64,000 bases of DNA from Acholeplasmatales bacterium (GTDB taxonomy: Bacteria > Bacillota_I > Bacilli_A > Acholeplasmatales > Anaeroplasmataceae): contig CAAGAX010000060.1 of assembly GCA_900767915.1 (NCBI GenBank), positions 87,819 to 151,818 on the forward strand. Direction: 5' to 3'. A program made the position numbers and the translations under genes. Shown here piece after piece: positions 1 through 64,000 of this stretch (position 1 is the stretch's first letter; each line of letters opens with the position of its first letter). The notes beneath the pieces were generated by a model. The model made no database searches, was not told where the DNA came from, and saw only the letters and a list, made by a program, of their open reading frames with translations.

Positions 1-354
1 GTTTTACCTACAGTATTACAAAATCTTGAGAAGGGTAAGCTTCCTACTCATGCATTATTCTCACTTGCAGCATTAATTACTTTCTACCATGGTGTAAGAT
101 TATCTGATGGTTCTAAGATTGATTTACAAGATACTAATGCTTGGTTTATTGAATTATTAGCTAAGCTTTGGGCTGAAAATGATGGTAAGACTCAAGATGG
201 TGCTAAGGCTATCGTTACTGCAGTATTAGGCTTAAAGGATCATTGGGGAGTAGATTTAAATACTCTTGATGGTGTAAATGATTTTGTTACTAAGTCTTTA
301 GTAGCTATTAACACTATGCCAATGAGAGATGCAATTGCTACAATCATTAAGTAA
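1..354 (+). CDS. uxaB: 3' end of tagaturonate reductase / altronate oxidoreductase (mannitol dehydrogenase family C-terminal domain); 5' end lies outside the window
   Basis: Frame 1 is open from base 1 to TAA at 352-354 (...LPTHALFSLAALITFYHG...MPMRDAIATIIK*). It lies directly upstream of uxaA-uxaC, the usual hexuronate context. Confidence 0.6.
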   Translation, partial: VLPTVLQNLEKGKLPTHALFSLAALITFYHGVRLSDGSKIDLQDTNAWFIELLAKLWAENDGKTQDGAKAIVTAVLGLKDHWGVDLNTLDGVNDFVTKSLVAINTMPMRDAIATIIK

Positions 355-380
355 TAAAAATTTAACATAAAGGTGATTCT

Positions 381-1859
381 ATGAAGGATTATATTATCAT
401 AAATGAGTTTGATAATGTGGCTGTTGTACTTCGTCCATTTAAAAAGGGTGAAGTTATTGAAAATGTTACATTACTTGAGGATATCCCACAAGCTCATAAG
501 GTTGCATTAAAAGAAATTAAAAAGGGTGAGAATGTTATTAAGTATGGTAACCCTATTGGACATGCAACAAAGGACATTCATGTAGGTGAGCATGTTCATA
601 CTCATAATGTTCAAACAAATTTAGATAGTGTTATTAATTATGAATATAAGCCAAATTATCCAGAGGTTTTAGGCTATAAGTCTGATAGAACTGTTGATGT
701 ATATGAACGTTCAACTGGAGAATATGGTATTCGTAATGAATTATGGATTATCCAAACAGTTGGCTGTGTTTCTGGTATGGCCAACCGCATAATTGAAAAT
801 TTTAAAGCTAATTATGATACATCAGAAATTGATGGTATATATACATTCCAGCATCCATTTGGTTGTTCACAAATGGGTGGGGATTTAGCTCTAACTCGTA
901 CCTTACTTCAGGATATGGTTAAGCATCCAAATGCTGGTGGAGTATTAGTATTAGGACTTGGCTGTGAGGAAAACCTAGTTAGTACTTTCAAGGATACATT
1001 AGGTAAGTATGACGAATCTCGTACGCGCTTTTTAATATCTCAGGAGGTTAGTGATGAGGTTTATGAGGGAACTAAGTTATTAAAGGAATTATATGATCAA
1101 ATGAAGAATGATAAGAGAGTTACAAAGCCTCTTTCTGTACTTCGTATTGGTTTAAAGTGTGGTGGTTCTGATGGTATGTCAGGCATCACTGCTAACCCTT
1201 TATTAGGTAGATTTTCTGATTTCTTAGCAATTAATGACGCTGCAACAGTTTTAGGAGAGGTTCCTGAAATGTTTGGTGCTGAAAAGCTTTTAATGGCACG
1301 TGCTAAGGATGAAGAGACATTTAATAAAATTGTTAAGCTAATTAATGATTTTAAGATTTATTTTGAGAATCATCATCAGGTAATTTATGATAATCCATCT
1401 CCTGGTAATAAGGCCGGTGGTATCACAACCTTAGAGGATAAGTCTTTAGGCTGTACTCAAAAGGGTGGTGCTTCAAAGGTTAATGGCGTAATGGCTATGG
1501 GTGAAAGAATTAAGGAGCATGGTTTAAATCTATTATGTACTCCTGGAAATGATTTATGTGCTGTTACAACACTTGCTTGTAGTGGATGTCAAATGGTTTT
1601 ATTTACAACTGGTCGTGGTACTCCATTTGGAGGATTTGTACCAACTGTGAAGGTGGCTACAAATACAGCTTTAGCTACAAAGAAGAGTAATTGGATTGAT
1701 TTTAATGCCGGTGATTTAGTAGATAAGCTAGACATGAATCAATTATTAGAGAAATTCATTGATTTAATTTGTGATATTGCCTCTGGTAAAAAGCAAACTA
1801 AGAATGAAATTAATAACTTTAGAGAAATTTCCATTTTTAAAGATGGAGTAGTATTATAA
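381..1859 (+). CDS. uxaA: altronate dehydratase (SAF N-terminal domain plus D-galactarate/altronate dehydratase C-terminal domain)
   Basis: 492-aa ORF with RBS AAAGGTGA upstream. The N-terminal 'NVAVVLRP..KGE' SAF-like segment and the Cys-rich core (GLGCEEN, LKCGGSDG) are typical of UxaA, as is the ~495 aa size. Confidence 0.85.
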   Translation: MKDYIIINEFDNVAVVLRPFKKGEVIENVTLLEDIPQAHKVALKEIKKGENVIKYGNPIGHATKDIHVGEHVHTHNVQTNLDSVINYEYKPNYPEVLGYKSDRTVDVYERSTGEYGIRNELWIIQTVGCVSGMANRIIENFKANYDTSEIDGIYTFQHPFGCSQMGGDLALTRTLLQDMVKHPNAGGVLVLGLGCEENLVSTFKDTLGKYDESRTRFLISQEVSDEVYEGTKLLKELYDQMKNDKRVTKPLSVLRIGLKCGGSDGMSGITANPLLGRFSDFLAINDAATVLGEVPEMFGAEKLLMARAKDEETFNKIVKLINDFKIYFENHHQVIYDNPSPGNKAGGITTLEDKSLGCTQKGGASKVNGVMAMGERIKEHGLNLLCTPGNDLCAVTTLACSGCQMVLFTTGRGTPFGGFVPTVKVATNTALATKKSNWIDFNAGDLVDKLDMNQLLEKFIDLICDIASGKKQTKNEINNFREISIFKDGVVL

Positions 1860-1884
1860 TTTTAATATAAGGAGAAAAAATAAA

Positions 1885-3297
1885 ATGAAGGATTTTATGG
1901 ATGACGATTTCTTATTAACAACAGAAACCGCAAAAAAGCTTTATCATGAGCATGCAGAAAATATGCCAATTATTGACTATCACTGCCATTTACAACCAAA
2001 AGAAATTTATGAGGATAAGAAATTTCGTAATTTAGCTGAGGTTTGGCTAGGAGCTGGTGATCGTTATGGTGATCACTATAAGTGGAGAAGCTTACGTGCT
2101 AGAGGATATGAAGAGGATAGTATTTCTGGTCCTGATGATGACTATAAAAAGTATATGCAATTTGTTGAGTCTATGCCTTATTTTGTTGGCAATCCATTAT
2201 ATCATTGGTCTCATCTTGAAATGAGAAGATACTTTGGTATTTATGATATTATTAATAAAGATAATGCTAAGAAAATTTGGGATGAAGCAAATAAGAAGCT
2301 TGAAACTTTAACAGCAAGACAAATGATGTATAAGTTTAAAGTTGATACTGTTTGTACAACTGACGATCCAGTTGATTCATTAGAGTGGCATAAGAAGATG
2401 AATAATGATTCGACATTAAAGGTTCATGTTCGTCCTGCTTTCCGTCCTGATAAGGCAATTAATGTTGAATTATCTTGGTTTGAATCTTGGGTAAATCAAT
2501 TAGCATCAGTAGTTGGTTATAAGATTGAATCATTAAATGATTTATGTAAGGCTTTAGCTGAAAGAATTAATTTCTTCCATGAAATGGGTTCTCGCTTATC
2601 AGATCATGCCTTAGATGTTGTACATTATACTCCTGCAACTTATGAAGAAGCTAATAAGGTATTCTTAAAGGGTATGCATCATGAAGCAATTTCTTCATTA
2701 GAAGAAGATCAATATAAGGGTTATATTCTTGTATTCTTAGGTAAGGAATATCATAAGCATGGCTGGGTTCAACAATATCATATTGGCGCATTAAGAAATA
2801 ATTCAAAATCAATGCTAAAGAAGATTGGACCAGATACAGGCTTTGATGCAATTGAAGATCAAAACTATATGGAAAAGCTTTCTAGCTTATTAGGAGCTTT
2901 AGATGAAACTGATGAACTTCCTAAGACAATTCTATATTGCTTAAATCCAAGAGATAATTATGCTTTAACAGTATTAGCAGGCTGCTTCCAAAAGGAAGGA
3001 GTTAAGGGTAGAGTTCAAGTTGGTACTGCTTGGTGGTTCTTAGATCAACAAGATGGTATGAAACAAAATCTTGAAACATTAATGCAAGTTGGCTTAGTTG
3101 CTCAATCTGTAGGTATGTTAACAGATTCACGTAGCTTCTTAGCTTATCCTCGTCATGAATATTATAGACGTATTCTTTGCCAAATGCTTGGTAATTTAGT
3201 TGAATCAGGTCAATATCCTCAATCTGAATTAGATACATTAGGTAAGATTGTTGAAGATGTTTGCTATAATAATGCTAAGGAATACTTTGGATTCTAA
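1885..3297 (+). CDS. uxaC: glucuronate (uronate) isomerase
   Basis: 470-aa ORF with RBS AAGGAGAA. The N-terminus 'FLLTTETAKKLYHEHAENMPIIDYHCHL' matches the conserved UxaC opening motif, and the size is typical. Confidence 0.9.
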   Translation: MKDFMDDDFLLTTETAKKLYHEHAENMPIIDYHCHLQPKEIYEDKKFRNLAEVWLGAGDRYGDHYKWRSLRARGYEEDSISGPDDDYKKYMQFVESMPYFVGNPLYHWSHLEMRRYFGIYDIINKDNAKKIWDEANKKLETLTARQMMYKFKVDTVCTTDDPVDSLEWHKKMNNDSTLKVHVRPAFRPDKAINVELSWFESWVNQLASVVGYKIESLNDLCKALAERINFFHEMGSRLSDHALDVVHYTPATYEEANKVFLKGMHHEAISSLEEDQYKGYILVFLGKEYHKHGWVQQYHIGALRNNSKSMLKKIGPDTGFDAIEDQNYMEKLSSLLGALDETDELPKTILYCLNPRDNYALTVLAGCFQKEGVKGRVQVGTAWWFLDQQDGMKQNLETLMQVGLVAQSVGMLTDSRSFLAYPRHEYYRRILCQMLGNLVESGQYPQSELDTLGKIVEDVCYNNAKEYFGF

Positions 3298-3311
3298 TAG
3301 CTAAATAAAAA

Positions 3312-3340
3312 AAGATGGGATATTAATCTCATCTTTTTTC
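3312..3340 (+). terminator. rho-independent terminator after uxaC
   Basis: 10-bp stem AAGATGGGAT / ATCTCATCTT (one G-U pair), 4-nt loop, followed by a T-run. Confidence 0.7.
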
Positions 3341-3371
3341 GGCTTTATAATTATGTGAAAAAGGAGAAAAA

Positions 3372-3794
3372 ATGAAAAAAAGAAAAATACCTGATATTAT
3401 TATATTTTCAATTTATGCATTATCAGTAGTCTTTTTAAGTATATTTGGAATAATATGGGGCTTCTCACCTAGTTTTTATCAAATGCTTTTATATTTTATA
3501 ATGGGCTTTGGAATTGTAGGACTTCTTGGAATTTTAGCAAAGCTACTTATTGATAAAAATTATGATTTTAATATATATGGATTAGCTTTTTTAGTATCAT
3601 TAACTGTAATTGCCATCTTATGTCATTATATAGTTAAATATTTCAAATTATATGAGATTTTACCTTGGCTTTCGTGGACTATTTTAATTTCATTAATTTT
3701 AATTTCATTAAGTATATGTTTGATTTTAAATATTAAAAAATTAAATAATAAAAAATCATCTAACAAGCCAAAAATTGTTTCAAATAGCAGATAA
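3372..3794 (+). CDS. small polytopic membrane protein, function unknown
   Basis: 140-aa ORF with RBS AAGGAGAA. About 4 hydrophobic helices and a basic C-terminal tail. Confidence 0.5.
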   Translation: MKKRKIPDIIIFSIYALSVVFLSIFGIIWGFSPSFYQMLLYFIMGFGIVGLLGILAKLLIDKNYDFNIYGLAFLVSLTVIAILCHYIVKYFKLYEILPWLSWTILISLILISLSICLILNIKKLNNKKSSNKPKIVSNSR

Positions 3795-3881
3795 TTTTTT
3801 AATTAGTTTTTTTAAAATACTACAAATTTGTAGTGTTGTGTGATAAAATAGTAAAAGCATATTTGTGCATGGAGGTATTTT

Positions 3882-6311
3882 ATGAGTGAATATAATCATA
3901 TAGATATAGAAAAAAAATGGCAAAAATATTGGGAGGATAATCACACTTTTAAGACAGATGTATGGGATTTCTCTAAACCAAAATTTTATGCCCTTGATAT
4001 GTTTCCATATCCATCTGGAGTAGGACTTCATGCAGGTCACCCTGAAGGATATACAGCAACTGATATTATTTCAAGAATGAAAAGAATGCAAGGATATAAT
4101 GTATTACATCCAATGGGATATGATTCATTTGGTTTACCTGCAGAGCAATACGCTATTCAAACTGGAAATCATCCTGAAGGCTTTACAAAGAAAAATATTG
4201 GAACATTTACTAAGCAATTAAAGGAATTAGGCTTTGATTATGATTGGGATAAATGCATTTCAACTAGCGATCCTGAATTTTATCATTGGACTCAATGGAT
4301 ATTTAAAAATTTATATTTAGATGGCTATGCTAAATATATTGATATGCCAGTTAATTGGTGTGAGGAATTAGGTACAGTTTTATCAAATGATGAGGTTATC
4401 GATGGTAAAAGTGAACGTGGTGGATATCCTGTTATTCGTAAAAATATGAAGCAATGGGTTATTGATCAGCCTAAGTTTGCTGAAGGATTATTAGAAGGCT
4501 TAAATGAAATTGATTGGCCTGAATCAACAAAGGAAATGCAAAAAAATTGGATTGGTAAATCTACAGGCGTTGAGGTTGATTTTAAGATTGTTGGTGGTGG
4601 AGAATTTTCTATCTTTACAACTTGTATCGAAACAATTTATGGTATTACATTTATGGTTTTAGCACCTGATGGACAAATTGTTAAGGATTTAATGCCAAGA
4701 ATCGAAAATAAGGATGAGGTTAATGCCTATATTGCTGAAACCTTAAAGAAAAATGATTTAGATCGTACTGAATTAAATAAAACAAAGAGTGGATGTATAT
4801 TAAAGGGCTTATACGCAATTAATCCTGTTAATGGTAAAGAGGTTCCTTTATTTATTGGTGATTTCGTATTAGCTAGCTATGGTACTGGTGCAGTTATGGC
4901 AGTGCCTAGTCATGATCAAAGAGATTTTGAATATGCAAAAGCTCATAATATTCCAATGATTCAAGTTATTGAGGGTAGAGATGTCAGTGAATGTGCTTTT
5001 GAAAAGAAGGATTATTTAGATTCAGAATATCATTTAATTAATTCTATGGAATTTACTGGAATGACAGTGTTAGAAGCAAAAGAAGCAATTACTAAAAAGC
5101 TTGAGACAATGGGTGTTGCTAGACGTAAGGCTAATTATCGATTCCGTGAATGGATATTTGCTCGTCAACGTTATTGGGGTGAGCCAGTACCTGTTGTTCA
5201 TACAGATGATGGAAAGGTATTTGTTTTACCTGATGATGAACTACCTCTTATTTTACCAGAGCTAGATGATTATAAGGGTCAAAATGGTAAGGCACCACTT
5301 GAAAATGCTAAAGACTGGAAGGAATATAATAAGCATGGTATTCATGGTACACGTGAAACATCTACTATGCCAGGTTCAGCAGGCTCAAGTTGGTATTATA
5401 TGCGCTATATAGATCCAAAAAATGATAAGGAATTAGCTAATAAGGAATTATTAAAGCATTGGATGCCAGTAGATTTATATATTGGTGGACCAGAACATGC
5501 AGTAGGACACCTAATGTATGCTCGTATTTGGAATAGATATTTATATGATAAAGGAATTTCTCCTGTTAAAGAACCATTTAAGAAGCTTGTTCATCAAGGT
5601 ATGATTTTAGGCTCAAATGGTATTAAGATGGGTAAGAGATTCCCAGAATATGTTGTAAATCCTTCTACAATTGTTAAAGAATATGGTGCCGATACTCTTA
5701 GATTATATGAAATGTTTATGGGACCACTTGAGGCATCTAAGCCTTGGAGTCAAGCAGGCGTTGAAGGCGCTAGACGTTTTGTTGAAAGAGTTTATCGTTT
5801 AGTTACTGATTCAGAATATACAAAGAGATTTACTAAGGAATATGATAAGACATTAGAAAAGATATACAATCAAACTGTTAAAAAGGTTACAACTGATTTT
5901 GAAGCTTTAAGCTTTAATACAGGTATTTCTCAATTAATGGTCTTTGTTAATGAGGCTTATAAGGCTGAACATATTTATATTGGCTTTATTGAGGGATTAG
6001 TTCAATTGATTTCTCCAGTTACACCACATTTAGGTGAGGAGCTATGGCAAATTCTTGGTCATAATGAATCAATCGCTTATTCAAAATGGCCTACATATGA
6101 TGAAGAATTAACAAAGGAAAATGATGTAACATATGCTGTATCAGTTAATGGTAAATTAAGAGATACTATTTCTATCGCTATTAATACTGATAAGGAAAAA
6201 GTGGAAAAGATTGCGTTATCTAGTGAAAAGGTTAAAAAATATACTGATGGACATAATATTGTAAAAATTATTGTTGTTCCTAATAAGATTGTTAATATTG
6301 TTATAAAATAA
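3882..6311 (+). CDS. leuS: leucine--tRNA ligase (canonical)
   Basis: 809 aa. HIGH region 'PYPSGVGLHAGHPEGY', CP1 editing block 'GTGAVMAVPSHDQRDFEYA', KMSKS-type loop 'IKMGKR', and 'GADTLRLYEMFMGPL'. Confidence 0.95.
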   Translation: MSEYNHIDIEKKWQKYWEDNHTFKTDVWDFSKPKFYALDMFPYPSGVGLHAGHPEGYTATDIISRMKRMQGYNVLHPMGYDSFGLPAEQYAIQTGNHPEGFTKKNIGTFTKQLKELGFDYDWDKCISTSDPEFYHWTQWIFKNLYLDGYAKYIDMPVNWCEELGTVLSNDEVIDGKSERGGYPVIRKNMKQWVIDQPKFAEGLLEGLNEIDWPESTKEMQKNWIGKSTGVEVDFKIVGGGEFSIFTTCIETIYGITFMVLAPDGQIVKDLMPRIENKDEVNAYIAETLKKNDLDRTELNKTKSGCILKGLYAINPVNGKEVPLFIGDFVLASYGTGAVMAVPSHDQRDFEYAKAHNIPMIQVIEGRDVSECAFEKKDYLDSEYHLINSMEFTGMTVLEAKEAITKKLETMGVARRKANYRFREWIFARQRYWGEPVPVVHTDDGKVFVLPDDELPLILPELDDYKGQNGKAPLENAKDWKEYNKHGIHGTRETSTMPGSAGSSWYYMRYIDPKNDKELANKELLKHWMPVDLYIGGPEHAVGHLMYARIWNRYLYDKGISPVKEPFKKLVHQGMILGSNGIKMGKRFPEYVVNPSTIVKEYGADTLRLYEMFMGPLEASKPWSQAGVEGARRFVERVYRLVTDSEYTKRFTKEYDKTLEKIYNQTVKKVTTDFEALSFNTGISQLMVFVNEAYKAEHIYIGFIEGLVQLISPVTPHLGEELWQILGHNESIAYSKWPTYDEELTKENDVTYAVSVNGKLRDTISIAINTDKEKVEKIALSSEKVKKYTDGHNIVKIIVVPNKIVNIVIK

Positions 6312-6330
6312 AAATTTGTAGGGAGTTTAT

Positions 6331-7815
6331 ATGAGAAAGGGATTAGGATTAAGAAATATTAAAACTGCTATTGCGGTATTAATATGCTTATTTATATATT
6401 TAGCTTTAATATTAATATTTAAAGCATGTAATGTTGTTTCAACTATAGGAGGAAATACCCTTGATGGTTGGGCAGGTGCTATTCGTATAGCAACGGAATG
6501 CTATACCCCTTTCTTTGCATGTATCGCTACTGCATATAGTATGTCAACTGATAAAGGAAAATCAGTTGAACAGGCAAGATTAAGAATAGTCGCATCCTTA
6601 ATTGGCGGATTATTTGGTGTTTTAGTAGTATGGCTATATACTTCTATAACTAAAAATGATTGGAGTTTTCAATTTATTTCGGCTACCGGAAATCCAACTG
6701 GTGGATTTACTAAGGATAATTTCACAAATGAATATATTGCATCGTTTATTATTCCAATTATATTGACAGGATTATCTACTGTTGTTGTTATCTGGATTTG
6801 TAATTTATTGAATCAAAAGAGTGCGTCATTTGCGGCCGTTTTAACATTAACTGCTGTTATGACATCCCTAGGTACTAATGCGATTATATATGGCTTTAAT
6901 CGTATTTTCTCAACAATTATAGGTGTATTAGTAGCGTTATTAGTTAATCTATTCCATTTACCGCATAAAACCCAAAATAAAGATTTATTGTTCTGCGTTG
7001 GAATAGAGGGAGTCGTTTCTAATGATTCTAATGAACTTCCTGGATTCCCAAGCTTTAAGCTCAATTTATTAAATTATAGAGGTGCTAATTGTACAATTTT
7101 TACAACTAGAATTCCAACTACATTTATGGGAATGCTAAAAAATGTTAAGATTTCACATCCTGTTGTTTGTATGAGTGGAGCGGCATTATATGATACTAAA
7201 ACAAAGAGGTATCTTGATTTTGAGCCTATTCCTACTCAAATTTCAAATGAGCTTGATAAATTCTTAGAATCATCAAATATTACCCCATTTAAGAATATAA
7301 TTGAGGATGATGTATTACATATTTATTGTGAAAAGGTAGATAATATTGGAGAAGAGCTTTACTATCAAGGGAAGAAAAATGGACCATATTGTGTTGCGTC
7401 TATCTCTAAAACTCCTATTGATAAGGAAGTATTATATTATCTATTAGTAATTCCAGAAGAGGATATTAAAATTGTTAGTGATTATGTAACTAAGAACTTT
7501 AGTAATTCATTATATATTCAAATTTATGATTTTTTTGATAATTCTGATAACTCTAAAGGGTTTAAATATTTGAAGATTTATAATAAAGAAATTTTAAAGC
7601 TAAGAGTATTACATGATTATGCTAATAAAAATAATTTAAGAATTGTTGGTGCGACAACAAATGAATTATCTAATCATTTATTAGATAATAGTGAAATTAG
7701 ATTGACAACAACTTCTTATAATAATTCATCAACATTTGTTAAAAAGAATGGCTATGAAGGATTATTTAAGGAAATGACAAAAATCTATTATAGTAAAAAG
7801 GTATCAAGAAAGTAA
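6331..7815 (+). CDS. fusion protein: N-terminal FUSC/aromatic-acid-exporter-like membrane domain plus C-terminal Cof-type HAD-like domain with degenerate catalytic motifs
   Basis: 494 aa. The N-terminus 'GLRNIKTAIAVLICLFIY' and about 5 TM helices resemble the YgaE/FUSC family. The C-terminal half is colinear with Cof phosphatases, but motif I is 'VGIEGVV' (not DxDGT) and motif IV is 'GATTNE' (not GDxxND). Confidence 0.6.
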   Translation: MRKGLGLRNIKTAIAVLICLFIYLALILIFKACNVVSTIGGNTLDGWAGAIRIATECYTPFFACIATAYSMSTDKGKSVEQARLRIVASLIGGLFGVLVVWLYTSITKNDWSFQFISATGNPTGGFTKDNFTNEYIASFIIPIILTGLSTVVVIWICNLLNQKSASFAAVLTLTAVMTSLGTNAIIYGFNRIFSTIIGVLVALLVNLFHLPHKTQNKDLLFCVGIEGVVSNDSNELPGFPSFKLNLLNYRGANCTIFTTRIPTTFMGMLKNVKISHPVVCMSGAALYDTKTKRYLDFEPIPTQISNELDKFLESSNITPFKNIIEDDVLHIYCEKVDNIGEELYYQGKKNGPYCVASISKTPIDKEVLYYLLVIPEEDIKIVSDYVTKNFSNSLYIQIYDFFDNSDNSKGFKYLKIYNKEILKLRVLHDYANKNNLRIVGATTNELSNHLLDNSEIRLTTTSYNNSSTFVKKNGYEGLFKEMTKIYYSKKVSRK

Positions 7816-7825
7816 GGTTGATTTT

Positions 7826-8647
7826 ATGAGTGATATATTAGAAGTCAAGGATTTATATGCTAGAGTTGAAGAAAAGGAAATATTAAAGGGCGTAAATCTA
7901 ACTATTAAAACAGGAGAGGTTCATGCGATAATGGGACCTAATGGTACTGGTAAATCGACATTATCATCTATTATTATGGGTTCTCCTAAATATCAGGTAA
8001 CATCAGGAGATATATTATTTAATGGAAAAAGTATTTTAGCTATGCCAGTTGATGAAAGAGCTAGACTTGGAATATTTTTAGCATATCAATATCCTGCTGA
8101 GGTTCCTGGTGTAACTAATAGTGATTTTATTAGAAGCGCTATGAAATCTACAAGTGGAAAAAATCCATCATTATTCTCATTTATAAAGGAATATGATAAG
8201 GCATGTAATGAATTAAAAATGCCTGAGGATTTAGCACATAGATATTTAAATGAGGGATTCTCTGGTGGAGAAAAGAAGAGAAATGAAATTCTTCAAATGA
8301 AAATGCTAAAGCCTAAATTTGGTATTTTAGATGAAATTGATTCAGGACTTGATGTAGATGCCCTACGTATAGTTGGTGAAAATGTATATGATATGGTAGG
8401 AGAGAATTTTGGTTGTTTATTAATTACTCATTATCAAAGACTTCTTGATTATATTAAGCCTACTCATGTTCATGTAATGATTAATGGTAAGATTGTTATG
8501 ACTGGCGGAAATGATTTAATCACTAAGATTGATAATGAAGGCTATGATTGGGTTAAAAGAGAATTAGGTATCGAAATAGATAAAGAAGAAAAGAAGACCC
8601 ATGCGATACTAGGCTCTTGTGCTCATGCAGGAAAAAAGAATGCCTAA
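7826..8647 (+). CDS. sufC: Fe-S cluster assembly ATPase SufC
   Basis: Walker A 'GPNGTGKST', signature 'FSGGEKKR', Walker B 'ILDEIDSGLD'. First gene of a sufCDSUB cluster. Confidence 0.95.
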   Translation: MSDILEVKDLYARVEEKEILKGVNLTIKTGEVHAIMGPNGTGKSTLSSIIMGSPKYQVTSGDILFNGKSILAMPVDERARLGIFLAYQYPAEVPGVTNSDFIRSAMKSTSGKNPSLFSFIKEYDKACNELKMPEDLAHRYLNEGFSGGEKKRNEILQMKMLKPKFGILDEIDSGLDVDALRIVGENVYDMVGENFGCLLITHYQRLLDYIKPTHVHVMINGKIVMTGGNDLITKIDNEGYDWVKRELGIEIDKEEKKTHAILGSCAHAGKKNA

Positions 8648-9431
8648 TTTAAATTCAATTTCTATTTCTAGCTTGGGTCTAGCTAGTGATGGAAAATATC
8701 ATATTGATGGTATTGAAAGCCCAATATATTTAATTAATGAAAATTGTGAAATTGTCGTAGAAGAGGGAAGCATTGTATCTTTTTTAGATACTTCATCCGA
8801 TTCTAATATTAATGTTTTAGGATTAAAGAATTCTTCTATTAATTATTATGTATTAAATAGTAATAGTGGTAAAAGACATTTTGATATTAATGGTGAAATA
8901 AATTATTTAGAAATTGCTATAGGAAATATTAATGAGAATTTCTGCATTAATCTTTTAAATGAAAATTCTAGTGCTATAGCTAAGGTTTTATCTATTGCTG
9001 ATAAGGCTAATGCAAAATTCATTGAGGTAATAGATCATAAGGAAAAAAATACAGAATCAAATATTACTAATGTTGGTGTATCAATGAATCAATCTGGAAT
9101 TATTTTTGATACAACAGGTAAGATTGATAAGGGAATGAGTGGTTCTAAATGTAGCCAATTATCTAGAGGAATTGTTATGGATGATAATTCATTTATTACT
9201 GCTAAGCCTATTTTATTAATTGATGAGTTTGATTGCTTTGCAAATCATGGTGCTTCAATTGGAAAAATGAGTGATGAGGATTTATTCTATTTAATGAGTA
9301 GAGGTTTATCTAAAAATGATGCTTTTTTACTTATTTTAAAGGGTATTATTAAGCCATATATTGATGCTTTACCACTTGATGAGCTAAAGGATAAAATATT
9401 AGAAAAAATAACTAATTTGATTGAGAAGTGA
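8619..9431 (+). CDS. sufD: Fe-S cluster assembly protein SufD (short form)
   Basis: Position between sufC and sufS. The C-terminal '[25 protein letters not shown]' matches the SufB/SufD signature. The true start is probably ATG 8640, giving an ATGCCTAA overlap with the sufC stop. Confidence 0.8.
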   Translation: MLMQEKRMPNLNSISISSLGLASDGKYHIDGIESPIYLINENCEIVVEEGSIVSFLDTSSDSNINVLGLKNSSINYYVLNSNSGKRHFDINGEINYLEIAIGNINENFCINLLNENSSAIAKVLSIADKANAKFIEVIDHKEKNTESNITNVGVSMNQSGIIFDTTGKIDKGMSGSKCSQLSRGIVMDDNSFITAKPILLIDEFDCFANHGASIGKMSDEDLFYLMSRGLSKNDAFLLILKGIIKPYIDALPLDELKDKILEKITNLIEK

Positions 9432-10639
9432 TATTAATGGATATAAGTAAAATAAGAGATGACTTTCAGGTTTTTAAAGATAATCCAAAGCTTTGTTATT
9501 TAGATAGTGCTGCAATGGCATTAAAACCAAAGCCAGTTATTGATTCTGTATGTGATTATTATTCACATTTAGGTGTTAATGTACATCGTGGTGTCTATGG
9601 GTTATCATATCAGGCAACTGATAAATATGAGGAATCAAGAAGCACAATTGCGAAGTTTATTAATGCTTCATTTGAAGAGGTCATATTCACACGTGGTGCT
9701 AGTGCTTCTCTTAATTTAGTTGCTGAAAGCTATGGAAGCTTTTTAAAAGAGGGAGATGAAATAATCACCTCAGAGCTTGAACATCATTCTTCACATATGC
9801 CATGGATGAATGTTGCAAATAGGGTTAACGCTAAGATTAGGTATATTCCTTTAAATGAAGAAGGTAGAATAACTGTTGAAGCATTTAAAAGTGTATTAAC
9901 ATCAAAAACTAAGGTTGTTGCGATAACATATGTATCTAATGTTATGGGTTATATTACTCCAATCAAAGAAATAATAAAGCTAGCACATGAGGCTGGTGCT
10001 ATTGTAACATTAGATGGAGCACAGGCTGTTCCTCATATGAAGGTTGATGTTAAGAAGCTTGATTGTGACTTCCTTTCATTTTCAGGACATAAGCTATGTG
10101 GTCCTACGGGAATTGGTGTTTTATATGGTAAAAAGGAATTATTAAGAAAAATGCCTCCAATTGAATTTGGCGGAGATATGGCTGATACAGTTAAGACTGA
10201 TTCAATGACTTTTAAGGATATACCTTATAAGTTTGAAACAGGTACTCCGATTATTGCTGGTGTTATTGGTTTAGCTCGTGCTTGTGAATATATTTCTGAT
10301 ATTGGACTTGATGAAATATCAAAATATGAATATATGTTAAAGAGTAAAGCTATTGAAGAATTAAAGAAAATAGATGGAATTACAATTTATAATCCTAATG
10401 CTGAAACAGGAATTATATCTTTTAATATTGATGGAGTTCATCCTCATGATGCTGCATCAGTATTTGATAAGAATGGAGTATGTATTAGAGCTGGACATCA
10501 TTGTAGTCAGCTTATTACCTCTTGGCTTGGAACTATAGGTACTGTAAGAGCGTCATTCTATTTTTATAATACATTAGAAGATGTAGATTTATTTGTTAAA
10601 AGTGTTAAGGAAGCAAAAGATTTCTTTAATATGTTTTAG
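9428..10639 (+). CDS. sufS: cysteine desulfurase SufS (class V aminotransferase)
   Basis: 403 aa. PLP-lysine motif 'FSGHKLCGPTGIGVL' and active-site loop 'RAGHHCSQ'. Confidence 0.9.
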   Translation: MILMDISKIRDDFQVFKDNPKLCYLDSAAMALKPKPVIDSVCDYYSHLGVNVHRGVYGLSYQATDKYEESRSTIAKFINASFEEVIFTRGASASLNLVAESYGSFLKEGDEIITSELEHHSSHMPWMNVANRVNAKIRYIPLNEEGRITVEAFKSVLTSKTKVVAITYVSNVMGYITPIKEIIKLAHEAGAIVTLDGAQAVPHMKVDVKKLDCDFLSFSGHKLCGPTGIGVLYGKKELLRKMPPIEFGGDMADTVKTDSMTFKDIPYKFETGTPIIAGVIGLARACEYISDIGLDEISKYEYMLKSKAIEELKKIDGITIYNPNAETGIISFNIDGVHPHDAASVFDKNGVCIRAGHHCSQLITSWLGTIGTVRASFYFYNTLEDVDLFVKSVKEAKDFFNMF

Positions 10640-10651
10640 GAGGAATTAATT

Positions 10652-11092
10652 ATGGATCTAACAACATTATATAGAACTGTAATAATGGATAATTATAAAA
10701 ACCCTAAAAATAAAGGCTTAAAAAGAACTGATGATTATCATTTTGTTCATTTAAATAACCCTTCATGTGGTGACGATATGAATGTTGAATGTAAAATTGA
10801 GGATGGAATTGTTAAGGAAATTCATCATGATGGTCATGGCTGTAGTATTTGTTGTTCAAGTGCTTCAGTAATGAGTGATACATTAGCTGGTCATACTGTT
10901 GAAGAGGCACTAGAGATTATTCATGATTTTTATGAGCTTGTTAAAGGGGAAGAACCAAAGGATGAAGAAGCATTAGGTGAAGCTATTGCCTATATGGGAG
11001 TAAGAGATTTCCCAGCTAGAATAAAGTGTGCTACTTTATCATGGAAAGCAATTGAACAAGCTATTATAGAGGTGCAAAATGGACAAAAGTAA
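10652..11092 (+). CDS. sufU: SUF-type Fe-S scaffold / sulfur acceptor SufU (NifU/IscU-like)
   Basis: 146 aa. 'NPSCGDDM', '[12 protein letters not shown]' and 'RIKCATLSW' motifs. Confidence 0.9.
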
Positions 11093-12488
11093 AGAAGAGA
11101 TAAATGAAATAGTTGGTGATTACAAATATGGCTTTACAACTGATGCGAAAACTGTTTTAACATCAGGTAAGGGATTATCAAAAGAGGTTGTTGAATTTAT
11201 TTCTAGAGCTAAGCATGAGCCTGATTGGATGAGAGAATTTAGATTAAATGCTTATGAGGCATTTTTAAAAATTCCTAATCCAAGCTGGGGACCAGACTTA
11301 TCTAGTATAGATTTTGATGAATATACTTATTATATAAAATCATCAGAAAAAACTGAAAATTCATGGGATGAGGTTCCAGAGCCTATTAGAGATACCTTTA
11401 ATAAATTAGGTATTCCTGAAGCAGAGGCAAAATATTTAGCCGGATCATCAACACAATTTGAATCAGAGGTTGTTTATCATAATAATTTGAAGGAATTAGA
11501 TGAACAAGGAGTAATATTTTGTGATACAGATACTGCAGTTAGATTATATCCTGATTTAGTAAAGGAATATTTTGGTAAAATTGTTCCTTATACTGACAAT
11601 AAATATGCAGCCTTAAATAGTGCTGTATGGAGTGGTGGGTCATTTATTTATGTACCGAAGGGCGTAAAGCTTACAAAGCCAGTTCAATCATATTTTAGAA
11701 TTAATTCTGAAAGAATGGGACAATTCGAAAGAACACTTATTATTGTTGAGGATGAGGCTGATGTCCATTATGTAGAAGGCTGTACTGCTCCTCAATATTC
11801 AAAGGATTCCTTACATGCGGCAGTAGTTGAAATTTATGTTAAGAAGCATGCACATTGTCGTTATTCAACAGTTCAAAACTGGAGTAACAATATTGTTAAC
11901 CTGGTAACAAAGCGTACATTAGTTGATGATTATGGACATATGGAGTGGATTGACGGAAACGTTGGAGCTGGATTAAATATGAAATATCCTGCGTGCGTAT
12001 TAAAGGGAAAGCATTCAAAGGGAACTACAATTTCTATTGCTTTCGCATCCCAAGGACAATTACAGGATACAGGTGCTAAAATGATTCATTTAGGTGAAGG
12101 CTCAACCTCTACTATTATTTCAAAGAGTATTTGCAGAAGTGGTGGTAAGGTTAACTATCGTGGTATGGTTTCATGTGGTAATAAGGCACTTGGTGCGAGA
12201 AGCCATGTTGAATGTGATACCTTAATTTTAGATGGTGAATCAACATCAGATACAATTCCTACAAATACAGGAAAAAATAGTGACATGTATATTGAGCATG
12301 AGGCTACTGTTTCAAAGGTTAATGAGGAACAGCTATTTTATTTAATGAGTAGAGGTTTAACAGAATCTGAAGCTACAGAGATGATTGTTATGGGCTTTAT
12401 TGAACCATTTAGTAAGGAATTACCAATGGAGTATGCGGTTGAATTAAATAGATTAATTAAGCTTGAAATGGTTAATTCTATTGGATAA
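11079..12488 (+). CDS. sufB: Fe-S cluster assembly protein SufB
   Basis: 469 aa. '[17 protein letters not shown]' and 'KYPACVLKG' are typical SufB sequences. Confidence 0.95.
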
Positions 12489-12513
12489 AATTAAATTTAT
12501 TTATAAAAATACT

Positions 12514-12547
12514 AGCATTTTGTTAATTGTAGCAAAATGCTTTTTTC
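12514..12547 (+). terminator. rho-independent terminator closing the suf operon
   Basis: 9-bp perfect stem AGCATTTTG / CAAAATGCT followed by TTTTTTC. Confidence 0.7.
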
Positions 12548-12633
12548 TTTAAATATATTTCTTGCTTAATAATGATAAATATAATAAAATTTATGTAATG
12601 AAATTTATTTATTTTAAAAAAAGAGGTGATTTT

Positions 12634-14031
12634 GTGGCATCTATTTTTGATATTACAGGAGATAATTTTTTCACTCCTCTTGCTAGTAAAAATAAAAAAA
12701 TATATATCGATACAATTTTATATTTACATAGTCTAATTAATGAGCTTTTTGAAGCCTCAGCTAATGAAAAAAATAAAATAATTGATTCTTTAGCTTCTCA
12801 TTTAGACGATTTAGCCTATATAGAGCTATATGATGATAGTACTAATAATGAAATAGAAGATAATATCGATAATTACAATAAAGCTAAAATTATTATTAAT
12901 TCATTAATTAATTATGGATGGCTAGTAGAAGAGTCTATTGGAGATGGAAAAAGAGCAATGGACTTTTCTAGTGTCAGCTATAGCTTTATAGCTTTAATTG
13001 AAGAAATGATGAATAATAAAAAGCCATCATATACAGGCTCTGTAAGAATTCTTAAGAATTATACTGAAACCTTTGATTATACAAGAATTGATAGCCTTGA
13101 AATTATCGATAGTGAGCTTTCTAAATTGGTTGTTTCCTTAAGAGGATTAAGATCAAGTATTCAAAAATATTATAAAAATATAACTAAAAATAAAAGTACA
13201 GTAGATTTAGAGGAGCTTTTAAATGAATTTACTGGTGAATATAAGGATGCCTTTTTTGATTCTTCCTATTTAAGATTGAAAATAATAGATAATATTGATA
13301 TTGAGATTCCCAAAATTGAGGATAGGCTTTTAGAAATATTTGATGATAAAAACTTTTTTAACATAGAAAAACTAATTAATTCAAGAATAGATAAGGATTA
13401 TAAAACCTATGAGGATGCTTTAAAATATTATTATGAAGCTAAAAAAAATATTTTTATAAATATAAGATCAATTCCTTCATTAATTAAAATGATTGATTCA
13501 AAGAATAATAAATATGTAACAAGAACAGTTAGTGTTATTATTCATTTAATTAATAGAGGAGAGGATATTGAAGGTATTTTAAATAGATTAATATCTTATA
13601 TTAAGAATGATAAGGAGCTAATAGATGATAAATATTTATCAATATTTGAAATGAAGCATTATTCATTTGATTTACTTGCACGTCCCAAAAAGAAGTCTAT
13701 TAAAATTAAACCTGAGGCAGTACCAATAGATATTGAAATTAGTGATGAAGTAAAAAAAGAAGCCTTATTAAGCTTAGAAAATGATAAAAAATATAATATT
13801 ACTAATGTTAATAAATTTGTTTTAGATTTTCTAAATGATAAAAATGAAAAAGAAATAAAAGAACTTGAAATAAAATCAAAGTTTGAATTTATAATGATAA
13901 TCTGTATTATTATGTATTCTAAAATACCTAATGCTATATATGATTTAAAGCCATTAAATGAAAGAATTCATAAAAATAATATTTCATTTAATAATTTTAT
14001 TATAAGAATAAAGGGAGGATATAATGACTAA
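12634..14031 (+). CDS. jetA: Wadjet JetA (MksF/kleisin-like subunit)
   Basis: First gene of a 4-gene overlapping operon with JetB/C/D-like partners. Best start is GTG 12634, behind RBS AGAGGTGA; the ORF track starts it at 12562. About 465 aa, fitting the size and position of JetA. The call rests mainly on context. Confidence 0.6.
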   Translation: MASIFDITGDNFFTPLASKNKKIYIDTILYLHSLINELFEASANEKNKIIDSLASHLDDLAYIELYDDSTNNEIEDNIDNYNKAKIIINSLINYGWLVEESIGDGKRAMDFSSVSYSFIALIEEMMNNKKPSYTGSVRILKNYTETFDYTRIDSLEIIDSELSKLVVSLRGLRSSIQKYYKNITKNKSTVDLEELLNEFTGEYKDAFFDSSYLRLKIIDNIDIEIPKIEDRLLEIFDDKNFFNIEKLINSRIDKDYKTYEDALKYYYEAKKNIFINIRSIPSLIKMIDSKNNKYVTRTVSVIIHLINRGEDIEGILNRLISYIKNDKELIDDKYLSIFEMKHYSFDLLARPKKKSIKIKPEAVPIDIEISDEVKKEALLSLENDKKYNITNVNKFVLDFLNDKNEKEIKELEIKSKFEFIMIICIIMYSKIPNAIYDLKPLNERIHKNNISFNNFIIRIKGGYND

Positions 14032-14647
14032 TTTAGAAAGTACTGAATTTAATCAGCTATATTGTGAATTATCTACAAAGGATAAGGATATATTTAAGGA
14101 TATTACTATTAGATTATTAAAGGTTAATTTCTTACTTAGAAAAATTAATAGTGAGATGTATTTATTTATTTTGAGTCATAAAGATATGTTTATCTTATTC
14201 TTTCAATATATTAATTTTGATTTTATTGTTAGAGAGGATAAGGAATTAGTCTATATTAAATCTAATGATGAAAAGCTATCAAAAAATTTGACTAAAAATG
14301 AAACTATATGTCTATTAATTTTAAGATTATTATATCAAAGAAAAATAGATGAGGTTAGCTTATCAAATGATATTGAAATAACTATTAAAGAGCTTCAGGA
14401 TCAACTATTTGCGATAGGTTTTGATAGTAATAATGATAGAGTTAAAAAAAGTATTTTAAATGATATGCTAAAGACTTTTAAGCAGCATAATATTGTATAT
14501 TATAACGATCAGGATACTAATTTAGATAATACAATAATTACTATTTATCCTTCAATTGAGGTTGCAATGGATTTTAAGGAAATGGAACAAATATTAATCA
14601 GATTAGAATCATTTTCTAATGGTGAGGAGGCTGATTTAGATGCTTAG
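14024..14647 (+). CDS. jetB: Wadjet JetB (MksE-like, DUF4194-type small subunit)
   Basis: 207 aa acidic protein. Its start overlaps the jetA stop (ATGACTAA). Position and size match JetB. Confidence 0.6.
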   Translation: MTNLESTEFNQLYCELSTKDKDIFKDITIRLLKVNFLLRKINSEMYLFILSHKDMFILFFQYINFDFIVREDKELVYIKSNDEKLSKNLTKNETICLLILRLLYQRKIDEVSLSNDIEITIKELQDQLFAIGFDSNNDRVKKSILNDMLKTFKQHNIVYYNDQDTNLDNTIITIYPSIEVAMDFKEMEQILIRLESFSNGEEADLDA

Positions 14648-17600
14648 TAAGGTATTATTAATTAATTGGATGTACTTTCAAAAGGCCTTACTTCCTATTA
14701 ATGGTAATACAGCAATAGTTGGTGTAAATGGTACAGGTAAATCAACAATCATTGATGCGATACAAATGCTATTATTAGGTGCTAGACAATCAAAATTTAA
14801 TTCAAATGCTAATGCTGAAAAAAGAACATTAGAATCATATGTAAGAGGACATATTGCTTCTTTTGATAAGGAATATTTAAGACCTAATGATGTTGTTACC
14901 TATTTAGCTATGCAGGTTGAGGTATCAGGTAGTAAATATATTTTTGGTATTAATATTGAATATAGAGCATTACAAAATAGATTATTAGATCCTAGATATT
15001 TTTTTATTAAGGACTTAGAATTAACTGAAGATTTATTTATAACAAGTGATAATTTTCCTAAATCATATGATGTGTTTAATAAGGAAATAAAAGGAAATAA
15101 AAGCTATATAGCCTTCCCTACTCTTTTAAGCTATCAAAATAAGATTAAAGAAATATTTGGATTAAAAATAGATGGATCTTATTTTAAGATTTTATCAAGA
15201 GCGATTGGTATAAAAAATATTACTGAATGTAATAAATTCATGAATGAATTTGTTTTAGATGAGGCTATTATTGATGTTACTGATATAAAGAAAAATATAT
15301 TAGAAATGGAACGTATCTCTAAAACTATTGAGCGTGAAGAGGAAAAGCTTAAAGCTTTAGATAATATAGTTAATTTTGGAGATGAAATTAATTCTAATTT
15401 AAATGAATATGAAAGATTACAATATAAATATTTAATTGCTTCTATTCTAAATTTAGATAATGAAATTTTAAGGATTAAGGAAGAAAATAATAAATTATTA
15501 ATTTCTTTAGATGAAGAGAAAAAAAGAAAAATAAGCTATGAAAATAGTAATGAAGATTACTATAAATCTAAGCTAGAATTAGAAAATGCATATAATAATC
15601 TATTTCCTGATTTAATGCTTAAAAAGGATAGATTAAATCAATTAGAGAATGAATATAATACTATTCATAGTTATTTAAATACATTTATTTCTAGATGCAA
15701 TAATGAATTAAAAGAATTTAATTTATTAAAAGAATTAAAAAATAAAGAAATTAATAATTTTATTAATTATTTAAAGGTAGGAGATTATACTACAAGTAGT
15801 GCTAAAGAAAATTTTAATACTATTAGAAATACATTAAAGCTTTTATTAGAAGAATATAGTGAAGAATTAGCACTTTTAAAAAATAATATAAAGCTAATTA
15901 GAGATGAAATTTTTGAAATACAAGAAACTATTAAAAGCTTAGAAAATAATCAGCCTAAATTTAATAATACTTTATTAAGCTTTAGAGATTATATAAAAAA
16001 GGGCTTATATGATAAATATAAGGTTGATGTTGATGTTAAGTTTTTATGTGAATATTTAGATATTTCTAATGATGAATGGAGAAATGCAATTGAAGGCTAT
16101 TTAGGTAATCAAAGATTTTATTTGGTTGTACCTAATAATTATTATAAGGACGCTTTAAAGCTATATAATAGTAATAATAGCTTTTATGGTATTAGAATTA
16201 TAAATTGCTTAAGATTGCCAAGCTTTGACAGTGAAAAGAATACATTAGGAGATTATGTTGTAGCTTCTAATGACATTGCTTTAAATTATGCTAGATATAT
16301 TTTAAATAGAGTTCATTGTGTTGATGATATTAATGATTTAGATAATTATGATATTTCTATAACTAGGGATTGTATGTGTTATCAAAATTATAGTGTTTTT
16401 AGAATTGCTCCTAAAAGATATAAGGAAAGCTTTATTGGTGCTTTAGGATTAAAGAAGCAATTGGAATTAAAGAAAGAAGAATTCGAAAATAAAAATATTG
16501 AAGCCAGTAAGCTTCTTTCTAATTATAACGAGCTTAATGAATATAAGAAGCTTATTAATAATAATATTAATTTCTTAAGTGAAATGATTGAAAATAATGA
16601 TTATTTTAATAGTATTGATAGAGATAGCTATTTAGATAAGGAAATTAATAATTTGAAAGAAAAAATTAATTTCTATCAAAATGATCCTAAGAGCATGGAA
16701 ATTCTACTTAAAATAAGTGATTGTGAAAAGTCTATTGAAGCTAATAAAAATTTAATTACAGCAACAGATAACTTTATTATTAACCTAAATTCTAAAATTG
16801 AAGCTAATAATAATGATATTTCCTCTAAAGAAAAAGAAAAGCTTAACTATAGTGATGATTTATATGGTGCTCAACAATTATTATTAGATTCTATTAGAGA
16901 TGAATTGCAAGATGTTAAGATCAATAGAGCCTATATAAGTAGCTTATATAATAATATTAAAATATTAAATAATAAGAATATTAAGGATAGAAGTGATATT
17001 GAGAATTTAATGAGAGGTGTAAGAGATAAATTTAATATTAATCTTGAGCCTAATTTTGATTTATTTGATAGGTATAAAGAAGAAAAGAATAAGATAAATC
17101 AAAATGTATTTAAATCAAATTCAAAGCTTATTGAAATGAGAAAAAGCTATTTAAAGTTATTCTTTAGTGAATTTCTATCTAAATTAAATCAATCTATTGA
17201 AAATGCCTTTGAAACCATAAAAAATCTTAATAATAGTTTATCTACATTTACCTTTGGTAATGATTATTATAGTATTAAATGTGATATTACTAATAATTTA
17301 GATTTAAAAGAAATTTATGAATATGCTAAGGAATTTAATTCTTCTAATTCTGATAGAGGATTATTTGTTGATAGGGAATATGAGGATAAGAAGCGACAAA
17401 GGGTTGAAGAATTATTAAATCAATATATGTTTAGTGATGATATTAAAACTCAAAATATTGTTGTAGATTATAGAAATTATTTATATTTTGATGTTTTAGT
17501 TCATTCTAATGATATTATTAAAAGCTTAAATAGAGTTATTAGATCACAATCTGGTGGAGAGGTACAGGTTCCTTTTTATATTCTTTCTGGTGTAGCCTTT

Positions 17601-17846
17601 AAGCAAACATTAGATAAAAGAAATAAGGATGCATTAGGTATTGTTTTATACGATGAGGCGTTTGATAAGATGGATGCTCAAAGAATTCAATCAATGCTTC
17701 TATTTTATAAAGATAAGCTTAATATTCAAGTTGTTCTTGCAGCTCCTGGTAAGCTTGATTCCTTAGTAGATAATATGAATACTATTTTAGCTATTGTTAG
17801 AGATAATGATAAAGCGATTGTGAGTGATATTTCTCATGACATTTGA
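14640..17846 (+). CDS. jetC: Wadjet JetC (SMC/MukB-like ATPase)
   Basis: 1068 aa. N-terminal Walker A 'GVNGTGKST', a very long K/E/N-rich coiled-coil middle, then C-terminal signature 'QSGGE' and Walker B 'VLYDEAFDKMD'. Confidence 0.85.
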   Translation: MLSKVLLINWMYFQKALLPINGNTAIVGVNGTGKSTIIDAIQMLLLGARQSKFNSNANAEKRTLESYVRGHIASFDKEYLRPNDVVTYLAMQVEVSGSKYIFGINIEYRALQNRLLDPRYFFIKDLELTEDLFITSDNFPKSYDVFNKEIKGNKSYIAFPTLLSYQNKIKEIFGLKIDGSYFKILSRAIGIKNITECNKFMNEFVLDEAIIDVTDIKKNILEMERISKTIEREEEKLKALDNIVNFGDEINSNLNEYERLQYKYLIASILNLDNEILRIKEENNKLLISLDEEKKRKISYENSNEDYYKSKLELENAYNNLFPDLMLKKDRLNQLENEYNTIHSYLNTFISRCNNELKEFNLLKELKNKEINNFINYLKVGDYTTSSAKENFNTIRNTLKLLLEEYSEELALLKNNIKLIRDEIFEIQETIKSLENNQPKFNNTLLSFRDYIKKGLYDKYKVDVDVKFLCEYLDISNDEWRNAIEGYLGNQRFYLVVPNNYYKDALKLYNSNNSFYGIRIINCLRLPSFDSEKNTLGDYVVASNDIALNYARYILNRVHCVDDINDLDNYDISITRDCMCYQNYSVFRIAPKRYKESFIGALGLKKQLELKKEEFENKNIEASKLLSNYNELNEYKKLINNNINFLSEMIENNDYFNSIDRDSYLDKEINNLKEKINFYQNDPKSMEILLKISDCEKSIEANKNLITATDNFIINLNSKIEANNNDISSKEKEKLNYSDDLYGAQQLLLDSIRDELQDVKINRAYISSLYNNIKILNNKNIKDRSDIENLMRGVRDKFNINLEPNFDLFDRYKEEKNKINQNVFKSNSKLIEMRKSYLKLFFSEFLSKLNQSIENAFETIKNLNNSLSTFTFGNDYYSIKCDITNNLDLKEIYEYAKEFNSSNSDRGLFVDREYEDKKRQRVEELLNQYMFSDDIKTQNIVVDYRNYLYFDVLVHSNDIIKSLNRVIRSQSGGEVQVPFYILSGVAFKQTLDKRNKDALGIVLYDEAFDKMDAQRIQSMLLFYKDKLNIQVVLAAPGKLDSLVDNMNTILAIVRDNDKAIVSDISHDI

Positions 17847-18957
17847 TGAAATAATATTAACTGATTTAGTAAAAATTTATGAGAAAAGAGATTCTCATAG
17901 CTCTAGCTTTAAAACTAAAATAAAAATAGTATTAAATAAAGATAAATATCCTAAGTATTTTGATAATATTAATGAATATGATGATGCTATAAAAAGATTA
18001 TCTTTAAAGGGATATATTTTTACTCATAAAATGAAGCATGATACTGTAATTGATTATATTTATCTTAATTTAGATTATATAGATGAAATAAAGGAGCTTT
18101 TAGGAATTGATTCTATAGCTTATAAAAGAGATAAATTAATTAATGAATTAGATAAGTATGATGATAGTATTATTATAAATTTAAGAGATATGATTATTAA
18201 TAGAATTAATAATAATAAATCAATTGTTAAATATTTAAATGATGATTTTATTGATTCAATAAGAGCAGTTCATTATTTAGAAAATATTAAATCTCCTATT
18301 TATGAAAGAAATGCTAGTAATTATTTATTTAATGATTCTAAAAGATTAAATAAAATTAAAGGTATAATAGAGGATATTTATAATAATAGTAATATTTTTG
18401 AGGAAAAGGGTATATTATCCTTTACACCATATTTATTTCTTAAGGGTGAAGGTATTATTAGAATAAATCAAGAGGTTATTGATTTAAGTAAGCTAAATAC
18501 TTCAATAGGGATTCCTATTGATAATATTGATATTATTAGCTTTGTAGATATTAGTATGATTACAACTATTGAAAATCTTACTACCTTTTATGATTATATA
18601 GGTAAAGGATGTATTATTTATTTAGGTGGATTTCCTTCTAGAAGTCAAATAAGTATTTTAAATAAAATTAAAGAGGTATGTAATTCATTTTATCATTTTG
18701 GTGACATAGATTATGGTGGATATTTAATACTAGATAATTTAATTAGTAATTTAAATATTAATATTAATACTATTAATATGGATTTAAAAACATTAATTAA
18801 TAATAAAAAATATTTATCTCATTTTAATGATGATAAATATATAGAAAAGCTTTACTCCTTATTAGATAAGCCTAATTTAGTTAAATATTATAATTCTATT
18901 AAATATATGATAGATAATAGAGTATGGCTAGAGCAGGAAAGCTTTTATAATAGATAA
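17824..18957 (+). CDS. jetD: Wadjet JetD (Toprim-like nuclease subunit, DUF2220-type)
   Basis: 377 aa and overlaps the jetC stop. The C-terminal half carries 'TIENLTTF' and 'HFGDIDYGGYLIL', an acidic Toprim-like cluster. The probable start is ATG 17836. Confidence 0.75.
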   Translation: MIFLMTFDEIILTDLVKIYEKRDSHSSSFKTKIKIVLNKDKYPKYFDNINEYDDAIKRLSLKGYIFTHKMKHDTVIDYIYLNLDYIDEIKELLGIDSIAYKRDKLINELDKYDDSIIINLRDMIINRINNNKSIVKYLNDDFIDSIRAVHYLENIKSPIYERNASNYLFNDSKRLNKIKGIIEDIYNNSNIFEEKGILSFTPYLFLKGEGIIRINQEVIDLSKLNTSIGIPIDNIDIISFVDISMITTIENLTTFYDYIGKGCIIYLGGFPSRSQISILNKIKEVCNSFYHFGDIDYGGYLILDNLISNLNININTINMDLKTLINNKKYLSHFNDDKYIEKLYSLLDKPNLVKYYNSIKYMIDNRVWLEQESFYNR

Positions 18958-18971
18958 TATAAGAGGTATAT

Positions 18972-19682
18972 ATGATAACATCTTTAGAAAATGAAAAAGT
19001 AAAGCTTTTAATTAAATTAAATCAAGCTAAGTATCGTAAAAAGGAACATATGTTTATTGTTGAGGGAGCTCATTTAGTAGATGAAGCAAGGAAGGCTAAT
19101 TTATTAATTGAATGCTTTTCTATTAATGAAATTGAAGGATATACTCAGGTTTCTATTCCTGTTATGAATAAAATAGCTAATACTGATACAACAGTAACAG
19201 AGATTGGTCTATGTAAAATGATAGAAAAAAATGAACTTAGTGATAAAATATTAATTTTAGATGGAGTACAGGATCCTGGTAATTTAGGGGCATTAATGAG
19301 AAGTAGTAAAGCTTTTGGCTTTGATACAATTATATTAGGTGAAGGTACTGTTGATATTTATAATGATAAAGCTATAAGAGCAAGTCAAGGAGCTATTTTT
19401 AAGCTTAATTTTATTAAGGCTAAGCTTATAGATTTTATTCCAACTCTTAAGGATTATAATATATATGGTACTAATGTAGTTAATGGAATTGATTTAAAAG
19501 ATGTAGTAGCTAGTAATAAAATTGGCATTGTTTTAGGCAATGAGGGTAATGGTATTAGCGATGAAGTAAATAATTTATTAGATAAAAATATTTATATTCC
19601 TATGAATAATACTGAATCTTTAAATGTCAGTGTTGCGGGAGGAATAATTATGTATTCATTGGCTAATAAAATGAATAGTTGA
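18972..19682 (+). CDS. TrmH/SpoU-family RNA 2'-O-methyltransferase (RlmB-like)
   Basis: 236 aa. 'LDGVQDPGNLGALMRS', 'VLGNEGNGIS' and 'ESLNVSVAGGIIMY' SPOUT motifs. Confidence 0.8.
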   Translation: MITSLENEKVKLLIKLNQAKYRKKEHMFIVEGAHLVDEARKANLLIECFSINEIEGYTQVSIPVMNKIANTDTTVTEIGLCKMIEKNELSDKILILDGVQDPGNLGALMRSSKAFGFDTIILGEGTVDIYNDKAIRASQGAIFKLNFIKAKLIDFIPTLKDYNIYGTNVVNGIDLKDVVASNKIGIVLGNEGNGISDEVNNLLDKNIYIPMNNTESLNVSVAGGIIMYSLANKMNS

Positions 19683-20061
19683 TGTGGTAATTATTATTAA
19701 TGCATATGTATGTGATGATATTATAGCTATTAACAAGATAGTAAGCTTTAAACAAAAATTTTACTTATTAAGCCATTCTTTTGTTTCTTTAATTTTATAA
19801 GTATTGGTTCATTAAATATATAAGGGATAACCTTAATTTATTTGTTAAAAAATAAAACAAATTGTTTAAGGCTATCCCTTTAATTTTATATTTATGTTAA
19901 TTTATAAAATAAAAAAAATATCCCAGATAATTATCAATCTTTAAAAAAGGGTAGTATATTATAGGATATTTTTCAAATAGTGATAATAAATTATATCTAG
20001 CTTTTATAGTTTCTTAAAATCAGATATTGGATCTTTTCAATTAAAGTTTACACTATGAAGA

Positions 20062-20089
20062 GTAAAAGAAAAAGAGGCTTTAGCCTCTT
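20062..20089 (-). terminator. rho-independent terminator of def
   Basis: Stem AAGAGGC / GCCTCTT with a 4-nt loop. On the minus strand it is followed by a T-run (the plus-strand A-run at 20062-20071). Confidence 0.7.
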
Positions 20090-20128
20090 AGGATTAAAAA
20101 TATTTTTTTCCTTTAAAAAAAATAGAGG

Positions 20129-20749
20129 CTATTCCTCTATTTCATCATCTATTAGATTTCCATTCTCATCTAAAACATATAAAGGCTTAGCTTCTATTTC
20201 ATCTTCAGTATACATCTTATCAGTAAATAGAATACCATCTAAATGATCATATTCATGTTGGAATACTATTGCTGGATATCCTTCAAGCTTCATTGAAATA
20301 TGCTTAAGCTTATTTGTTTGGTAGTCTAATACTTCACCTTTTATTTGAATTCTTAAATGTCTTGGAGTTACAAGACCATGGGTATCTCTATCAACAGATA
20401 GACATCCCTCTCCTCCTGGTAAATATACCATTTCGCTACTTTTAGCTATAATTTGAGGGTTGATTATTGCGAAGCTGTATTTTTTTTGCTTTTCATCTAA
20501 GAAGTCGACACAATTAATTGCGAACATTCTTTTGGCTACTCCAACCTGTGGGGCTGCAATTCCAACCCCTGGGCGTATTTGATATTTTTCAACTAATTCA
20601 TCAATAGCTGAAATTACTACATATTCAAATAATCCTCTAATACAGTTTAAATCTTCCTTTGTTAATGGTAAAGATACCTTTTGACATTTTTCTCTTAATA
20701 CAGGGTTTCCTTCCTTTGTAATATCCTTTGCTAAATACATATAAATCAC
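20129..20749 (-). CDS. def: peptide deformylase
   Basis: 'GVGIAAPQVG', 'EGCLSV' and 'QHEYDHLDG' metal-binding motifs. Confidence 0.9.
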   Translation of the reverse strand: MIYMYLAKDITKEGNPVLREKCQKVSLPLTKEDLNCIRGLFEYVVISAIDELVEKYQIRPGVGIAAPQVGVAKRMFAINCVDFLDEKQKKYSFAIINPQIIAKSSEMVYLPGGEGCLSVDRDTHGLVTPRHLRIQIKGEVLDYQTNKLKHISMKLEGYPAIVFQHEYDHLDGILFTDKMYTEDEIEAKPLYVLDENGNLIDDEIEE

Positions 20750-20779
20750 CGAGGTGATTATAACATATTTATTTTAAAA

Positions 20780-20932
20780 TTACCATCTTGCAGCTCCAAT
20801 TATTACAAGAAGAATGAATAAAACAAGAATTAAAGCATAGCTAGAACCACTACGTCTGTTATTGCATCCACATTGATACATTGGCATATATCCATAGTTT
20901 CCATATCCATAGCCTGGTGTTTGATAAAACAT
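20780..20932 (-). CDS. YjcZ-like tiny sporulation membrane protein (50 aa); not in the supplied ORF track
   Basis: Hand translation gives MFYQTPGYGYGNYGYMPMYQCGCNNRRSGSSYALILVLFILLVIIGAARW*. A strong RBS GGAGGTG lies 6 nt upstream. A G/Y-rich head plus 'ALILVLFILLVIIG' tail is the YjcZ/tiny-TM pattern. Confidence 0.6.
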   Translation of the reverse strand: MFYQTPGYGYGNYGYMPMYQCGCNNRRSGSSYALILVLFILLVIIGAARW

Positions 20933-20988
20933 TATCTCACCTCCTACATTAACTTATGTGAGAGATTCAATAATGAATAGATAAATGC

Positions 20989-21165
20989 CTATTTATTATT
21001 AGGATTTTCTTCAATAGACAATCCTAAAAAGGTTTCAATTCTTCTTAATCTATTATTTAGATTTCTAAGCTTTCTATTTATTTCCTCTAGCTCATAATAA
21101 ATTCTATTTATTTGCATGTTTTCATAATATTCAGGATTATATTGTCCTTTATTTGATTTAAACAT
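20989..21165 (-). CDS. 58-aa hypothetical coiled-coil protein; not in the supplied ORF track
   Basis: Hand translation gives MFKSNKGQYNPEYYENMQINRIYYELEEINRKLRNLNNRLRRIETFLGLSIEENPNNK*. The RBS is weak (GGTGAT). It sits among sporulation-type small genes. Confidence 0.35.
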   Translation of the reverse strand: MFKSNKGQYNPEYYENMQINRIYYELEEINRKLRNLNNRLRRIETFLGLSIEENPNNK

Positions 21166-21230
21166 TCTATCACCAAAAAATTATATGTATTGGTTTCACA
21201 AATTATACAAATAAACATATATTAAATTAG

Positions 21231-21620
21231 GTGTATAGTATGAGTGAAAAGCTTGATGAATTTAAGAAATTTGTAAAGGCTCATCCATTACTTAAAACTG
21301 AGGTTTCCTCTAAAAGGAAAACATGGCAGGAGCTATATGAGGATTTCGTTTTATTAGGTGAGGACGCCTTTACTGAGGATAATAATACTAAAAGCGAGGT
21401 AAAGAAAAATAGCTCTAATAATTCAACAGAGGATTTAATTAAAACAATTGTAGGCTATGTTAAGAAAATAGATCCTGATCAGGTCACTAAGACTGTAACA
21501 AGTATTCAAAAGGTTTTAGAGCTAATTGGAGGAATTGGAGCTGGTAGTGCATCTGGTGCTTTAGCTAAAAAGTCAACTGGAGATCCTTTATTTGATAAAA
21601 GATTTGATGAGTGGTATTAA
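21231..21620 (+). CDS. YlbD/YqfQ-like putative spore coat protein
   Basis: 'FKKFVKAHPLLKTEVSSKRKTWQELYEDFVLLGEDAF' closely follows the YlbD-like N-terminal signature. The start may be ATG 21240. Confidence 0.6.
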   Translation: MYSMSEKLDEFKKFVKAHPLLKTEVSSKRKTWQELYEDFVLLGEDAFTEDNNTKSEVKKNSSNNSTEDLIKTIVGYVKKIDPDQVTKTVTSIQKVLELIGGIGAGSASGALAKKSTGDPLFDKRFDEWY

Positions 21621-21838
21621 TGGATTATATGGAATATTTATATGAGCATTTAGATTTATTAATGTATTTGAGATATCATCCTAGATGGTATAAAATATTA
21701 TATTACGATTCCTCTATGTTTAATGTATTTATTAAGGAGGCTAAAGAAAGCTTGAAAATTAGAGGTATTGATAAGCTTGAGAGATTAAAAAATAATTTTA
21801 ATTTAATTTATAATTTAGCAGGAATCTTCAATAAATAG
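21611..21838 (+). CDS. YlbE-like protein
   Basis: 75 aa. 'LRYHPRWYKILYYDSS' matches the YlbE-like 'hPxWYr.Lsr' motif, and it overlaps the ylbD-like stop as in Bacillus ylbD-ylbE. Confidence 0.6.
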   Translation: MVLMDYMEYLYEHLDLLMYLRYHPRWYKILYYDSSMFNVFIKEAKESLKIRGIDKLERLKNNFNLIYNLAGIFNK

Positions 21839-22036
21839 ATTCTTGTTTTTTTAAAAATAGTAAGACTTTTATATTTTTTGTTGTAATACTAGAAGATTTA
21901 AATAAAATATAGTACAATATATCTAATGTATTTTAATTATTTTCTTATATGATATTAGATTTTTCTTAATAGAGTAAATAAAACTAGTACTTTTTATTGT
22001 AGAGTGATTGCATAAGTATAATAGTATGAGGTATAT

Positions 22037-22384
22037 ATGAATTTAGAAGATATTTATATTAATGAATTAAAAAAGGAGCCTATATTTCAAAGGCTTATTG
22101 AACTAAAAAAAATAATTGATAAAAAATATGGAATGAAAATTGTTTCATTTAAAAATAAGGAAGCCTTATATTTAGAAGCAAAAGAAAAAAAATATATGGA
22201 TTTAGAAAAAGCTAGAAAAGAATTTCAAAGAGTAAAGGCCGAGCTTTATTCTTATGAGGAGGTAAAAGAATATTTTCTAGTTGAACAAGAAGTGAATAAA
22301 ATGATTGAGAATGATATGAATGAGCTAAAGAAGGCTATTTCAAATAAATTTTTAGAAAATGAATCAATCAGTTTGAAAGTATAA
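22037..22384 (+). CDS. YlbF/YmcA-family (UPF0342) regulatory protein
   Basis: 115-aa all-helical K/E-rich protein. Its position after the ylbD/ylbE-like genes mirrors the Bacillus ylbDEF order. Confidence 0.5.
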   Translation: MNLEDIYINELKKEPIFQRLIELKKIIDKKYGMKIVSFKNKEALYLEAKEKKYMDLEKARKEFQRVKAELYSYEEVKEYFLVEQEVNKMIENDMNELKKAISNKFLENESISLKV

Positions 22385-22976
22385 TAGCCATGTTAATCAT
22401 TTTAATAACACCAAAAAGCTTAAAAATTAATAAAGCTAGATTGCAAGAATAAAATTTACAATTAGGGATTTATCATGTGGATGAATCCTATTTTTTTATA
22501 TTTAGATTGTTTATATTTAATTTTTATAATTCTTCATAAAAAACTTATAAGATGTTTTAAAACTAAATTACTTTTTTGGATAATTATTTATACAATTTAT
22601 TATTTTTATAGATATTAATTAGTTATTTTAGTTAAATCAATTCCCTTAGGATAATATTTTCTTATCAATCGGTTGAAATTTTCATTTGAAACACTTTTAA
22701 AAATGATATGCGTGAGAAATATATTTTTAAAGCCTTATTATTATATGCTTTATGTGATGGAACTATAGATCCTAATTCTTGTGAATAAGTTGAAGAAAAA
22801 TAGTATGCCTTGGAATCTTGACATAGAAAAATATTCTTATAATGAAATTTTTTCTGATATTAACGATTTTTTAGTTGAAAAAGAAATAAAATATGTTGAT
22901 GAATATGGAATGAATTCAAAATGTTAGTTATACATTTAAATAAATAAAAATTATTTCATCTGTCAAGAAAAAATGC

Positions 22977-23004
22977 TTGACAGATACTTTATATATGGTA
23001 TAAT
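22977..23004 (+). promoter_or_regulatory. sigma-A-type promoter of rpsP
   Basis: TTGACA (22977-22982), 16-nt spacer, TGgTATAAT extended -10 (TATAAT 22999-23004). It lies about 35 nt upstream of the rpsP ATG. Confidence 0.6.
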
Positions 23005-23037
23005 ACCTTTGTAAATTTTTAAAAGGAGTGTATTAAA

Positions 23038-23283
23038 ATGGTTAAAATTAGATTACAAAGATTTGGTGCACACAAGGCTCCAAAGTATCGTATTGTTGCT
23101 GCTGACTCTAGATCTCCACGTGATGGTAAATTCCTTGAGATTTTAGGTACATATAATCCATTAACTAATCCAGCTACTGTTACAGTTGATGCTGAAAAGG
23201 TTCAAGCTTGGTTAAAGAATGGTGCTCAACCTACTGTTACTGTAAAGAATATTTTAGTTGCTAATAACGTTATTTCTAAGTAA
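23038..23283 (+). CDS. rpsP: 30S ribosomal protein S16
   Basis: '[34 protein letters not shown]' is the canonical bS16 N-terminus. RBS AAGGAG. Confidence 0.95.
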
Positions 23284-23294
23284 GAGGTGCTACA

Positions 23295-23543
23295 ATGATA
23301 AAGTTTGAAGAGTTAATTGCTAGTTTAATTCTTCCTTTAGTAGCCTATCCTCAGGATGTAGAAATTGTGTTGTTAAACGAGACTGAAGATAATCTTGAGT
23401 ATCAGGTTAAATTAAATCCAAGTGATTTAGGTCGTGTAATTGGTAAGAACGGTAATATTGCAAAGGCTATTCGTACTGTATTATACGCTGGTGCTTCTAA
23501 AGAAGGAAAGAAGATTCACCTAGATATTGATGGGAAAGAATAA
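23295..23543 (+). CDS. KH-domain RNA-binding protein (YlqC/KhpA-like)
   Basis: 82 aa. 'GRVIGKNGNIAKAIRTV' contains the GxxG KH motif, and the position after rpsP is conserved. Confidence 0.85.
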   Translation: MIKFEELIASLILPLVAYPQDVEIVLLNETEDNLEYQVKLNPSDLGRVIGKNGNIAKAIRTVLYAGASKEGKKIHLDIDGKE

Positions 23544-23567
23544 AAGAGGGAAACCTCTTTTTTTTCT
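23544..23567 (+). terminator. rho-independent terminator after the KH-domain gene
   Basis: AAGAGG-GAAA-CCTCTT hairpin followed by T8. Confidence 0.75.
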
Positions 23568-23699
23568 AAGTGATTAATACATGTATTATTTTATCAAAAA
23601 TTTTATATTATTATTAGTCTAATTAATTTTTTATTAAAATTTTGTTTATTTTTTAATCTTTTGGTAGTACAATTGACTTATATTTAAGGAGACTTTGTT

Positions 23700-24617
23700 A
23701 TGGCTATTAAAATTTATACGGATGCTAGTTCAAATCTATTTAAAAAAATATTAGATGATAAAGGATTAGACATTGTCGTTTTACCGATGACACTAGAAAT
23801 TGATGATAAAAAATATATATGCTATAAGGATGATATAGATGTTGAAGAGATGTCTAAGGATTTCTATTTGAAAATGCAAGAAGGTTTAAGACCAAAAACA
23901 TCATTAATAAGTCCAGGATTATTTATGGAGTCTTGCCAAGAAGAAATAAAAAAAGGTAATAAGGTAATATATATTTCATTAGCTAGTGGTATATCAGGAA
24001 GCTTTCAAAGTGCCACTTTAATTAAAAATCAAATTAATGAAGAATATAATGATTATATAGTTGAAGTAATTGATTCTAAAACTGCAGGCTTTGGTGAAGG
24101 AATGATTGCTATAAAGGCATTTAATTATGTTAAAGAAGGATTAGAATTTCAAGATGTAGTTAAGAAGACTAATGAATATGTTTATAATGTAAGAAGTGAA
24201 TTTACTGTTGACAATATTCAATATTTAGCTCAAACTGGTAGAGTTTCTAAATTAGCTAGTACTATTGCTAGTGTATTATCAATAAAACCTTTATTATATG
24301 GCTCTAATGAGGGTAAAATAGAGGTTACTTCTAAGGTAAGAGGACGTAATATGGCAATTAATGCACTTGCAGATCAGGTGATAAAGAATATAAAGGATAA
24401 GAATAGCCTTGTTTATATTGCTCATTGTAATTCAATAGATTATGCTAATAAGCTTAAGGATTTATTAAATAAAGCTGATATTAATAATATAGAAATTTAT
24501 TATTATGATTTGGTAACAGGAGCTCATGTAGGACCAGGTACAATAGCTGTTTTCTATGAGGGCGAAACACGAGAAATTGAAAAAAAGAATTTTATTCAAT
24601 CTTTTTTACATAAATAA
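23700..24617 (+). CDS. DegV-family fatty-acid-binding protein
   Basis: 305 aa. 'IKIYTDASSNL', 'PKTSLISPG', 'SLASGISGSFQSA' and 'GAHVGPGTIAVF' DegV motifs. Confidence 0.9.
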   Translation: MAIKIYTDASSNLFKKILDDKGLDIVVLPMTLEIDDKKYICYKDDIDVEEMSKDFYLKMQEGLRPKTSLISPGLFMESCQEEIKKGNKVIYISLASGISGSFQSATLIKNQINEEYNDYIVEVIDSKTAGFGEGMIAIKAFNYVKEGLEFQDVVKKTNEYVYNVRSEFTVDNIQYLAQTGRVSKLASTIASVLSIKPLLYGSNEGKIEVTSKVRGRNMAINALADQVIKNIKDKNSLVYIAHCNSIDYANKLKDLLNKADINNIEIYYYDLVTGAHVGPGTIAVFYEGETREIEKKNFIQSFLHK

Positions 24618-24623
24618 AAAAAG

Positions 24624-24656
24624 ATAGCACTTAGGTATTATATATTTAAGTGCTAT
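24624..24656 (+). terminator. probable terminator after degV paralog 1
   Basis: 10-bp stem ATAGCACTTA / TAAGTGCTAT with a 13-nt loop. The T-tract is weak. Confidence 0.45.
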
Positions 24657-24675
24657 TATTATTAGAGGTGCTTTA

Positions 24676-26670
24676 ATGGATAATAAATTTAGTTACTATA
24701 TAAAAAAATATTTACCTTATTTATTGTTATTATTATTTACCTTTTTTGCTTGTTATTTATTATTTATTGCAAAAGGTTATCCTAATGGAGATGATTCTGA
24801 TTATCATTTCGCTAATATTTATGATCAATATAAAGCTTTATTAGAAGGAAATACAAGTTTAATATCCCCTTATCTTGCATCAGGCGTTGGAGTCGGTAAA
24901 AAGCTTTTTTATTCTCCTATTCCGCATTTAGTAGTTGCCTCTTTAGGAGTCATTTTAAAGCCCTTTAATATTTCTTTATTAACTAGCTTTAAAATTGTAA
25001 TATTTCTTTCTATTTATATTTCTGGAATTTTTATGTATCGTTTAGGAATGCATATCTCAAAAAATAAGCTTATTCCTTCAATTGTTGCTGCTTCTATATT
25101 TGTATTATATCCTTATAGATTATTTGATTTTTATTGTAGAATTGCCTTTGCTGAGGGTTTTGCAATTATGTTTTTACCATTATTTTATATGGGATTATAT
25201 GATATATTAAATAATAAAAATGAAAGAATATTACCTTATATTGAAGTAATTTTAGGAGCAGTTTTATTATTTTTATCTCATAATATTACAGCTTTATATG
25301 CTTTTGTTTTTGGTATTATTTATATTATATTTAATTATAAAAAGGCTATTAAGCTATTTAAAAATAAGAATTTATTAATATATTCTATTATTTCTATTTG
25401 TTTAATTTTAGGTTTAGCCTTATTTAATATTGTAACTCAGCTTGAACTACTAAGTATGAATTATTATAATATAAGTGAGCCTGAAAGAATGTGGACTAAT
25501 ATTGAAGCTGTTAAATCAAGAACATATGATTGTTTAAGCTATTCTGGATTTTTAAATTTTTATTGGTTGACTAGCAATTATGGTAACTTTTTTTCATTTG
25601 ATAATCTAACTATGTGCTTAGTATTATTTGTTTTATATTCTGGTTTAGCTATAGTTATTGATTTAGCTTTAAGTGAAGTAAAAGGTCTTAAATATTTTCA
25701 TTTTATTATTTCATTTATTATTTATTTCGTTTTAATAGGGATTACTAATAGCAGACTAGAGGTATTATTAGGTGGAATCATCTTTGCAGTATTATATTTA
25801 TTTATTAGTATTTCTAAAGAAAAGGAAGATAATAGTAAAATATTTAAGAATATAGATTTTTGGTATTATATTGCAATGTCTTTGGTAGTATTGTTGTTAA
25901 TTACACAGGATTTTGTTTGGGATATAATGCCTGAAGCATTACTTAAAATTCAATTTCCATGGCGTTTATGGGCTTTTATAAGTTTATATGCATCAATTTT
26001 ATTTATATATATATTAAGTTCATCTAAAAGTAAATTTGTTGTTTATTTTATGGCTATTTTAACTGGTTTTTTAATGGTAGCTAATCAACCGTTATTAGAA
26101 AAACGATTAAATTATCAAAATAGTGAAATTCCTTCCTTTAGATATGATATAGATGATGATGTTTATAATCATTTTATGTCGATAGGTGCATGCTTAGAGT
26201 ATTATCCAAAATGCTTTTATCCTTCATCATCATATAAAAGTGAATATAGAAATTCATTATATTATAAAATTTATAATGAATTATATAGGAACTTTAATGG
26301 CAATCCTTATTCATTAGATCCTGTATTATTAGAAGGTAAAGGAAATATTGAAGTTATTAATAAAAAAGCACCGGTGTATGATATTAACTTTGTTATCTCT
26401 GAGGATTGTTTAGTTCAATTACCTTTATTATATTATCCTGGATATAGTATTTCTATTGAAAATAGCAATGAAAAAATAAAAGCCATTGAGGTAGATGGAT
26501 TAGTTTCATTTAAGTTGCAAAAGGGAGAATATCATATTACTACTAATTATATAGGAACTAATTCAATGAAAGCTTCTATGGTAATTAGATATATATCATA
26601 TGCAGGTTTTATAGTATTTAGTTTCTATGGATTTATTATTGATATAAGAAGAAAAGAAGGATTATTTTAA
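24676..26670 (+). CDS. large polytopic membrane protein, GT-C-fold glycosyltransferase-like (ArnT/PMT/YfhO-like), with a C-terminal soluble domain
   Basis: 664 aa with at least 12 predicted TM helices. An early 'NGDDSDYHF' loop resembles the acidic first-loop motif of GT-C enzymes. About 150 non-membrane residues are followed by a terminal TM. Confidence 0.45.
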   Translation: MDNKFSYYIKKYLPYLLLLLFTFFACYLLFIAKGYPNGDDSDYHFANIYDQYKALLEGNTSLISPYLASGVGVGKKLFYSPIPHLVVASLGVILKPFNISLLTSFKIVIFLSIYISGIFMYRLGMHISKNKLIPSIVAASIFVLYPYRLFDFYCRIAFAEGFAIMFLPLFYMGLYDILNNKNERILPYIEVILGAVLLFLSHNITALYAFVFGIIYIIFNYKKAIKLFKNKNLLIYSIISICLILGLALFNIVTQLELLSMNYYNISEPERMWTNIEAVKSRTYDCLSYSGFLNFYWLTSNYGNFFSFDNLTMCLVLFVLYSGLAIVIDLALSEVKGLKYFHFIISFIIYFVLIGITNSRLEVLLGGIIFAVLYLFISISKEKEDNSKIFKNIDFWYYIAMSLVVLLLITQDFVWDIMPEALLKIQFPWRLWAFISLYASILFIYILSSSKSKFVVYFMAILTGFLMVANQPLLEKRLNYQNSEIPSFRYDIDDDVYNHFMSIGACLEYYPKCFYPSSSYKSEYRNSLYYKIYNELYRNFNGNPYSLDPVLLEGKGNIEVINKKAPVYDINFVISEDCLVQLPLLYYPGYSISIENSNEKIKAIEVDGLVSFKLQKGEYHITTNYIGTNSMKASMVIRYISYAGFIVFSFYGFIIDIRRKEGLF

Positions 26671-27443
26671 TGGATTTGTTTTTAAAAATATTTATTACCT
26701 TTTTAGCTGGAATGGGAGCTGGATTAGGTACAGGCTTTGCTGGAATGAGTGCTGCTGCGGTTATTACTCCTTTATTAGTTACTTTTTTGAAAATTGACCC
26801 CTTTATGGCTGTTGGAATAGCTTTAATATCTGATGTTTTAGCTAGCGGAGTTTCTGCTATTACCTATGGAAAGAATAAGAATTTGGATATTAAAAATGGT
26901 TTAGTTATGATGGTTTTTGTTTTAGGCTTTACTATTTTAGGTAGCTATGTTTCAAGCTTACTTCCATCTATGACAATGGGAACATTTTCTGTGGTAATGA
27001 CATTTTTGTTAGGTGTAAAGTTTATTTTTAAGCCTGTTTTAGGAGTGAAGGAAAGTGTTCAAAATGAAACCAATAAAAAGAAGCTTATTAAATCTATTAT
27101 TTTTGGTATATTGATTGGATTTATTTGTGGTTTTGTTGGAGCTGGTGGAGGAATGATGATGTTATTAGTTTTAACAACAGCTTTAGGCTATGAGTTGAAA
27201 AAAGCAGTTGGAACTAGTGTATTTATTATGACATTTACAGCTTTAACTGGAGCGATATCTCATTTCGCTATTGGTGGTACTCCTGATTGGCTTATTTGTA
27301 TACTATGCGTAGTTTTTACATTTATATGGGCTAGAATTGCATCAGTAATAGCTAATAGGGTTAAACCTATTGTTTTGAATAGAATAACTGGTGTTATTCT
27401 TGTTGTTTTAGGAATAGTTGTTTTGATATTTCAATTTTGTTAA
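26670..27443 (+). CDS. TauE/SafE-family anion (sulfite-type) exporter
   Basis: 257 aa with two homologous 4-TM halves, each carrying 'G.GAGLGTGFAG' / 'GFVGAGGGMMM' motifs. The start shares one base with the upstream stop (TAATG). Confidence 0.8.
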   Translation: MDLFLKIFITFLAGMGAGLGTGFAGMSAAAVITPLLVTFLKIDPFMAVGIALISDVLASGVSAITYGKNKNLDIKNGLVMMVFVLGFTILGSYVSSLLPSMTMGTFSVVMTFLLGVKFIFKPVLGVKESVQNETNKKKLIKSIIFGILIGFICGFVGAGGGMMMLLVLTTALGYELKKAVGTSVFIMTFTALTGAISHFAIGGTPDWLICILCVVFTFIWARIASVIANRVKPIVLNRITGVILVVLGIVVLIFQFC

Positions 27444-27445
27444 TT

Positions 27446-27487
27446 AAAAAGCATAGAATTTATATAATGTTCTATGCTTTTTTTAGG
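27446..27487 (+). terminator. rho-independent terminator
   Basis: 9-bp perfect stem AGCATAGAA / TTCTATGCT followed by T8. Confidence 0.75.
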
Positions 27488-27558
27488 ATCTATATTTAAA
27501 TATTATATATTGAACTTATTAAAGGAGGACTATTTTTTTAAAAAGCATATAAAAACTG

Positions 27559-27587
27559 TTGACAATTAATTTTATTTTATGTATAAT
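27559..27587 (+). promoter_or_regulatory. sigma-A-type promoter of tRNA-Leu
   Basis: TTGACA (27559-27564), 17-nt spacer, TATAAT (27582-27587), about 33 nt upstream of the tRNA 5' end. Confidence 0.55.
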
Positions 27588-27620
27588 TAATCACGCAATC
27601 GCTTGATTGTTTATCTATAT

Positions 27621-27704
27621 GCCCGAATGGCGGAACTGGCAGACGCGCTAGACTTAGAATCTAGTTCCCTCGGAGTGCAGGTTCGATTCCTGTTTCGGGC
27701 ACCA
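27621..27704 (+). tRNA. tRNA-Leu (anticodon UAG), type II with long variable arm, CCA encoded
   Basis: Acceptor GCCCGAA/TTCGGGC, anticodon stem CTAGA/TCTAG with loop CTTAGAA, T-loop GGTTCGATTCC, 3' ACCA. Confidence 0.9.
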
Positions 27705-27718
27705 GTATTGTAATTATA

Positions 27719-27760
27719 AGGTTGATACTTGTTGTCAGCCTTTTATTTTTGCTAAAACGT
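27719..27760 (+). terminator. terminator after tRNA-Leu
   Basis: Stem AAGGTTGA / TCAGCCTT (one G-U pair) followed by TTTATTTTT. Confidence 0.5.
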
Positions 27761-28029
27761 ACTAAAATAGCCTTATTTAATTAATTTTTGCCTATATTTC
27801 TCTTTTACGTCATGAGATCCGGCTTTATTCTTAATGAATTTATAGCTAAAATCTTATGACTTTTTTGTTTTTAAAATAGCTGCTTACACGATTTATAGCA
27901 AGGGTGCTAGTAAATTGACACGATTACTATTTATACCTCTTTTATCTCTTATTTTTCTCAAAACAGTGGCAAAATTAGCATAAAATGTTATAATTCCTCT
28001 AAATAGAGAAAATAATGGAGGATTCCGTG

Positions 28030-28224
28030 ATGAACTATGCAGAAGCGGTTAAAACCTTGAGAAAGAAAATGATATTTTCACAAATGGAATTTGCTGATTA
28101 TCTCGGCGTCTCTTTCGGAACTATCAATAGGTGGGAGAATGATAGATTCACTCCTACTGTTAAGGCTAAAAGAAAATTAGCGCCATTATTTAAGGAATAT
28201 AATATTGAAGTTACCGAGGATTAG
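28030..28224 (+). CDS. XRE-family helix-turn-helix protein (64 aa from ATG 28030)
   Basis: 'FSQMEFADYLGVSFGTINRWENDRFTP' is a classic HTH_3 motif. RBS GGAGGA at 28017-28022. GC is visibly higher than in flanking DNA. Confidence 0.75.
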   Translation: MNYAEAVKTLRKKMIFSQMEFADYLGVSFGTINRWENDRFTPTVKAKRKLAPLFKEYNIEVTED

Positions 28225-28236
28225 GAGTGATAGTTC

Positions 28237-28773
28237 ATGTTTCAAAAGCTGAAATTTAAAGAAGCTAATGACAAACAACTTGAAGCAATAAAAAATATCA
28301 ACGGTCCTCTTTTGATTGTGGCAGGACCTGGCACTGGCAAAACCTATACTTTGATAAACAGAGCTTTGAATTTGATTGTCAATTATGGAGTGTCTCTATC
28401 ATCAATCTTGTTTGCCACCTTCACTGAAAAAGCGGCTAATGAATTGATAACAAGATTGTCTGTTGAGCTTGCCAAGTACAATATCGATTTTAACCCCGAG
28501 GATATGTATATCGGAACATTCCATTCAATTTGCTTGAAAATAATCAAAGACAACGTGAGCCTTTCAACACTGAAAAAGAACTTTAAATTGTATTACCAGT
28601 TTGATCAGCAATATTTCATATACAGGCATTTTGGCGATTTTAAAAGTATACCTCAGTTTGATTTTTATTTTAAGAATGGTAGCTACTGGGATAAATGCTC
28701 TTCAATAATGAAGATATTATTGCAAGAAAGGTTAACAAAATTGAATAAAAAAAGAAGAAAAAAACAAGCGTGA
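28237..28773 (+). pseudogene. truncated UvrD/Rep-type superfamily-1 helicase (N-terminal ~160 aa only)
   Basis: 'NDKQLEAIKNINGPLLIVAGPGTGKTYTLINR' (motifs Q/I) and 'TFTEKAANEL' (Ia) are present. There is no DExx box or later motifs, and the reading frame ends in an A-rich junk tail. Confidence 0.7.
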
Positions 28774-29211
28774 TGCCCAAATATGGCTTAAACACTTGGC
28801 TTTTTTATCTTGAAAATTTTGTACGTATATTATGTGACTACTTGAAAATTTCTATTTTAGTTTTTAATGACTTTAATAGTATCTTTACAATAGGTGATAT
28901 CATACCAAAGTATATAGAGATGGAATCAAATGTATTTTTTGATTTGGAAATGATTATAAGAAATATTATGAAACTAAAACCAAAAGAGGAGGATAAGAAG
29001 GATGAACCAAGTTGATAGAAACGCAAAAAGAGAAAATTGAAACATTATTTGTTAAATGGAGACTTGATTATGAGTTGCTAGAAAACTATATTGAAATCTA
29101 TTAGCCACCTTATTAAGAAAAATACTTGAAAAAAGTGCAGTCATATAGCAGAATTAGTTTAGAAGGTGATTAACAATGGGAATTAAGCTTGAAAATTATA
29201 GTAGTAGATAA

Positions 29212-29502
29212 AACGATTGCTTTATATTAAAAAATTTTAAAGTATTTCAAATTGTTGGTCCAAAATGGTTTGGTAAAACATGGATTAGTATGCATTATGG
29301 TAATTTTATTGTTATATTAACTGACATAGAGAAAATAAAACTAGCTATGCTTAATCCAAAAATTATTTTAAACGAGGACATTCTAAAGGTTAGTGATGAG
29401 TGGCAACTAGTACCAGAATTTAGAGATGCAATTAGAAATAAATATGATTTAAAAAAGACAAAGGGAAATTTTATTTTAACTGGTTCAATTGCTTTGCTAT
29501 AA
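29212..29502 (+). pseudogene. remnant of an AAA_14/DUF4143-family ATPase
   Basis: The frame reads '...FQIVGPKWFGKTWIS...SDEWQLVPEFRDAIRNKYD...GNFILTGS', colinear with the GPRQxGKT ... IDExQ ... FILTGS layout. The P-loop is damaged, the N-terminus is in another frame, and the ORF stops after ~95 aa. Confidence 0.5.
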
Positions 29503-29955
29503 AAAAAGTGAAATCAAAACTTTTTATTCTGAATCTAATAAAAAAATAATATTATTAATATTTTAGCTATAAAGGAATATAAGTTAATTAATTATTCGTG
29601 TAGTAAAAATATTAATGGATTATTAGAAATGTTTTAATTTTATAATAAAGGAATATTACTTTTACTAACAATAATCTTTTATATTATGATTTTATTATAT
29701 TGTATTTTCTATAGTAATATTAAAATTAATTTCAAGATTTAGATATATGAATTTAATTCTTCTTGATATAATCCTATATCAGTAGCATTAAAATAAATAA
29801 ATTAATTTATTTAAATTTTAGATAAATTAGTGTATGAATTAAGATTTTATCAATTATTTTTCTACTAAATTCTTTTATATTTTTAAAATTTTATTGATTT
29901 TAATTTTTATATTGATTTATAATTCACTTATAAAATATATATTAAAGAGGAACTT

Positions 29956-30756
29956 ATGGAATATATTATTTTAAGAAATAATTTAAAAATGCCTTTAATT
30001 GGTTTTGGTACTGCAAGACTAGAAGGTGATGAATGTTATATGGCAGTTAGTAATGCAATTAAGGTTGGATATAGACATTTTGATACGGCTGACATGTATA
30101 ATAATGAGGCTGATGTTGGAAAGGCTATATATGATAGTAAAATACCTAGAAATGAATTTTTTATAACAACAAAGCTATATCATAAAACAAATACTTATGA
30201 ATTAGCTTTAGAACAAATAAATAAATCATTAGAGAATTTAAAGGTGGATTATATAGATTTAATGTTAATACATGAACCATTTATAGGTGATGATAAGGTA
30301 TATAATGCAATTATAGAAGAATATAAAAAAGGTAGAATTAAAGCTATAGGAGTTTCTAACTTTAATATTGAATATTTAGAAGAATTTATGAATAAGGTTG
30401 AAATTATTCCTATGATTAATCAGGTTGAATGTCATCCTTATTTTCAAGAGCTTAAGCTTTTAGAACATATGAAAAAATATGGAATTGTTATGGAATCATA
30501 TTCTCCATTTACTGCCTCAGTTAAAGATATTGATAATGATAAAGTATTATTAGAAATTAGTAAAAATCATAATAGAAGTATTAGACAGATCATTCTTAGA
30601 TATTTTATAGAAAAGGAAATACCTTGTATTCCTAAAACATCTAAAATTGAAAGAATGAAGGAGAATTTTGATGTATTTTCTTTTAAGCTTTCTAATGAAG
30701 AAATTAAAAGAATAGAGGGTTTAGATTTAAACATAAGTCTTTTTGGATGGAATTAA
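29956..30756 (+). CDS. aldo/keto reductase (2,5-diketo-D-gluconate reductase-like)
   Basis: 266 aa. 'GYRHFDTADMYNNE', 'LMLIHEP' and 'IGVSNF' AKR motifs. Confidence 0.9.
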   Translation: MEYIILRNNLKMPLIGFGTARLEGDECYMAVSNAIKVGYRHFDTADMYNNEADVGKAIYDSKIPRNEFFITTKLYHKTNTYELALEQINKSLENLKVDYIDLMLIHEPFIGDDKVYNAIIEEYKKGRIKAIGVSNFNIEYLEEFMNKVEIIPMINQVECHPYFQELKLLEHMKKYGIVMESYSPFTASVKDIDNDKVLLEISKNHNRSIRQIILRYFIEKEIPCIPKTSKIERMKENFDVFSFKLSNEEIKRIEGLDLNISLFGWN

Positions 30757-30888
30757 TTTTTTTATTGATAAAATAATTTTATAAATTATAATAGATATAT
30801 AAAAATAAGCTAATTATAAGGGAATAATGGATTAAATAATAGCTTAATATAAATTTAAAGGTGGTGTAGCATTTTCCTAATAATCCAA

Positions 30889-32634
30889 ATGTGTATTATG
30901 AATATAAATTTTGAAAATGTTTCTTTTAAATATATAGAAAAATATGTATTAAAGGATGCTTCTTTTTCTATAACAGATAATGATAAGGTTGGATTAATTG
31001 GCGTTAATGGTACAGGTAAAACAACATTATTAAAACTTATTTTAGGTATAGAAAAGCCTATTTCTGGAAATATATTAATTAGTGGTGGTATGAGAATTAA
31101 TTATCTACCTCAAACACCAATATTTGATGAAAAAAAGAGTCTTTTTGATATTGTTATGGAGGAAAATTGTAAGGAATTTCCTATCCAAGAATATGAAGCT
31201 AAATCGATATTAAGCAAAATGGGTTTTACTGATACATCTATTACTACAGCTAAAATGAGTGGAGGTCAATTAAAAAGAGTTGCTTTAGCAAAGGTTTTAG
31301 TTACACCATGTGATATATTATTGCTAGATGAGCCTACTAACCATTTAGATAATGAGCTTATTGTTTGGCTTGAAAAATATTTAATTAAATGGAAAAAAGG
31401 TTTATTAATGGTAACTCATGATAGATATTTTTTACAAAGAGTTTGTAATAAGATGATGGAGCTTGATTTTGGTAAAATATATTTATATGATGCTAATTAT
31501 GAATTATTCTTAGAATTAAAGGAAAAAAGAATTGAAGATGAAGCTTTAAGAGAAAAAAGATTAAAATCATTTTTAAAAAGTGAAAGAAATTGGATGACTC
31601 GAGGAGTAGAGGCTAGAAGAACTAAGAGTAAAAGTAGAATTGAAAGGTTTAATGAATTAAGTAAAATTGAATTTAATGAACAAAAATCTATGGAGCTTTC
31701 AAGTATAGCCACACGTTTAGGTAAGAAGCTAATTTCAGTTCATGATGGCAGTAAAGCTTTTGGTGATAAGGAATTATTTTCTTATTTTAGCTTTGATTTA
31801 AATAAAAGTGATATTATTGGTATTGTTGGAGATAATGGATGTGGTAAAACAACATTATTTAAAATAATAATGGGTCTTGAAAATCTTGATAATGGAGAAT
31901 TGATTAAAGGTGAAACATTAAATATTGGTTATTTACCACAGCATTTAGAGCTAATTGATCCTGAAATTAGAGTTATTGATTATATTAAAAATGAAAAATC
32001 TCAAATAGAGACATTAGATGGAATTATTCCTGCATCTACATTGCTTGAAAATTTTTTATTTGATAAGGAATTACAATATTCTAAGGTTAAGATGTTATCT
32101 GGTGGAGAAAAAAGAAGATTACAGCTTGTTAAGGTTTTAATAAATAATCCTAATATTTTATTGTTTGATGAACCAACTAATGATTTAGATTTATATACTC
32201 TTGAAATATTAGAGGATTATTTAATGAAATTTAAAGGGCCTGTAATGGTTATAAGTCATGATAGATATTTTTTAGATAAGATATGTAATAAGCTATTTAT
32301 ATTTAATAATGGATATATTGAAGAATCTAGTTTATCATTTAGTGAATATTTAGAAAACCTAGAGCCTGTTAAAAATGAAAAGAGTAGCTCTAATTATAAA
32401 AATACTAATAAAATGTCTGCATCATTGAGAAATGAGCTTTCTAAGCTTGAGGAGGATATGCCTAAGGTTGAAGCGAAAATTAATGAGCTTAAGGAATCAT
32501 TAAAATTAGAATCTACAGATTATAAGAAGCTTATGGAATTAAATAATGAAATAGAAGAAAATGAAAAGCAATTAGATAAAATGATGGAAAGATTTTTTGA
32601 GCTTGATGCGATTAGAGAGGAGTATAAGAAATGA
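30889..32634 (+). CDS. ABC-F family ATPase (two NBDs, no TMD, C-terminal coiled coil)
   Basis: Two Walker A motifs ('GVNGTGKTT', 'GDNGCGKTT'), two signatures ('MSGGQLKR', 'LSGGEKRR'), an inter-domain linker and a K/E-rich tail. The likely start is ATG 30898. Confidence 0.9.
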   Translation: MCIMNINFENVSFKYIEKYVLKDASFSITDNDKVGLIGVNGTGKTTLLKLILGIEKPISGNILISGGMRINYLPQTPIFDEKKSLFDIVMEENCKEFPIQEYEAKSILSKMGFTDTSITTAKMSGGQLKRVALAKVLVTPCDILLLDEPTNHLDNELIVWLEKYLIKWKKGLLMVTHDRYFLQRVCNKMMELDFGKIYLYDANYELFLELKEKRIEDEALREKRLKSFLKSERNWMTRGVEARRTKSKSRIERFNELSKIEFNEQKSMELSSIATRLGKKLISVHDGSKAFGDKELFSYFSFDLNKSDIIGIVGDNGCGKTTLFKIIMGLENLDNGELIKGETLNIGYLPQHLELIDPEIRVIDYIKNEKSQIETLDGIIPASTLLENFLFDKELQYSKVKMLSGGEKRRLQLVKVLINNPNILLFDEPTNDLDLYTLEILEDYLMKFKGPVMVISHDRYFLDKICNKLFIFNNGYIEESSLSFSEYLENLEPVKNEKSSSNYKNTNKMSASLRNELSKLEEDMPKVEAKINELKESLKLESTDYKKLMELNNEIEENEKQLDKMMERFFELDAIREEYKK

Positions 32635-33218
32635 ATATAAGAATTAGAAGAATTAGCTTAGCCTCAAGTATTATAATGATGGTATTTGGATCTTTAATTA
32701 CCTTGTTATCGATATTTTCATATGAAGGATTAGCTAATTTTATTTGTGTATGTATAGGATTATTAATTATTATAGTTAATATTTTTCCTTTAGCTATAGC
32801 TATTAGCCTAGTAGAAAATGATAAAAGATATATTCCGGATTTAATTCTTACTATTATTAGTATAGTTGTTGGAATTATTTTTATGATTGATAGAAAAAAT
32901 ATAGTTATAAGTATTATTTTAGCTATAATTTTAATTATTTTACCTATTATAAGAATAGCTTTAGCTAGTAATAAAAAAGATAAGCTTAAAGAAGAATTAC
33001 CTTTATTAATTATAGGAGTAGTATTAGCATTTAATGTAGGAGATTTAATATTTCAAATTGCACTTATTTCTTTTGGAGCTATAATATTTATATATGGTCT
33101 TATTAGCTTATTTATATATTTAAATGAAGAAAAAGAAATTAATAAGGCTATTACTAGTAATAAAGATAAATCAAAAAATGACGATTATATTGATGCAGAG
33201 GTTAAAGAAATAAAATAA
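32631..33218 (+). CDS. six-TM membrane protein (HdeD/DUF308-like), function unknown
   Basis: 195 aa. The start overlaps the ABC-F stop (ATGA). It has repeated paired hydrophobic helices and a charged tail. Confidence 0.5.
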   Translation: MNIRIRRISLASSIIMMVFGSLITLLSIFSYEGLANFICVCIGLLIIIVNIFPLAIAISLVENDKRYIPDLILTIISIVVGIIFMIDRKNIVISIILAIILIILPIIRIALASNKKDKLKEELPLLIIGVVLAFNVGDLIFQIALISFGAIIFIYGLISLFIYLNEEKEINKAITSNKDKSKNDDYIDAEVKEIK

Positions 33219-33326
33219 AAATATCAATATGTGATATAAAAAAATAAAGCTAAATGTATAGTTTATTTGACAAGTATTATTGTATTTGCTATAATCATTA
33301 TGATGTTTTTTTAGGAGAGTGAGCTT

Positions 33327-34211
33327 ATGAAGGTTGCTATTATGACAGATAGTAATAGTGGAATTACACAAGAAGAGGGAAAACAATTAGGAATTAAGGT
33401 TGTTCCTATGCCATTTACAATTGATGGAGAGGAATATTTAGAGGATATAACATTAAATCAAGAACAATTTTATAAAATGTTAGCTAATGGTGCTAGTGTT
33501 TCAACATCTCAACCATCTGTAGGATTTGTTAATTCTATTTGGGATGAGCTTTTAGAAGAATATGATCAAATAGTTTATATTCCTATGTCATCAGGATTAT
33601 CAAAATCATGTGAGAGTGCAACTCTTTCAGCAAAAGCTAATTATGAGGGAAAGGTTTTTGTCGTTGATAATCAAAGAATCTCAGTTACTCAAAGACAATC
33701 TGTTTTAGACGCTATTGAATTAAAAAATAAAGGATATGATGCTAAAACAATACATGATGACTTAATTAAAGTTAAAATGCAATCAGATATCTTTATTATG
33801 GTAGATACATTAAAATATTTAAAGCAAGGTGGAAGAATAACTCCAGCTGCAGCTGCTGTTGGTGGTGTTTTAAAAATTAAGCCTGTTCTTTTAATAAAAG
33901 GCGAAAAGCTTGATAAATTTAGAATGCTTAATAGAACACTAGGAAATGCAAAAAGAATTATGTTAGATGCATGCAAGGATTGTATTAATGGCTATTTAAA
34001 GGATATAGATGGTAGAGTAGATAATGTTCATTTAGAGGTTGCCTATACTGGTGTTGATGATACTGAAGCAAAAAAATTTGCTGAAATGATTAATGAGGAA
34101 TTTAAAAATCAAGAGGTAGTTATTAGTCAATTATCATTATCAATTTCATGTCATATAGGACCAGGAGCCTTAGCTATGGCAATATCTAAGGCATTACCAG
34201 AGGATATGTAG
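33327..34211 (+). CDS. DegV-family fatty-acid-binding protein (second paralog)
   Basis: 294 aa. 'VAIMTDSNSG', 'STSQPSVG', 'PMSSGLSKSCESA' and 'SCHIGPGALAMA'. Confidence 0.9.
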   Translation: MKVAIMTDSNSGITQEEGKQLGIKVVPMPFTIDGEEYLEDITLNQEQFYKMLANGASVSTSQPSVGFVNSIWDELLEEYDQIVYIPMSSGLSKSCESATLSAKANYEGKVFVVDNQRISVTQRQSVLDAIELKNKGYDAKTIHDDLIKVKMQSDIFIMVDTLKYLKQGGRITPAAAAVGGVLKIKPVLLIKGEKLDKFRMLNRTLGNAKRIMLDACKDCINGYLKDIDGRVDNVHLEVAYTGVDDTEAKKFAEMINEEFKNQEVVISQLSLSISCHIGPGALAMAISKALPEDM

Positions 34212-34218
34212 TTTATTT

Positions 34219-34253
34219 AAAGCTTTTTTCTTTTTTGAAATAAGCTTTTTTTC
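34219..34253 (+). terminator. probable terminator after degV paralog 2
   Basis: Stem AAAGCTT / AAGCTTT with a 16-nt loop followed by T7. Confidence 0.5.
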
Positions 34254-34300
34254 TTTATAAAAACATATATTTATAGTATAATCTTATTGTTATTTGCGAG

Positions 34301-35623
34301 GTGGAATTTATGCTTGTAAAGAAAATACATCCCTATATTCATATTATACTGACATTTGTTATAGTAATATTAGTAGGAACTTTTACATTAATGTTACCTA
34401 TTTCATCTAGTAATGGTGAATCATTTGGTTTTGTAAATTCACTTTTTATGGCTACATCAGCTGTTTGTGTTACAGGACTATCAGTTATGAATTTAGCTTT
34501 AGATATGTCTATTTTTGGTAGAGTTGTCATGACAATATTAATGGAAATAGGTGGATTATCATTTATTACTATAGCAGTATTCTTTTTTACTATTATTGGT
34601 GCTAAAATTGGGGTAAGTAATAGATTTTTATTAAAAGAGGCATTAAATCAAAATTCTGTTAGTGGTATTGTTGCATTAGTTAAAAAAATAATGCTTATTT
34701 CCTTTTCTATACAATTTGTTTGTGCCTTAATAAATTTAATTCCGCTGATGGATTATTATAATAATAATTTTTGGTATGCCTTTGGTGCTTCAATATTTCA
34801 TTCAGCATCATCATTCAATAATGCGGGATTTGATATTTTTGGTAGTGAATCATTAATTCCCTTTAAAGATAATATTTTAATTAATTCAACTACTATGCTA
34901 TTGATTTTTTTAGGAAGTATTGGTTTTATTGTTATAGATGATATATTAAAGAAAAGAAAATGGAGAAAATTTAATTTACATACTAAGCTTACTTTAATAA
35001 CAACATTTATTTTATTAATTATAGGAGGCTTAGCTATTAAGTTAACATTCCCTGAATTAACCTGGCTTCAATCCTTCTTTACATCCTTTGCTTCTAGAAC
35101 ATGTGGATCTTCTACCATTGATATGGCAGGATTAAAGAATCATCCAGCTTGCTATATAATAATTATATTATTAATGCTTATAGGAGCATCTCCTTGCTCA
35201 ACTGGTGGTGGTATTAAAACAACTACAATAGCTATAGCTGTTTTAGCAATTATTAGCTATGCAAAAGGAAAGAAAACTACAGTATTTCATAGAAAAATAC
35301 AAGATAGTCAAATATTTAAATCATTTGTTTTAATTGTTATGTTTTCATTTATTATATTTATTGGTACATTTTTAATTTGTTCTATTCAGCCTGAATTAGG
35401 TATAGAGGAAATATTTTTTGAGGTAGTCTCTGCTTTTACAACAACTGGCTTTTCAATGGGGATTACCTCAAGCTTAAATACTGCTTCAAAAATTATTATT
35501 TCTATATTAATGCTATTAGGTAGAATAGGACCGTTAACAATAATAGGTGTTGTAAATAAGAATTGGATGAGTGCATCTAATGATGATATTCAATATGTTG
35601 AGGAAAGTGTGATTGTAGGATGA
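34301..35623 (+). CDS. ktrB: Trk/Ktr-type potassium uptake membrane subunit (TrkH/KtrB family)
   Basis: 440 aa, polytopic. Selectivity-filter-like 'TGLS', 'NNAGFD', 'STGGGIKT' and 'TTGFS' P-loop glycines. The probable start is ATG 34310. Confidence 0.85.
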   Translation: MEFMLVKKIHPYIHIILTFVIVILVGTFTLMLPISSSNGESFGFVNSLFMATSAVCVTGLSVMNLALDMSIFGRVVMTILMEIGGLSFITIAVFFFTIIGAKIGVSNRFLLKEALNQNSVSGIVALVKKIMLISFSIQFVCALINLIPLMDYYNNNFWYAFGASIFHSASSFNNAGFDIFGSESLIPFKDNILINSTTMLLIFLGSIGFIVIDDILKKRKWRKFNLHTKLTLITTFILLIIGGLAIKLTFPELTWLQSFFTSFASRTCGSSTIDMAGLKNHPACYIIIILLMLIGASPCSTGGGIKTTTIAIAVLAIISYAKGKKTTVFHRKIQDSQIFKSFVLIVMFSFIIFIGTFLICSIQPELGIEEIFFEVVSAFTTTGFSMGITSSLNTASKIIISILMLLGRIGPLTIIGVVNKNWMSASNDDIQYVEESVIVG

Positions 35624-36285
35624 AAAAAAGTTATTTAGTAATTGGTTTAGGAAGATTTGGCTCTAATGTAGCGAGAGCTTTAGAGGAAATGCATTGCGAT
35701 GTTTTAGCAATTGATATTAAAGAAGAATGTGTTAAGCAAATATCACAAGATGTACCTCATTGCTTAATTGCAGATTCAACTAAAATAAATGTATTACATG
35801 AATTAGGTGCTTCTAATGTAGATTATGCTGTTGTTGCTATTGGTAATAATTTACAAGCATCTATACTAACTGTTGTAAATTTAAAAAATTTAGGTGTTAA
35901 AAATATTATTGTTAGATCTGATGAAGAGGGACATTGTGATGTTTATAAAATGTTAGGAGCGACAGATGTTATTATTCCTGAGGAGGCATCTGCAAAAGCC
36001 TTGGCTAATCAGCTTTTAAGTGATAGTGTTTTAGATTATTATCATGTTGCTGCTAATTATGCAATTGTTAAAATTTCTATTGGAGAAAGGTTTGAAGCAA
36101 AGTCTTTAATTGATTTAAATATACGTAATCGCTTTGATGTAAATATAGTAGGTATTATTAAAGATGAATCATCTACTGAATTTTTCATTCCAAAGGGTAC
36201 TGATATTTTAGAAGCTGGTAATGTTGTGGTTGTAGTAGGAACTGATAGTAAGCTTAAGAAATTTGATCAATTTTTAAATAGTTAG
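35620..36285 (+). CDS. ktrA: Trk/Ktr regulatory subunit (RCK/TrkA-N plus TrkA-C)
   Basis: 'VIGLGRFGSNVARAL' Rossmann motif. The start overlaps the ktrB stop (ATGA). Confidence 0.85.
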   Translation: MKKSYLVIGLGRFGSNVARALEEMHCDVLAIDIKEECVKQISQDVPHCLIADSTKINVLHELGASNVDYAVVAIGNNLQASILTVVNLKNLGVKNIIVRSDEEGHCDVYKMLGATDVIIPEEASAKALANQLLSDSVLDYYHVAANYAIVKISIGERFEAKSLIDLNIRNRFDVNIVGIIKDESSTEFFIPKGTDILEAGNVVVVVGTDSKLKKFDQFLNS

Positions 36286-36295
36286 GAATGATATT

Positions 36296-37147
36296 TTGAA
36301 GGTACTTTTAGTTTATAATCCCTATAGTAGTAGAAATAAAGAAAAAAGATTAAATAAAATATATAATTTATTATCTATTCATTTTGATGATATTACTATT
36401 TATAAATCAATTTATAAAAATAGTATTACTGACTATTTAATTAAATATAGTGATAAATTTGATTTATTAATTATTCTAGGTGGAGATGGAACAATTCATG
36501 AGGTAATATGTGCTTTAGAAAATGTTAATAAGCCTCCATTACTTTTTGTATTTCCATCAGGTGGATGTAATGATATTTCTAAATCATTAGGATTATCTAA
36601 AAATATAAATAAAAATATAAAAATATTATTAAAAAATAATATAAGAGAGGTTCCTTCCTTTAGAATAAATGATTCTTATTTTTTATATGCTATGGCAATA
36701 GGTATGATGAGTGATGTGAGCTATAATACAAGCTATAAGCTTAAGTATCATTTTAAGAATTTAGCTTATTATATATATTGTTTAAAGGCTTTTTTTAAGG
36801 CGAAGCCCACTAGACTTAGTGTTAATAATAAGGCTTATGATAAATTAATGCTTTTACTATTATTACATACTAAAAGCTTAGCTGGATATAAAATAAAAAA
36901 TGGAAGTATTTTTGATAAAGATTTAGTATTAGTAGGATTTAATGGAAATAAACTAATATCTTTATTTAGGTTTATATTATTTTTGTTTTTTAATAGAACT
37001 AAAAAGCTATTGTTATTAGAAAATAATAATTTTAAAATTGAATTATTTGATTCTACAATAGTAAATGTTGATGGAGAAAGGCTTAATATCAATAATGAAA
37101 TTGATATTTGTATTTCTAAAAATTTTTCATTTATATCTAAAAATTGA
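36296..37147 (+). CDS. YegS/BmrU/DagK-family lipid kinase
   Basis: 283 aa with a TTG start behind AGGAA. 'LLIILGGDGTIHEV' DAGK catalytic motif. Confidence 0.8.
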   Translation: MKVLLVYNPYSSRNKEKRLNKIYNLLSIHFDDITIYKSIYKNSITDYLIKYSDKFDLLIILGGDGTIHEVICALENVNKPPLLFVFPSGGCNDISKSLGLSKNINKNIKILLKNNIREVPSFRINDSYFLYAMAIGMMSDVSYNTSYKLKYHFKNLAYYIYCLKAFFKAKPTRLSVNNKAYDKLMLLLLLHTKSLAGYKIKNGSIFDKDLVLVGFNGNKLISLFRFILFLFFNRTKKLLLLENNNFKIELFDSTIVNVDGERLNINNEIDICISKNFSFISKN

Positions 37148-37184
37148 ATAAAAAAGACAAGTCAGGATAAAATATACATGGTGA

Positions 37185-38177
37185 TTGGCTATGCGTAAGG
37201 CATCTAAGGCTTGTCTTTTTTTATTTATATTTATCTATAATTATATTTATTTAAGAAGTATATTATTTTATTCTTTATATAATGAAATGAAGGAATTTGG
37301 ATTAATATTTCTTTTAATTATATTATCTTTAATATTAATAATATTATTGATTATTCCTAAAGCATTTTATAAGTTTGATTTTTATAATAAAATAAATAAT
37401 TCTAAGCTTAAGTATTTATTTACTATTTTCTTATCTATAAGGACAATATTAGGTATAGCATTAGCTTCTTATTTATTATCTAATTTTTTTTATAAGGATA
37501 TTCCTTTTTATTTTATTCTAATTATATTATTAGCAGCTGTAATATTTTTATCTAGCTATAAACCAATAGCGATTATTGAAATTAGTGCAATATTAGGAGC
37601 TATTATAATTCTTTTATATTTGTTATATTTTCATATTCCAATAGAAATGAATTTTATTAATAATAGCTCATTTAGTATTTTTCCAATTTTTTATTCTATT
37701 TTTTTCATTTTTGATAATTTTATATATTTGTTTTCAAATAAGGATAATTTAGAATTTAAAAAGAGTACTATTATATTAGGAATTATATTTTCTTTAATAT
37801 TATTAATAATTGAATATGGATTAATTATTTTTACTTCTAGTAGTAGCTTATTTATTAATAATCCTATTGTGGGCTTTTTATCCTTTAGGATAGCTCCTAT
37901 CTCTAGATTTTATGGTAGCTTTGATTATATTTATATTACAAGCATAACAATTACAGCTATAATTAAATTAGCTTTTTATAATAGTATAATCAATTATTCT
38001 AAAAGAATTAGATTAATTCTAAGCTTTATAATATTAATACTTTCAATATTAATATATTTTTTAATAAAGCTAAATTATAACAATTATTTATTCTTCAATT
38101 TTATAGTCGGGATATTAATGATAGGTATAGTTATATATATGATAGGAGCATATTATGAAATTAGAAAAAATAAATAA
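37185..38177 (+). CDS. spore germination receptor B-subunit-like permease (GerAB family, very divergent)
   Basis: About 10 TM helices. It lies immediately upstream of and overlapping a GerAA-type gene. The 5' end is uncertain: ATG 37287 is an alternative, and the first ~30 codons overlap a hairpin. Confidence 0.5.
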   Translation: MAMRKASKACLFLFIFIYNYIYLRSILFYSLYNEMKEFGLIFLLIILSLILIILLIIPKAFYKFDFYNKINNSKLKYLFTIFLSIRTILGIALASYLLSNFFYKDIPFYFILIILLAAVIFLSSYKPIAIIEISAILGAIIILLYLLYFHIPIEMNFINNSSFSIFPIFYSIFFIFDNFIYLFSNKDNLEFKKSTIILGIIFSLILLIIEYGLIIFTSSSSLFINNPIVGFLSFRIAPISRFYGSFDYIYITSITITAIIKLAFYNSIINYSKRIRLILSFIILILSILIYFLIKLNYNNYLFFNFIVGILMIGIVIYMIGAYYEIRKNK

Positions 38178-39516
38178 TATAAGTAAAATTGAAACTATTG
38201 ATAATTGTATTTTGTATTATATTGATGGATTATGTGATATTAAGCTATTTTATTCTCATTTTTATAATACTATAAAAAATGATAGAGATATTAGAATAGA
38301 TAAGCTATTTCCGGGAATTTGTAAGGAAATTAATTATTCAGAAATGGATAATTATTTATATGAAGGAGAAATTTGCATTTATAGAAATCAAAGATATTTT
38401 CATATAGATTTGATCGCTAGTCAAACTAGAGCTATAGGAGATTCAATCATAGAACCAGAATCACCATTTCAAGCAAGAGATGGCTTTAGTGATTATATAA
38501 AAACTAATATTTCTCTTATGCGTACAAGAATAAAGGATGATAGGCTAAATATTGAAACTGCTACTATAGGTAGAAGAAGTAAAACTAAAATTGCATTATT
38601 ATCTATTAATGATATTCATGATAATAAAATTAAAAATAGTATTATTGAGGTTTTAAATAAAATAGATATAGATTCAGTATTAAGTATAGATGATATTTTA
38701 GCTTATTTTCAAAAGGGACATATTTTTCCTGTTTATCAATATGTAGGATCTCCTGAAATTGCATCAAAGAATCTTTATAACGGTGAGTTTATTTTAATAA
38801 TAGATAGAATCTCACTTGCGATTATATTACCTATAAATATGGCTACTGCTACGAAGCTTCCTATTGACAAAACAACAATTCCTTTTTTTACCTTATTAGA
38901 AAGAATAATGGTAATATTATGCTTTATGATTTCTACTATTGGTCTTGGTTTATTTTGTTCTTTTATAACCATAGATAGTGATTTTTTGTCACTAAGATGG
39001 ATTTCAATATTAAAGTATTTAGAGGGTGAGATTGCAATACCTAGTTTTTTTCAAATTATGATAATATTATCTCTATTTGAATTGTTGTATTTTATAACAT
39101 TCAGACAATCTAAAATTACTTTATCATCTACTATAGTTTTAGTAGGTGGATTAATAATTGGAGAGAATCTAGCAACAAGTGGTATTGCAGGTGTAATTAT
39201 TATTACCTTTACAGCTATAGCTTTTTTAGCAGGATTTATGGTATCTACTAATATTACTGTATTAATAAATATATCTATTATTAGGCTTATAATTTTAATT
39301 TTAAGCTGGCAATTGGGATTATTTGGAGTTGTTGTTGGTGTTATTATATTATTAGCTCTTATGTATAAGGAAAATTTATTTGGAGTTCATTATTTTTACC
39401 CTTTTATTCCATTAAATATAAAGGATTTTGTGGGATTTTTTAAATCTAGTAGTAGATTAGATATGAGCTATAGAGATTTAAATTTACATGTTAAAAATAG
39501 GAGAAGAAGAAAATGA
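38155..39516 (+). CDS. spore germination receptor A subunit (GerAA/GerKA family)
   Basis: 453 aa. A soluble N-terminal domain ('AIGDSIIEPESPFQARDGFSDYIKTNISLMRTRI') is followed by 4-5 TM helices, as in GerA-type subunits. Confidence 0.85.
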   Translation: MKLEKINNISKIETIDNCILYYIDGLCDIKLFYSHFYNTIKNDRDIRIDKLFPGICKEINYSEMDNYLYEGEICIYRNQRYFHIDLIASQTRAIGDSIIEPESPFQARDGFSDYIKTNISLMRTRIKDDRLNIETATIGRRSKTKIALLSINDIHDNKIKNSIIEVLNKIDIDSVLSIDDILAYFQKGHIFPVYQYVGSPEIASKNLYNGEFILIIDRISLAIILPINMATATKLPIDKTTIPFFTLLERIMVILCFMISTIGLGLFCSFITIDSDFLSLRWISILKYLEGEIAIPSFFQIMIILSLFELLYFITFRQSKITLSSTIVLVGGLIIGENLATSGIAGVIIITFTAIAFLAGFMVSTNITVLINISIIRLIILILSWQLGLFGVVVGVIILLALMYKENLFGVHYFYPFIPLNIKDFVGFFKSSSRLDMSYRDLNLHVKNRRRRK

Positions 39517-40109
39517 AAATAATTATGCTTATTGTTTTTTTATTAAGCTTAGTTAGCTGTCAAAATAATGATTTACCTAGTAAATCATTATATGTAGGAG
39601 CTTTAGGAATTGAATATGATAATGAGATAGTTATTAGTGCTTTAATTTCTAGTTCAAATGAAAATAATACCTTTATTATAAAAACAAGTAGAGGCAAAAA
39701 TATTAATGAAGCACTTAATTTTTTAGAACTTGAGGAAAGTCATGTTATTAATTATATGCATATATCTAGTATTGTTTTTAATAATAAGGCTTTAAATTTA
39801 AATTTAATTAATGAAATAATTAATTTAGCTGTTAGAGATTTAAAAATTAGTTTTAATAGCTATATTTTTTTGACAAATGATAAAATCAGTGATTTATATG
39901 ATATTGTTAATAAAGAAGAGGATACATTATTAAATCAATTAATGGAGCCTGTTTATTCTTATCATATTTATCAAGATGTAAAGCCTCTTCATTTAATTAC
40001 AATGGGAAAGATGATATTTAATAGAAAGAATTTTATTATTCCTACAATTAAAATAAAAGATTCCTCCCTTTTAATTGGAGGAATCAAGTTAGATTTCTTT
40101 AATAGCTAA
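39513..40109 (+). CDS. Ger(x)C-like germination lipoprotein, half-length
   Basis: Lipobox 'LLSLVSC'. 'LYVGALGIEYDNE' resembles the GerAC N-terminal start. It is only 198 aa, against roughly 350-400 aa in typical GerxC proteins. Confidence 0.55.
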   Translation: MKIIMLIVFLLSLVSCQNNDLPSKSLYVGALGIEYDNEIVISALISSSNENNTFIIKTSRGKNINEALNFLELEESHVINYMHISSIVFNNKALNLNLINEIINLAVRDLKISFNSYIFLTNDKISDLYDIVNKEEDTLLNQLMEPVYSYHIYQDVKPLHLITMGKMIFNRKNFIIPTIKIKDSSLLIGGIKLDFFNS

Positions 40110-41261
40110 ATTAGGAAATTTTTTTATTAATTGTTGCCAAATTATATCAGCAGTAGCTTCAGCACCAAAATGACAATGATATTCTTTAGCGTTCTTTATA
40201 TAGTTATCAAGCTTATTTGGATTTTTAATAAAATCTTGAATCATTAAGACAACCTTATGAGGATTAAATTCCTTTAAAGCGCATTTAACCTCGTTTATAT
40301 AATGATTTGCGATATATGTTTCGATTAATGTTGCACAATTAGTTATAATTGATGGGACACCAAAGAAGGTAGGCTCTGCAATAATATTTCCGGATTTTCC
40401 ACAGAATAAATTAGCTGAAGCCTCTAGCTCTAGTATTCTTGTTGTAAAACCAAAGGGAATGAATGATACACTTGGGTTTGGAACTAATGATTTAAAATAT
40501 TCATATAGTTCTTGATTTTTACCACAAACAGGAACTACTGTTATTGGTAAATCAAGAGTAATTAGTTCTTCACAAATTGCCTTCATTTTTCCTATTCCAT
40601 ATCCTCCCTCTGCTAATACAATTGTAAATTTATCTAGAGGTAGGTTCATATTTTCTCTATTTGTTTTTTTATCTAGGGGTATATTGTATACTTCATTTCT
40701 AATTAAAAAAGGAACTAGCTTTAAATTATTTTCATTATATAATCTTTTTTTCATAGCTCTTCTATAGCCGTATGGCATACTGATTAATGTTAAATCAGCA
40801 TCACATTCAAATAGCTTATTAAGAAATGTATCTGGGCAATAATTAATACAAATAGGTCTATTTTTAATTCTCCATGCTACATAATTTGTAGCCCAGTGAG
40901 TAGAAAAAACTAAATCAGGCTTTAATTCTTCCATATAAAGTAGGCTCTTTTTGTAAGCCTTAGGGTAACAAAATTTCATTGCTCCCCAGCTTGATAAATG
41001 TCTTCCCCAAAATTGACAATTGAAGGTTGACCAATAGCCATAAAAGCGCTTTAAGCTATATTTTTTAACCTGAGAGCATAGGAAGCTTTCAAATATTTTT
41101 AAATCAGGATCATTAGTTTCGCTATAAAATTTCGATTCAATTATATCAACTCTATTTCCATATTTTTTTCTAAATATTTCTATAACGCTTTTCATAGGCA
41201 TTATATGACCCATTCCAGCTTCTACATAGGGAAATAGGACTCTTATCTTATTTTCTTCCAT
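40089..41261 (-). CDS. MGDG-synthase/UgtP-like GT28-family glycolipid glycosyltransferase
   Basis: 390 aa. N-terminal 'GMGHIMPMKSV' G-loop and C-terminal 'CGKSGNIIAEPTFFGVPSI' GT-B donor motif. Confidence 0.8.
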   Translation of the reverse strand: MEENKIRVLFPYVEAGMGHIMPMKSVIEIFRKKYGNRVDIIESKFYSETNDPDLKIFESFLCSQVKKYSLKRFYGYWSTFNCQFWGRHLSSWGAMKFCYPKAYKKSLLYMEELKPDLVFSTHWATNYVAWRIKNRPICINYCPDTFLNKLFECDADLTLISMPYGYRRAMKKRLYNENNLKLVPFLIRNEVYNIPLDKKTNRENMNLPLDKFTIVLAEGGYGIGKMKAICEELITLDLPITVVPVCGKNQELYEYFKSLVPNPSVSFIPFGFTTRILELEASANLFCGKSGNIIAEPTFFGVPSIITNCATLIETYIANHYINEVKCALKEFNPHKVVLMIQDFIKNPNKLDNYIKNAKEYHCHFGAEATADIIWQQLIKKFPNLAIKEI

Positions 41262-41501
41262 AGTGTTCTCCTTTAACGTTAAAGTTTATTTATATTATAT
41301 AACAAATATTAATAAATAAAAGGATAAATATATGTGAAAAAATGTAAAAACTCTTTTCAAATATAATAATATGTAATATAATCATATTGACAATTATCGT
41401 ATATTAATGAAGATTTTCACTAAATGTTAGCGTTTTCCTAAAACTATACAGTTGAATTAATCATGAAAAAAAATTAAAATAATAAAAGCTGTGAGGTTGT
41501 T

Positions 41502-42797
41502 ATGAATGATGATTTTAGATTTTTAAGTAAATATGTTGCTAAACAATTTTATAAAATATTTAAAATAAATTTAACTACTAATTCATTTGAAATATTAAAG
41601 GACAATGATAGTGATAAGGAAATTTACCTAAATATTACTAATGTAGATGAGTTTTTTAATAAATATATTAATGGTGGATATGTATATAATGATGATTTAG
41701 ACATTGTTAAAGAAAAACTTAATGTGAAATTTATTAGAAATTATTTTAGTATATTGAGTGAAGAGCTTGATTGCTGGTATAGAAGAATAGTTAATGATAC
41801 CTATAAATGGACTGTTGCTAAAGTTATTAAAGCTCCTGAATTTACTTTAGATAATCAAATTGTTTTTCTTATTATGCAGGATAATGATGTTCCTATTAGA
41901 ACAAAAATTAATACTAGAATTTTAGATGAATATAAAATATTAAAGTCAATAACTAAAATATTTGTTAATATGCAAATAATTGATTTAGAAACTGATACTT
42001 ATATTGATTATATAAAAAATGAATATAATGAGAAGGTTCCTAAAACTGGTCATGCATCAACTGATTTAAAAAATTTTGTTAATTTCTTGATTAGAGCTGA
42101 ATATAAAAAGGATGCATTAGAATTTGTTAATTTAGATAATTTAGCTGAAAGAATAAGAGGCAATTCTTATATTACCTATGAGGTTATGGGACTTAATTTA
42201 GGCTGGGTTAGATTAGCTATTTTTCCTATTTTAGATTATAAAAATGATAAGCTTACTAATGTTATTTTTGCGGTTAGTAATATTAATGAACAAAAGTGTA
42301 ATGAGGAAAATTTAAAGAGGCTTTCTTATACTGATGGATTAACTGGCTTATTTAATCGTTATAGCTTTGAAATTGATTTAAAAAAATTTGAAGCTGACTT
42401 AGCATCTTGTGTTGTAATTTCTATAGATATTAATAATCTTAAATTTTTTAATGATACCTATGGACATAATACTGGTGATGAGTTAATTAAAAGGGCTTCA
42501 TTAGCTTTATATAATGTTTTAGCTGGTTATGGTAGAATATATAGAACTGGTGGAGATGAATTTATAGCGCTAATTCGTTATGAGAATGATATTATTTCTT
42601 TAATTAATTCTATTAATAAGGAAATAGATGAAGGAAATAAAAATAAGGAACTTAAGCTTTCTGTTTCTATTGGATATGCTTTATATAAAAATCACACTGA
42701 TTTAAGTATCCATGATTTAATTGAAGTAGCAGATAAAGAAATGTATGAAGTAAAGAAGAAATTTTATACTGAAAACAAGCTTTTTCAATATAGATAA
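41502..42797 (+). CDS. diguanylate cyclase (GGDEF) with an uncharacterised ~260-aa cytoplasmic N-terminal domain
   Basis: 'DGLTGLFNR', 'DINNLKFFNDTYGH' and 'RTGGDEFIAL'. There are no TM segments and no RxxD I-site 5 residues before GGDEF. Confidence 0.9.
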   Translation: MNDDFRFLSKYVAKQFYKIFKINLTTNSFEILKDNDSDKEIYLNITNVDEFFNKYINGGYVYNDDLDIVKEKLNVKFIRNYFSILSEELDCWYRRIVNDTYKWTVAKVIKAPEFTLDNQIVFLIMQDNDVPIRTKINTRILDEYKILKSITKIFVNMQIIDLETDTYIDYIKNEYNEKVPKTGHASTDLKNFVNFLIRAEYKKDALEFVNLDNLAERIRGNSYITYEVMGLNLGWVRLAIFPILDYKNDKLTNVIFAVSNINEQKCNEENLKRLSYTDGLTGLFNRYSFEIDLKKFEADLASCVVISIDINNLKFFNDTYGHNTGDELIKRASLALYNVLAGYGRIYRTGGDEFIALIRYENDIISLINSINKEIDEGNKNKELKLSVSIGYALYKNHTDLSIHDLIEVADKEMYEVKKKFYTENKLFQYR

Positions 42798-42817
42798 TAA
42801 TAGGCAATAGGTGAAAT

Positions 42818-43306
42818 ATGGTTTATGTTGTTAGAATTAAAGCTGTTTCTTTATGCTTAGGTATTAGAAGAGCTAATGTAATTTATATAAAGCTATCTAA
42901 TGATGAATATGATTTATCTAGCCTTGAGCATCCTTTGAAGCTTTTTAAGAATATAAAGCTTAATAATAATGAAATTGAGATTTTAGGTAAAAAGAAATTA
43001 TTAAAAGTAGGAGAAGAGGTCTTTTTTTATAATAATAAAAAGGTTGTTGTTAATAATGGTGATTCTATTGAAGAGGTTACCTTAGGAGCGATGATTTTAC
43101 CTCTTGATATTGAAATGAAGGATTATTATATTGATGCGATTAATAATGGCTTTTTATTTGATCAATGGAATGGAGAATTTGAATATTTATTAGGCATGAT
43201 GTATGAGCTAGATCAAAATGATTTTAATCATAGTAATGAATATTATAATATAGCTTTAAAAAAAGGATTTAAATTTAAACTATTGAAAAATGAATATGTG
43301 AGTTAA
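42818..43306 (+). CDS. hypothetical protein (possible Sel1/TPR-like C-terminus)
   Basis: 162-aa ORF lying 20 nt after the GGDEF gene. 'EYLLGMMYELDQND...EYYNIALKKGF' resembles one Sel1-like repeat. The start codon is uncertain. Confidence 0.4.
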   Translation: MVYVVRIKAVSLCLGIRRANVIYIKLSNDEYDLSSLEHPLKLFKNIKLNNNEIEILGKKKLLKVGEEVFFYNNKKVVVNNGDSIEEVTLGAMILPLDIEMKDYYIDAINNGFLFDQWNGEFEYLLGMMYELDQNDFNHSNEYYNIALKKGFKFKLLKNEYVS

Positions 43307-43308
43307 AA

Positions 43309-43345
43309 AATACCTAGTTTTAGTTATTAAAATTAGGTATTTTTT
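43309..43345 (+). terminator. rho-independent terminator
   Basis: 14-bp stem AATACCTAGTTTTA / TAAAATTAGGTATT (one G-U pair), 5-nt loop, then T-run. Confidence 0.8.
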
Positions 43346-43647
43346 AGTGTACCGGGCATGCTATTATTAAAACAGTAAAGGCAAATAAGAAAGAAAAACA
43401 TTGATAAAATGACATCTTATCAATTAGATGTATACTTTTATGAACATAAGAAAAATCATTACTGTAATAATGAACAAAGCTTCTAAAACAAGACCATAAG
43501 AAGAGTTTATATTCCAAAATATAATGATAAATTAAGATACTAGGAATACTAACTATAGTTAATAGAGTAATAGAATAGGCTATAGTTCAAAGATTATTAT
43601 TAATATACAAAAAGACCTGATAATTAATCATGTTTAATTAGCCTAAA

Positions 43648-43669
43648 GGCAGGGACAAGAGGATTTGAA
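43648..43669 (-). repeat. degenerate copy of the tRNA-Trp 3' end (candidate distal att remnant)
   Basis: GGCAGGGACAAGAGGATTTGAA versus GGCAGGGGCAGAAGGATTCGAA at 45639-45660. That is 18/22 identical, in the same orientation, about 2 kb apart. Confidence 0.35.
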
Positions 43670-43828
43670 TAGGATGTAAGATTCATCATATCCTTTTATT
43701 AATTTCGATAGTATAACCAAGTAGTTCCTTTTTTGCTAACTTTTAAAATGATTATGACAAATAAAATTAAATTTCCACCTTTATGTATATAGTATAATGA
43801 AACTGATGATAATATCATGAACACTTAA

Positions 43829-44038
43829 ATGGTATTAGCTAAAGATGACCTAACACAATCCACCTTTATTAATGGACCTCTAAGAACAGGAAAGACACTT
43901 CTAAATATATATCTCACTTTAGCTAGTAAAGAAAGCTTTATTGAAGAGTTAGAAAAGAATTTTTTAGACAATGAGTCGAATGCTAACTTAAAAAAACACG
44001 ACGCTATAAATAAAAATTTCCATCTACCTTTAAAATAA
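43829..44038 (+). pseudogene. short P-loop NTPase fragment
   Basis: 69-aa ORF with 'INGPLRTGKTLL' (Walker A-like) and nothing downstream. Its 3' end runs into the operator/promoter of the next gene. Confidence 0.3.
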
Positions 44039-44079
44039 AGGTAAAAATAATTTACATACCTTTAAAATAAAGGTATAAT
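44025..44079 (+). promoter_or_regulatory. promoter with two identical 19-bp palindromic operator sites
   Basis: TACCTTTAAAATAAAGGTA occurs at 44025-44043 and 44057-44075 (8-bp arms, centres 32 bp apart). -35 is TTTACA at 44051-44056 and -10 is TATAAT at 44074-44079, so the second palindrome fills the spacer. Confidence 0.6.
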
Positions 44080-44098
44080 AAGATTGAGGGGTGTTAAG

Positions 44099-44644
44099 AT
44101 GGAGAATAAGTATATTATTCCAGCATATTTGACAAAAGATGATATAAAGAGGATAAGGGAAAATTTGAAATTGACGCAAAAAGAATTTTCTGGGTTGATA
44201 TCTACATCTAAATCAACGGTTGAAAGATGGGAAATGTCTAATGATAAAATTTCTGGACCTATAGTTGGTTTTTTATATATGCTTGAAAATAATATTGCTG
44301 ACTACAAAAAGCTAATTATTCCAGCTAAATCTCTTCCACTGCGATTATATTATATGTATAAGCAATATATTTGTACAATAATTGATGTAGATGACAATTT
44401 TATGAAAATTGAAATACATAATTATACTAATAAAGTAATGTTTAGGGCTTTTGGTGTAAATGAAAATCCAACCTATAATGATTATAAAGATTTTTTAAAG
44501 GAAAGATGTTTTCCTGAAACAAGAGATAAGATGAAGCTTGTACTAAATGACTTAGGATTACCATTTTATGATCCGTTCATGATAATAAAGAAGACTGAAG
44601 GTAGAATGGCAGATGACGATTTCTGGATAAAAATAGAGGAGTAA
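44099..44644 (+). CDS. XRE-type HTH protein with a ~115-aa C-terminal extension (HipB-like antitoxin partner)
   Basis: RBS GAGGGG precedes ATG 44099. 'LTQKEFSGLISTSKSTVERWE' is the HTH. The C-terminal part is 'FPETRDKMKLVLNDLGLPFYDPFMIIKKTEGRMADDDFWI'. The gene lies immediately upstream of a HipA-like kinase gene. Confidence 0.75.
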   Translation: MENKYIIPAYLTKDDIKRIRENLKLTQKEFSGLISTSKSTVERWEMSNDKISGPIVGFLYMLENNIADYKKLIIPAKSLPLRLYYMYKQYICTIIDVDDNFMKIEIHNYTNKVMFRAFGVNENPTYNDYKDFLKERCFPETRDKMKLVLNDLGLPFYDPFMIIKKTEGRMADDDFWIKIEE

Positions 44645-44647
44645 AAT

Positions 44648-45460
44648 ATGATAGAACTTTTTGACAGGATGTAAAAACAAATGATCGACAATCTTCAAAA
44701 GGAAACCAGCTTAAGTGGTATAATAATAGCTTTTGGGATAAAGCGGATTATTTAGGCTATGAAGGCTTATCCGAATATGTGATTTCCAAATTACTTTCAT
44801 TGTCAAATCTTAGCCCTAATGAATTTGTGAATTATGAATTGGAAGAAATAAAATATAAAAATAAAGTATATAATGGTGTTAAAAGTTTGAATTTTTTAGA
44901 AGAAAATTGGCAAATAATCACATTAGAAAGACTATTTAAAAATACTATGAAAAAAAGCCTTAATGAAATGTTATGGTTGATAAATGAACCAAAAAAAACG
45001 TCTTGAATTTTTAGTAGACAATGTAAAAAAAATAACAAAAATACAAAATTTTGGCGTATATATGAATAAATTATTAACAATAGATGCATTGTTTTTAAAC
45101 GAAGATAGGCATACACATAATATCGCAGTTCTAATGAATGACAAGCAAGAATATAAATTATGCCCAATTTTTGATAATGGAGCAGGATTATTATCTGATA
45201 TAATGATAGATTATTCTTTAGATGGTGATATATATGAGGAAATTGGTTCTGTTAATGCTAAAACTATATCTTTGAGTTTTGATGAAGCACTTCATGCATC
45301 CGAGGTATTATATGGAATGAATTTTGAACCTAGGTTTTCAAAAGATGATGTTATGAAGATACTATATAGTAAAGATGTTAATATTTATTCTGAAAAAATA
45401 AGGGAAAAAGTTGAAAGAATACTTTTTGAGCAAATGAGAAAATATAATTATCTATTCTAA
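44648..45460 (+). pseudogene. short HipA/HipT-like Ser/Thr kinase toxin gene, disrupted by two frameshifts
   Basis: It is split over three frames: MIELFDRM* (44648-44674); '...SSKGNQLKW...' through to 45006; and 44984-45460 with 'LFLNEDRHTHNIAVL...CPIFDNGAGL' (HipA_C catalytic loop). The second shift lies at the A8 run at about 44989-44996. Confidence 0.7.
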
Positions 45461-45572
45461 TAATAATTAATTAGTAACGTCGAATTATTATTTTAGAAGA
45501 AATATAATGAATTTACTATTTGATTGATTATAGCTTTTGCGAAATAAGGCAAGTAAACCAAAATAAAATGTA

Positions 45573-45604
45573 TAAAAAAATCCAGCTATAAAGCTGGATT
45601 TTCT
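45573..45604. terminator. bidirectional terminator between the hipA-like gene and tRNA-Trp
   Basis: 9-bp perfect stem AATCCAGCT / AGCTGGATT with a 4-nt loop, flanked by an A-run upstream and a T-run downstream. Confidence 0.75.
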
Positions 45605-45637
45605 AATATCTACTATACTTAGTAGTAACTATTAAAT

Positions 45638-45712
45638 TGGCAGGGGCAGAAGGATTCGAACCCTCACTAACGGTTTTGGAGACCGGCTTGCTACCATTGA
45701 CAATATGCCCCT
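45638..45712 (-). tRNA. tRNA-Trp (anticodon CCA), CCA encoded
   Basis: The reverse complement AGGGGCATATTGTCAATGGTAGCAAGCCGGTCTCCAAAACCGTTAGTGAGGGTTCGAATCCTTCTGCCCCTGCCA folds as a cloverleaf. The anticodon loop is CTCCAAA, and it is close to Bacillus tRNA-Trp. Confidence 0.9.
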
Positions 45713-45853
45713 ATGATTTGTTTCCCTTGTTAGTATATCATAATAAAATTCTTATTTCAAGAAAAAAATTCATTTTTAAAAATGAATGTACTATTATTGT
45801 AAAAAATACATTTTAATTGTATAATTAAAATGTATGTAAAGGAGATGTTATTA

Positions 45854-48800
45854 ATGACTATTGATGGTATTTGGTTTTCAATTATTCCTACTATATTATT
45901 CATTTTATTTTTACTAATAGGAATATTATTTGGAATGATAAGAGGCTTTAGAAAAAGCTTAATATTAGCTATTCAGGCTTGTGTTATTTTTATTGGTTGC
46001 TTGATTGCCTATTTGATTATTGTTAATAATCCTAATACAGATACAAGAATTGTAAGTATTATTAATAATTTTATGGGTGAAAATGGATTACAAAATTCAT
46101 TTGGAGTATCTTCAGACTGTAATAGCTTTAAGGAAATATTAATTCAATATATTCCTAAGCAAATGAATATGGGTGATGGAATAGCTTTAATATTAAAGGA
46201 TAATGGTGCATATTTAGTTAGTATTGTTAACTTAGTATATCATATTGTATTTGCCTTATTATTCTTTATTGCTTATCTATTACTAGTATTTATATTCTAT
46301 ATAGTATATTTGATAGCATATCCAGAAAGAAGACATAAGGAAAAAATAATAAAGAAAAATTTAGAAACAGATCCGAATAAAAAATATAAGCCACATAGAG
46401 GCTTTGGAGCCGTAGTAGGTGGTATTAGAGGATTTGTATCAGGCTTCATTTTAGTTTCCTTAGTTGGTAGTATATTCTATATTGCTGGTGGTACAGGTGA
46501 AAAAGAATATGAATCATATGATTGGGGAGATGAATCATTAAATCAAGGATATTCAGTTTATCAAGCATTAGGAAGCTATGGTAATACTGGAATATTTAAA
46601 GTTTTAAACAATATTAAAAATAAAGATAATGTCCCTTTTTATTTTTTTGCGGCTAATCTTGTTTTTAGTGGTAATGATGTTGAAAATAACAGTAATAATT
46701 TAGTTCTTACTAGGGATTTAGGAGAATTATCTATTTTTTCTAGAAATACATTTGATTTATTAGTTAAATATGGCAGGGATGATTTAAAGGAAGCTATGAA
46801 AAATCCTGGCGAAAATAATTCTAATTTAAATAATACTATTACAAAAATTTATAAAAACCCTGAATTTCAAAATGAGTTCAATGCTTTAATTGATAACTTC
46901 AATACTAATACTTATTTTATTAATATGACATTCTCAGTAGTTGATTCATTTGCAAGTCATTTAGATCAAATTAATATAAATGATGATAGTAATAAAGATG
47001 CATATGAATTATTAAATGTTTTATTTAATTCTAATTATAAAAGTGATTATATTCCTGAAGATAAGGATAGCGATGTTGTTTCTACTTTAAAGCCTAGTAT
47101 GCTTTTAAATAAGGAAGACGTAAAGGCTACATTTAATTTAATCTTTGATTTATTATCACAAGAAACAACAAATGATTCTGTATATGATTCAGTGAATTTA
47201 ACTACTGTTGCATTAGAAAATATAAAGGATTTATCAGTACTTAATACTGATAATAAGAGCCAATTAAATCCTGTTTTTGAAAGATTATATACTTATTTAT
47301 CTAATAAATATTTAACTAATGATAATACTAATGATACTACATTATTATCTACTTCATATTTATTAGAAGATACTAATAGTGAATCAATAGATTGGATTGA
47401 TGAATTAAATAATGCTATAAGTGCTATTAGTTCAAGCTTAAAGCTATTTAAATCAGTATATGTACCAGGAAGTAGTGATTCGATTCCAGTTCAAATTGTT
47501 ACTAGCTTATATAATATTTTTGATACTTCAAATGATAAATATACTGAGAATAATGAATTATATGGTTCTATAGTTGATAGGTTAGCTAATTCTAAATTAT
47601 TAGGAAAGGTATTTGCTACAAACTATATTACATCATCAGTTATTAACTTTTTAAATTCAATATCTAATAATGCTAATGTTTATGTTCCAAAGAAAATAAA
47701 TTATTGTAATACTGAATCTGATGGAAAAATCGTATATGGTGAAATATATAATTTATTTAAAGGAATAGAAAGTATATTAAAAAATAAAGAATCAAAAAAT
47801 GTTGTATTAAAATTAGTTGATAGTCAATCTTTAGAAAATAATGATATAAAGACTTTATGTACATCATTATTATCTAATGATGAATTAACATTAAACTATT
47901 TACTTGATTCTCAAATTGTTTCATCAGCATTATCTGCAGTTGTATTTGGTTTAAAAATTGATAATGGTTTTTCTTTAGTATTCCCAAATTCAAGTAAAAA
48001 AATTATTGATGGAAAAACTGTAAATTTAATTGATTCTAATGAAGTAAAGAGAGTAATAAGAATTATCCCTTCATTAGTTGATAATGTACTAAATACTGAT
48101 GATTCCACTAAAGGTATTCTATCATTTGCTACTAATAATAAGGAAAATATAGCAAAAAGTAATATTTTATGTGCTACAGTTGCTAATTATCTTATTCATA
48201 ATTTACCAGAAAATATTAGTGATGTATTAGTTATTAATGATACATTAAAGAAAGATGATATAATAAATAATCTAGATTGTTCTAATGAAAATAGCTTATG
48301 GCCTAAGGAAATATCTAGTATATTAGAAATATTTGATTCAGTTATAGATATCGATAATGTAGATTTAAACGATTCAAAAGCATTGGAAAGTGCTTTATTA
48401 AATGAGATTAAAAATTTAAATAAGCCAAATAAAAATGATAATAATTTAACTAATTTGGATGTTATATATAAAAGTAGTATTTTAAAAGATTCTCTATCTA
48501 AGCAATTAGATTCTAAATTAACAAGTGATATTGTTGATGAAGAAACTAAGAAATTAGTAAAAACAGATGGTATTTATAACAAAGCTGAATTATCACATTT
48601 AGTAGATGTAATAAATGAAATGGATATTGATTTAAATAATACATCTGAAATTAATACAATAGTTATAAATGAGGTAAAGAATTTAAATAAAGCTTCAACT
48701 ACTAATCCAACAAAGACAAAACTAGATGTAATGTATTCTTCAACATTAATAACATCAGCTTTATCTAAGCAATTAGATTCTAAATTAACAAGTGATATTG

Positions 48801-50605
48801 TTGATGAAGAAACTAAGAAATTAGTAAAAACAGATGGTATTTATAACAAAGATGAATTATCACATTTAGTAGATGTAATAAATGAAATGAATATTGATTT
48901 AAATAATAATGATTTATCTTCAAAAATTTCAAGCCAAATTTCAAAGCTAAATAATAAAACTGAAATAGTTGAACCTGATACTTCTAAAACAAAGCTAGAT
49001 ATTTTGTATTTATCAACAATTGTTAAAAGTGTAATAACAAAAGAAATTAAAAAAGAAAAGGATAATATTATATTACCTGATGATGCTTTAGATGGAAGCT
49101 ATATTAGAAAAGATGAAATTAAAGCGTTAATTGATGTTATTAGCCCTTATGCAAATCCTGATGGATCAATAGATTATTCTAGTATTAAAGATAAATTACG
49201 TATATCTGAAAATGATTTTAATGAGACAAATGGTAAATATATTAAGTCAAAGATACTACATGCAACAATTTCTAAATATTTAGCTGATGAATTAAATAAG
49301 GATAAAACAATAGTATTCTCTAGTTCATATACAGATTCTAGTTTAACTTATATTAAACCAATTGAGCTTCAAGCATTAGTTAATGCTGTATGTGCTATTA
49401 ATAATAGTAAAGATGTTGGAATGAATATTACTGTTGATACTACAAGTAAAATTAATAAAGAAACTCTTAAAACAAATATTTCTAACTCTTTAATTGTTAG
49501 AGCTTTAGTTTCTGATACAATTAGCGATAGCATTGAAAAAGATATTAAAGAAATATATGATGAACTTACTATTTCTAATGGAACAAAAGTAATAAAATCT
49601 GAGGAATTAAATTCATTAGTTGATGTATTAGCTTTAAATAGTATTGATAATACTATCACTTTAAATGCCAATATTGATATTAATAGCTATACAATAGTAA
49701 AGAATGATATTGCTACTTTAAGAAATTCAAAAATTGTTTCTTATAAATTAACTAAAGAAATTGAAAACATGGGTATTTGTGGTGATGATAAAAAGTTGCC
49801 AGCTGCTTCTTATAGTAAAGAAGATGGCTATATTAGTGAAGATGAATTAAATTATCTATTTGATATAGTAAGTATAGATAATAAATTAAGTATAGCTAAA
49901 TTAAAGAATAGTACATATACTTCAATAGATAAGAATAAAATAGAACCATTTAAAAATTCTACTATTGTAAGATATAAGATTTCTAGTTTTTTACCAGGTA
50001 ATGATATTGTTATCCCTGATGAGGTATATGAAACTGATTCTAATAATAAAAAGCTTATTATAAGTGATGAATATCAAAAATTAATAGACGCATTAGTTTC
50101 TTTAGGTTTAACTGATTCTACATCATTTGACATTAGTAATATTGACAATAATTTTGATGATATTAAAGCTACTAAAGTAGCTAATAGTATTATCTTAAGA
50201 GCTACTATAACAGAAAAATTAGAAATAACTAATGAAGAAATTAGCTTATACTATTTTAGTGGAGATATTGATTCAACTAAGACAGTTAATGGTAAGCAAA
50301 TTTTAATTCTAACTAATGATGAAGTAAAAAATATCCTTATTGGTATTACAAGTATGGGTATTGAAAATGGTGTATCTATAAGTATTAGTATAGATACAAT
50401 TAAAAAATATACTGAAGATACTCTAACGACAGTATTGAAATCAAATACTTTAAGATATATACTTTCTCAAGTTGTTTCTACTGTTTCTACTACAGCACCT
50501 ACAAATAACGAATATGTATATTTAAAAAATAATAATAAACTTGATTATATTTCCTTCTATACTTCAGATGAAATAAAGTCGGAAGTTAAAAATCTTCAAA
50601 AATAA
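45854..50605 (+). CDS. giant (~1583 aa) membrane-anchored repeat protein: CvpA-like N-terminal TM domain plus at least 10 divergent ~85-90-aa modules
   Basis: RBS AAGGAG lies 9 nt before ATG 45854; the ORF track starts it at 45830. 'LLIGILFGMIRGFRKSLILAIQA' is CvpA-like. The C-terminal 950 aa repeats the pattern 'N(S/K).I(L/V)R(A/Y).(I/L)(S/T)..L ... (D/E)E(L/I)..L(I/V)D(V/A)(I/L)'. Confidence 0.8.
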   Translation: MTIDGIWFSIIPTILFILFLLIGILFGMIRGFRKSLILAIQACVIFIGCLIAYLIIVNNPNTDTRIVSIINNFMGENGLQNSFGVSSDCNSFKEILIQYIPKQMNMGDGIALILKDNGAYLVSIVNLVYHIVFALLFFIAYLLLVFIFYIVYLIAYPERRHKEKIIKKNLETDPNKKYKPHRGFGAVVGGIRGFVSGFILVSLVGSIFYIAGGTGEKEYESYDWGDESLNQGYSVYQALGSYGNTGIFKVLNNIKNKDNVPFYFFAANLVFSGNDVENNSNNLVLTRDLGELSIFSRNTFDLLVKYGRDDLKEAMKNPGENNSNLNNTITKIYKNPEFQNEFNALIDNFNTNTYFINMTFSVVDSFASHLDQININDDSNKDAYELLNVLFNSNYKSDYIPEDKDSDVVSTLKPSMLLNKEDVKATFNLIFDLLSQETTNDSVYDSVNLTTVALENIKDLSVLNTDNKSQLNPVFERLYTYLSNKYLTNDNTNDTTLLSTSYLLEDTNSESIDWIDELNNAISAISSSLKLFKSVYVPGSSDSIPVQIVTSLYNIFDTSNDKYTENNELYGSIVDRLANSKLLGKVFATNYITSSVINFLNSISNNANVYVPKKINYCNTESDGKIVYGEIYNLFKGIESILKNKESKNVVLKLVDSQSLENNDIKTLCTSLLSNDELTLNYLLDSQIVSSALSAVVFGLKIDNGFSLVFPNSSKKIIDGKTVNLIDSNEVKRVIRIIPSLVDNVLNTDDSTKGILSFATNNKENIAKSNILCATVANYLIHNLPENISDVLVINDTLKKDDIINNLDCSNENSLWPKEISSILEIFDSVIDIDNVDLNDSKALESALLNEIKNLNKPNKNDNNLTNLDVIYKSSILKDSLSKQLDSKLTSDIVDEETKKLVKTDGIYNKAELSHLVDVINEMDIDLNNTSEINTIVINEVKNLNKASTTNPTKTKLDVMYSSTLITSALSKQLDSKLTSDIVDEETKKLVKTDGIYNKDELSHLVDVINEMNIDLNNNDLSSKISSQISKLNNKTEIVEPDTSKTKLDILYLSTIVKSVITKEIKKEKDNIILPDDALDGSYIRKDEIKALIDVISPYANPDGSIDYSSIKDKLRISENDFNETNGKYIKSKILHATISKYLADELNKDKTIVFSSSYTDSSLTYIKPIELQALVNAVCAINNSKDVGMNITVDTTSKINKETLKTNISNSLIVRALVSDTISDSIEKDIKEIYDELTISNGTKVIKSEELNSLVDVLALNSIDNTITLNANIDINSYTIVKNDIATLRNSKIVSYKLTKEIENMGICGDDKKLPAASYSKEDGYISEDELNYLFDIVSIDNKLSIAKLKNSTYTSIDKNKIEPFKNSTIVRYKISSFLPGNDIVIPDEVYETDSNNKKLIISDEYQKLIDALVSLGLTDSTSFDISNIDNNFDDIKATKVANSIILRATITEKLEITNEEISLYYFSGDIDSTKTVNGKQILILTNDEVKNILIGITSMGIENGVSISISIDTIKKYTEDTLTTVLKSNTLRYILSQVVSTVSTTAPTNNEYVYLKNNNKLDYISFYTSDEIKSEVKNLQK
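48495..48640 (+). repeat. intragenic direct repeat, copy 1 (146 bp)
   Basis: Identical to 48762-48907 except for 2 substitutions (GCT/GAT and GGA/GAA). The period is 267 bp, which equals 89 codons. Confidence 0.9.
48762..48907 (+). repeat. intragenic direct repeat, copy 2 (146 bp)
   Basis: See copy 1. Both encode 'LSKQLDSKLTSDIVDEETKKLVKTDGIYNK(A/D)ELSHLVDVINEM(D/N)IDLNN'. Confidence 0.9.
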
Positions 50606-50621
50606 TCTTTTATTGAATACA

Positions 50622-50650
50622 AAAGGACACTAAATTTCTAGTGTCCTTTT
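50622..50650 (+). terminator. rho-independent terminator of the giant gene
   Basis: 11-bp stem AAAGGACACTA / TAGTGTCCTTT with a 6-nt loop. The T-run is part of the 3' arm. Confidence 0.8.
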
Positions 50651-50671
50651 GCAATTATATACTTAAAATAA

Positions 50672-50695
50672 TAAAAAAAACAGCTATATAGCTGT
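50672..50695 (-). terminator. rho-independent terminator of tRNA-His
   Basis: Palindrome ACAGCTATATAGCTGT. On the minus strand it is followed by T9 (the plus-strand A-run at 50672-50680). Confidence 0.8.
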
Positions 50696-50714
50696 CTTAA
50701 TTATAAAAAAAAGA

Positions 50715-50791
50715 TGGGGCGCATGACAGGGATCGAACCTGCGCGTGTCGGAGCCACAATCCGATGTGTTAACCACTTCACCACATGCGCC
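50715..50791 (-). tRNA. tRNA-His (anticodon GUG) with encoded G-1 and CCA
   Basis: The reverse complement GGCGCATGTGGTGAAGTGGTTAACACATCGGATTGTGGCTCCGACACGCGCAGGTTCGATCCCTGTCATGCGCCCCA has anticodon stem TCGGA/TCCGA with loop TTGTGGC. An extra 5' G pairs with C73. Confidence 0.9.
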
Positions 50792-50921
50792 AAATATTAT
50801 GCACAATTAGACGTGCGATTAATATTATACATAAAAAAATCATTTTGTAAATAGAAACCATTGAAAAAAATAAAAAAAATGTTAAAATACTTTTGATTAT
50901 ATATGAAAGGAATTTAAAATA

Positions 50922-52226
50922 ATGTTTAAAACTATACTTAAAGTTGTCTATGTTACAATAGCGGCAGTTCTTTGTTTTATATTATATATGGGATTTTATA
51001 ATACATTTAGATCTGATTATGTTATTGAATTAACATCTACAGCAGTAAAAGAAAAAGATTATGAAACAATAGCTAAAATTTTTAATGTTACATTTGATTT
51101 AAAATCAATTTTAGAAGAACAACCTACAGATAAAGCTCATTTAGAAGTATTACCTTCTATTTCTAGAGTTGATGCTGTTACATATAGTAAGAAAGAAAAC
51201 AGTGATGAATATACTGCTAAAATTAACTATTTATTTGAATATAATTATTCATTCTATTTATATGAACCAAAATTTTCTATAGCAGATTCATCTGATAATG
51301 GTTCTATAACAAATAAGACTGCAATTAGATTTTATAATGATGAGAATAAAAGCTTTGATTATTTATTAAAACTTACATCTACTGTTAATAAAGATAAATA
51401 TTCATCTAAACCAGAAACTCTTTCTGATGCATTATTAAAAACAGGAAGAGATCAATTACAAATTTTAAATTTAATTAATGCTACATATGTTACAATTAAT
51501 GAATCAGTAATTAATTATATTCAATCTGATTATTTAGACGGAAAAGCAATTACAAGCTATTCTATTATTGATGGAAATGGTGAATTAGTATTTGAACCTA
51601 AAAGCATTAATTTAGATTTTTCTCAACAATTCTTTAAAGAACAAGAAATTATTGATTTTAAAGCAAAATACTCTGCTGTAATTGAAGCTCAAAAGGAATC
51701 AACTGATGCTGGCAATAGTAAATATTCAGAATTTGAGGAATGGTATTACGGAAAGAATAAGGATGGTGTTTTCTATACATTCTATGAATCAGAAGAACAT
51801 CCTACATATATGCATCAGCTTGATGAAGCAGCATTAAAGCCTGCTTCAATCATTTGGAAAACAATTGGTATTATTGCATTATTCATATTAGCTTGTGTAA
51901 TTCTTTATATATTATTATTCAACTTTAAATGGATTAAGAGAATCATTACTAGAAGCGGAAAAAATGAAGGACAATATTCTCCAAAAAATTCAGCTCAGAA
52001 AAAAAATTCAAATAATAATACAAATAAAGCTTCAGCTAATACAAAAAATTCAAATAAATCTGTTAAGGTAGAGGCTACTAATTCTAAAGCTAATTCAAAT
52101 TCCTCAGTAGATACTAAGGCAATATCTAGTAATATTAATAATAATACTAACAATGTATCAAGCGAAGCTAATAATGAAAAAATAGAAGAAAATCCAACTA
52201 TAACTGATTCTAATGAATCTAAATAA
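50922..52226 (+). CDS. bitopic membrane protein with an N/S/K-rich low-complexity tail, function unknown
   Basis: 434 aa. N-terminal TM anchor, ~290-aa middle domain, second TM ('IIWKTIGIIALFILACVILYILLF'), then an ~85-aa tail 'KNSNNNTNKASANTKNSNKS...'. Confidence 0.6.
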   Translation: MFKTILKVVYVTIAAVLCFILYMGFYNTFRSDYVIELTSTAVKEKDYETIAKIFNVTFDLKSILEEQPTDKAHLEVLPSISRVDAVTYSKKENSDEYTAKINYLFEYNYSFYLYEPKFSIADSSDNGSITNKTAIRFYNDENKSFDYLLKLTSTVNKDKYSSKPETLSDALLKTGRDQLQILNLINATYVTINESVINYIQSDYLDGKAITSYSIIDGNGELVFEPKSINLDFSQQFFKEQEIIDFKAKYSAVIEAQKESTDAGNSKYSEFEEWYYGKNKDGVFYTFYESEEHPTYMHQLDEAALKPASIIWKTIGIIALFILACVILYILLFNFKWIKRIITRSGKNEGQYSPKNSAQKKNSNNNTNKASANTKNSNKSVKVEATNSKANSNSSVDTKAISSNINNNTNNVSSEANNEKIEENPTITDSNESK

Positions 52227-52243
52227 TTAATATTTAAAATTAT

Positions 52244-52312
52244 AAAATGGTACTAAAAATGGCAATTTCTAGCAACAATTTGTTGACTAGATAGCCTTTT
52301 TAGTACCATTTT
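52244..52312. terminator. long hairpin between convergent genes (bidirectional terminator)
   Basis: 16-bp perfect inverted repeat AAAATGGTACTAAAAA / TTTTTAGTACCATTTT. It encloses a 37-nt loop that itself contains CTAGCAACA...TGTTGACTAG. Confidence 0.7.
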
Positions 52313-52341
52313 TTTATGTAATGATATAATAATTTACATTA

Positions 52342-53667
52342 TTAAGATTTATCTATTAAATCCTTTAATAAATGGATTCCTTCAATTAGTTTATCGTCAT
52401 CTATTGATGTATATCCCAATAAAAAATAATTAGATTCCTTTTTATACTCATCATAGTCAGTAAAGGAATACATTTTAATTTTATTATCATCTAGTATTTT
52501 TTTGAAATTGTTATAATTATTTATATTTAATTTAATTACTAATGATAAATAATTTCTTTTTTCATCTGCTTCAATATTTAATTGTGTTAATAAATTAATT
52601 ATTAGATTTCTTTTTCGTAAAAATTCTCTTTTCTTTTTGTTGAGATGAGAAGCATAATAACCTTCACTAATAAATCTTGCTAAGGCTAGTTGATTTAGGG
52701 TTGGAACATTATTTGAATATAGAGAATATTTTTCATTGTATTTTTTCATTAAATCAAATGGTAATATTGTATATGCAATTCTTAATCCTGGAAATAAAGT
52801 GGTAGAAAATGTAGAAAAGAATATAACATTATTAGGAATTAAGCTAATTATTGATGTTGTAGGACTACCATTTATTCTAAACTCTGCATCAAAATCATCT
52901 TCAATAATATAGCTATTAGTTTTAATTGCGAAATCTGCTAATTCTTTTTTTCTAGAAATTGTCATTTTAATACCAGTAGGGAATTGATTGAAAGGAGTAG
53001 TATACAAAATAGTTCTATTCATAGGAATGATAACACCTTCATTATCTAGATTTTGATAATTAATAGTGAAGCTTTTATTATCAAACAAATATTTAAGCTT
53101 ATGATAACCTGGATTTTCTAATGTAATATTATTTATTTCTAATAAAGGTATTATATCCTTTAGCATTTCCATTCCAGTACCTATAATAATTTGATTTTCA
53201 TTGACATTTATATTTCTATTAATTGCTAAATGATTTTTTATTGCTAATCTTAAATTTAAATCTCCAATAATATTAGTTTTATTTAGATAATTTTCTTCTA
53301 GTAAAACTTCCTTCATTACCTTATTATAGCTTTTATAATTAAAGCTACTTGCATTTAAAGTTGAAAAATCATAAGTAATATCTTTAGATTTTACTATTTG
53401 ATTTATTTTATAACTATTAGAAGTAGTTATTAGTAGTTGCTTTGTTACATAATAACCACTTTTTTCTATTGAATAGATATATCCCTCATCTAACAAAAGA
53501 TTATAAGCATTAATAACTGTATTTATGCTTATATTTAAATCCCTAGAAAGATTTCTTTTAGAAGGGAGCTTTTCTCCTCCCTTTAAGGTGTTATTATTAA
53601 TTAGCTTTTTTATTTCCTCAAAAAGCTCTAAATATTTTGGGGATTTATTTTTTAATATAATATCCAT
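52342..53667 (-). CDS. MocR/PdxR-type regulator (GntR wHTH fused to an aminotransferase class I/II-like domain)
   Basis: 441 aa. N-terminal 'GEKLPSKRNLSRDLNISINTVINAYNLLLDEGYIYSIEKSGYYV' is a GntR HTH. The remaining ~350 aa are colinear with fold-type I aminotransferases. Confidence 0.85.
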   Translation of the reverse strand: MDIILKNKSPKYLELFEEIKKLINNNTLKGGEKLPSKRNLSRDLNISINTVINAYNLLLDEGYIYSIEKSGYYVTKQLLITTSNSYKINQIVKSKDITYDFSTLNASSFNYKSYNKVMKEVLLEENYLNKTNIIGDLNLRLAIKNHLAINRNINVNENQIIIGTGMEMLKDIIPLLEINNITLENPGYHKLKYLFDNKSFTINYQNLDNEGVIIPMNRTILYTTPFNQFPTGIKMTISRKKELADFAIKTNSYIIEDDFDAEFRINGSPTTSIISLIPNNVIFFSTFSTTLFPGLRIAYTILPFDLMKKYNEKYSLYSNNVPTLNQLALARFISEGYYASHLNKKKREFLRKRNLIINLLTQLNIEADEKRNYLSLVIKLNINNYNNFKKILDDNKIKMYSFTDYDEYKKESNYFLLGYTSIDDDKLIEGIHLLKDLIDKS

Positions 53668-53807
53668 GGTACCATCATTCCTTTAATTTAATATATTTTT
53701 ATGATACCACATCTTTTTTTATAGTAAAATAAAAATAATTTTATCCTTTATTTAATTTTAATAAAATGGTAAAATATTTGTGGTATTTTGAAAATGGGTG
53801 GTAATTT

Positions 53808-54752
53808 ATGAATCGTGTTGCTTCTTGTATAAAATTAGTTCAAATATTAAGTGCGAATGATGATTATGTTTCAACAAAGGAATTAGCAGAGATATTAGAA
53901 ACTAATGCTAGAAATATAAGAGAATATATAAAGGAACTAGAGGTTGCAGGCTATGTGATTCAATCATCTCAGGGTATTTATGGAGGATATAGACTTGATA
54001 AGACAACACTATTACCTAATATTAAGCTGAATGAAGAGGAATTAAGTTCTATTAATAAAGCTAATAGCTTCTTAGCTAATTCTAGTGATTATTTAGATTA
54101 TAATAAATATAGTGTAGCAATTGGGAAGGTTTTATCAACTATAGATAGTCAAAAGGTTGTTACACCAATTACTATGATAGATAGGTTTCCTTTATCAATG
54201 GATAAAGCAAAGCTACAAGAAAGATATTCCATTATAGAAGAAGGAATTTCTTCTCAATTAAAGGTAGAAATAAATTATACATCACAAACTGGTAAGTCTA
54301 AGCTTCATATTATTCATCCTTATAAGCAATTTTTGTATAATGGAAGTTGGTTTGTTTTAGCTTTTAATGAAACTATTAATGATTTTGGTTATTTTAAGCT
54401 TAATAGAATAGATGAGATTTTTAAAACTAGAAATCATTTTACAATAAATAAGAGCTTTTATGAAAAGAATTATTTAGATGATTTTGGTATGAAGCAAAAT
54501 GGAGAATATTATCATATTGAGCTTGAGCTTTCTAATCTTAATACTGCTGTAAAAGAAAGAATTTATGGTAAGAATCAGCATATTGAAGTAATAGATGATA
54601 CTCATGTAAAGTTTTCTTGTGATATGCAAAATAAAAGTTTAATTTTATCATTTGTTTTATCACTTGGTAATAGATGTAAGGTTATTTCTCCTGAATGGCT
54701 TATTGAGGATTTAAAAAATAGTTTATGGAGTACAATTGAAAAATATGAGTAG
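53808..54752 (+). CDS. YafY-type transcriptional regulator (HTH-WYL-WCX)
   Basis: 314 aa. 'YVSTKELAEILETNARNIREYIKELEVAGYVI' is the HTH_11 segment. 'IIHPYKQFLYNGSWFVLAFNETINDFGYFKLNRIDEI' is the WYL core. Confidence 0.85.
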   Translation: MNRVASCIKLVQILSANDDYVSTKELAEILETNARNIREYIKELEVAGYVIQSSQGIYGGYRLDKTTLLPNIKLNEEELSSINKANSFLANSSDYLDYNKYSVAIGKVLSTIDSQKVVTPITMIDRFPLSMDKAKLQERYSIIEEGISSQLKVEINYTSQTGKSKLHIIHPYKQFLYNGSWFVLAFNETINDFGYFKLNRIDEIFKTRNHFTINKSFYEKNYLDDFGMKQNGEYYHIELELSNLNTAVKERIYGKNQHIEVIDDTHVKFSCDMQNKSLILSFVLSLGNRCKVISPEWLIEDLKNSLWSTIEKYE

Positions 54753-55383
54753 TATTAAGCATATATTTTTTGATTTTAATGGTACATTGATAAATGATGT
54801 TGATTTATGTTTAGAGCTATTAAATGGCTTATTAAAAGATCAAAATAAAAAAGAAGTAACTCTTGAGGAATATAAAAATATATTTACATTTCCAATAGAG
54901 GAATATTATAGAAGAGCTGGAATTGATTTTAATATTGAAACATTTCAATCATTATCATTAAAATTTATTACAAAATATCAGCCAAGAAGCTTAAATTGTG
55001 GATTATATCCTAAGGTTTATGAAACAATTAACAGATTAAGAGAAATGGGGTATCATACTTATATATTATCAGCCAGCGAAAAGAATAATTTAATTGAACA
55101 ATGTAATCATTATAAATTATTGAATTTATTTGATGATATATTAGGTATTGATGATATTAATGCTAGAAGTAAGGTTGATATTGCGATAAATTATTGTGAA
55201 AAAAATAATATTAATTCAGATGAAGTATTATTTGTCGGAGATACTCTTCATGATTATGAGGTTTCTAAGGCAATAAACGCAAAATGCTATTTAGTTTCAT
55301 GTGGACATCAATCTAAAGAGGTACTTAGTGAGGCTAATGTACCCATTTTAAAAAATATTTATAACTTATTGGAGGAATTATGA
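54736..55383 (+). CDS. HAD-IA-type hydrolase (phosphoglycolate phosphatase-like) with an atypical motif I
   Basis: 215 aa. Motif I is 'FFDFNGTL' (Asn at the D+2 position), motif II is 'ILSAS', and motif IV is 'VGDTLHD'. It overlaps the WYL gene by 17 nt. Confidence 0.8.
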   Translation: MKNMSSIKHIFFDFNGTLINDVDLCLELLNGLLKDQNKKEVTLEEYKNIFTFPIEEYYRRAGIDFNIETFQSLSLKFITKYQPRSLNCGLYPKVYETINRLREMGYHTYILSASEKNNLIEQCNHYKLLNLFDDILGIDDINARSKVDIAINYCEKNNINSDEVLFVGDTLHDYEVSKAINAKCYLVSCGHQSKEVLSEANVPILKNIYNLLEEL

Positions 55384-57332
55384 GAATAATTAATGAGAAT
55401 TTTAGTGATTTTAATTTATGTGAATATCCTTATGATAGATTTCATACGGCTTTAGGAGAATATCATCATATTGTTTCACCTGGGTATTATGGTAATTGGT
55501 ATGATCCAATTTCTTTACATCAGTGGAGAAGTCTTGATGGTAGCTGGATGGTTACTGAGGAAAATGGTGTTCATTATATGGAGCAAAATAGAGGGGATAA
55601 CTCTAAGGATGCCTTTAAGAATGTATATTGCTGCTTAACTCATAAAAGCTCTTTATTTTCTAGTTACACTTTATCTTTTAAAGTAAGGTTATTTGAGGTT
55701 AATCATTATTGTGGAATGGCCTTTTATTATATAACTTCTAGAAATTATTATGCAGTAGGTATTAATGGAAAGAAAATCGCCTTATATCATAGAAATGAGG
55801 AAACATTTGATACTATTTCTGAAAATGAAATTGATTTTGATGATTTTAAGGATTATAGCATTAAAGTAATTGTTGATAAGCATGTTATAGTATATTTAGA
55901 TGATAAGAAAATACTTGAAGGTGATGTAAAGCCAATTTATCCTTCAAAAATAAGCCTAGTAGCTAAAAGTGCTTGTCGATATTCTGATGTTTATGTTGAT
56001 ATGAGTGAGCTTGAATATCAAAATCATCTAGAATTGATGAAAAAGCTAAATAATAGATTAGAGGAAAAAAGAAGTAAATATAGTCCTTTAGAATGTATTA
56101 AGAAAATAGATTTAAAGGATTTTGGTAGTGGAAGACAATTAAGAATCGCTAGAACTTCAAATAAGACTATATTTATTTTAGCACAGCATCAAAAAAGAAT
56201 GATAAGGGATTCATTTGCTCATTTATCTAGTATGACAGCCTTTGATATTGAAGGAAATGTATTATGGAAAATAGGTGAAAGTAATCCTACATTTGATAAT
56301 ACATTTATTTCTTGTGATTTGCCTTTTCAGATTGCTGATATTAATAATGATGGTAGACTTGAGGTAATATACGCAAGGAATTTTATGGTTCATATCATTG
56401 ATTTATTAGATGGACATGAAATTAAATCTATGAAGACTCCTATTATTAAGGACGATCCTTTAGTTAAAAATGAGCCATTTTATCGTTTAAATGTTGATGC
56501 GATAAGAGTAGCTGATTTTGAGGGATTAGGATATAAGGGAGATTTCATTATAAAGGATAGATATCAAAATGTTTGGGCATATAATAAAAATATGGAATTA
56601 ATGTTTAGATATCATCATAAGAATACAGGTCATTTTCCTTATATTTATGATTTTAATAATGATGGTAAGGATGAAATGTTTGTTGGATATGATATGGTTA
56701 ATAGTAAAGGAGAAATTGTATTTTCCTTACCAATGAATTCTGATCATACTGATGAAATTATTTATGCACCACTTGATTTAAAAGATGATTATAAACTTGT
56801 TTTAGCATCAGGAAACGAGGGTATGAATATTGTTAATTTGGATGGTACTATTTATAAGCATAATGAAATAGGTCACGCTCAAAGAATAAGTGTTGCTAAA
56901 TTCGATAATAATATGGATGGATTAGGAATTTGTGCTACAGCATTTTGGGGTAGTGATGGAATTGTTTGTACATATGATAAGGATGGTAATTTATTACATC
57001 AAATTGAGGTTGAAACAAAAGGTACTATTATTACGCCAGTTAGCTATGATGGAGTTCATAATTTAATTTTACTACATGCAGGTAATGATGGTGGTTTAGT
57101 TGATTTTGAGCTTGATAGAGTTGTACCATTCCCTTTAGATAATCATCCTGATATTTCTACTGAGGTTTTTGATATTGATGGTGATGGAATAGATGAAATT
57201 ATTTGTTGGGATTTAAAGGAAATGTGGATTTATAAGGCTAAGGAATTTATATGTTCTAAGGATGATATAAAATATCCTTTAGATAGCTTTTCTAATTATA
57301 GAGGAGAATATATTATTCCTAAGAAAAACTAG
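55380..57332 (+). CDS. cytoplasmic two-domain protein: N-terminal LamG/DUF1080-like jelly roll plus FG-GAP/beta-propeller-like repeats
   Basis: 650 aa with no signal peptide. The N-terminal ~200 aa is 'DGSWMVTEENGVHYMEQ...YTLSFKVRL...GMAFYY...YYAVGI...VIVYLDDKKI'. Acidic loops 'DINNDGRLEVI', 'DFNNDGKDEMF' and 'DIDGDGIDEII' recur. ATGA overlap with the HAD gene. Confidence 0.55.
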   Translation: MRIINENFSDFNLCEYPYDRFHTALGEYHHIVSPGYYGNWYDPISLHQWRSLDGSWMVTEENGVHYMEQNRGDNSKDAFKNVYCCLTHKSSLFSSYTLSFKVRLFEVNHYCGMAFYYITSRNYYAVGINGKKIALYHRNEETFDTISENEIDFDDFKDYSIKVIVDKHVIVYLDDKKILEGDVKPIYPSKISLVAKSACRYSDVYVDMSELEYQNHLELMKKLNNRLEEKRSKYSPLECIKKIDLKDFGSGRQLRIARTSNKTIFILAQHQKRMIRDSFAHLSSMTAFDIEGNVLWKIGESNPTFDNTFISCDLPFQIADINNDGRLEVIYARNFMVHIIDLLDGHEIKSMKTPIIKDDPLVKNEPFYRLNVDAIRVADFEGLGYKGDFIIKDRYQNVWAYNKNMELMFRYHHKNTGHFPYIYDFNNDGKDEMFVGYDMVNSKGEIVFSLPMNSDHTDEIIYAPLDLKDDYKLVLASGNEGMNIVNLDGTIYKHNEIGHAQRISVAKFDNNMDGLGICATAFWGSDGIVCTYDKDGNLLHQIEVETKGTIITPVSYDGVHNLILLHAGNDGGLVDFELDRVVPFPLDNHPDISTEVFDIDGDGIDEIICWDLKEMWIYKAKEFICSKDDIKYPLDSFSNYRGEYIIPKKN

Positions 57333-57423
57333 TTATTATTTAAGTTATCTCGAAAAGATTTTTACTTGAAAATTAATTCTGTATCGTATATAATAAAAGG
57401 GATTATTCTTTGGAGGTTTTACA

Positions 57424-57987
57424 GTGACTAAGTTTAGTAAACGTATAGTTTTATTTTTAGCGTTAATTTCAACTACATTTGCTTTAGCAAGCTGTAGTAA
57501 TTATAATTTTTATCAGGATTGGAAATCTGCAGGTGCTACTATTGAATCTGATAATGTATTTAAATCTTTAACATTAGATGAGGTTAAGGAAAAAAGAGAA
57601 ACAAAAAAGCCATTTGCTTTAATTATTGCTTCATCAACTGATTCAACAGCTCGTAGTGCTATTACAAAAATTCAAGAACAAGCAGATGCATTAAGCTATA
57701 AGGGTGAGATTTATTTTATTAGCTCAAAGGATACATATAATTCTACATTATCAGCTCAAAAAGAATTTAAGGATATTGTTGGTAACAAAGAATTTTATGC
57801 TTCAATAAGTGATAAGCCTTTATTTGTTGTAATGATTTATGGTAGTAATGGTAATATTATTGCAGATACATCATCAAATAATTATTCAGCAATTGAAGAT
57901 TATTTAAATAATGAAAGTGAATCAAATAAAATTAATTATGAATTTTTAGCCCATTATTTATTTTCATTTGATAAATTATATAAATAA
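57424..57987 (+). CDS. lipoprotein, function unknown
   Basis: GTG start behind GGAGG. Signal peptide with lipobox 'FALASC'. 187 aa. Confidence 0.7.
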   Translation: MTKFSKRIVLFLALISTTFALASCSNYNFYQDWKSAGATIESDNVFKSLTLDEVKEKRETKKPFALIIASSTDSTARSAITKIQEQADALSYKGEIYFISSKDTYNSTLSAQKEFKDIVGNKEFYASISDKPLFVVMIYGSNGNIIADTSSNNYSAIEDYLNNESESNKINYEFLAHYLFSFDKLYK

Positions 57988-57994
57988 TAAATTT

Positions 57995-58022
57995 AGCTTC
58001 TCTATAAAGGGAAGCTTTTTTT
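57995..58022 (+). terminator. rho-independent terminator after the lipoprotein gene
   Basis: Stem AGCTTC(C) / (G)GAAGCT around TCTATAAAG, followed by T7. Confidence 0.65.
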
Positions 58023-58193
58023 ATATATGAAAAAAGACTCAGCATTAGCTAAGCCTTTGACATTGGAAGCCTATAAATGGCATAAAGTATAAGAAAAAGT
58101 ACTAAAATAATCATTAAAGATTCCAATGTATCACCAGTATTAGTATATGCATTAAATTAAAAATGTATCCATATATTAATATGGTGATTTTAA

Positions 58194-59102
58194 ATGAAAT
58201 TAATTTCTTATAGTACTATTTTAAACAATTTAATTGAAATTAAAAAAAATAATGGTACCTCTTTTGTAGTTAAAAATAATGCTTATGGCTTTGATATTGA
58301 AAAAATAGCTAATCTTGCAATAAAAGCGGGAATAGAAGAGCTTGCCGTTATAGATTATATTGAAGCTATAAAAATTAGAAAAATTGATAAAGATGTAAGA
58401 ATACTATTGTTGGCTGGTTCTAAATGTGATTTAGAATTATTAAAAAAATATAATATTATTGCTAGTGCGGAAAATGAAGAGGAATATCTATATTATAAAA
58501 AAAATAATATAAGAATGGCTTTAAAGGTTGATGTTGGAATGCATCGCTTTGGAATTAGAAATTTAGAAAATAAATATTTATTAGATGATATGGTTGAAGA
58601 AATTTATTTTCATTTACCATTAGCTTTAAATAGTTATAATTCTATTATTTCTTATTATAGTAATCTATGTAATCAATATAACAAAAGATATCACTTTGGA
58701 GGAAGTGCATTATATAAAAAATATAACGTTCCAATAAGATTTGGAATAATTGCTTATAATAATTCAATTCAATTATATGGAAAAATAATTGCTTTAAAAT
58801 ATCTTAAGAAAAATGCAACGTTAGGATATAATGAATATTATAAAGCAAATGATGATATCTATTATGCAATTATAGATATAGGTTACTATAATGGTTTAAA
58901 TAGAAATAATAAATATAAAGTATTTTATCATAATGAATATTATGAATCTATTGGATTATTATGTATGAATCATTTATTTATTAGAGCTAATTCTAATTTT
59001 AAAATAGGAGAATATGTAGAATTTATAGGAGAAAATATTAAAATTGAGGATTTAGCTAATGAAGATTTATCAGTATATGAGTTAATACTACGTTTAAAAT
59101 GA
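58194..59102 (+). CDS. alanine racemase-like PLP enzyme (compact, 302 aa)
   Basis: 'VVKNNAYGFD' matches the PLP-lysine motif (V.KANAYGHG). 'LGYNEYY' and 'IGLLCMNHLFI' match the C-terminal domain motifs. It is about 60-80 aa shorter than typical Alr. Confidence 0.6.
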   Translation: MKLISYSTILNNLIEIKKNNGTSFVVKNNAYGFDIEKIANLAIKAGIEELAVIDYIEAIKIRKIDKDVRILLLAGSKCDLELLKKYNIIASAENEEEYLYYKKNNIRMALKVDVGMHRFGIRNLENKYLLDDMVEEIYFHLPLALNSYNSIISYYSNLCNQYNKRYHFGGSALYKKYNVPIRFGIIAYNNSIQLYGKIIALKYLKKNATLGYNEYYKANDDIYYAIIDIGYYNGLNRNNKYKVFYHNEYYESIGLLCMNHLFIRANSNFKIGEYVEFIGENIKIEDLANEDLSVYELILRLK

Positions 59103-59171
59103 AAATAATAAATCTTGTTTAACTAGCTAAAACATATTATAATATTAAGCATAAATGTAGGAGGATTATTT

Positions 59172-60587
59172 ATGTTTCATAGTACTAGAGGTAATAAGAT
59201 TATTTCATCACCAGAAGCTATATTAAATGGATTAGCTTCAGATGGAGGATTATATGTTTTAGATAGGATTAATAAAATTGATTATAAGGATTTAATTAAT
59301 GATAGCTATCCTGTAATGGCATCAAAAATATTAAAGGTTTTTTTTCCTGAATTTGAATTGGATGAATTAGAAGAAGAAATTATTAATGCTTATAAATCAT
59401 TTGATATTCCTAATGTTGTTGATTTATATAAATGTGATGATGCTTATTTTTTAGAGCTATTTCATGGTCCTACCTTGGCATTTAAGGATTTAGCCTTAGT
59501 TGTTTTGCCTAGATTAATGAAGTTATCTAAAAAGAAGCTTGGTTATGAAAAAAATATAACAATTTTAACTGCGACTTCTGGAGATACAGGGGGTGCCGCA
59601 TTAAATGGATTTAAGGATATACCAGGTATTTCTATTATTGTTTTATATCCTAACGGTGGTGTATCAAAGGTTCAAGAGGCCCAAATGTGCTCATTTAGAA
59701 GCGATAATGCTAAAATGTACGCGGTTAATGGCAACTTTGATGATTGTCAAAGCTTAGTTAAGAAGTTTTTTAATGAGCATAAGGATTTAAATATTTCTAG
59801 TGCTAATTCTATTAATATTGCTAGATTAGCCCCTCAGGTTGTTTATTATTTTTATTCATATATTACCCTTATAAAAAATAATGAGATTAAAAAAGATGAA
59901 TTAGTTAACTTTGTCGTGCCTACAGGTAACTTTGGTAATATTTTTGCAGGCTTTTACGCAAAAAAAATGGGACTACCTATTAATGATTTAATTTGTGCTT
60001 CAAATAAAAATAATGTTTTAACTGATTATTTTAATACTAGTGTTTATAATAAAAACAGAGAATTCTATAAAACAAATTCTCCATCAATGGATATAATTAT
60101 TTCATCTAATTTTGAAAGATTTTTATATTATGCATTAGATGAGGATACAAAGCTTTTATCTAAAAAGATGAATGAATTAAAAGAAAATGGTAAATATAGC
60201 TTTATTAATCCTTTTAATTATTTTTATGGATATTCAACTGATGAAAATAATACTTTAAAATTAATAAAGAATGTTTTTGATAAATATAATTACGCAATTG
60301 ATCCTCATACCTCTGTTGCGTATGGTGCATATTTACAGTATAAAAAAGAAGTAAATAATAATTATAAATCTATTATATTATCTACAGCTTCTCCATTTAA
60401 ATTTCCTGAAACTGTATTACAAGCTTTAGGCTATGACAGTAATAATCCATTAGAAAAATTAAGTAAGGTAATTAATAAAAAAATTCCTAATGTATTAAAT
60501 TATCCAGAAATTAAAAGAGAAATTGTTGATTTAGCTTTAATTGAAGATAAGGTTGTAGAGGTGATAAAATGTTTACAATCAAAGTAG
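59172..60587 (+). CDS. thrC: threonine synthase
   Basis: 471 aa. 'FHSTRG' N-terminus, 'GPTLAFKDLAL' PLP-lysine motif and 'TATSGDTGGA'. Confidence 0.9.
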   Translation: MFHSTRGNKIISSPEAILNGLASDGGLYVLDRINKIDYKDLINDSYPVMASKILKVFFPEFELDELEEEIINAYKSFDIPNVVDLYKCDDAYFLELFHGPTLAFKDLALVVLPRLMKLSKKKLGYEKNITILTATSGDTGGAALNGFKDIPGISIIVLYPNGGVSKVQEAQMCSFRSDNAKMYAVNGNFDDCQSLVKKFFNEHKDLNISSANSINIARLAPQVVYYFYSYITLIKNNEIKKDELVNFVVPTGNFGNIFAGFYAKKMGLPINDLICASNKNNVLTDYFNTSVYNKNREFYKTNSPSMDIIISSNFERFLYYALDEDTKLLSKKMNELKENGKYSFINPFNYFYGYSTDENNTLKLIKNVFDKYNYAIDPHTSVAYGAYLQYKKEVNNNYKSIILSTASPFKFPETVLQALGYDSNNPLEKLSKVINKKIPNVLNYPEIKREIVDLALIEDKVVEVIKCLQSK

Positions 60588-61423
60588 CAGCTACAAGTGC
60601 TAATGTTTGTATAGGGTTTGATGTTTGTGGTATAGCATTAAGCATATATGATGAATTCAGCTTTGAAAAAAGTGATAAAATTATATTAGAGGGCTTTGAA
60701 AAGGAGTACTCAGATCCTATTAATAATCTTTTATTTAAAGCATATAGTGAAGTATTTAAATATTTATGTAAGGATATTATTAATGTTAAGGTTACTATGA
60801 AAGGTGATATTCCTTCATCAAGAGGCTTAGGCTCTTCTTCAGCTTTAATTGTTGGTGGAATTTTTGGCGCTAATAAAATATTAGGTAATCCTTTAACAAA
60901 GGATGAATGCTTTAATATAGCTACAAGATTAGAGGGACATTCTGATAATGTAGCTCCAGCTATATATGGTAATTTTGTAACAAGCTATAAAAAAAATAAT
61001 ACTTATTATCATAATTGCTATAAGGTTTCTAATAAATTAAAATTTATGGTTATTATTCCTGATAAAAGAATATCCACTTATGAAGCAAGAGCTGTTCTAC
61101 CTAAAAATATAAGTGTTAGTGATTGTGTATATAATCTATCTAGAATCATTAATTTACCTAAAGCCCTTAGTGAAGGTGATATGGATTTATTATTAGATAT
61201 TTTAGATGATAAGATTCATGAACCATATCGTATGAAGCTTATTCCTAATTTTGAGGAAATAAAGAAAATATGTAATATGAATAATTCGAGCTTAATAATT
61301 TCTGGAAGTGGTTCTACAATGCTTGTTATTTCTAAATCATATGATATTTATTCAAAGCTTAAGGATTTTGGATATTTAGTAAAAGAAGTAGTAGTTAGTG
61401 ATGGAGTAATGATTTATGAGTGA
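60569..61423 (+). CDS. thrB: homoserine kinase
   Basis: 284 aa. GHMP motif 'IPSSRGLGSSSALIVGG' and 'HSDNVAPAIYG'. Confidence 0.9.
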   Translation: MFTIKVAATSANVCIGFDVCGIALSIYDEFSFEKSDKIILEGFEKEYSDPINNLLFKAYSEVFKYLCKDIINVKVTMKGDIPSSRGLGSSSALIVGGIFGANKILGNPLTKDECFNIATRLEGHSDNVAPAIYGNFVTSYKKNNTYYHNCYKVSNKLKFMVIIPDKRISTYEARAVLPKNISVSDCVYNLSRIINLPKALSEGDMDLLLDILDDKIHEPYRMKLIPNFEEIKKICNMNNSSLIISGSGSTMLVISKSYDIYSKLKDFGYLVKEVVVSDGVMIYE

Positions 61424-61835
61424 TACTTTTTATATTATAAATAAAAAGGTATTACCTAATTATTTTGAAAAGGTTATAGAAATTAAAAAAATGGTTAATG
61501 CAGGCTCTAAGGTTATTGATGCTTGTAAAATGTTGGATTTATCAAGAGCTACTTATTATAAATATAAGGATTATGTTAATGAATATAGTGAAAGACCTAT
61601 AAGCCTTGTTAATATTTCTTTGAAAATGAATAAAAATAATATTGATTCTTTTATTAACTTGTTAAATAAAGATATCTTTAGTATTATTAGTATTAATAGA
61701 ATTAATTTGAATGAAAATGTAACTAGATTAAGTATTATATTGTATACATATAATTTAAGTGAAATATCTAATATTATAAATAGTTTTGACTTATTAGATT
61801 ATGAAATAAATATAATTGAAGATAATATTCATTGA
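61416..61835 (+). CDS. UPF0735/PheB-like ACT-domain protein
   Basis: N-terminal 'FYIINKKVLPNYFEKVIEIKKMV...ACKMLDLSRATYYKYKDYV' parallels B. subtilis PheB ('FYLVREDVLPDAM...VDLSRSAFYKYRDAV'). An ACT-like segment of ~70 aa follows. Confidence 0.6.
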   Translation: MSDTFYIINKKVLPNYFEKVIEIKKMVNAGSKVIDACKMLDLSRATYYKYKDYVNEYSERPISLVNISLKMNKNNIDSFINLLNKDIFSIISINRINLNENVTRLSIILYTYNLSEISNIINSFDLLDYEINIIEDNIH

Positions 61836-61906
61836 TTCTTAAGAAGTGGATATGTTTACAAAATCATTCTAATTTGGTATAATCTATCTTGCGAGGAGGC
61901 AATTAT

Positions 61907-62143
61907 ATGTCAGTTTTTGAAAAAGTAAAGGAGACAATCGTTAATAATATTAAGGTTGATCCAGATAAAATAACTCTTGATACAGATCTTAAGAAGGATT
62001 TGCATGCAGATAGTATCGATGCTGTACAAGTAATTATGGATTTAGAGGACGAGTATGGTATTGAAATTGATGTTGATAAAATTCAGGATGATTCAACAGT
62101 TAGAGGAATAGTTAATTATATTGAAAAATTAATAAAAAAATAA
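61907..62143 (+). CDS. acpP: acyl carrier protein
   Basis: RBS GAGGAGG precedes ATG 61907; the ORF track starts it at 61889. 'DLHADSIDAVQVIMDLEDEYGIEI' carries the phosphopantetheine Ser motif (DSxD). 78 aa. Confidence 0.85.
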   Translation: MSVFEKVKETIVNNIKVDPDKITLDTDLKKDLHADSIDAVQVIMDLEDEYGIEIDVDKIQDDSTVRGIVNYIEKLIKK

Positions 62144-62146
62144 AAG

Positions 62147-62167
62147 AAGGGCTAAATGCCCTTTTTA
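62147..62167 (+). terminator. rho-independent terminator or attenuator after acpP
   Basis: AAGGGC-TAAAT-GCCCTT followed by a short T-run. It ends only ~8 nt before the RBS of the next gene. Confidence 0.65.
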
Positions 62168-62188
62168 AATTTCTAAGGAGGTGATTAG

Positions 62189-64000
62189 ATGAATATTTAT
62201 GAATGGTATACTAAATGGCAAAATGATAAATGCTTTATGATTGAGAATGATTGCTTAAAGGAAAAAATAAGCATCATTTCATCTATACCTAGAGCTGATA
62301 TTTATGGCTTTCAGGATTTAAGAATAAGAGAGCTTTTAGCTTCTGATATTAAGGCAAGATATGAAAGAATGAGAAATAAAAATGTATTATTTCCTGTAGG
62401 ATTTGATTCCTTATGTAATAAATCATTTTTAGAAAATAAGAAACAACAAAATAAGATTTCTGATGAATTGTCTGATAATTTATTTAGACAAATGTTATAT
62501 TTAGGAATTGGTGTTAATAAAAGTAAAACTATAGATATGAGACATGATGAATATCTATCTAATTTACAATTATTTTTTATTGAATTATTTAATAAAGGTT
62601 ATATTGAATATGATAATTTAAAGCTATATTATGATGAAGAGAATAATAAGATTTATGATTTAATAAATACCCCATCTACTAATTTACCTATGATAAATAA
62701 AAAAGTATTTTATTTGAATATAGAATCTATCACCCCTGAGCTTATTTCTGATATAAATAGATTAGATTTAAATGATGATGTTAAAAATAATTTAATTAAT
62801 TATTTAATTCCTATAAAAAAGCTTTCTATGAATTTACATTTAAGTAACAATAAAGAAATAAACATTAAAATGGATGAACCTCAATATATAGCTGGTATTA
62901 GCTTTATATTAATTAATCCTGAATATTTAGAAAATGACTATGATATTAATAATCTTGTTGATATAAATGAATATAATTCCTTAGCTAATTTTTTTGAAGG
63001 TAAAATCAATTCCTTTTTTAGTGGAATTTATGCAAAAAATCCCTTAACTATGAAGAATATTCCTATATTTATTTCTAATATTATTACATCAAGTATTCAT
63101 TTAGGTATCCCTGATATAGATTGTGAAGATGAGGCTATTTGTAAGGAAATTGGTATTAGCTATATTAAAATAATAGAAAATGGTTTATTAATTAATTCTG
63201 ATTTATTAAATGGTTTATCATTAAATAGAGCTAAAGAAAAGATATTTAATGTATTTTCTAATGAAGGTATTGGTGATATTATTTATGATTATGGTTTAAA
63301 GAAAATATTATTATCATCCTTAGATCCCTTTGGTGCGTTATTTCCTTTTTTAAATGATGAGGGAGATAAGCTATATTCATTAGAAAGCTTTTTACCATAT
63401 AATTTTTCTACTCAATTTAGGCCCATTCTAAAGGAAGGAGTAGATATTCCTGGCAAAACTATTGATGGAACTATTAATAATTTATTTTCAATTGGATGTT
63501 ATCCTATTATTTCTATTTTATATGATGAGATTGCTTTAAATGAAAGTATATTTTCTTCAAATACTAAGGATGAATTAAATAAATGGGCACCATTCTCTTT
63601 AAATGTAATTAAAAAGGAAAATATATTAACTGAACTATTTATGCCTTTAGTTTTATATAATTATTTAAAAAGAGAATTTAATTATGATATTCCGCCTTTA
63701 TTTAAAAAAATAATTTTAGTTGGTAAAACATTAGATATTAAAGAGCATGAAATTAGTAAGAAGAATAATAATTTTGTTGATTTTGATTATCTTTTACAAG
63801 AATTTTCTTCTGATTCAATAAGGTTATATTTTGAAAGTAAGCCTTTAGGTGATGATTTCATCTTTAATAAAGATGAATTATCTGATATAGATTTATTAAT
63901 AAAATCATTGAAAACCTCATTATTAAATAAATCTATAGAAATAAATCCTAGCTTAGATTTTGAGCTTGATATTTTATCAAATAAAATAGAACAAGCTTTA
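62189..64000 (+). CDS. LeuRS-like paralog lacking HIGH, KMSKS and editing-site signatures (partial; continues beyond the window)
   Basis: RBS AAGGAGGTG (62175-62183) and ATG 62189. By hand translation it is open for all 604 codons to the window edge, and it is absent from the ORF track because no stop is reached. It is colinear with leuS at 3882-6311: 'NVLFPVGFDS' vs 'NVLHPMGYDS', and 'SSDSIRLYFES' vs 'GADTLRLYEMF'. Confidence 0.75.
   Translation, partial: MNIYEWYTKWQNDKCFMIENDCLKEKISIISSIPRADIYGFQDLRIRELLASDIKARYERMRNKNVLFPVGFDSLCNKSFLENKKQQNKISDELSDNLFRQMLYLGIGVNKSKTIDMRHDEYLSNLQLFFIELFNKGYIEYDNLKLYYDEENNKIYDLINTPSTNLPMINKKVFYLNIESITPELISDINRLDLNDDVKNNLINYLIPIKKLSMNLHLSNNKEINIKMDEPQYIAGISFILINPEYLENDYDINNLVDINEYNSLANFFEGKINSFFSGIYAKNPLTMKNIPIFISNIITSSIHLGIPDIDCEDEAICKEIGISYIKIIENGLLINSDLLNGLSLNRAKEKIFNVFSNEGIGDIIYDYGLKKILLSSLDPFGALFPFLNDEGDKLYSLESFLPYNFSTQFRPILKEGVDIPGKTIDGTINNLFSIGCYPIISILYDEIALNESIFSSNTKDELNKWAPFSLNVIKKENILTELFMPLVLYNYLKREFNYDIPPLFKKIILVGKTLDIKEHEISKKNNNFVDFDYLLQEFSSDSIRLYFESKPLGDDFIFNKDELSDIDLLIKSLKTSLLNKSIEINPSLDFELDILSNKIEQAL

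Follow-up and report, generated by a model that had tools for sequence, protein, structure and literature searches.

Position 62,189 of the window (the whole 64,000-nt stretch of DNA analyzed here) opens a gene for a paralog of bacterial leucyl-tRNA synthetase (LeuRS). On balance, we consider its product to be a vertically inherited and selected pseudoenzyme, which probably does not aminoacylate tRNA and acts by binding, with its activity centered on a CP1-like domain. The initial annotation, made from the letters of the DNA, had already proposed a pseudo-synthetase; motif loss, the LeuRS fold and intact orthologs all support this predicted status.

[quoted passage not shown] The present family is distinctive because it is bacterial, and because neither class I signature nor the domain that holds tRNA is left, yet the gene stays intact across lineages down to ~23% identity. 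In the literature searched we found nothing relevant on a bacterial LeuRS pseudo-paralog, on Anaeroplasma LeuRS or on DUF1189, which agrees with the earlier remark that no characterized bacterial family of this kind was known. A 2022 review of aminoacyl-tRNA synthetase (aaRS) duplications gives no paralog function for LeuRS, and the non-canonical LeuRS proteins that it covers are archaeal only and either make Leu-AMP or retain low charging (PMC9437257).

Table 1. Features of the window that are referred to in the text.
Feature	Position	Strand	Evidence or remark
Canonical leuS of this genome, comparator	3882..6311	+	TIGR00396 980.3 bits vs cutoff 548.4
Candidate promoter-like site 5' of acpP: TTTACA, 17 nt spacer, TATAAT, TG extended -10	61855..61883	+	consensus match; 11/12 hexamer matches, regional best
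acpP, 78-aa acyl carrier protein with DSID phosphopantetheine-attachment motif	61907..62143	+	NF002150 77.1 bits (cutoff 66); Pfam PP-binding
Terminator-like hairpin AAGGGC-TAAAT-GCCCTT followed by T-run, between acpP and paralog	62147..62166	+	sequence inspection and folding of other loci
Shine-Dalgarno GGAGG	62177..62181	+	7 nt 5' of ATG at 62189
Predicted LeuRS-derived pseudo-synthetase gene	62189..64000	+	codons 1-604 of 669; cut by window edge
HIGH remnant, QDLR vs LeuRS HxGH	62312..62323	+	profile and family alignment
D73, Asp of GxDxFG segment	62405..62407	+	family alignment
CP1 (editing)-like domain, residues 215-352	62831..63244	+	PF13603 E 1.5e-5; best-conserved family blocks
T-rich editing motif remnant, MDEPQY vs LeuRS TTRPDT	62870..62887	+	profile and family alignment
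D314, editing-pocket Asp (E. coli D345), retained	63128..63130	+	D in 96% of 67 members vs 95% of real LeuRS
KMSKS loop remnant, EISKK	63749..63763	+	profile and family alignment

The open reading frame and its relation to LeuRS

From its ATG the frame runs without a stop through 604 codons up to the window edge; the other five frames over the same stretch contain 20-126 stops each. At the GC content of this ORF (22.2%, the minimum of the neighborhood) the per-codon stop probability is 0.099, and 604 open codons arise by chance with P ~4e-28. This value rules out a chance ORF and upholds the argument that the open frame indicates coding; the strong ribosome binding site (RBS) reported in front of it, a GGAGG, was likewise confirmed together with the start codon. 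Beyond the window the ORF ends after 669 aa (P0001, locus L001 10001-12010). The label "full-length" did not hold, however. The protein falls 140 residues short of the LeuRS encoded in the window; like all members of its family it stops at a "WP" that precedes the C-terminal tRNA-binding domain in real LeuRS, and the Cys-rich, CxxC-containing LeuRS insertion is missing too.

BLASTP aligned the paralog with the window LeuRS at 22% identity (E 2e-25) and bore out the proposed colinearity, which covers residues 5-547 of the former and 12-609 of the latter. The canonical protein contains HAGH and has KMGKR in place of KMSKS; the two genes thus coexist in one genome. With the TIGR00396 model the 604-aa window part of the paralog scored 108.7 bits and did not reach the curated equivalog cutoff. 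Against two family profiles the window LeuRS ranked 82nd and 66th of 127 real LeuRS, which were candidates pre-selected by profile score; within this set the ranking lends no support to a recent duplication of the window's leuS in this lineage.

The AlphaFold2 model of the window protein had a pLDDT of 91.6 and a pTM of 0.87, and its top 50 Foldseek matches were all bacterial LeuRS (best E about 3e-38; TMq 0.64-0.71). A protein from a subgroup that is ~23% identical to it (P0092) gave a pLDDT of 88.7 and TMq values up to 0.76. Over both models the Foldseek E values of 1e-38 to 1e-33 and TMq of 0.64-0.76, together with Pfam PF13603, indicate a LeuRS fold with CP1 at the bacterial insertion position. 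The modeled paralog therefore retains the LeuRS architecture of a Rossmann catalytic core, an inserted CP1 and a helical anticodon-binding domain; retention of the fold had been predicted and is now backed by the window protein's matches (E about 1e-38, TMq ~0.7). Pfam Anticodon_1 matches 12 of 36 distant members and several closer ones.

Fold and domain order are those of the bacterial LeuRS structures from E. coli (4AQ7), T. thermophilus (1H3N/2V0C) and N. gonorrhoeae (7NUC), and the core residues in common include, among many, D53, N65, P69, G71, G382, P386, R545 and the editing Asp. The paralog differs from these enzymes in that HIGH is gone and KMSKS degraded, and in that the T-rich and GTG editing motifs, the C-terminal domain and the Cys-rich insertion are all missing.

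Motifs and selection in the family

Motifs were counted in 67 non-redundant family members and 44 real LeuRS, taken from an alignment of 107+62 sequences. The HIGH signature, H100-x-G100-H100 in real LeuRS (numbers are percentages), is Q43/N15/S9/T9-x-G40-D27/N19/K10/T9 in the family. The Asp of the GxDxFG segment, which we take to bind the amino group of leucine, is present in 100% of real LeuRS, while the family has N54/D28/H13. At the first Lys of KMSKS we find E16/D15/L13/P10, while the position of the second Lys is R48/K22 and so is basic in 70% of the members; the stretch is gapped in the alignment for some distant members. The RQRYW segment is likewise replaced in the family.

The editing site is altered as well. 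The three Thr of TTRPDT (T93, T91 and T89 in real LeuRS) have become L/M, D/E and Y/L/F, whereas its Pro and Asp/Glu persist as P94 and E73. A bulky Tyr, Leu or Phe thus occupies the T252 position, where a bulky residue blocks the editing pocket of E. coli LeuRS. Neither the GTG loop nor the His-Asp of HDxRD is conserved and only the last Asp remains, so that no complete post-transfer editing site is present.

The motif pairings of the initial annotation were all reproduced by BLASTP, by alignment of the family profile with E. coli LeuRS and by the 107+62-sequence alignment. Misalignment by eye was dismissed because the BLASTP, HMM-to-PDB and MAFFT alignments share the same register, and profile alignment recovered neither an intact HIGH nor an intact KMSKS. 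The claim that every catalytic signature had been erased went too far. It is correct for HIGH and for the first Lys of KMSKS; it is not correct for D314, nor for the second Lys.

The family has more than 100 members of 615-700 aa. Its hosts are Anaeroplasma-like gut bacteria, one of which, Anaeroplasma bactoclasticum ATCC 27112, is cultured, so the family is represented in a culturable organism, with the ortholog at locus L018 6001-7974 (contig NZ_QXEV01000002.1); distant subgroups include GCA_031553215.1, GCA_963623875.1 and GCA_045126355.1. The ORF is intact in all 39 loci examined, at 657-687 aa and down to ~23% identity, with no frameshifts or stops. In the five least-saturated ortholog pairs dN/dS was 0.17, 0.26, 0.16, 0.27 and 0.22, which is within the range of the neighboring genes; a sixth pair, which is saturated, gave 0.37. 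These data speak against a decaying duplicate, an outcome that the initial annotation had named as fatal to its own reading. A pseudogene in progress would fit the low GC content and the fast substitution, but the intact frames, a dN/dS of 0.16-0.27 and the confident AlphaFold2 models of two distant members refute it, as the P value refutes a chance ORF, and we give either of them practically no credence.

Pairwise identities of the paralog track those of PolC (r = 0.84). Their mean is 0.35 versus 0.57-0.61 for ACP, MnmL and PolC, so the paralog evolves faster. The most conserved blocks are in CP1 (residues 281-300, 0.60; 321-340, 0.55) and in the N-terminal Rossmann half (21-40, 61-80 and 121-140; 0.52-0.53); the least conserved are 461-480, 501-520 and 561-600 (~0.29-0.30). 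PF13603 matches 23 of the 36 distant members. The family is markedly acidic, with a median pI of 4.83 and a median net charge of -28, compared with 6.45 and -6 in real LeuRS and 5.82 and -16 in the LeuRS of the same genome.

In JGI/IMG the members are annotated as leucyl-tRNA synthetase. Such labels can introduce errors into work on these gut lineages, be it metabolic reconstruction, surveys of aaRS copy number or phylogenies from marker genes.

The acpP neighborhood and alternative functions

The co-occurrence with acpP that had been singled out for a survey is complete: an acpP homolog lies directly upstream of the paralog in 39 of 39 loci, again down to ~23% identity. The gaps of 36-66 nt between the two genes hold a hairpin, a T-rich tail and an RBS in most loci. 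When 35 other loci were folded, essentially all had the hairpin and tail in this gap, with a sequence that differs by locus, and a GGAGG-like RBS is present in most of the orthologous loci. Most gaps leave no space for a promoter of the paralog's own; loci L087 and L090 have an apparent extended -10 element there. Most transcription of the paralog would come from the acpP promoter, by read-through. A search of the whole window with Rfam found no T-box or other leader RNA. A role in anti-phage defense was dropped, since no PADLOC model matched P0001, P0092 or the DUF1189 neighbor.

The invariant neighbor acpP provides a concrete and testable hypothesis, namely that the LeuRS scaffold is coupled to ACP. 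It could regulate or scaffold lipid metabolism by binding ACP in its apo, holo or acyl form, or it could load or unload the phosphopantetheine arm with the use of Leu-tRNA or another pre-activated donor; cyclodipeptide synthases, which have no ATP motifs and use aminoacyl-tRNA, offer an analogy. The pairing persists in spite of at least six contexts upstream of acpP (thrC-thrB-ACT, hom, a MalK-like ABC protein, xylB-xylA, PRTase and trmFO-xerC), the junction with mnmL downstream is disrupted or shifted at 7 or more of the 39 loci, and aaRS homologs that aminoacylate carrier proteins exist in the form of the aa:CP ligases (PMC9437257). Nevertheless we consider an ACP-coupled role rather unlikely. 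The ACP exceeds the NF002150 cutoff and so is an ordinary housekeeping one, the terminator-like hairpin parts acpP from the paralog in essentially every locus, and two loci (L087 and L090) have the apparent extended -10 element of their own in the gap. Furthermore, the block mnmL-DUF1189-polC-BaxI is also syntenic and has no obvious functional link. The identities of ACP and the paralog correlate with r = 0.47, which is no excess over the 0.50 of ACP and MnmL, although this is a weak test with a protein as short as ACP; and the conservation analysis showed no new conserved basic patch of the usual ACP-docking kind. It is still less probable that the pairing reflects biochemistry beyond co-expression, with a class Ia scaffold devoid of its ATP site turned toward ACP. 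Such a protein could respond to the acylation state of ACP as a sensor or regulator. Alternatively, as a transferase or hydrolase, it could carry an already activated group (aminoacyl or acyl) between the phosphopantetheine arm and either tRNA or a small molecule, via the remodeled CP1 pocket with its retained Asp. If true, the fold repertoire of translation would be connected in a new way with the metabolism of lipids or carrier proteins, in gut Mollicutes that depend on cholesterol and have reduced genomes.

We are as doubtful about a tRNA regulator as about the ACP-coupled role. Such a protein would not charge tRNA-Leu but would still bind it, or bind Leu-tRNA-Leu, and so act as a buffer, a sink or a sensor of the tRNA. 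The anticodon-binding helical domain is kept (see the Anticodon_1 matches), and the convergent neighbor encodes the tRNA-modification enzyme MnmL/YtqA. However, bacterial LeuRS requires its C-terminal domain to hold tRNA-Leu, and this domain is absent in every member; the family is acidic, conservation is lowest in the KMSKS region and in part of the anticodon-binding domain, and conserved basic residues are few and nearly always at ancestral LeuRS positions. The precedent for such a regulator is found in archaeal LeuRS duplicates, Sulfolobaceae LeuRS-I and haloarchaeal LeuRS2 (PMC9437257). A free-standing editing factor or hydrolase, with a dead synthetic site and a CP1-like domain that acts in trans on some aminoacyl ester or thioester, would account for the position of the best-conserved blocks, for the editing Asp and for the Pro and Asp/Glu left from TTRPDT; it is very unlikely in view of the replaced Thr, GTG loop and His-Asp and of the bulky residue at the T252 position. 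Finally, the overall fold, the mostly basic second KMSKS position and the JGI label would suit a synthetase that has diverged yet still charges tRNA with leucine or another amino acid, such as a spare copy that resists an antibiotic. We regard this as extremely unlikely: both HIGH positions lack His, the first KMSKS Lys, RQRYW and the leucine-binding Asp are lost, some members show alignment gaps in the KMSKS region, the TIGR00396 score is five-fold under the cutoff, and the protein evolves much faster than its essential neighbors.

The preferred reading and the closest known systems

The reading that we favor, a pseudoenzyme that acts by binding, can be outlined as follows. The paralog appears to be maintained by selection, as it is intact at every locus examined and under purifying dN/dS, while evolving faster than its neighbors. 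Judged from its motifs, it would form no Leu-AMP and charge no tRNA, and its role would be that of a binding protein. The functional center probably comprises the CP1-like domain and the N-terminal Rossmann half, because conservation peaks in blocks of these two parts and the editing pocket there retains its amine-binding Asp. The ligand would more likely be a partner protein, or a small molecule that bears an amine, than tRNA; the loss of the C-terminal domain and the acidic pI disfavor tRNA, and with it the tRNA-binding role suggested in the initial annotation. What points to CP1 as the center of binding is the conservation profile and one retained Asp. The conserved residues belong mostly to the ancestral LeuRS core and may reflect a constraint on folding instead of a binding site. 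The faster evolution is equally expected of a weakly constrained protein of marginal function, and the basic residue at the second KMSKS Lys speaks against a non-aminoacylating protein.

HisZ, a regulatory subunit that resembles HisRS, no longer aminoacylates and has HisG as its partner. Like HisZ, the paralog would be a bacterial aaRS paralog kept for a role other than tRNA charging; the parent synthetase and its class are different. HisZ and similar non-catalytic aaRS paralogs have been tabulated (PMC9437257, Table 1).

Among LeuRS-derived proteins, the LeuRS-I of Sulfolobaceae is also a second protein beside a canonical LeuRS. Its editing domain is reported to be disrupted and its C-terminus altered, and it forms Leu-AMP and binds tRNA-Leu without aminoacylating tRNA (Weitzel et al. 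2020, as summarized in PMC9437257). In contrast to this archaeal-type protein, the paralog has lost the ATP motifs, and presumably with them the adenylation site, as well as the C-terminal domain; the two must have arisen independently because their lineages are unrelated. The duplicated haloarchaeal LeuRS2 of Natrialba magadii has strongly reduced charging and a role that is not known (PMC4005665, PMC9437257); it keeps the catalytic motifs, low activity and affinity for tRNA-Leu, whereas the paralog is without catalytic motifs (PMC9437257).

The aa:CP ligases (SerRS-, GlyRS- and AlaRS-like) have lost the tRNA-binding domain and are associated with carrier proteins (Mocibob et al. 2010, via PMC9437257). 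The position of the paralog gene beside a carrier-protein gene is the same in all 39 loci. However, these ligases are class II proteins with intact ATP and amino-acid sites and dedicated carrier proteins, while the paralog is of class Ia, has no ATP motifs and adjoins a housekeeping-type ACP.

The LeuRS of Mycoplasma mobile (3ZIU) was itself a Foldseek match (E 5e-26). It has lost CP1 and kept HIGH and KMSKS. Like the paralog it is a Mollicutes LeuRS from which whole domains have been lost, but it lost CP1 and not the catalytic motifs, and the paralog is the reverse. The M. mobile enzyme is reported to have aminoacylation activity (PMC3643597).

A LeuRS-derived reading frame and its motifs

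The paralog frame stays open for 604 codons and reaches the edge of the window. The region has a GC content of 22.2%, each of the other five frames contains 20-126 stops and the probability of 604 open codons by chance is ~4e-28; together with the upstream GGAGG box, these data bear out the initial annotation of a real coding sequence. A 167-kb metagenomic contig overlapping the window (locus L001) carries the full-length, identical product of 669 aa (P0001); the window therefore contains the first 90% of the gene. The true leuS has a GC content of 32.6%, and GC at the first codon position is 0.305 in the paralog versus 0.465 in leuS. This AT-richness fits a weaker constraint on amino acids in a genome biased toward AT.

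Coordinates of features in the window and in related loci
Feature	Sequence	Position	Strand	Remark
True leuS	window	3882-6311	+	
tRNA-Leu (TAG)	window	27621		
tRNA-Trp (CCA)	window	45638		
tRNA-His (GTG)	window	50715		
Alanine racemase	window	58194-59102		also in L001
acpP	window	61907-62143	+	
Paralog, start codon ATG	window	62189	+	GGAGG box 7 nt upstream
Paralog, codons 1-604	window	62189-64000	+	
mnmL/ytqA	L001	12007-12933		just past the window's right edge
Mur ligase and D-Ala-D-Ala ligase	L006	2-2415		
acpP-paralog gap	L087	7904-8000		
acpP-paralog gap	L090	7905-8000		

As had been noticed by eye, the paralog is colinear with the window's own LeuRS (BLASTP, residues 5-547, 22% identity, E 2e-25). 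Pfam gave weak class I and LeuRS-editing matches and nothing more; with TIGR00396, the bacterial LeuRS equivalog, the paralog reached 108.7 of the 548.4 bits required by the cutoff. An AlphaFold2 model, computed from a 52-sequence family alignment, was confident (pLDDT 91.6, pTM 0.87), and bacterial LeuRS structures made up its entire list of 50 best Foldseek matches in the PDB (E 3e-38 to 5e-26, TMq 0.64-0.71). P0092, which belongs to the most divergent subgroup (~23% identity), was modeled with the same outcome (pLDDT 88.7, TMq up to 0.76). Judged by both predicted structures, the protein has kept the LeuRS fold, as was expected in the initial annotation.

The motif register was obtained from an alignment of the family profile to E. 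coli LeuRS and from a joint alignment of the family (107 members) and real LeuRS (62), pared down to 67 and 44 non-redundant sequences, respectively. Both reproduced the register read originally from the window.

Residues at LeuRS motif positions (letters followed by frequency in %)
Motif	Real LeuRS	Paralog family
HIGH	H100-x-G100-H100	Q43/N15/S9/T9 - x - G40 - D27/N19/K10/T9
Asp of GxDxFG	D100	N54/D28/H13
RQRYW	R100 Q98 R93 Y93 W100	S70, L37, D64, variable, F55
KMSKS	K100 M100 S98 K100 S91	E/D/L/P - I48 - variable - R48/K22 - variable
TTRPDT editing threonines	T93, T91, T89	L/M, D/E, Y/L/F

The Asp of GxDxFG is presumably the residue which binds the amino group of leucine. The family has likewise lost the GTG loop and the HDxRD His-Asp, and in the alignment several distant members show a gap at the KMSKS stretch. 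All members end with the 'WP' preceding the LeuRS C-terminal domain and miss the CxxC-containing insertion, so that the earlier term 'full-length' was a slight overstatement. The claim that every catalytic signature is erased mostly holds; it goes slightly too far because the editing-pocket Asp (D345 in E. coli LeuRS, D314 in the paralog) is 96% conserved in the family and the position of the second KMSKS lysine is basic in 70% of members. By sequence, the residues needed to bind ATP, form the adenylate and edit are missing from the paralog, as is the tRNA-holding C-terminal domain; the losses in both alignments provide good support for the view that it can no longer carry out the chemistry of adenylation or editing. 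In motifs, equivalog score and C-terminal end the family falls outside LeuRS.

The true LeuRS of the window is itself unusual in its signatures: it has a KMSKS loop reading KMGKRFPE versus the consensus KMSKSKGN, in which the Asn is 98% conserved among the 44 real LeuRS, and the editing motif TTCIET, not TTRPDT; it still scores 980 bits with TIGR00396.

Distribution and selection

A word-indexed search resulted in 57 clusters with 35-85% identity, nearly all of 657-684 aa. An exhaustive profile search placed ~55 representatives at 50% identity ahead of the first real LeuRS, in a continuum of scores from 948 to ~210 bits and with lengths of 620-690 aa; profiles A3 and A4 recovered additional subgroups. 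Among the GTDB species genomes scanned, the near subgroup occurs in 29 species, labeled as Anaeroplasma, Anaeroplasmataceae, Acholeplasmatales or Ca. Pelethenecus or bearing loosely assigned MAG labels. The cultured carrier among them is the type strain Anaeroplasma bactoclasticum ATCC 27112 (L018).

The paralog ORF is intact in 39 of 39 loci examined. Nei-Gojobori dN/dS was 0.16-0.27 in the five least-saturated pairs, inside the range of neighboring housekeeping genes (0.02-0.5); these values are approximate because dS is high (0.6-0.8 in the five pairs, near saturation for most pairs). A sixth, saturated pair gave 0.37. The paralog is maintained by selection. A decaying duplicate is contradicted by these data and practically excluded.

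The paralog is nevertheless fast-evolving, with a mean pairwise identity of 0.35 over 26 shared loci versus 0.60 for ACP, 0.61 for MnmL and 0.57 for PolC. Its distances follow those of PolC (r = 0.84), in keeping with vertical descent. The real LeuRS nearest to the family profile is not that of the window; the duplication may therefore be old, or its source may lie beyond what this profile comparison resolves.

Linkage to acpP and expression signals

In 39 of 39 loci the paralog is linked to an acyl carrier protein gene (75-85 aa), which lies directly upstream on the same strand and whose product scores above the NF002150 cutoff as an ordinary housekeeping ACP. The genes upstream of acpP vary by lineage: thrC-thrB-ACT, hom, a MalK-like ABC ATPase, xylB-xylA, a phosphoribosyltransferase or trmFO-xerC. 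The usual downstream order is the convergent tRNA-modification radical-SAM gene mnmL/ytqA (TIGR01212, 315 bits), then DUF1189, polC and a BaxI-family gene; this junction is broken or displaced in at least 7 loci, with insertions of 0.5-1.8 kb. In many loci the 3' end of mnmL overlaps or abuts that of the paralog (few to ~25 nt). The position of MnmL/YtqA beside a gene derived from a tRNA synthetase may reflect a functional tie or coincidence.

The gap between acpP and the paralog is 36-66 nt in most loci. In essentially all gaps a G+C-rich hairpin runs into a T-rich tail; the sequence of this element differs at each locus, and a GGAGG-like RBS usually comes next. The window has a strong promoter-like site ahead of acpP (11/12 matches, with TG); a comparable site before the paralog was sought there and not found. 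Most expression of the paralog, we infer, depends on transcripts that read through a leaky terminator of acpP. In the distant loci L087 and L090 the gap is ~96 nt, and extended -10-like elements (TGTTATAAT and TGTATAAT) after the hairpin suggest an independent promoter in these lineages. Rfam revealed no T-box or other regulatory RNA upstream of leuS or the paralog in window 1-64000.

Two Anaeroplasma MAGs (L008 and L009) show mosaic divergence, roughly at locus coordinates 300-5260 against 5250-9850. The alr, thrC, thrB and lipoprotein genes share 94-98% identity (dS 0.04-0.15); across the stretch that begins with the ACT-domain gene and continues over acpP, the paralog and mnmL to DUF1189, identity falls to 67-91% (dS 0.4-0.85). 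The step suggests that a recombination boundary adjoins the acpP-paralog block.

Only three tRNAs were found in the window. With table 11 long ORFs stay open, and the sole tRNA-Trp carries the anticodon CCA; both fit the standard code rather than UGA=Trp. Mur ligase, D-Ala-D-Ala ligase and alanine racemase, which are unexpected in Mollicutes-type organisms, are encoded in these nominally wall-less Anaeroplasmataceae.

Possible function and related proteins

Conservation reaches its peaks in blocks 281-300 and 321-340 of the CP1-like domain and in the first Rossmann half, and its minima around the old KMSKS region and in a portion of the anticodon-binding domain. These peaks and the retained editing-pocket Asp point to CP1 and the N-terminal core as the putative working surface of a pseudoenzyme, which would act through binding. 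That the protein is a conserved non-aminoacylating LeuRS paralog is, from its sequence, highly probable; binding of a ligand or partner centered on CP1 is a tentative proposal for its mechanism. The combination of both we consider slightly favored.

The invariant adjacency to acpP speaks for a functional partnership with ACP. However, a terminator separates the two genes, the ACP is of a housekeeping nature, unrelated downstream genes are equally syntenic and ACP-paralog co-variation shows no excess. The family is also markedly acidic (median pI 4.83, net charge -28; real LeuRS 6.45, -6) and its conservation profile reveals no newly gained conserved basic patch; such a surface is unlike the usual ACP-docking surface, and the partnership is unlikely. 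The same acidity and lack of a gained basic patch argue against tRNA as the main ligand. With the domain loss in addition, a regulator that binds tRNA-Leu in the manner of archaeal LeuRS-I or LeuRS2 is improbable. That the CP1 pocket serves a trans-acting hydrolase is very doubtful, given that its threonines and GTG loop are lost, while a still-active synthetase is contradicted by the motif data and extremely unlikely.

For LeuRS, a 2022 review of aaRS duplications has entries only for Sulfolobaceae LeuRS-I, which makes Leu-AMP and binds tRNA and cannot charge it, and haloarchaeal LeuRS2, with low activity; it reports no function for a paralog (PMC9437257). Like these, the present family is a second, non-charging LeuRS-derived protein; unlike them it belongs to the bacterial type, has lost even the ATP motifs as well as the C-terminal domain, and has a fixed genomic partner. 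It also differs from the aa:CP ligases in having neither their class II core nor their ATP site. The literature searched contained no paper describing the family, in agreement with the initial annotation, which knew of no characterized bacterial family of this kind. Because of these likenesses and differences, the family is a variant of the aaRS-derived pseudoenzymes and paralogs and not categorically new.

NCBI lists the members, including those from the word-indexed clusters, as 'class I tRNA ligase family protein' or 'hypothetical protein'. The automated JGI/IMG label is 'leucyl-tRNA synthetase' (e.g. P0047, P0282-P0287, P0347), which poses a risk of misannotation for these gut lineages.
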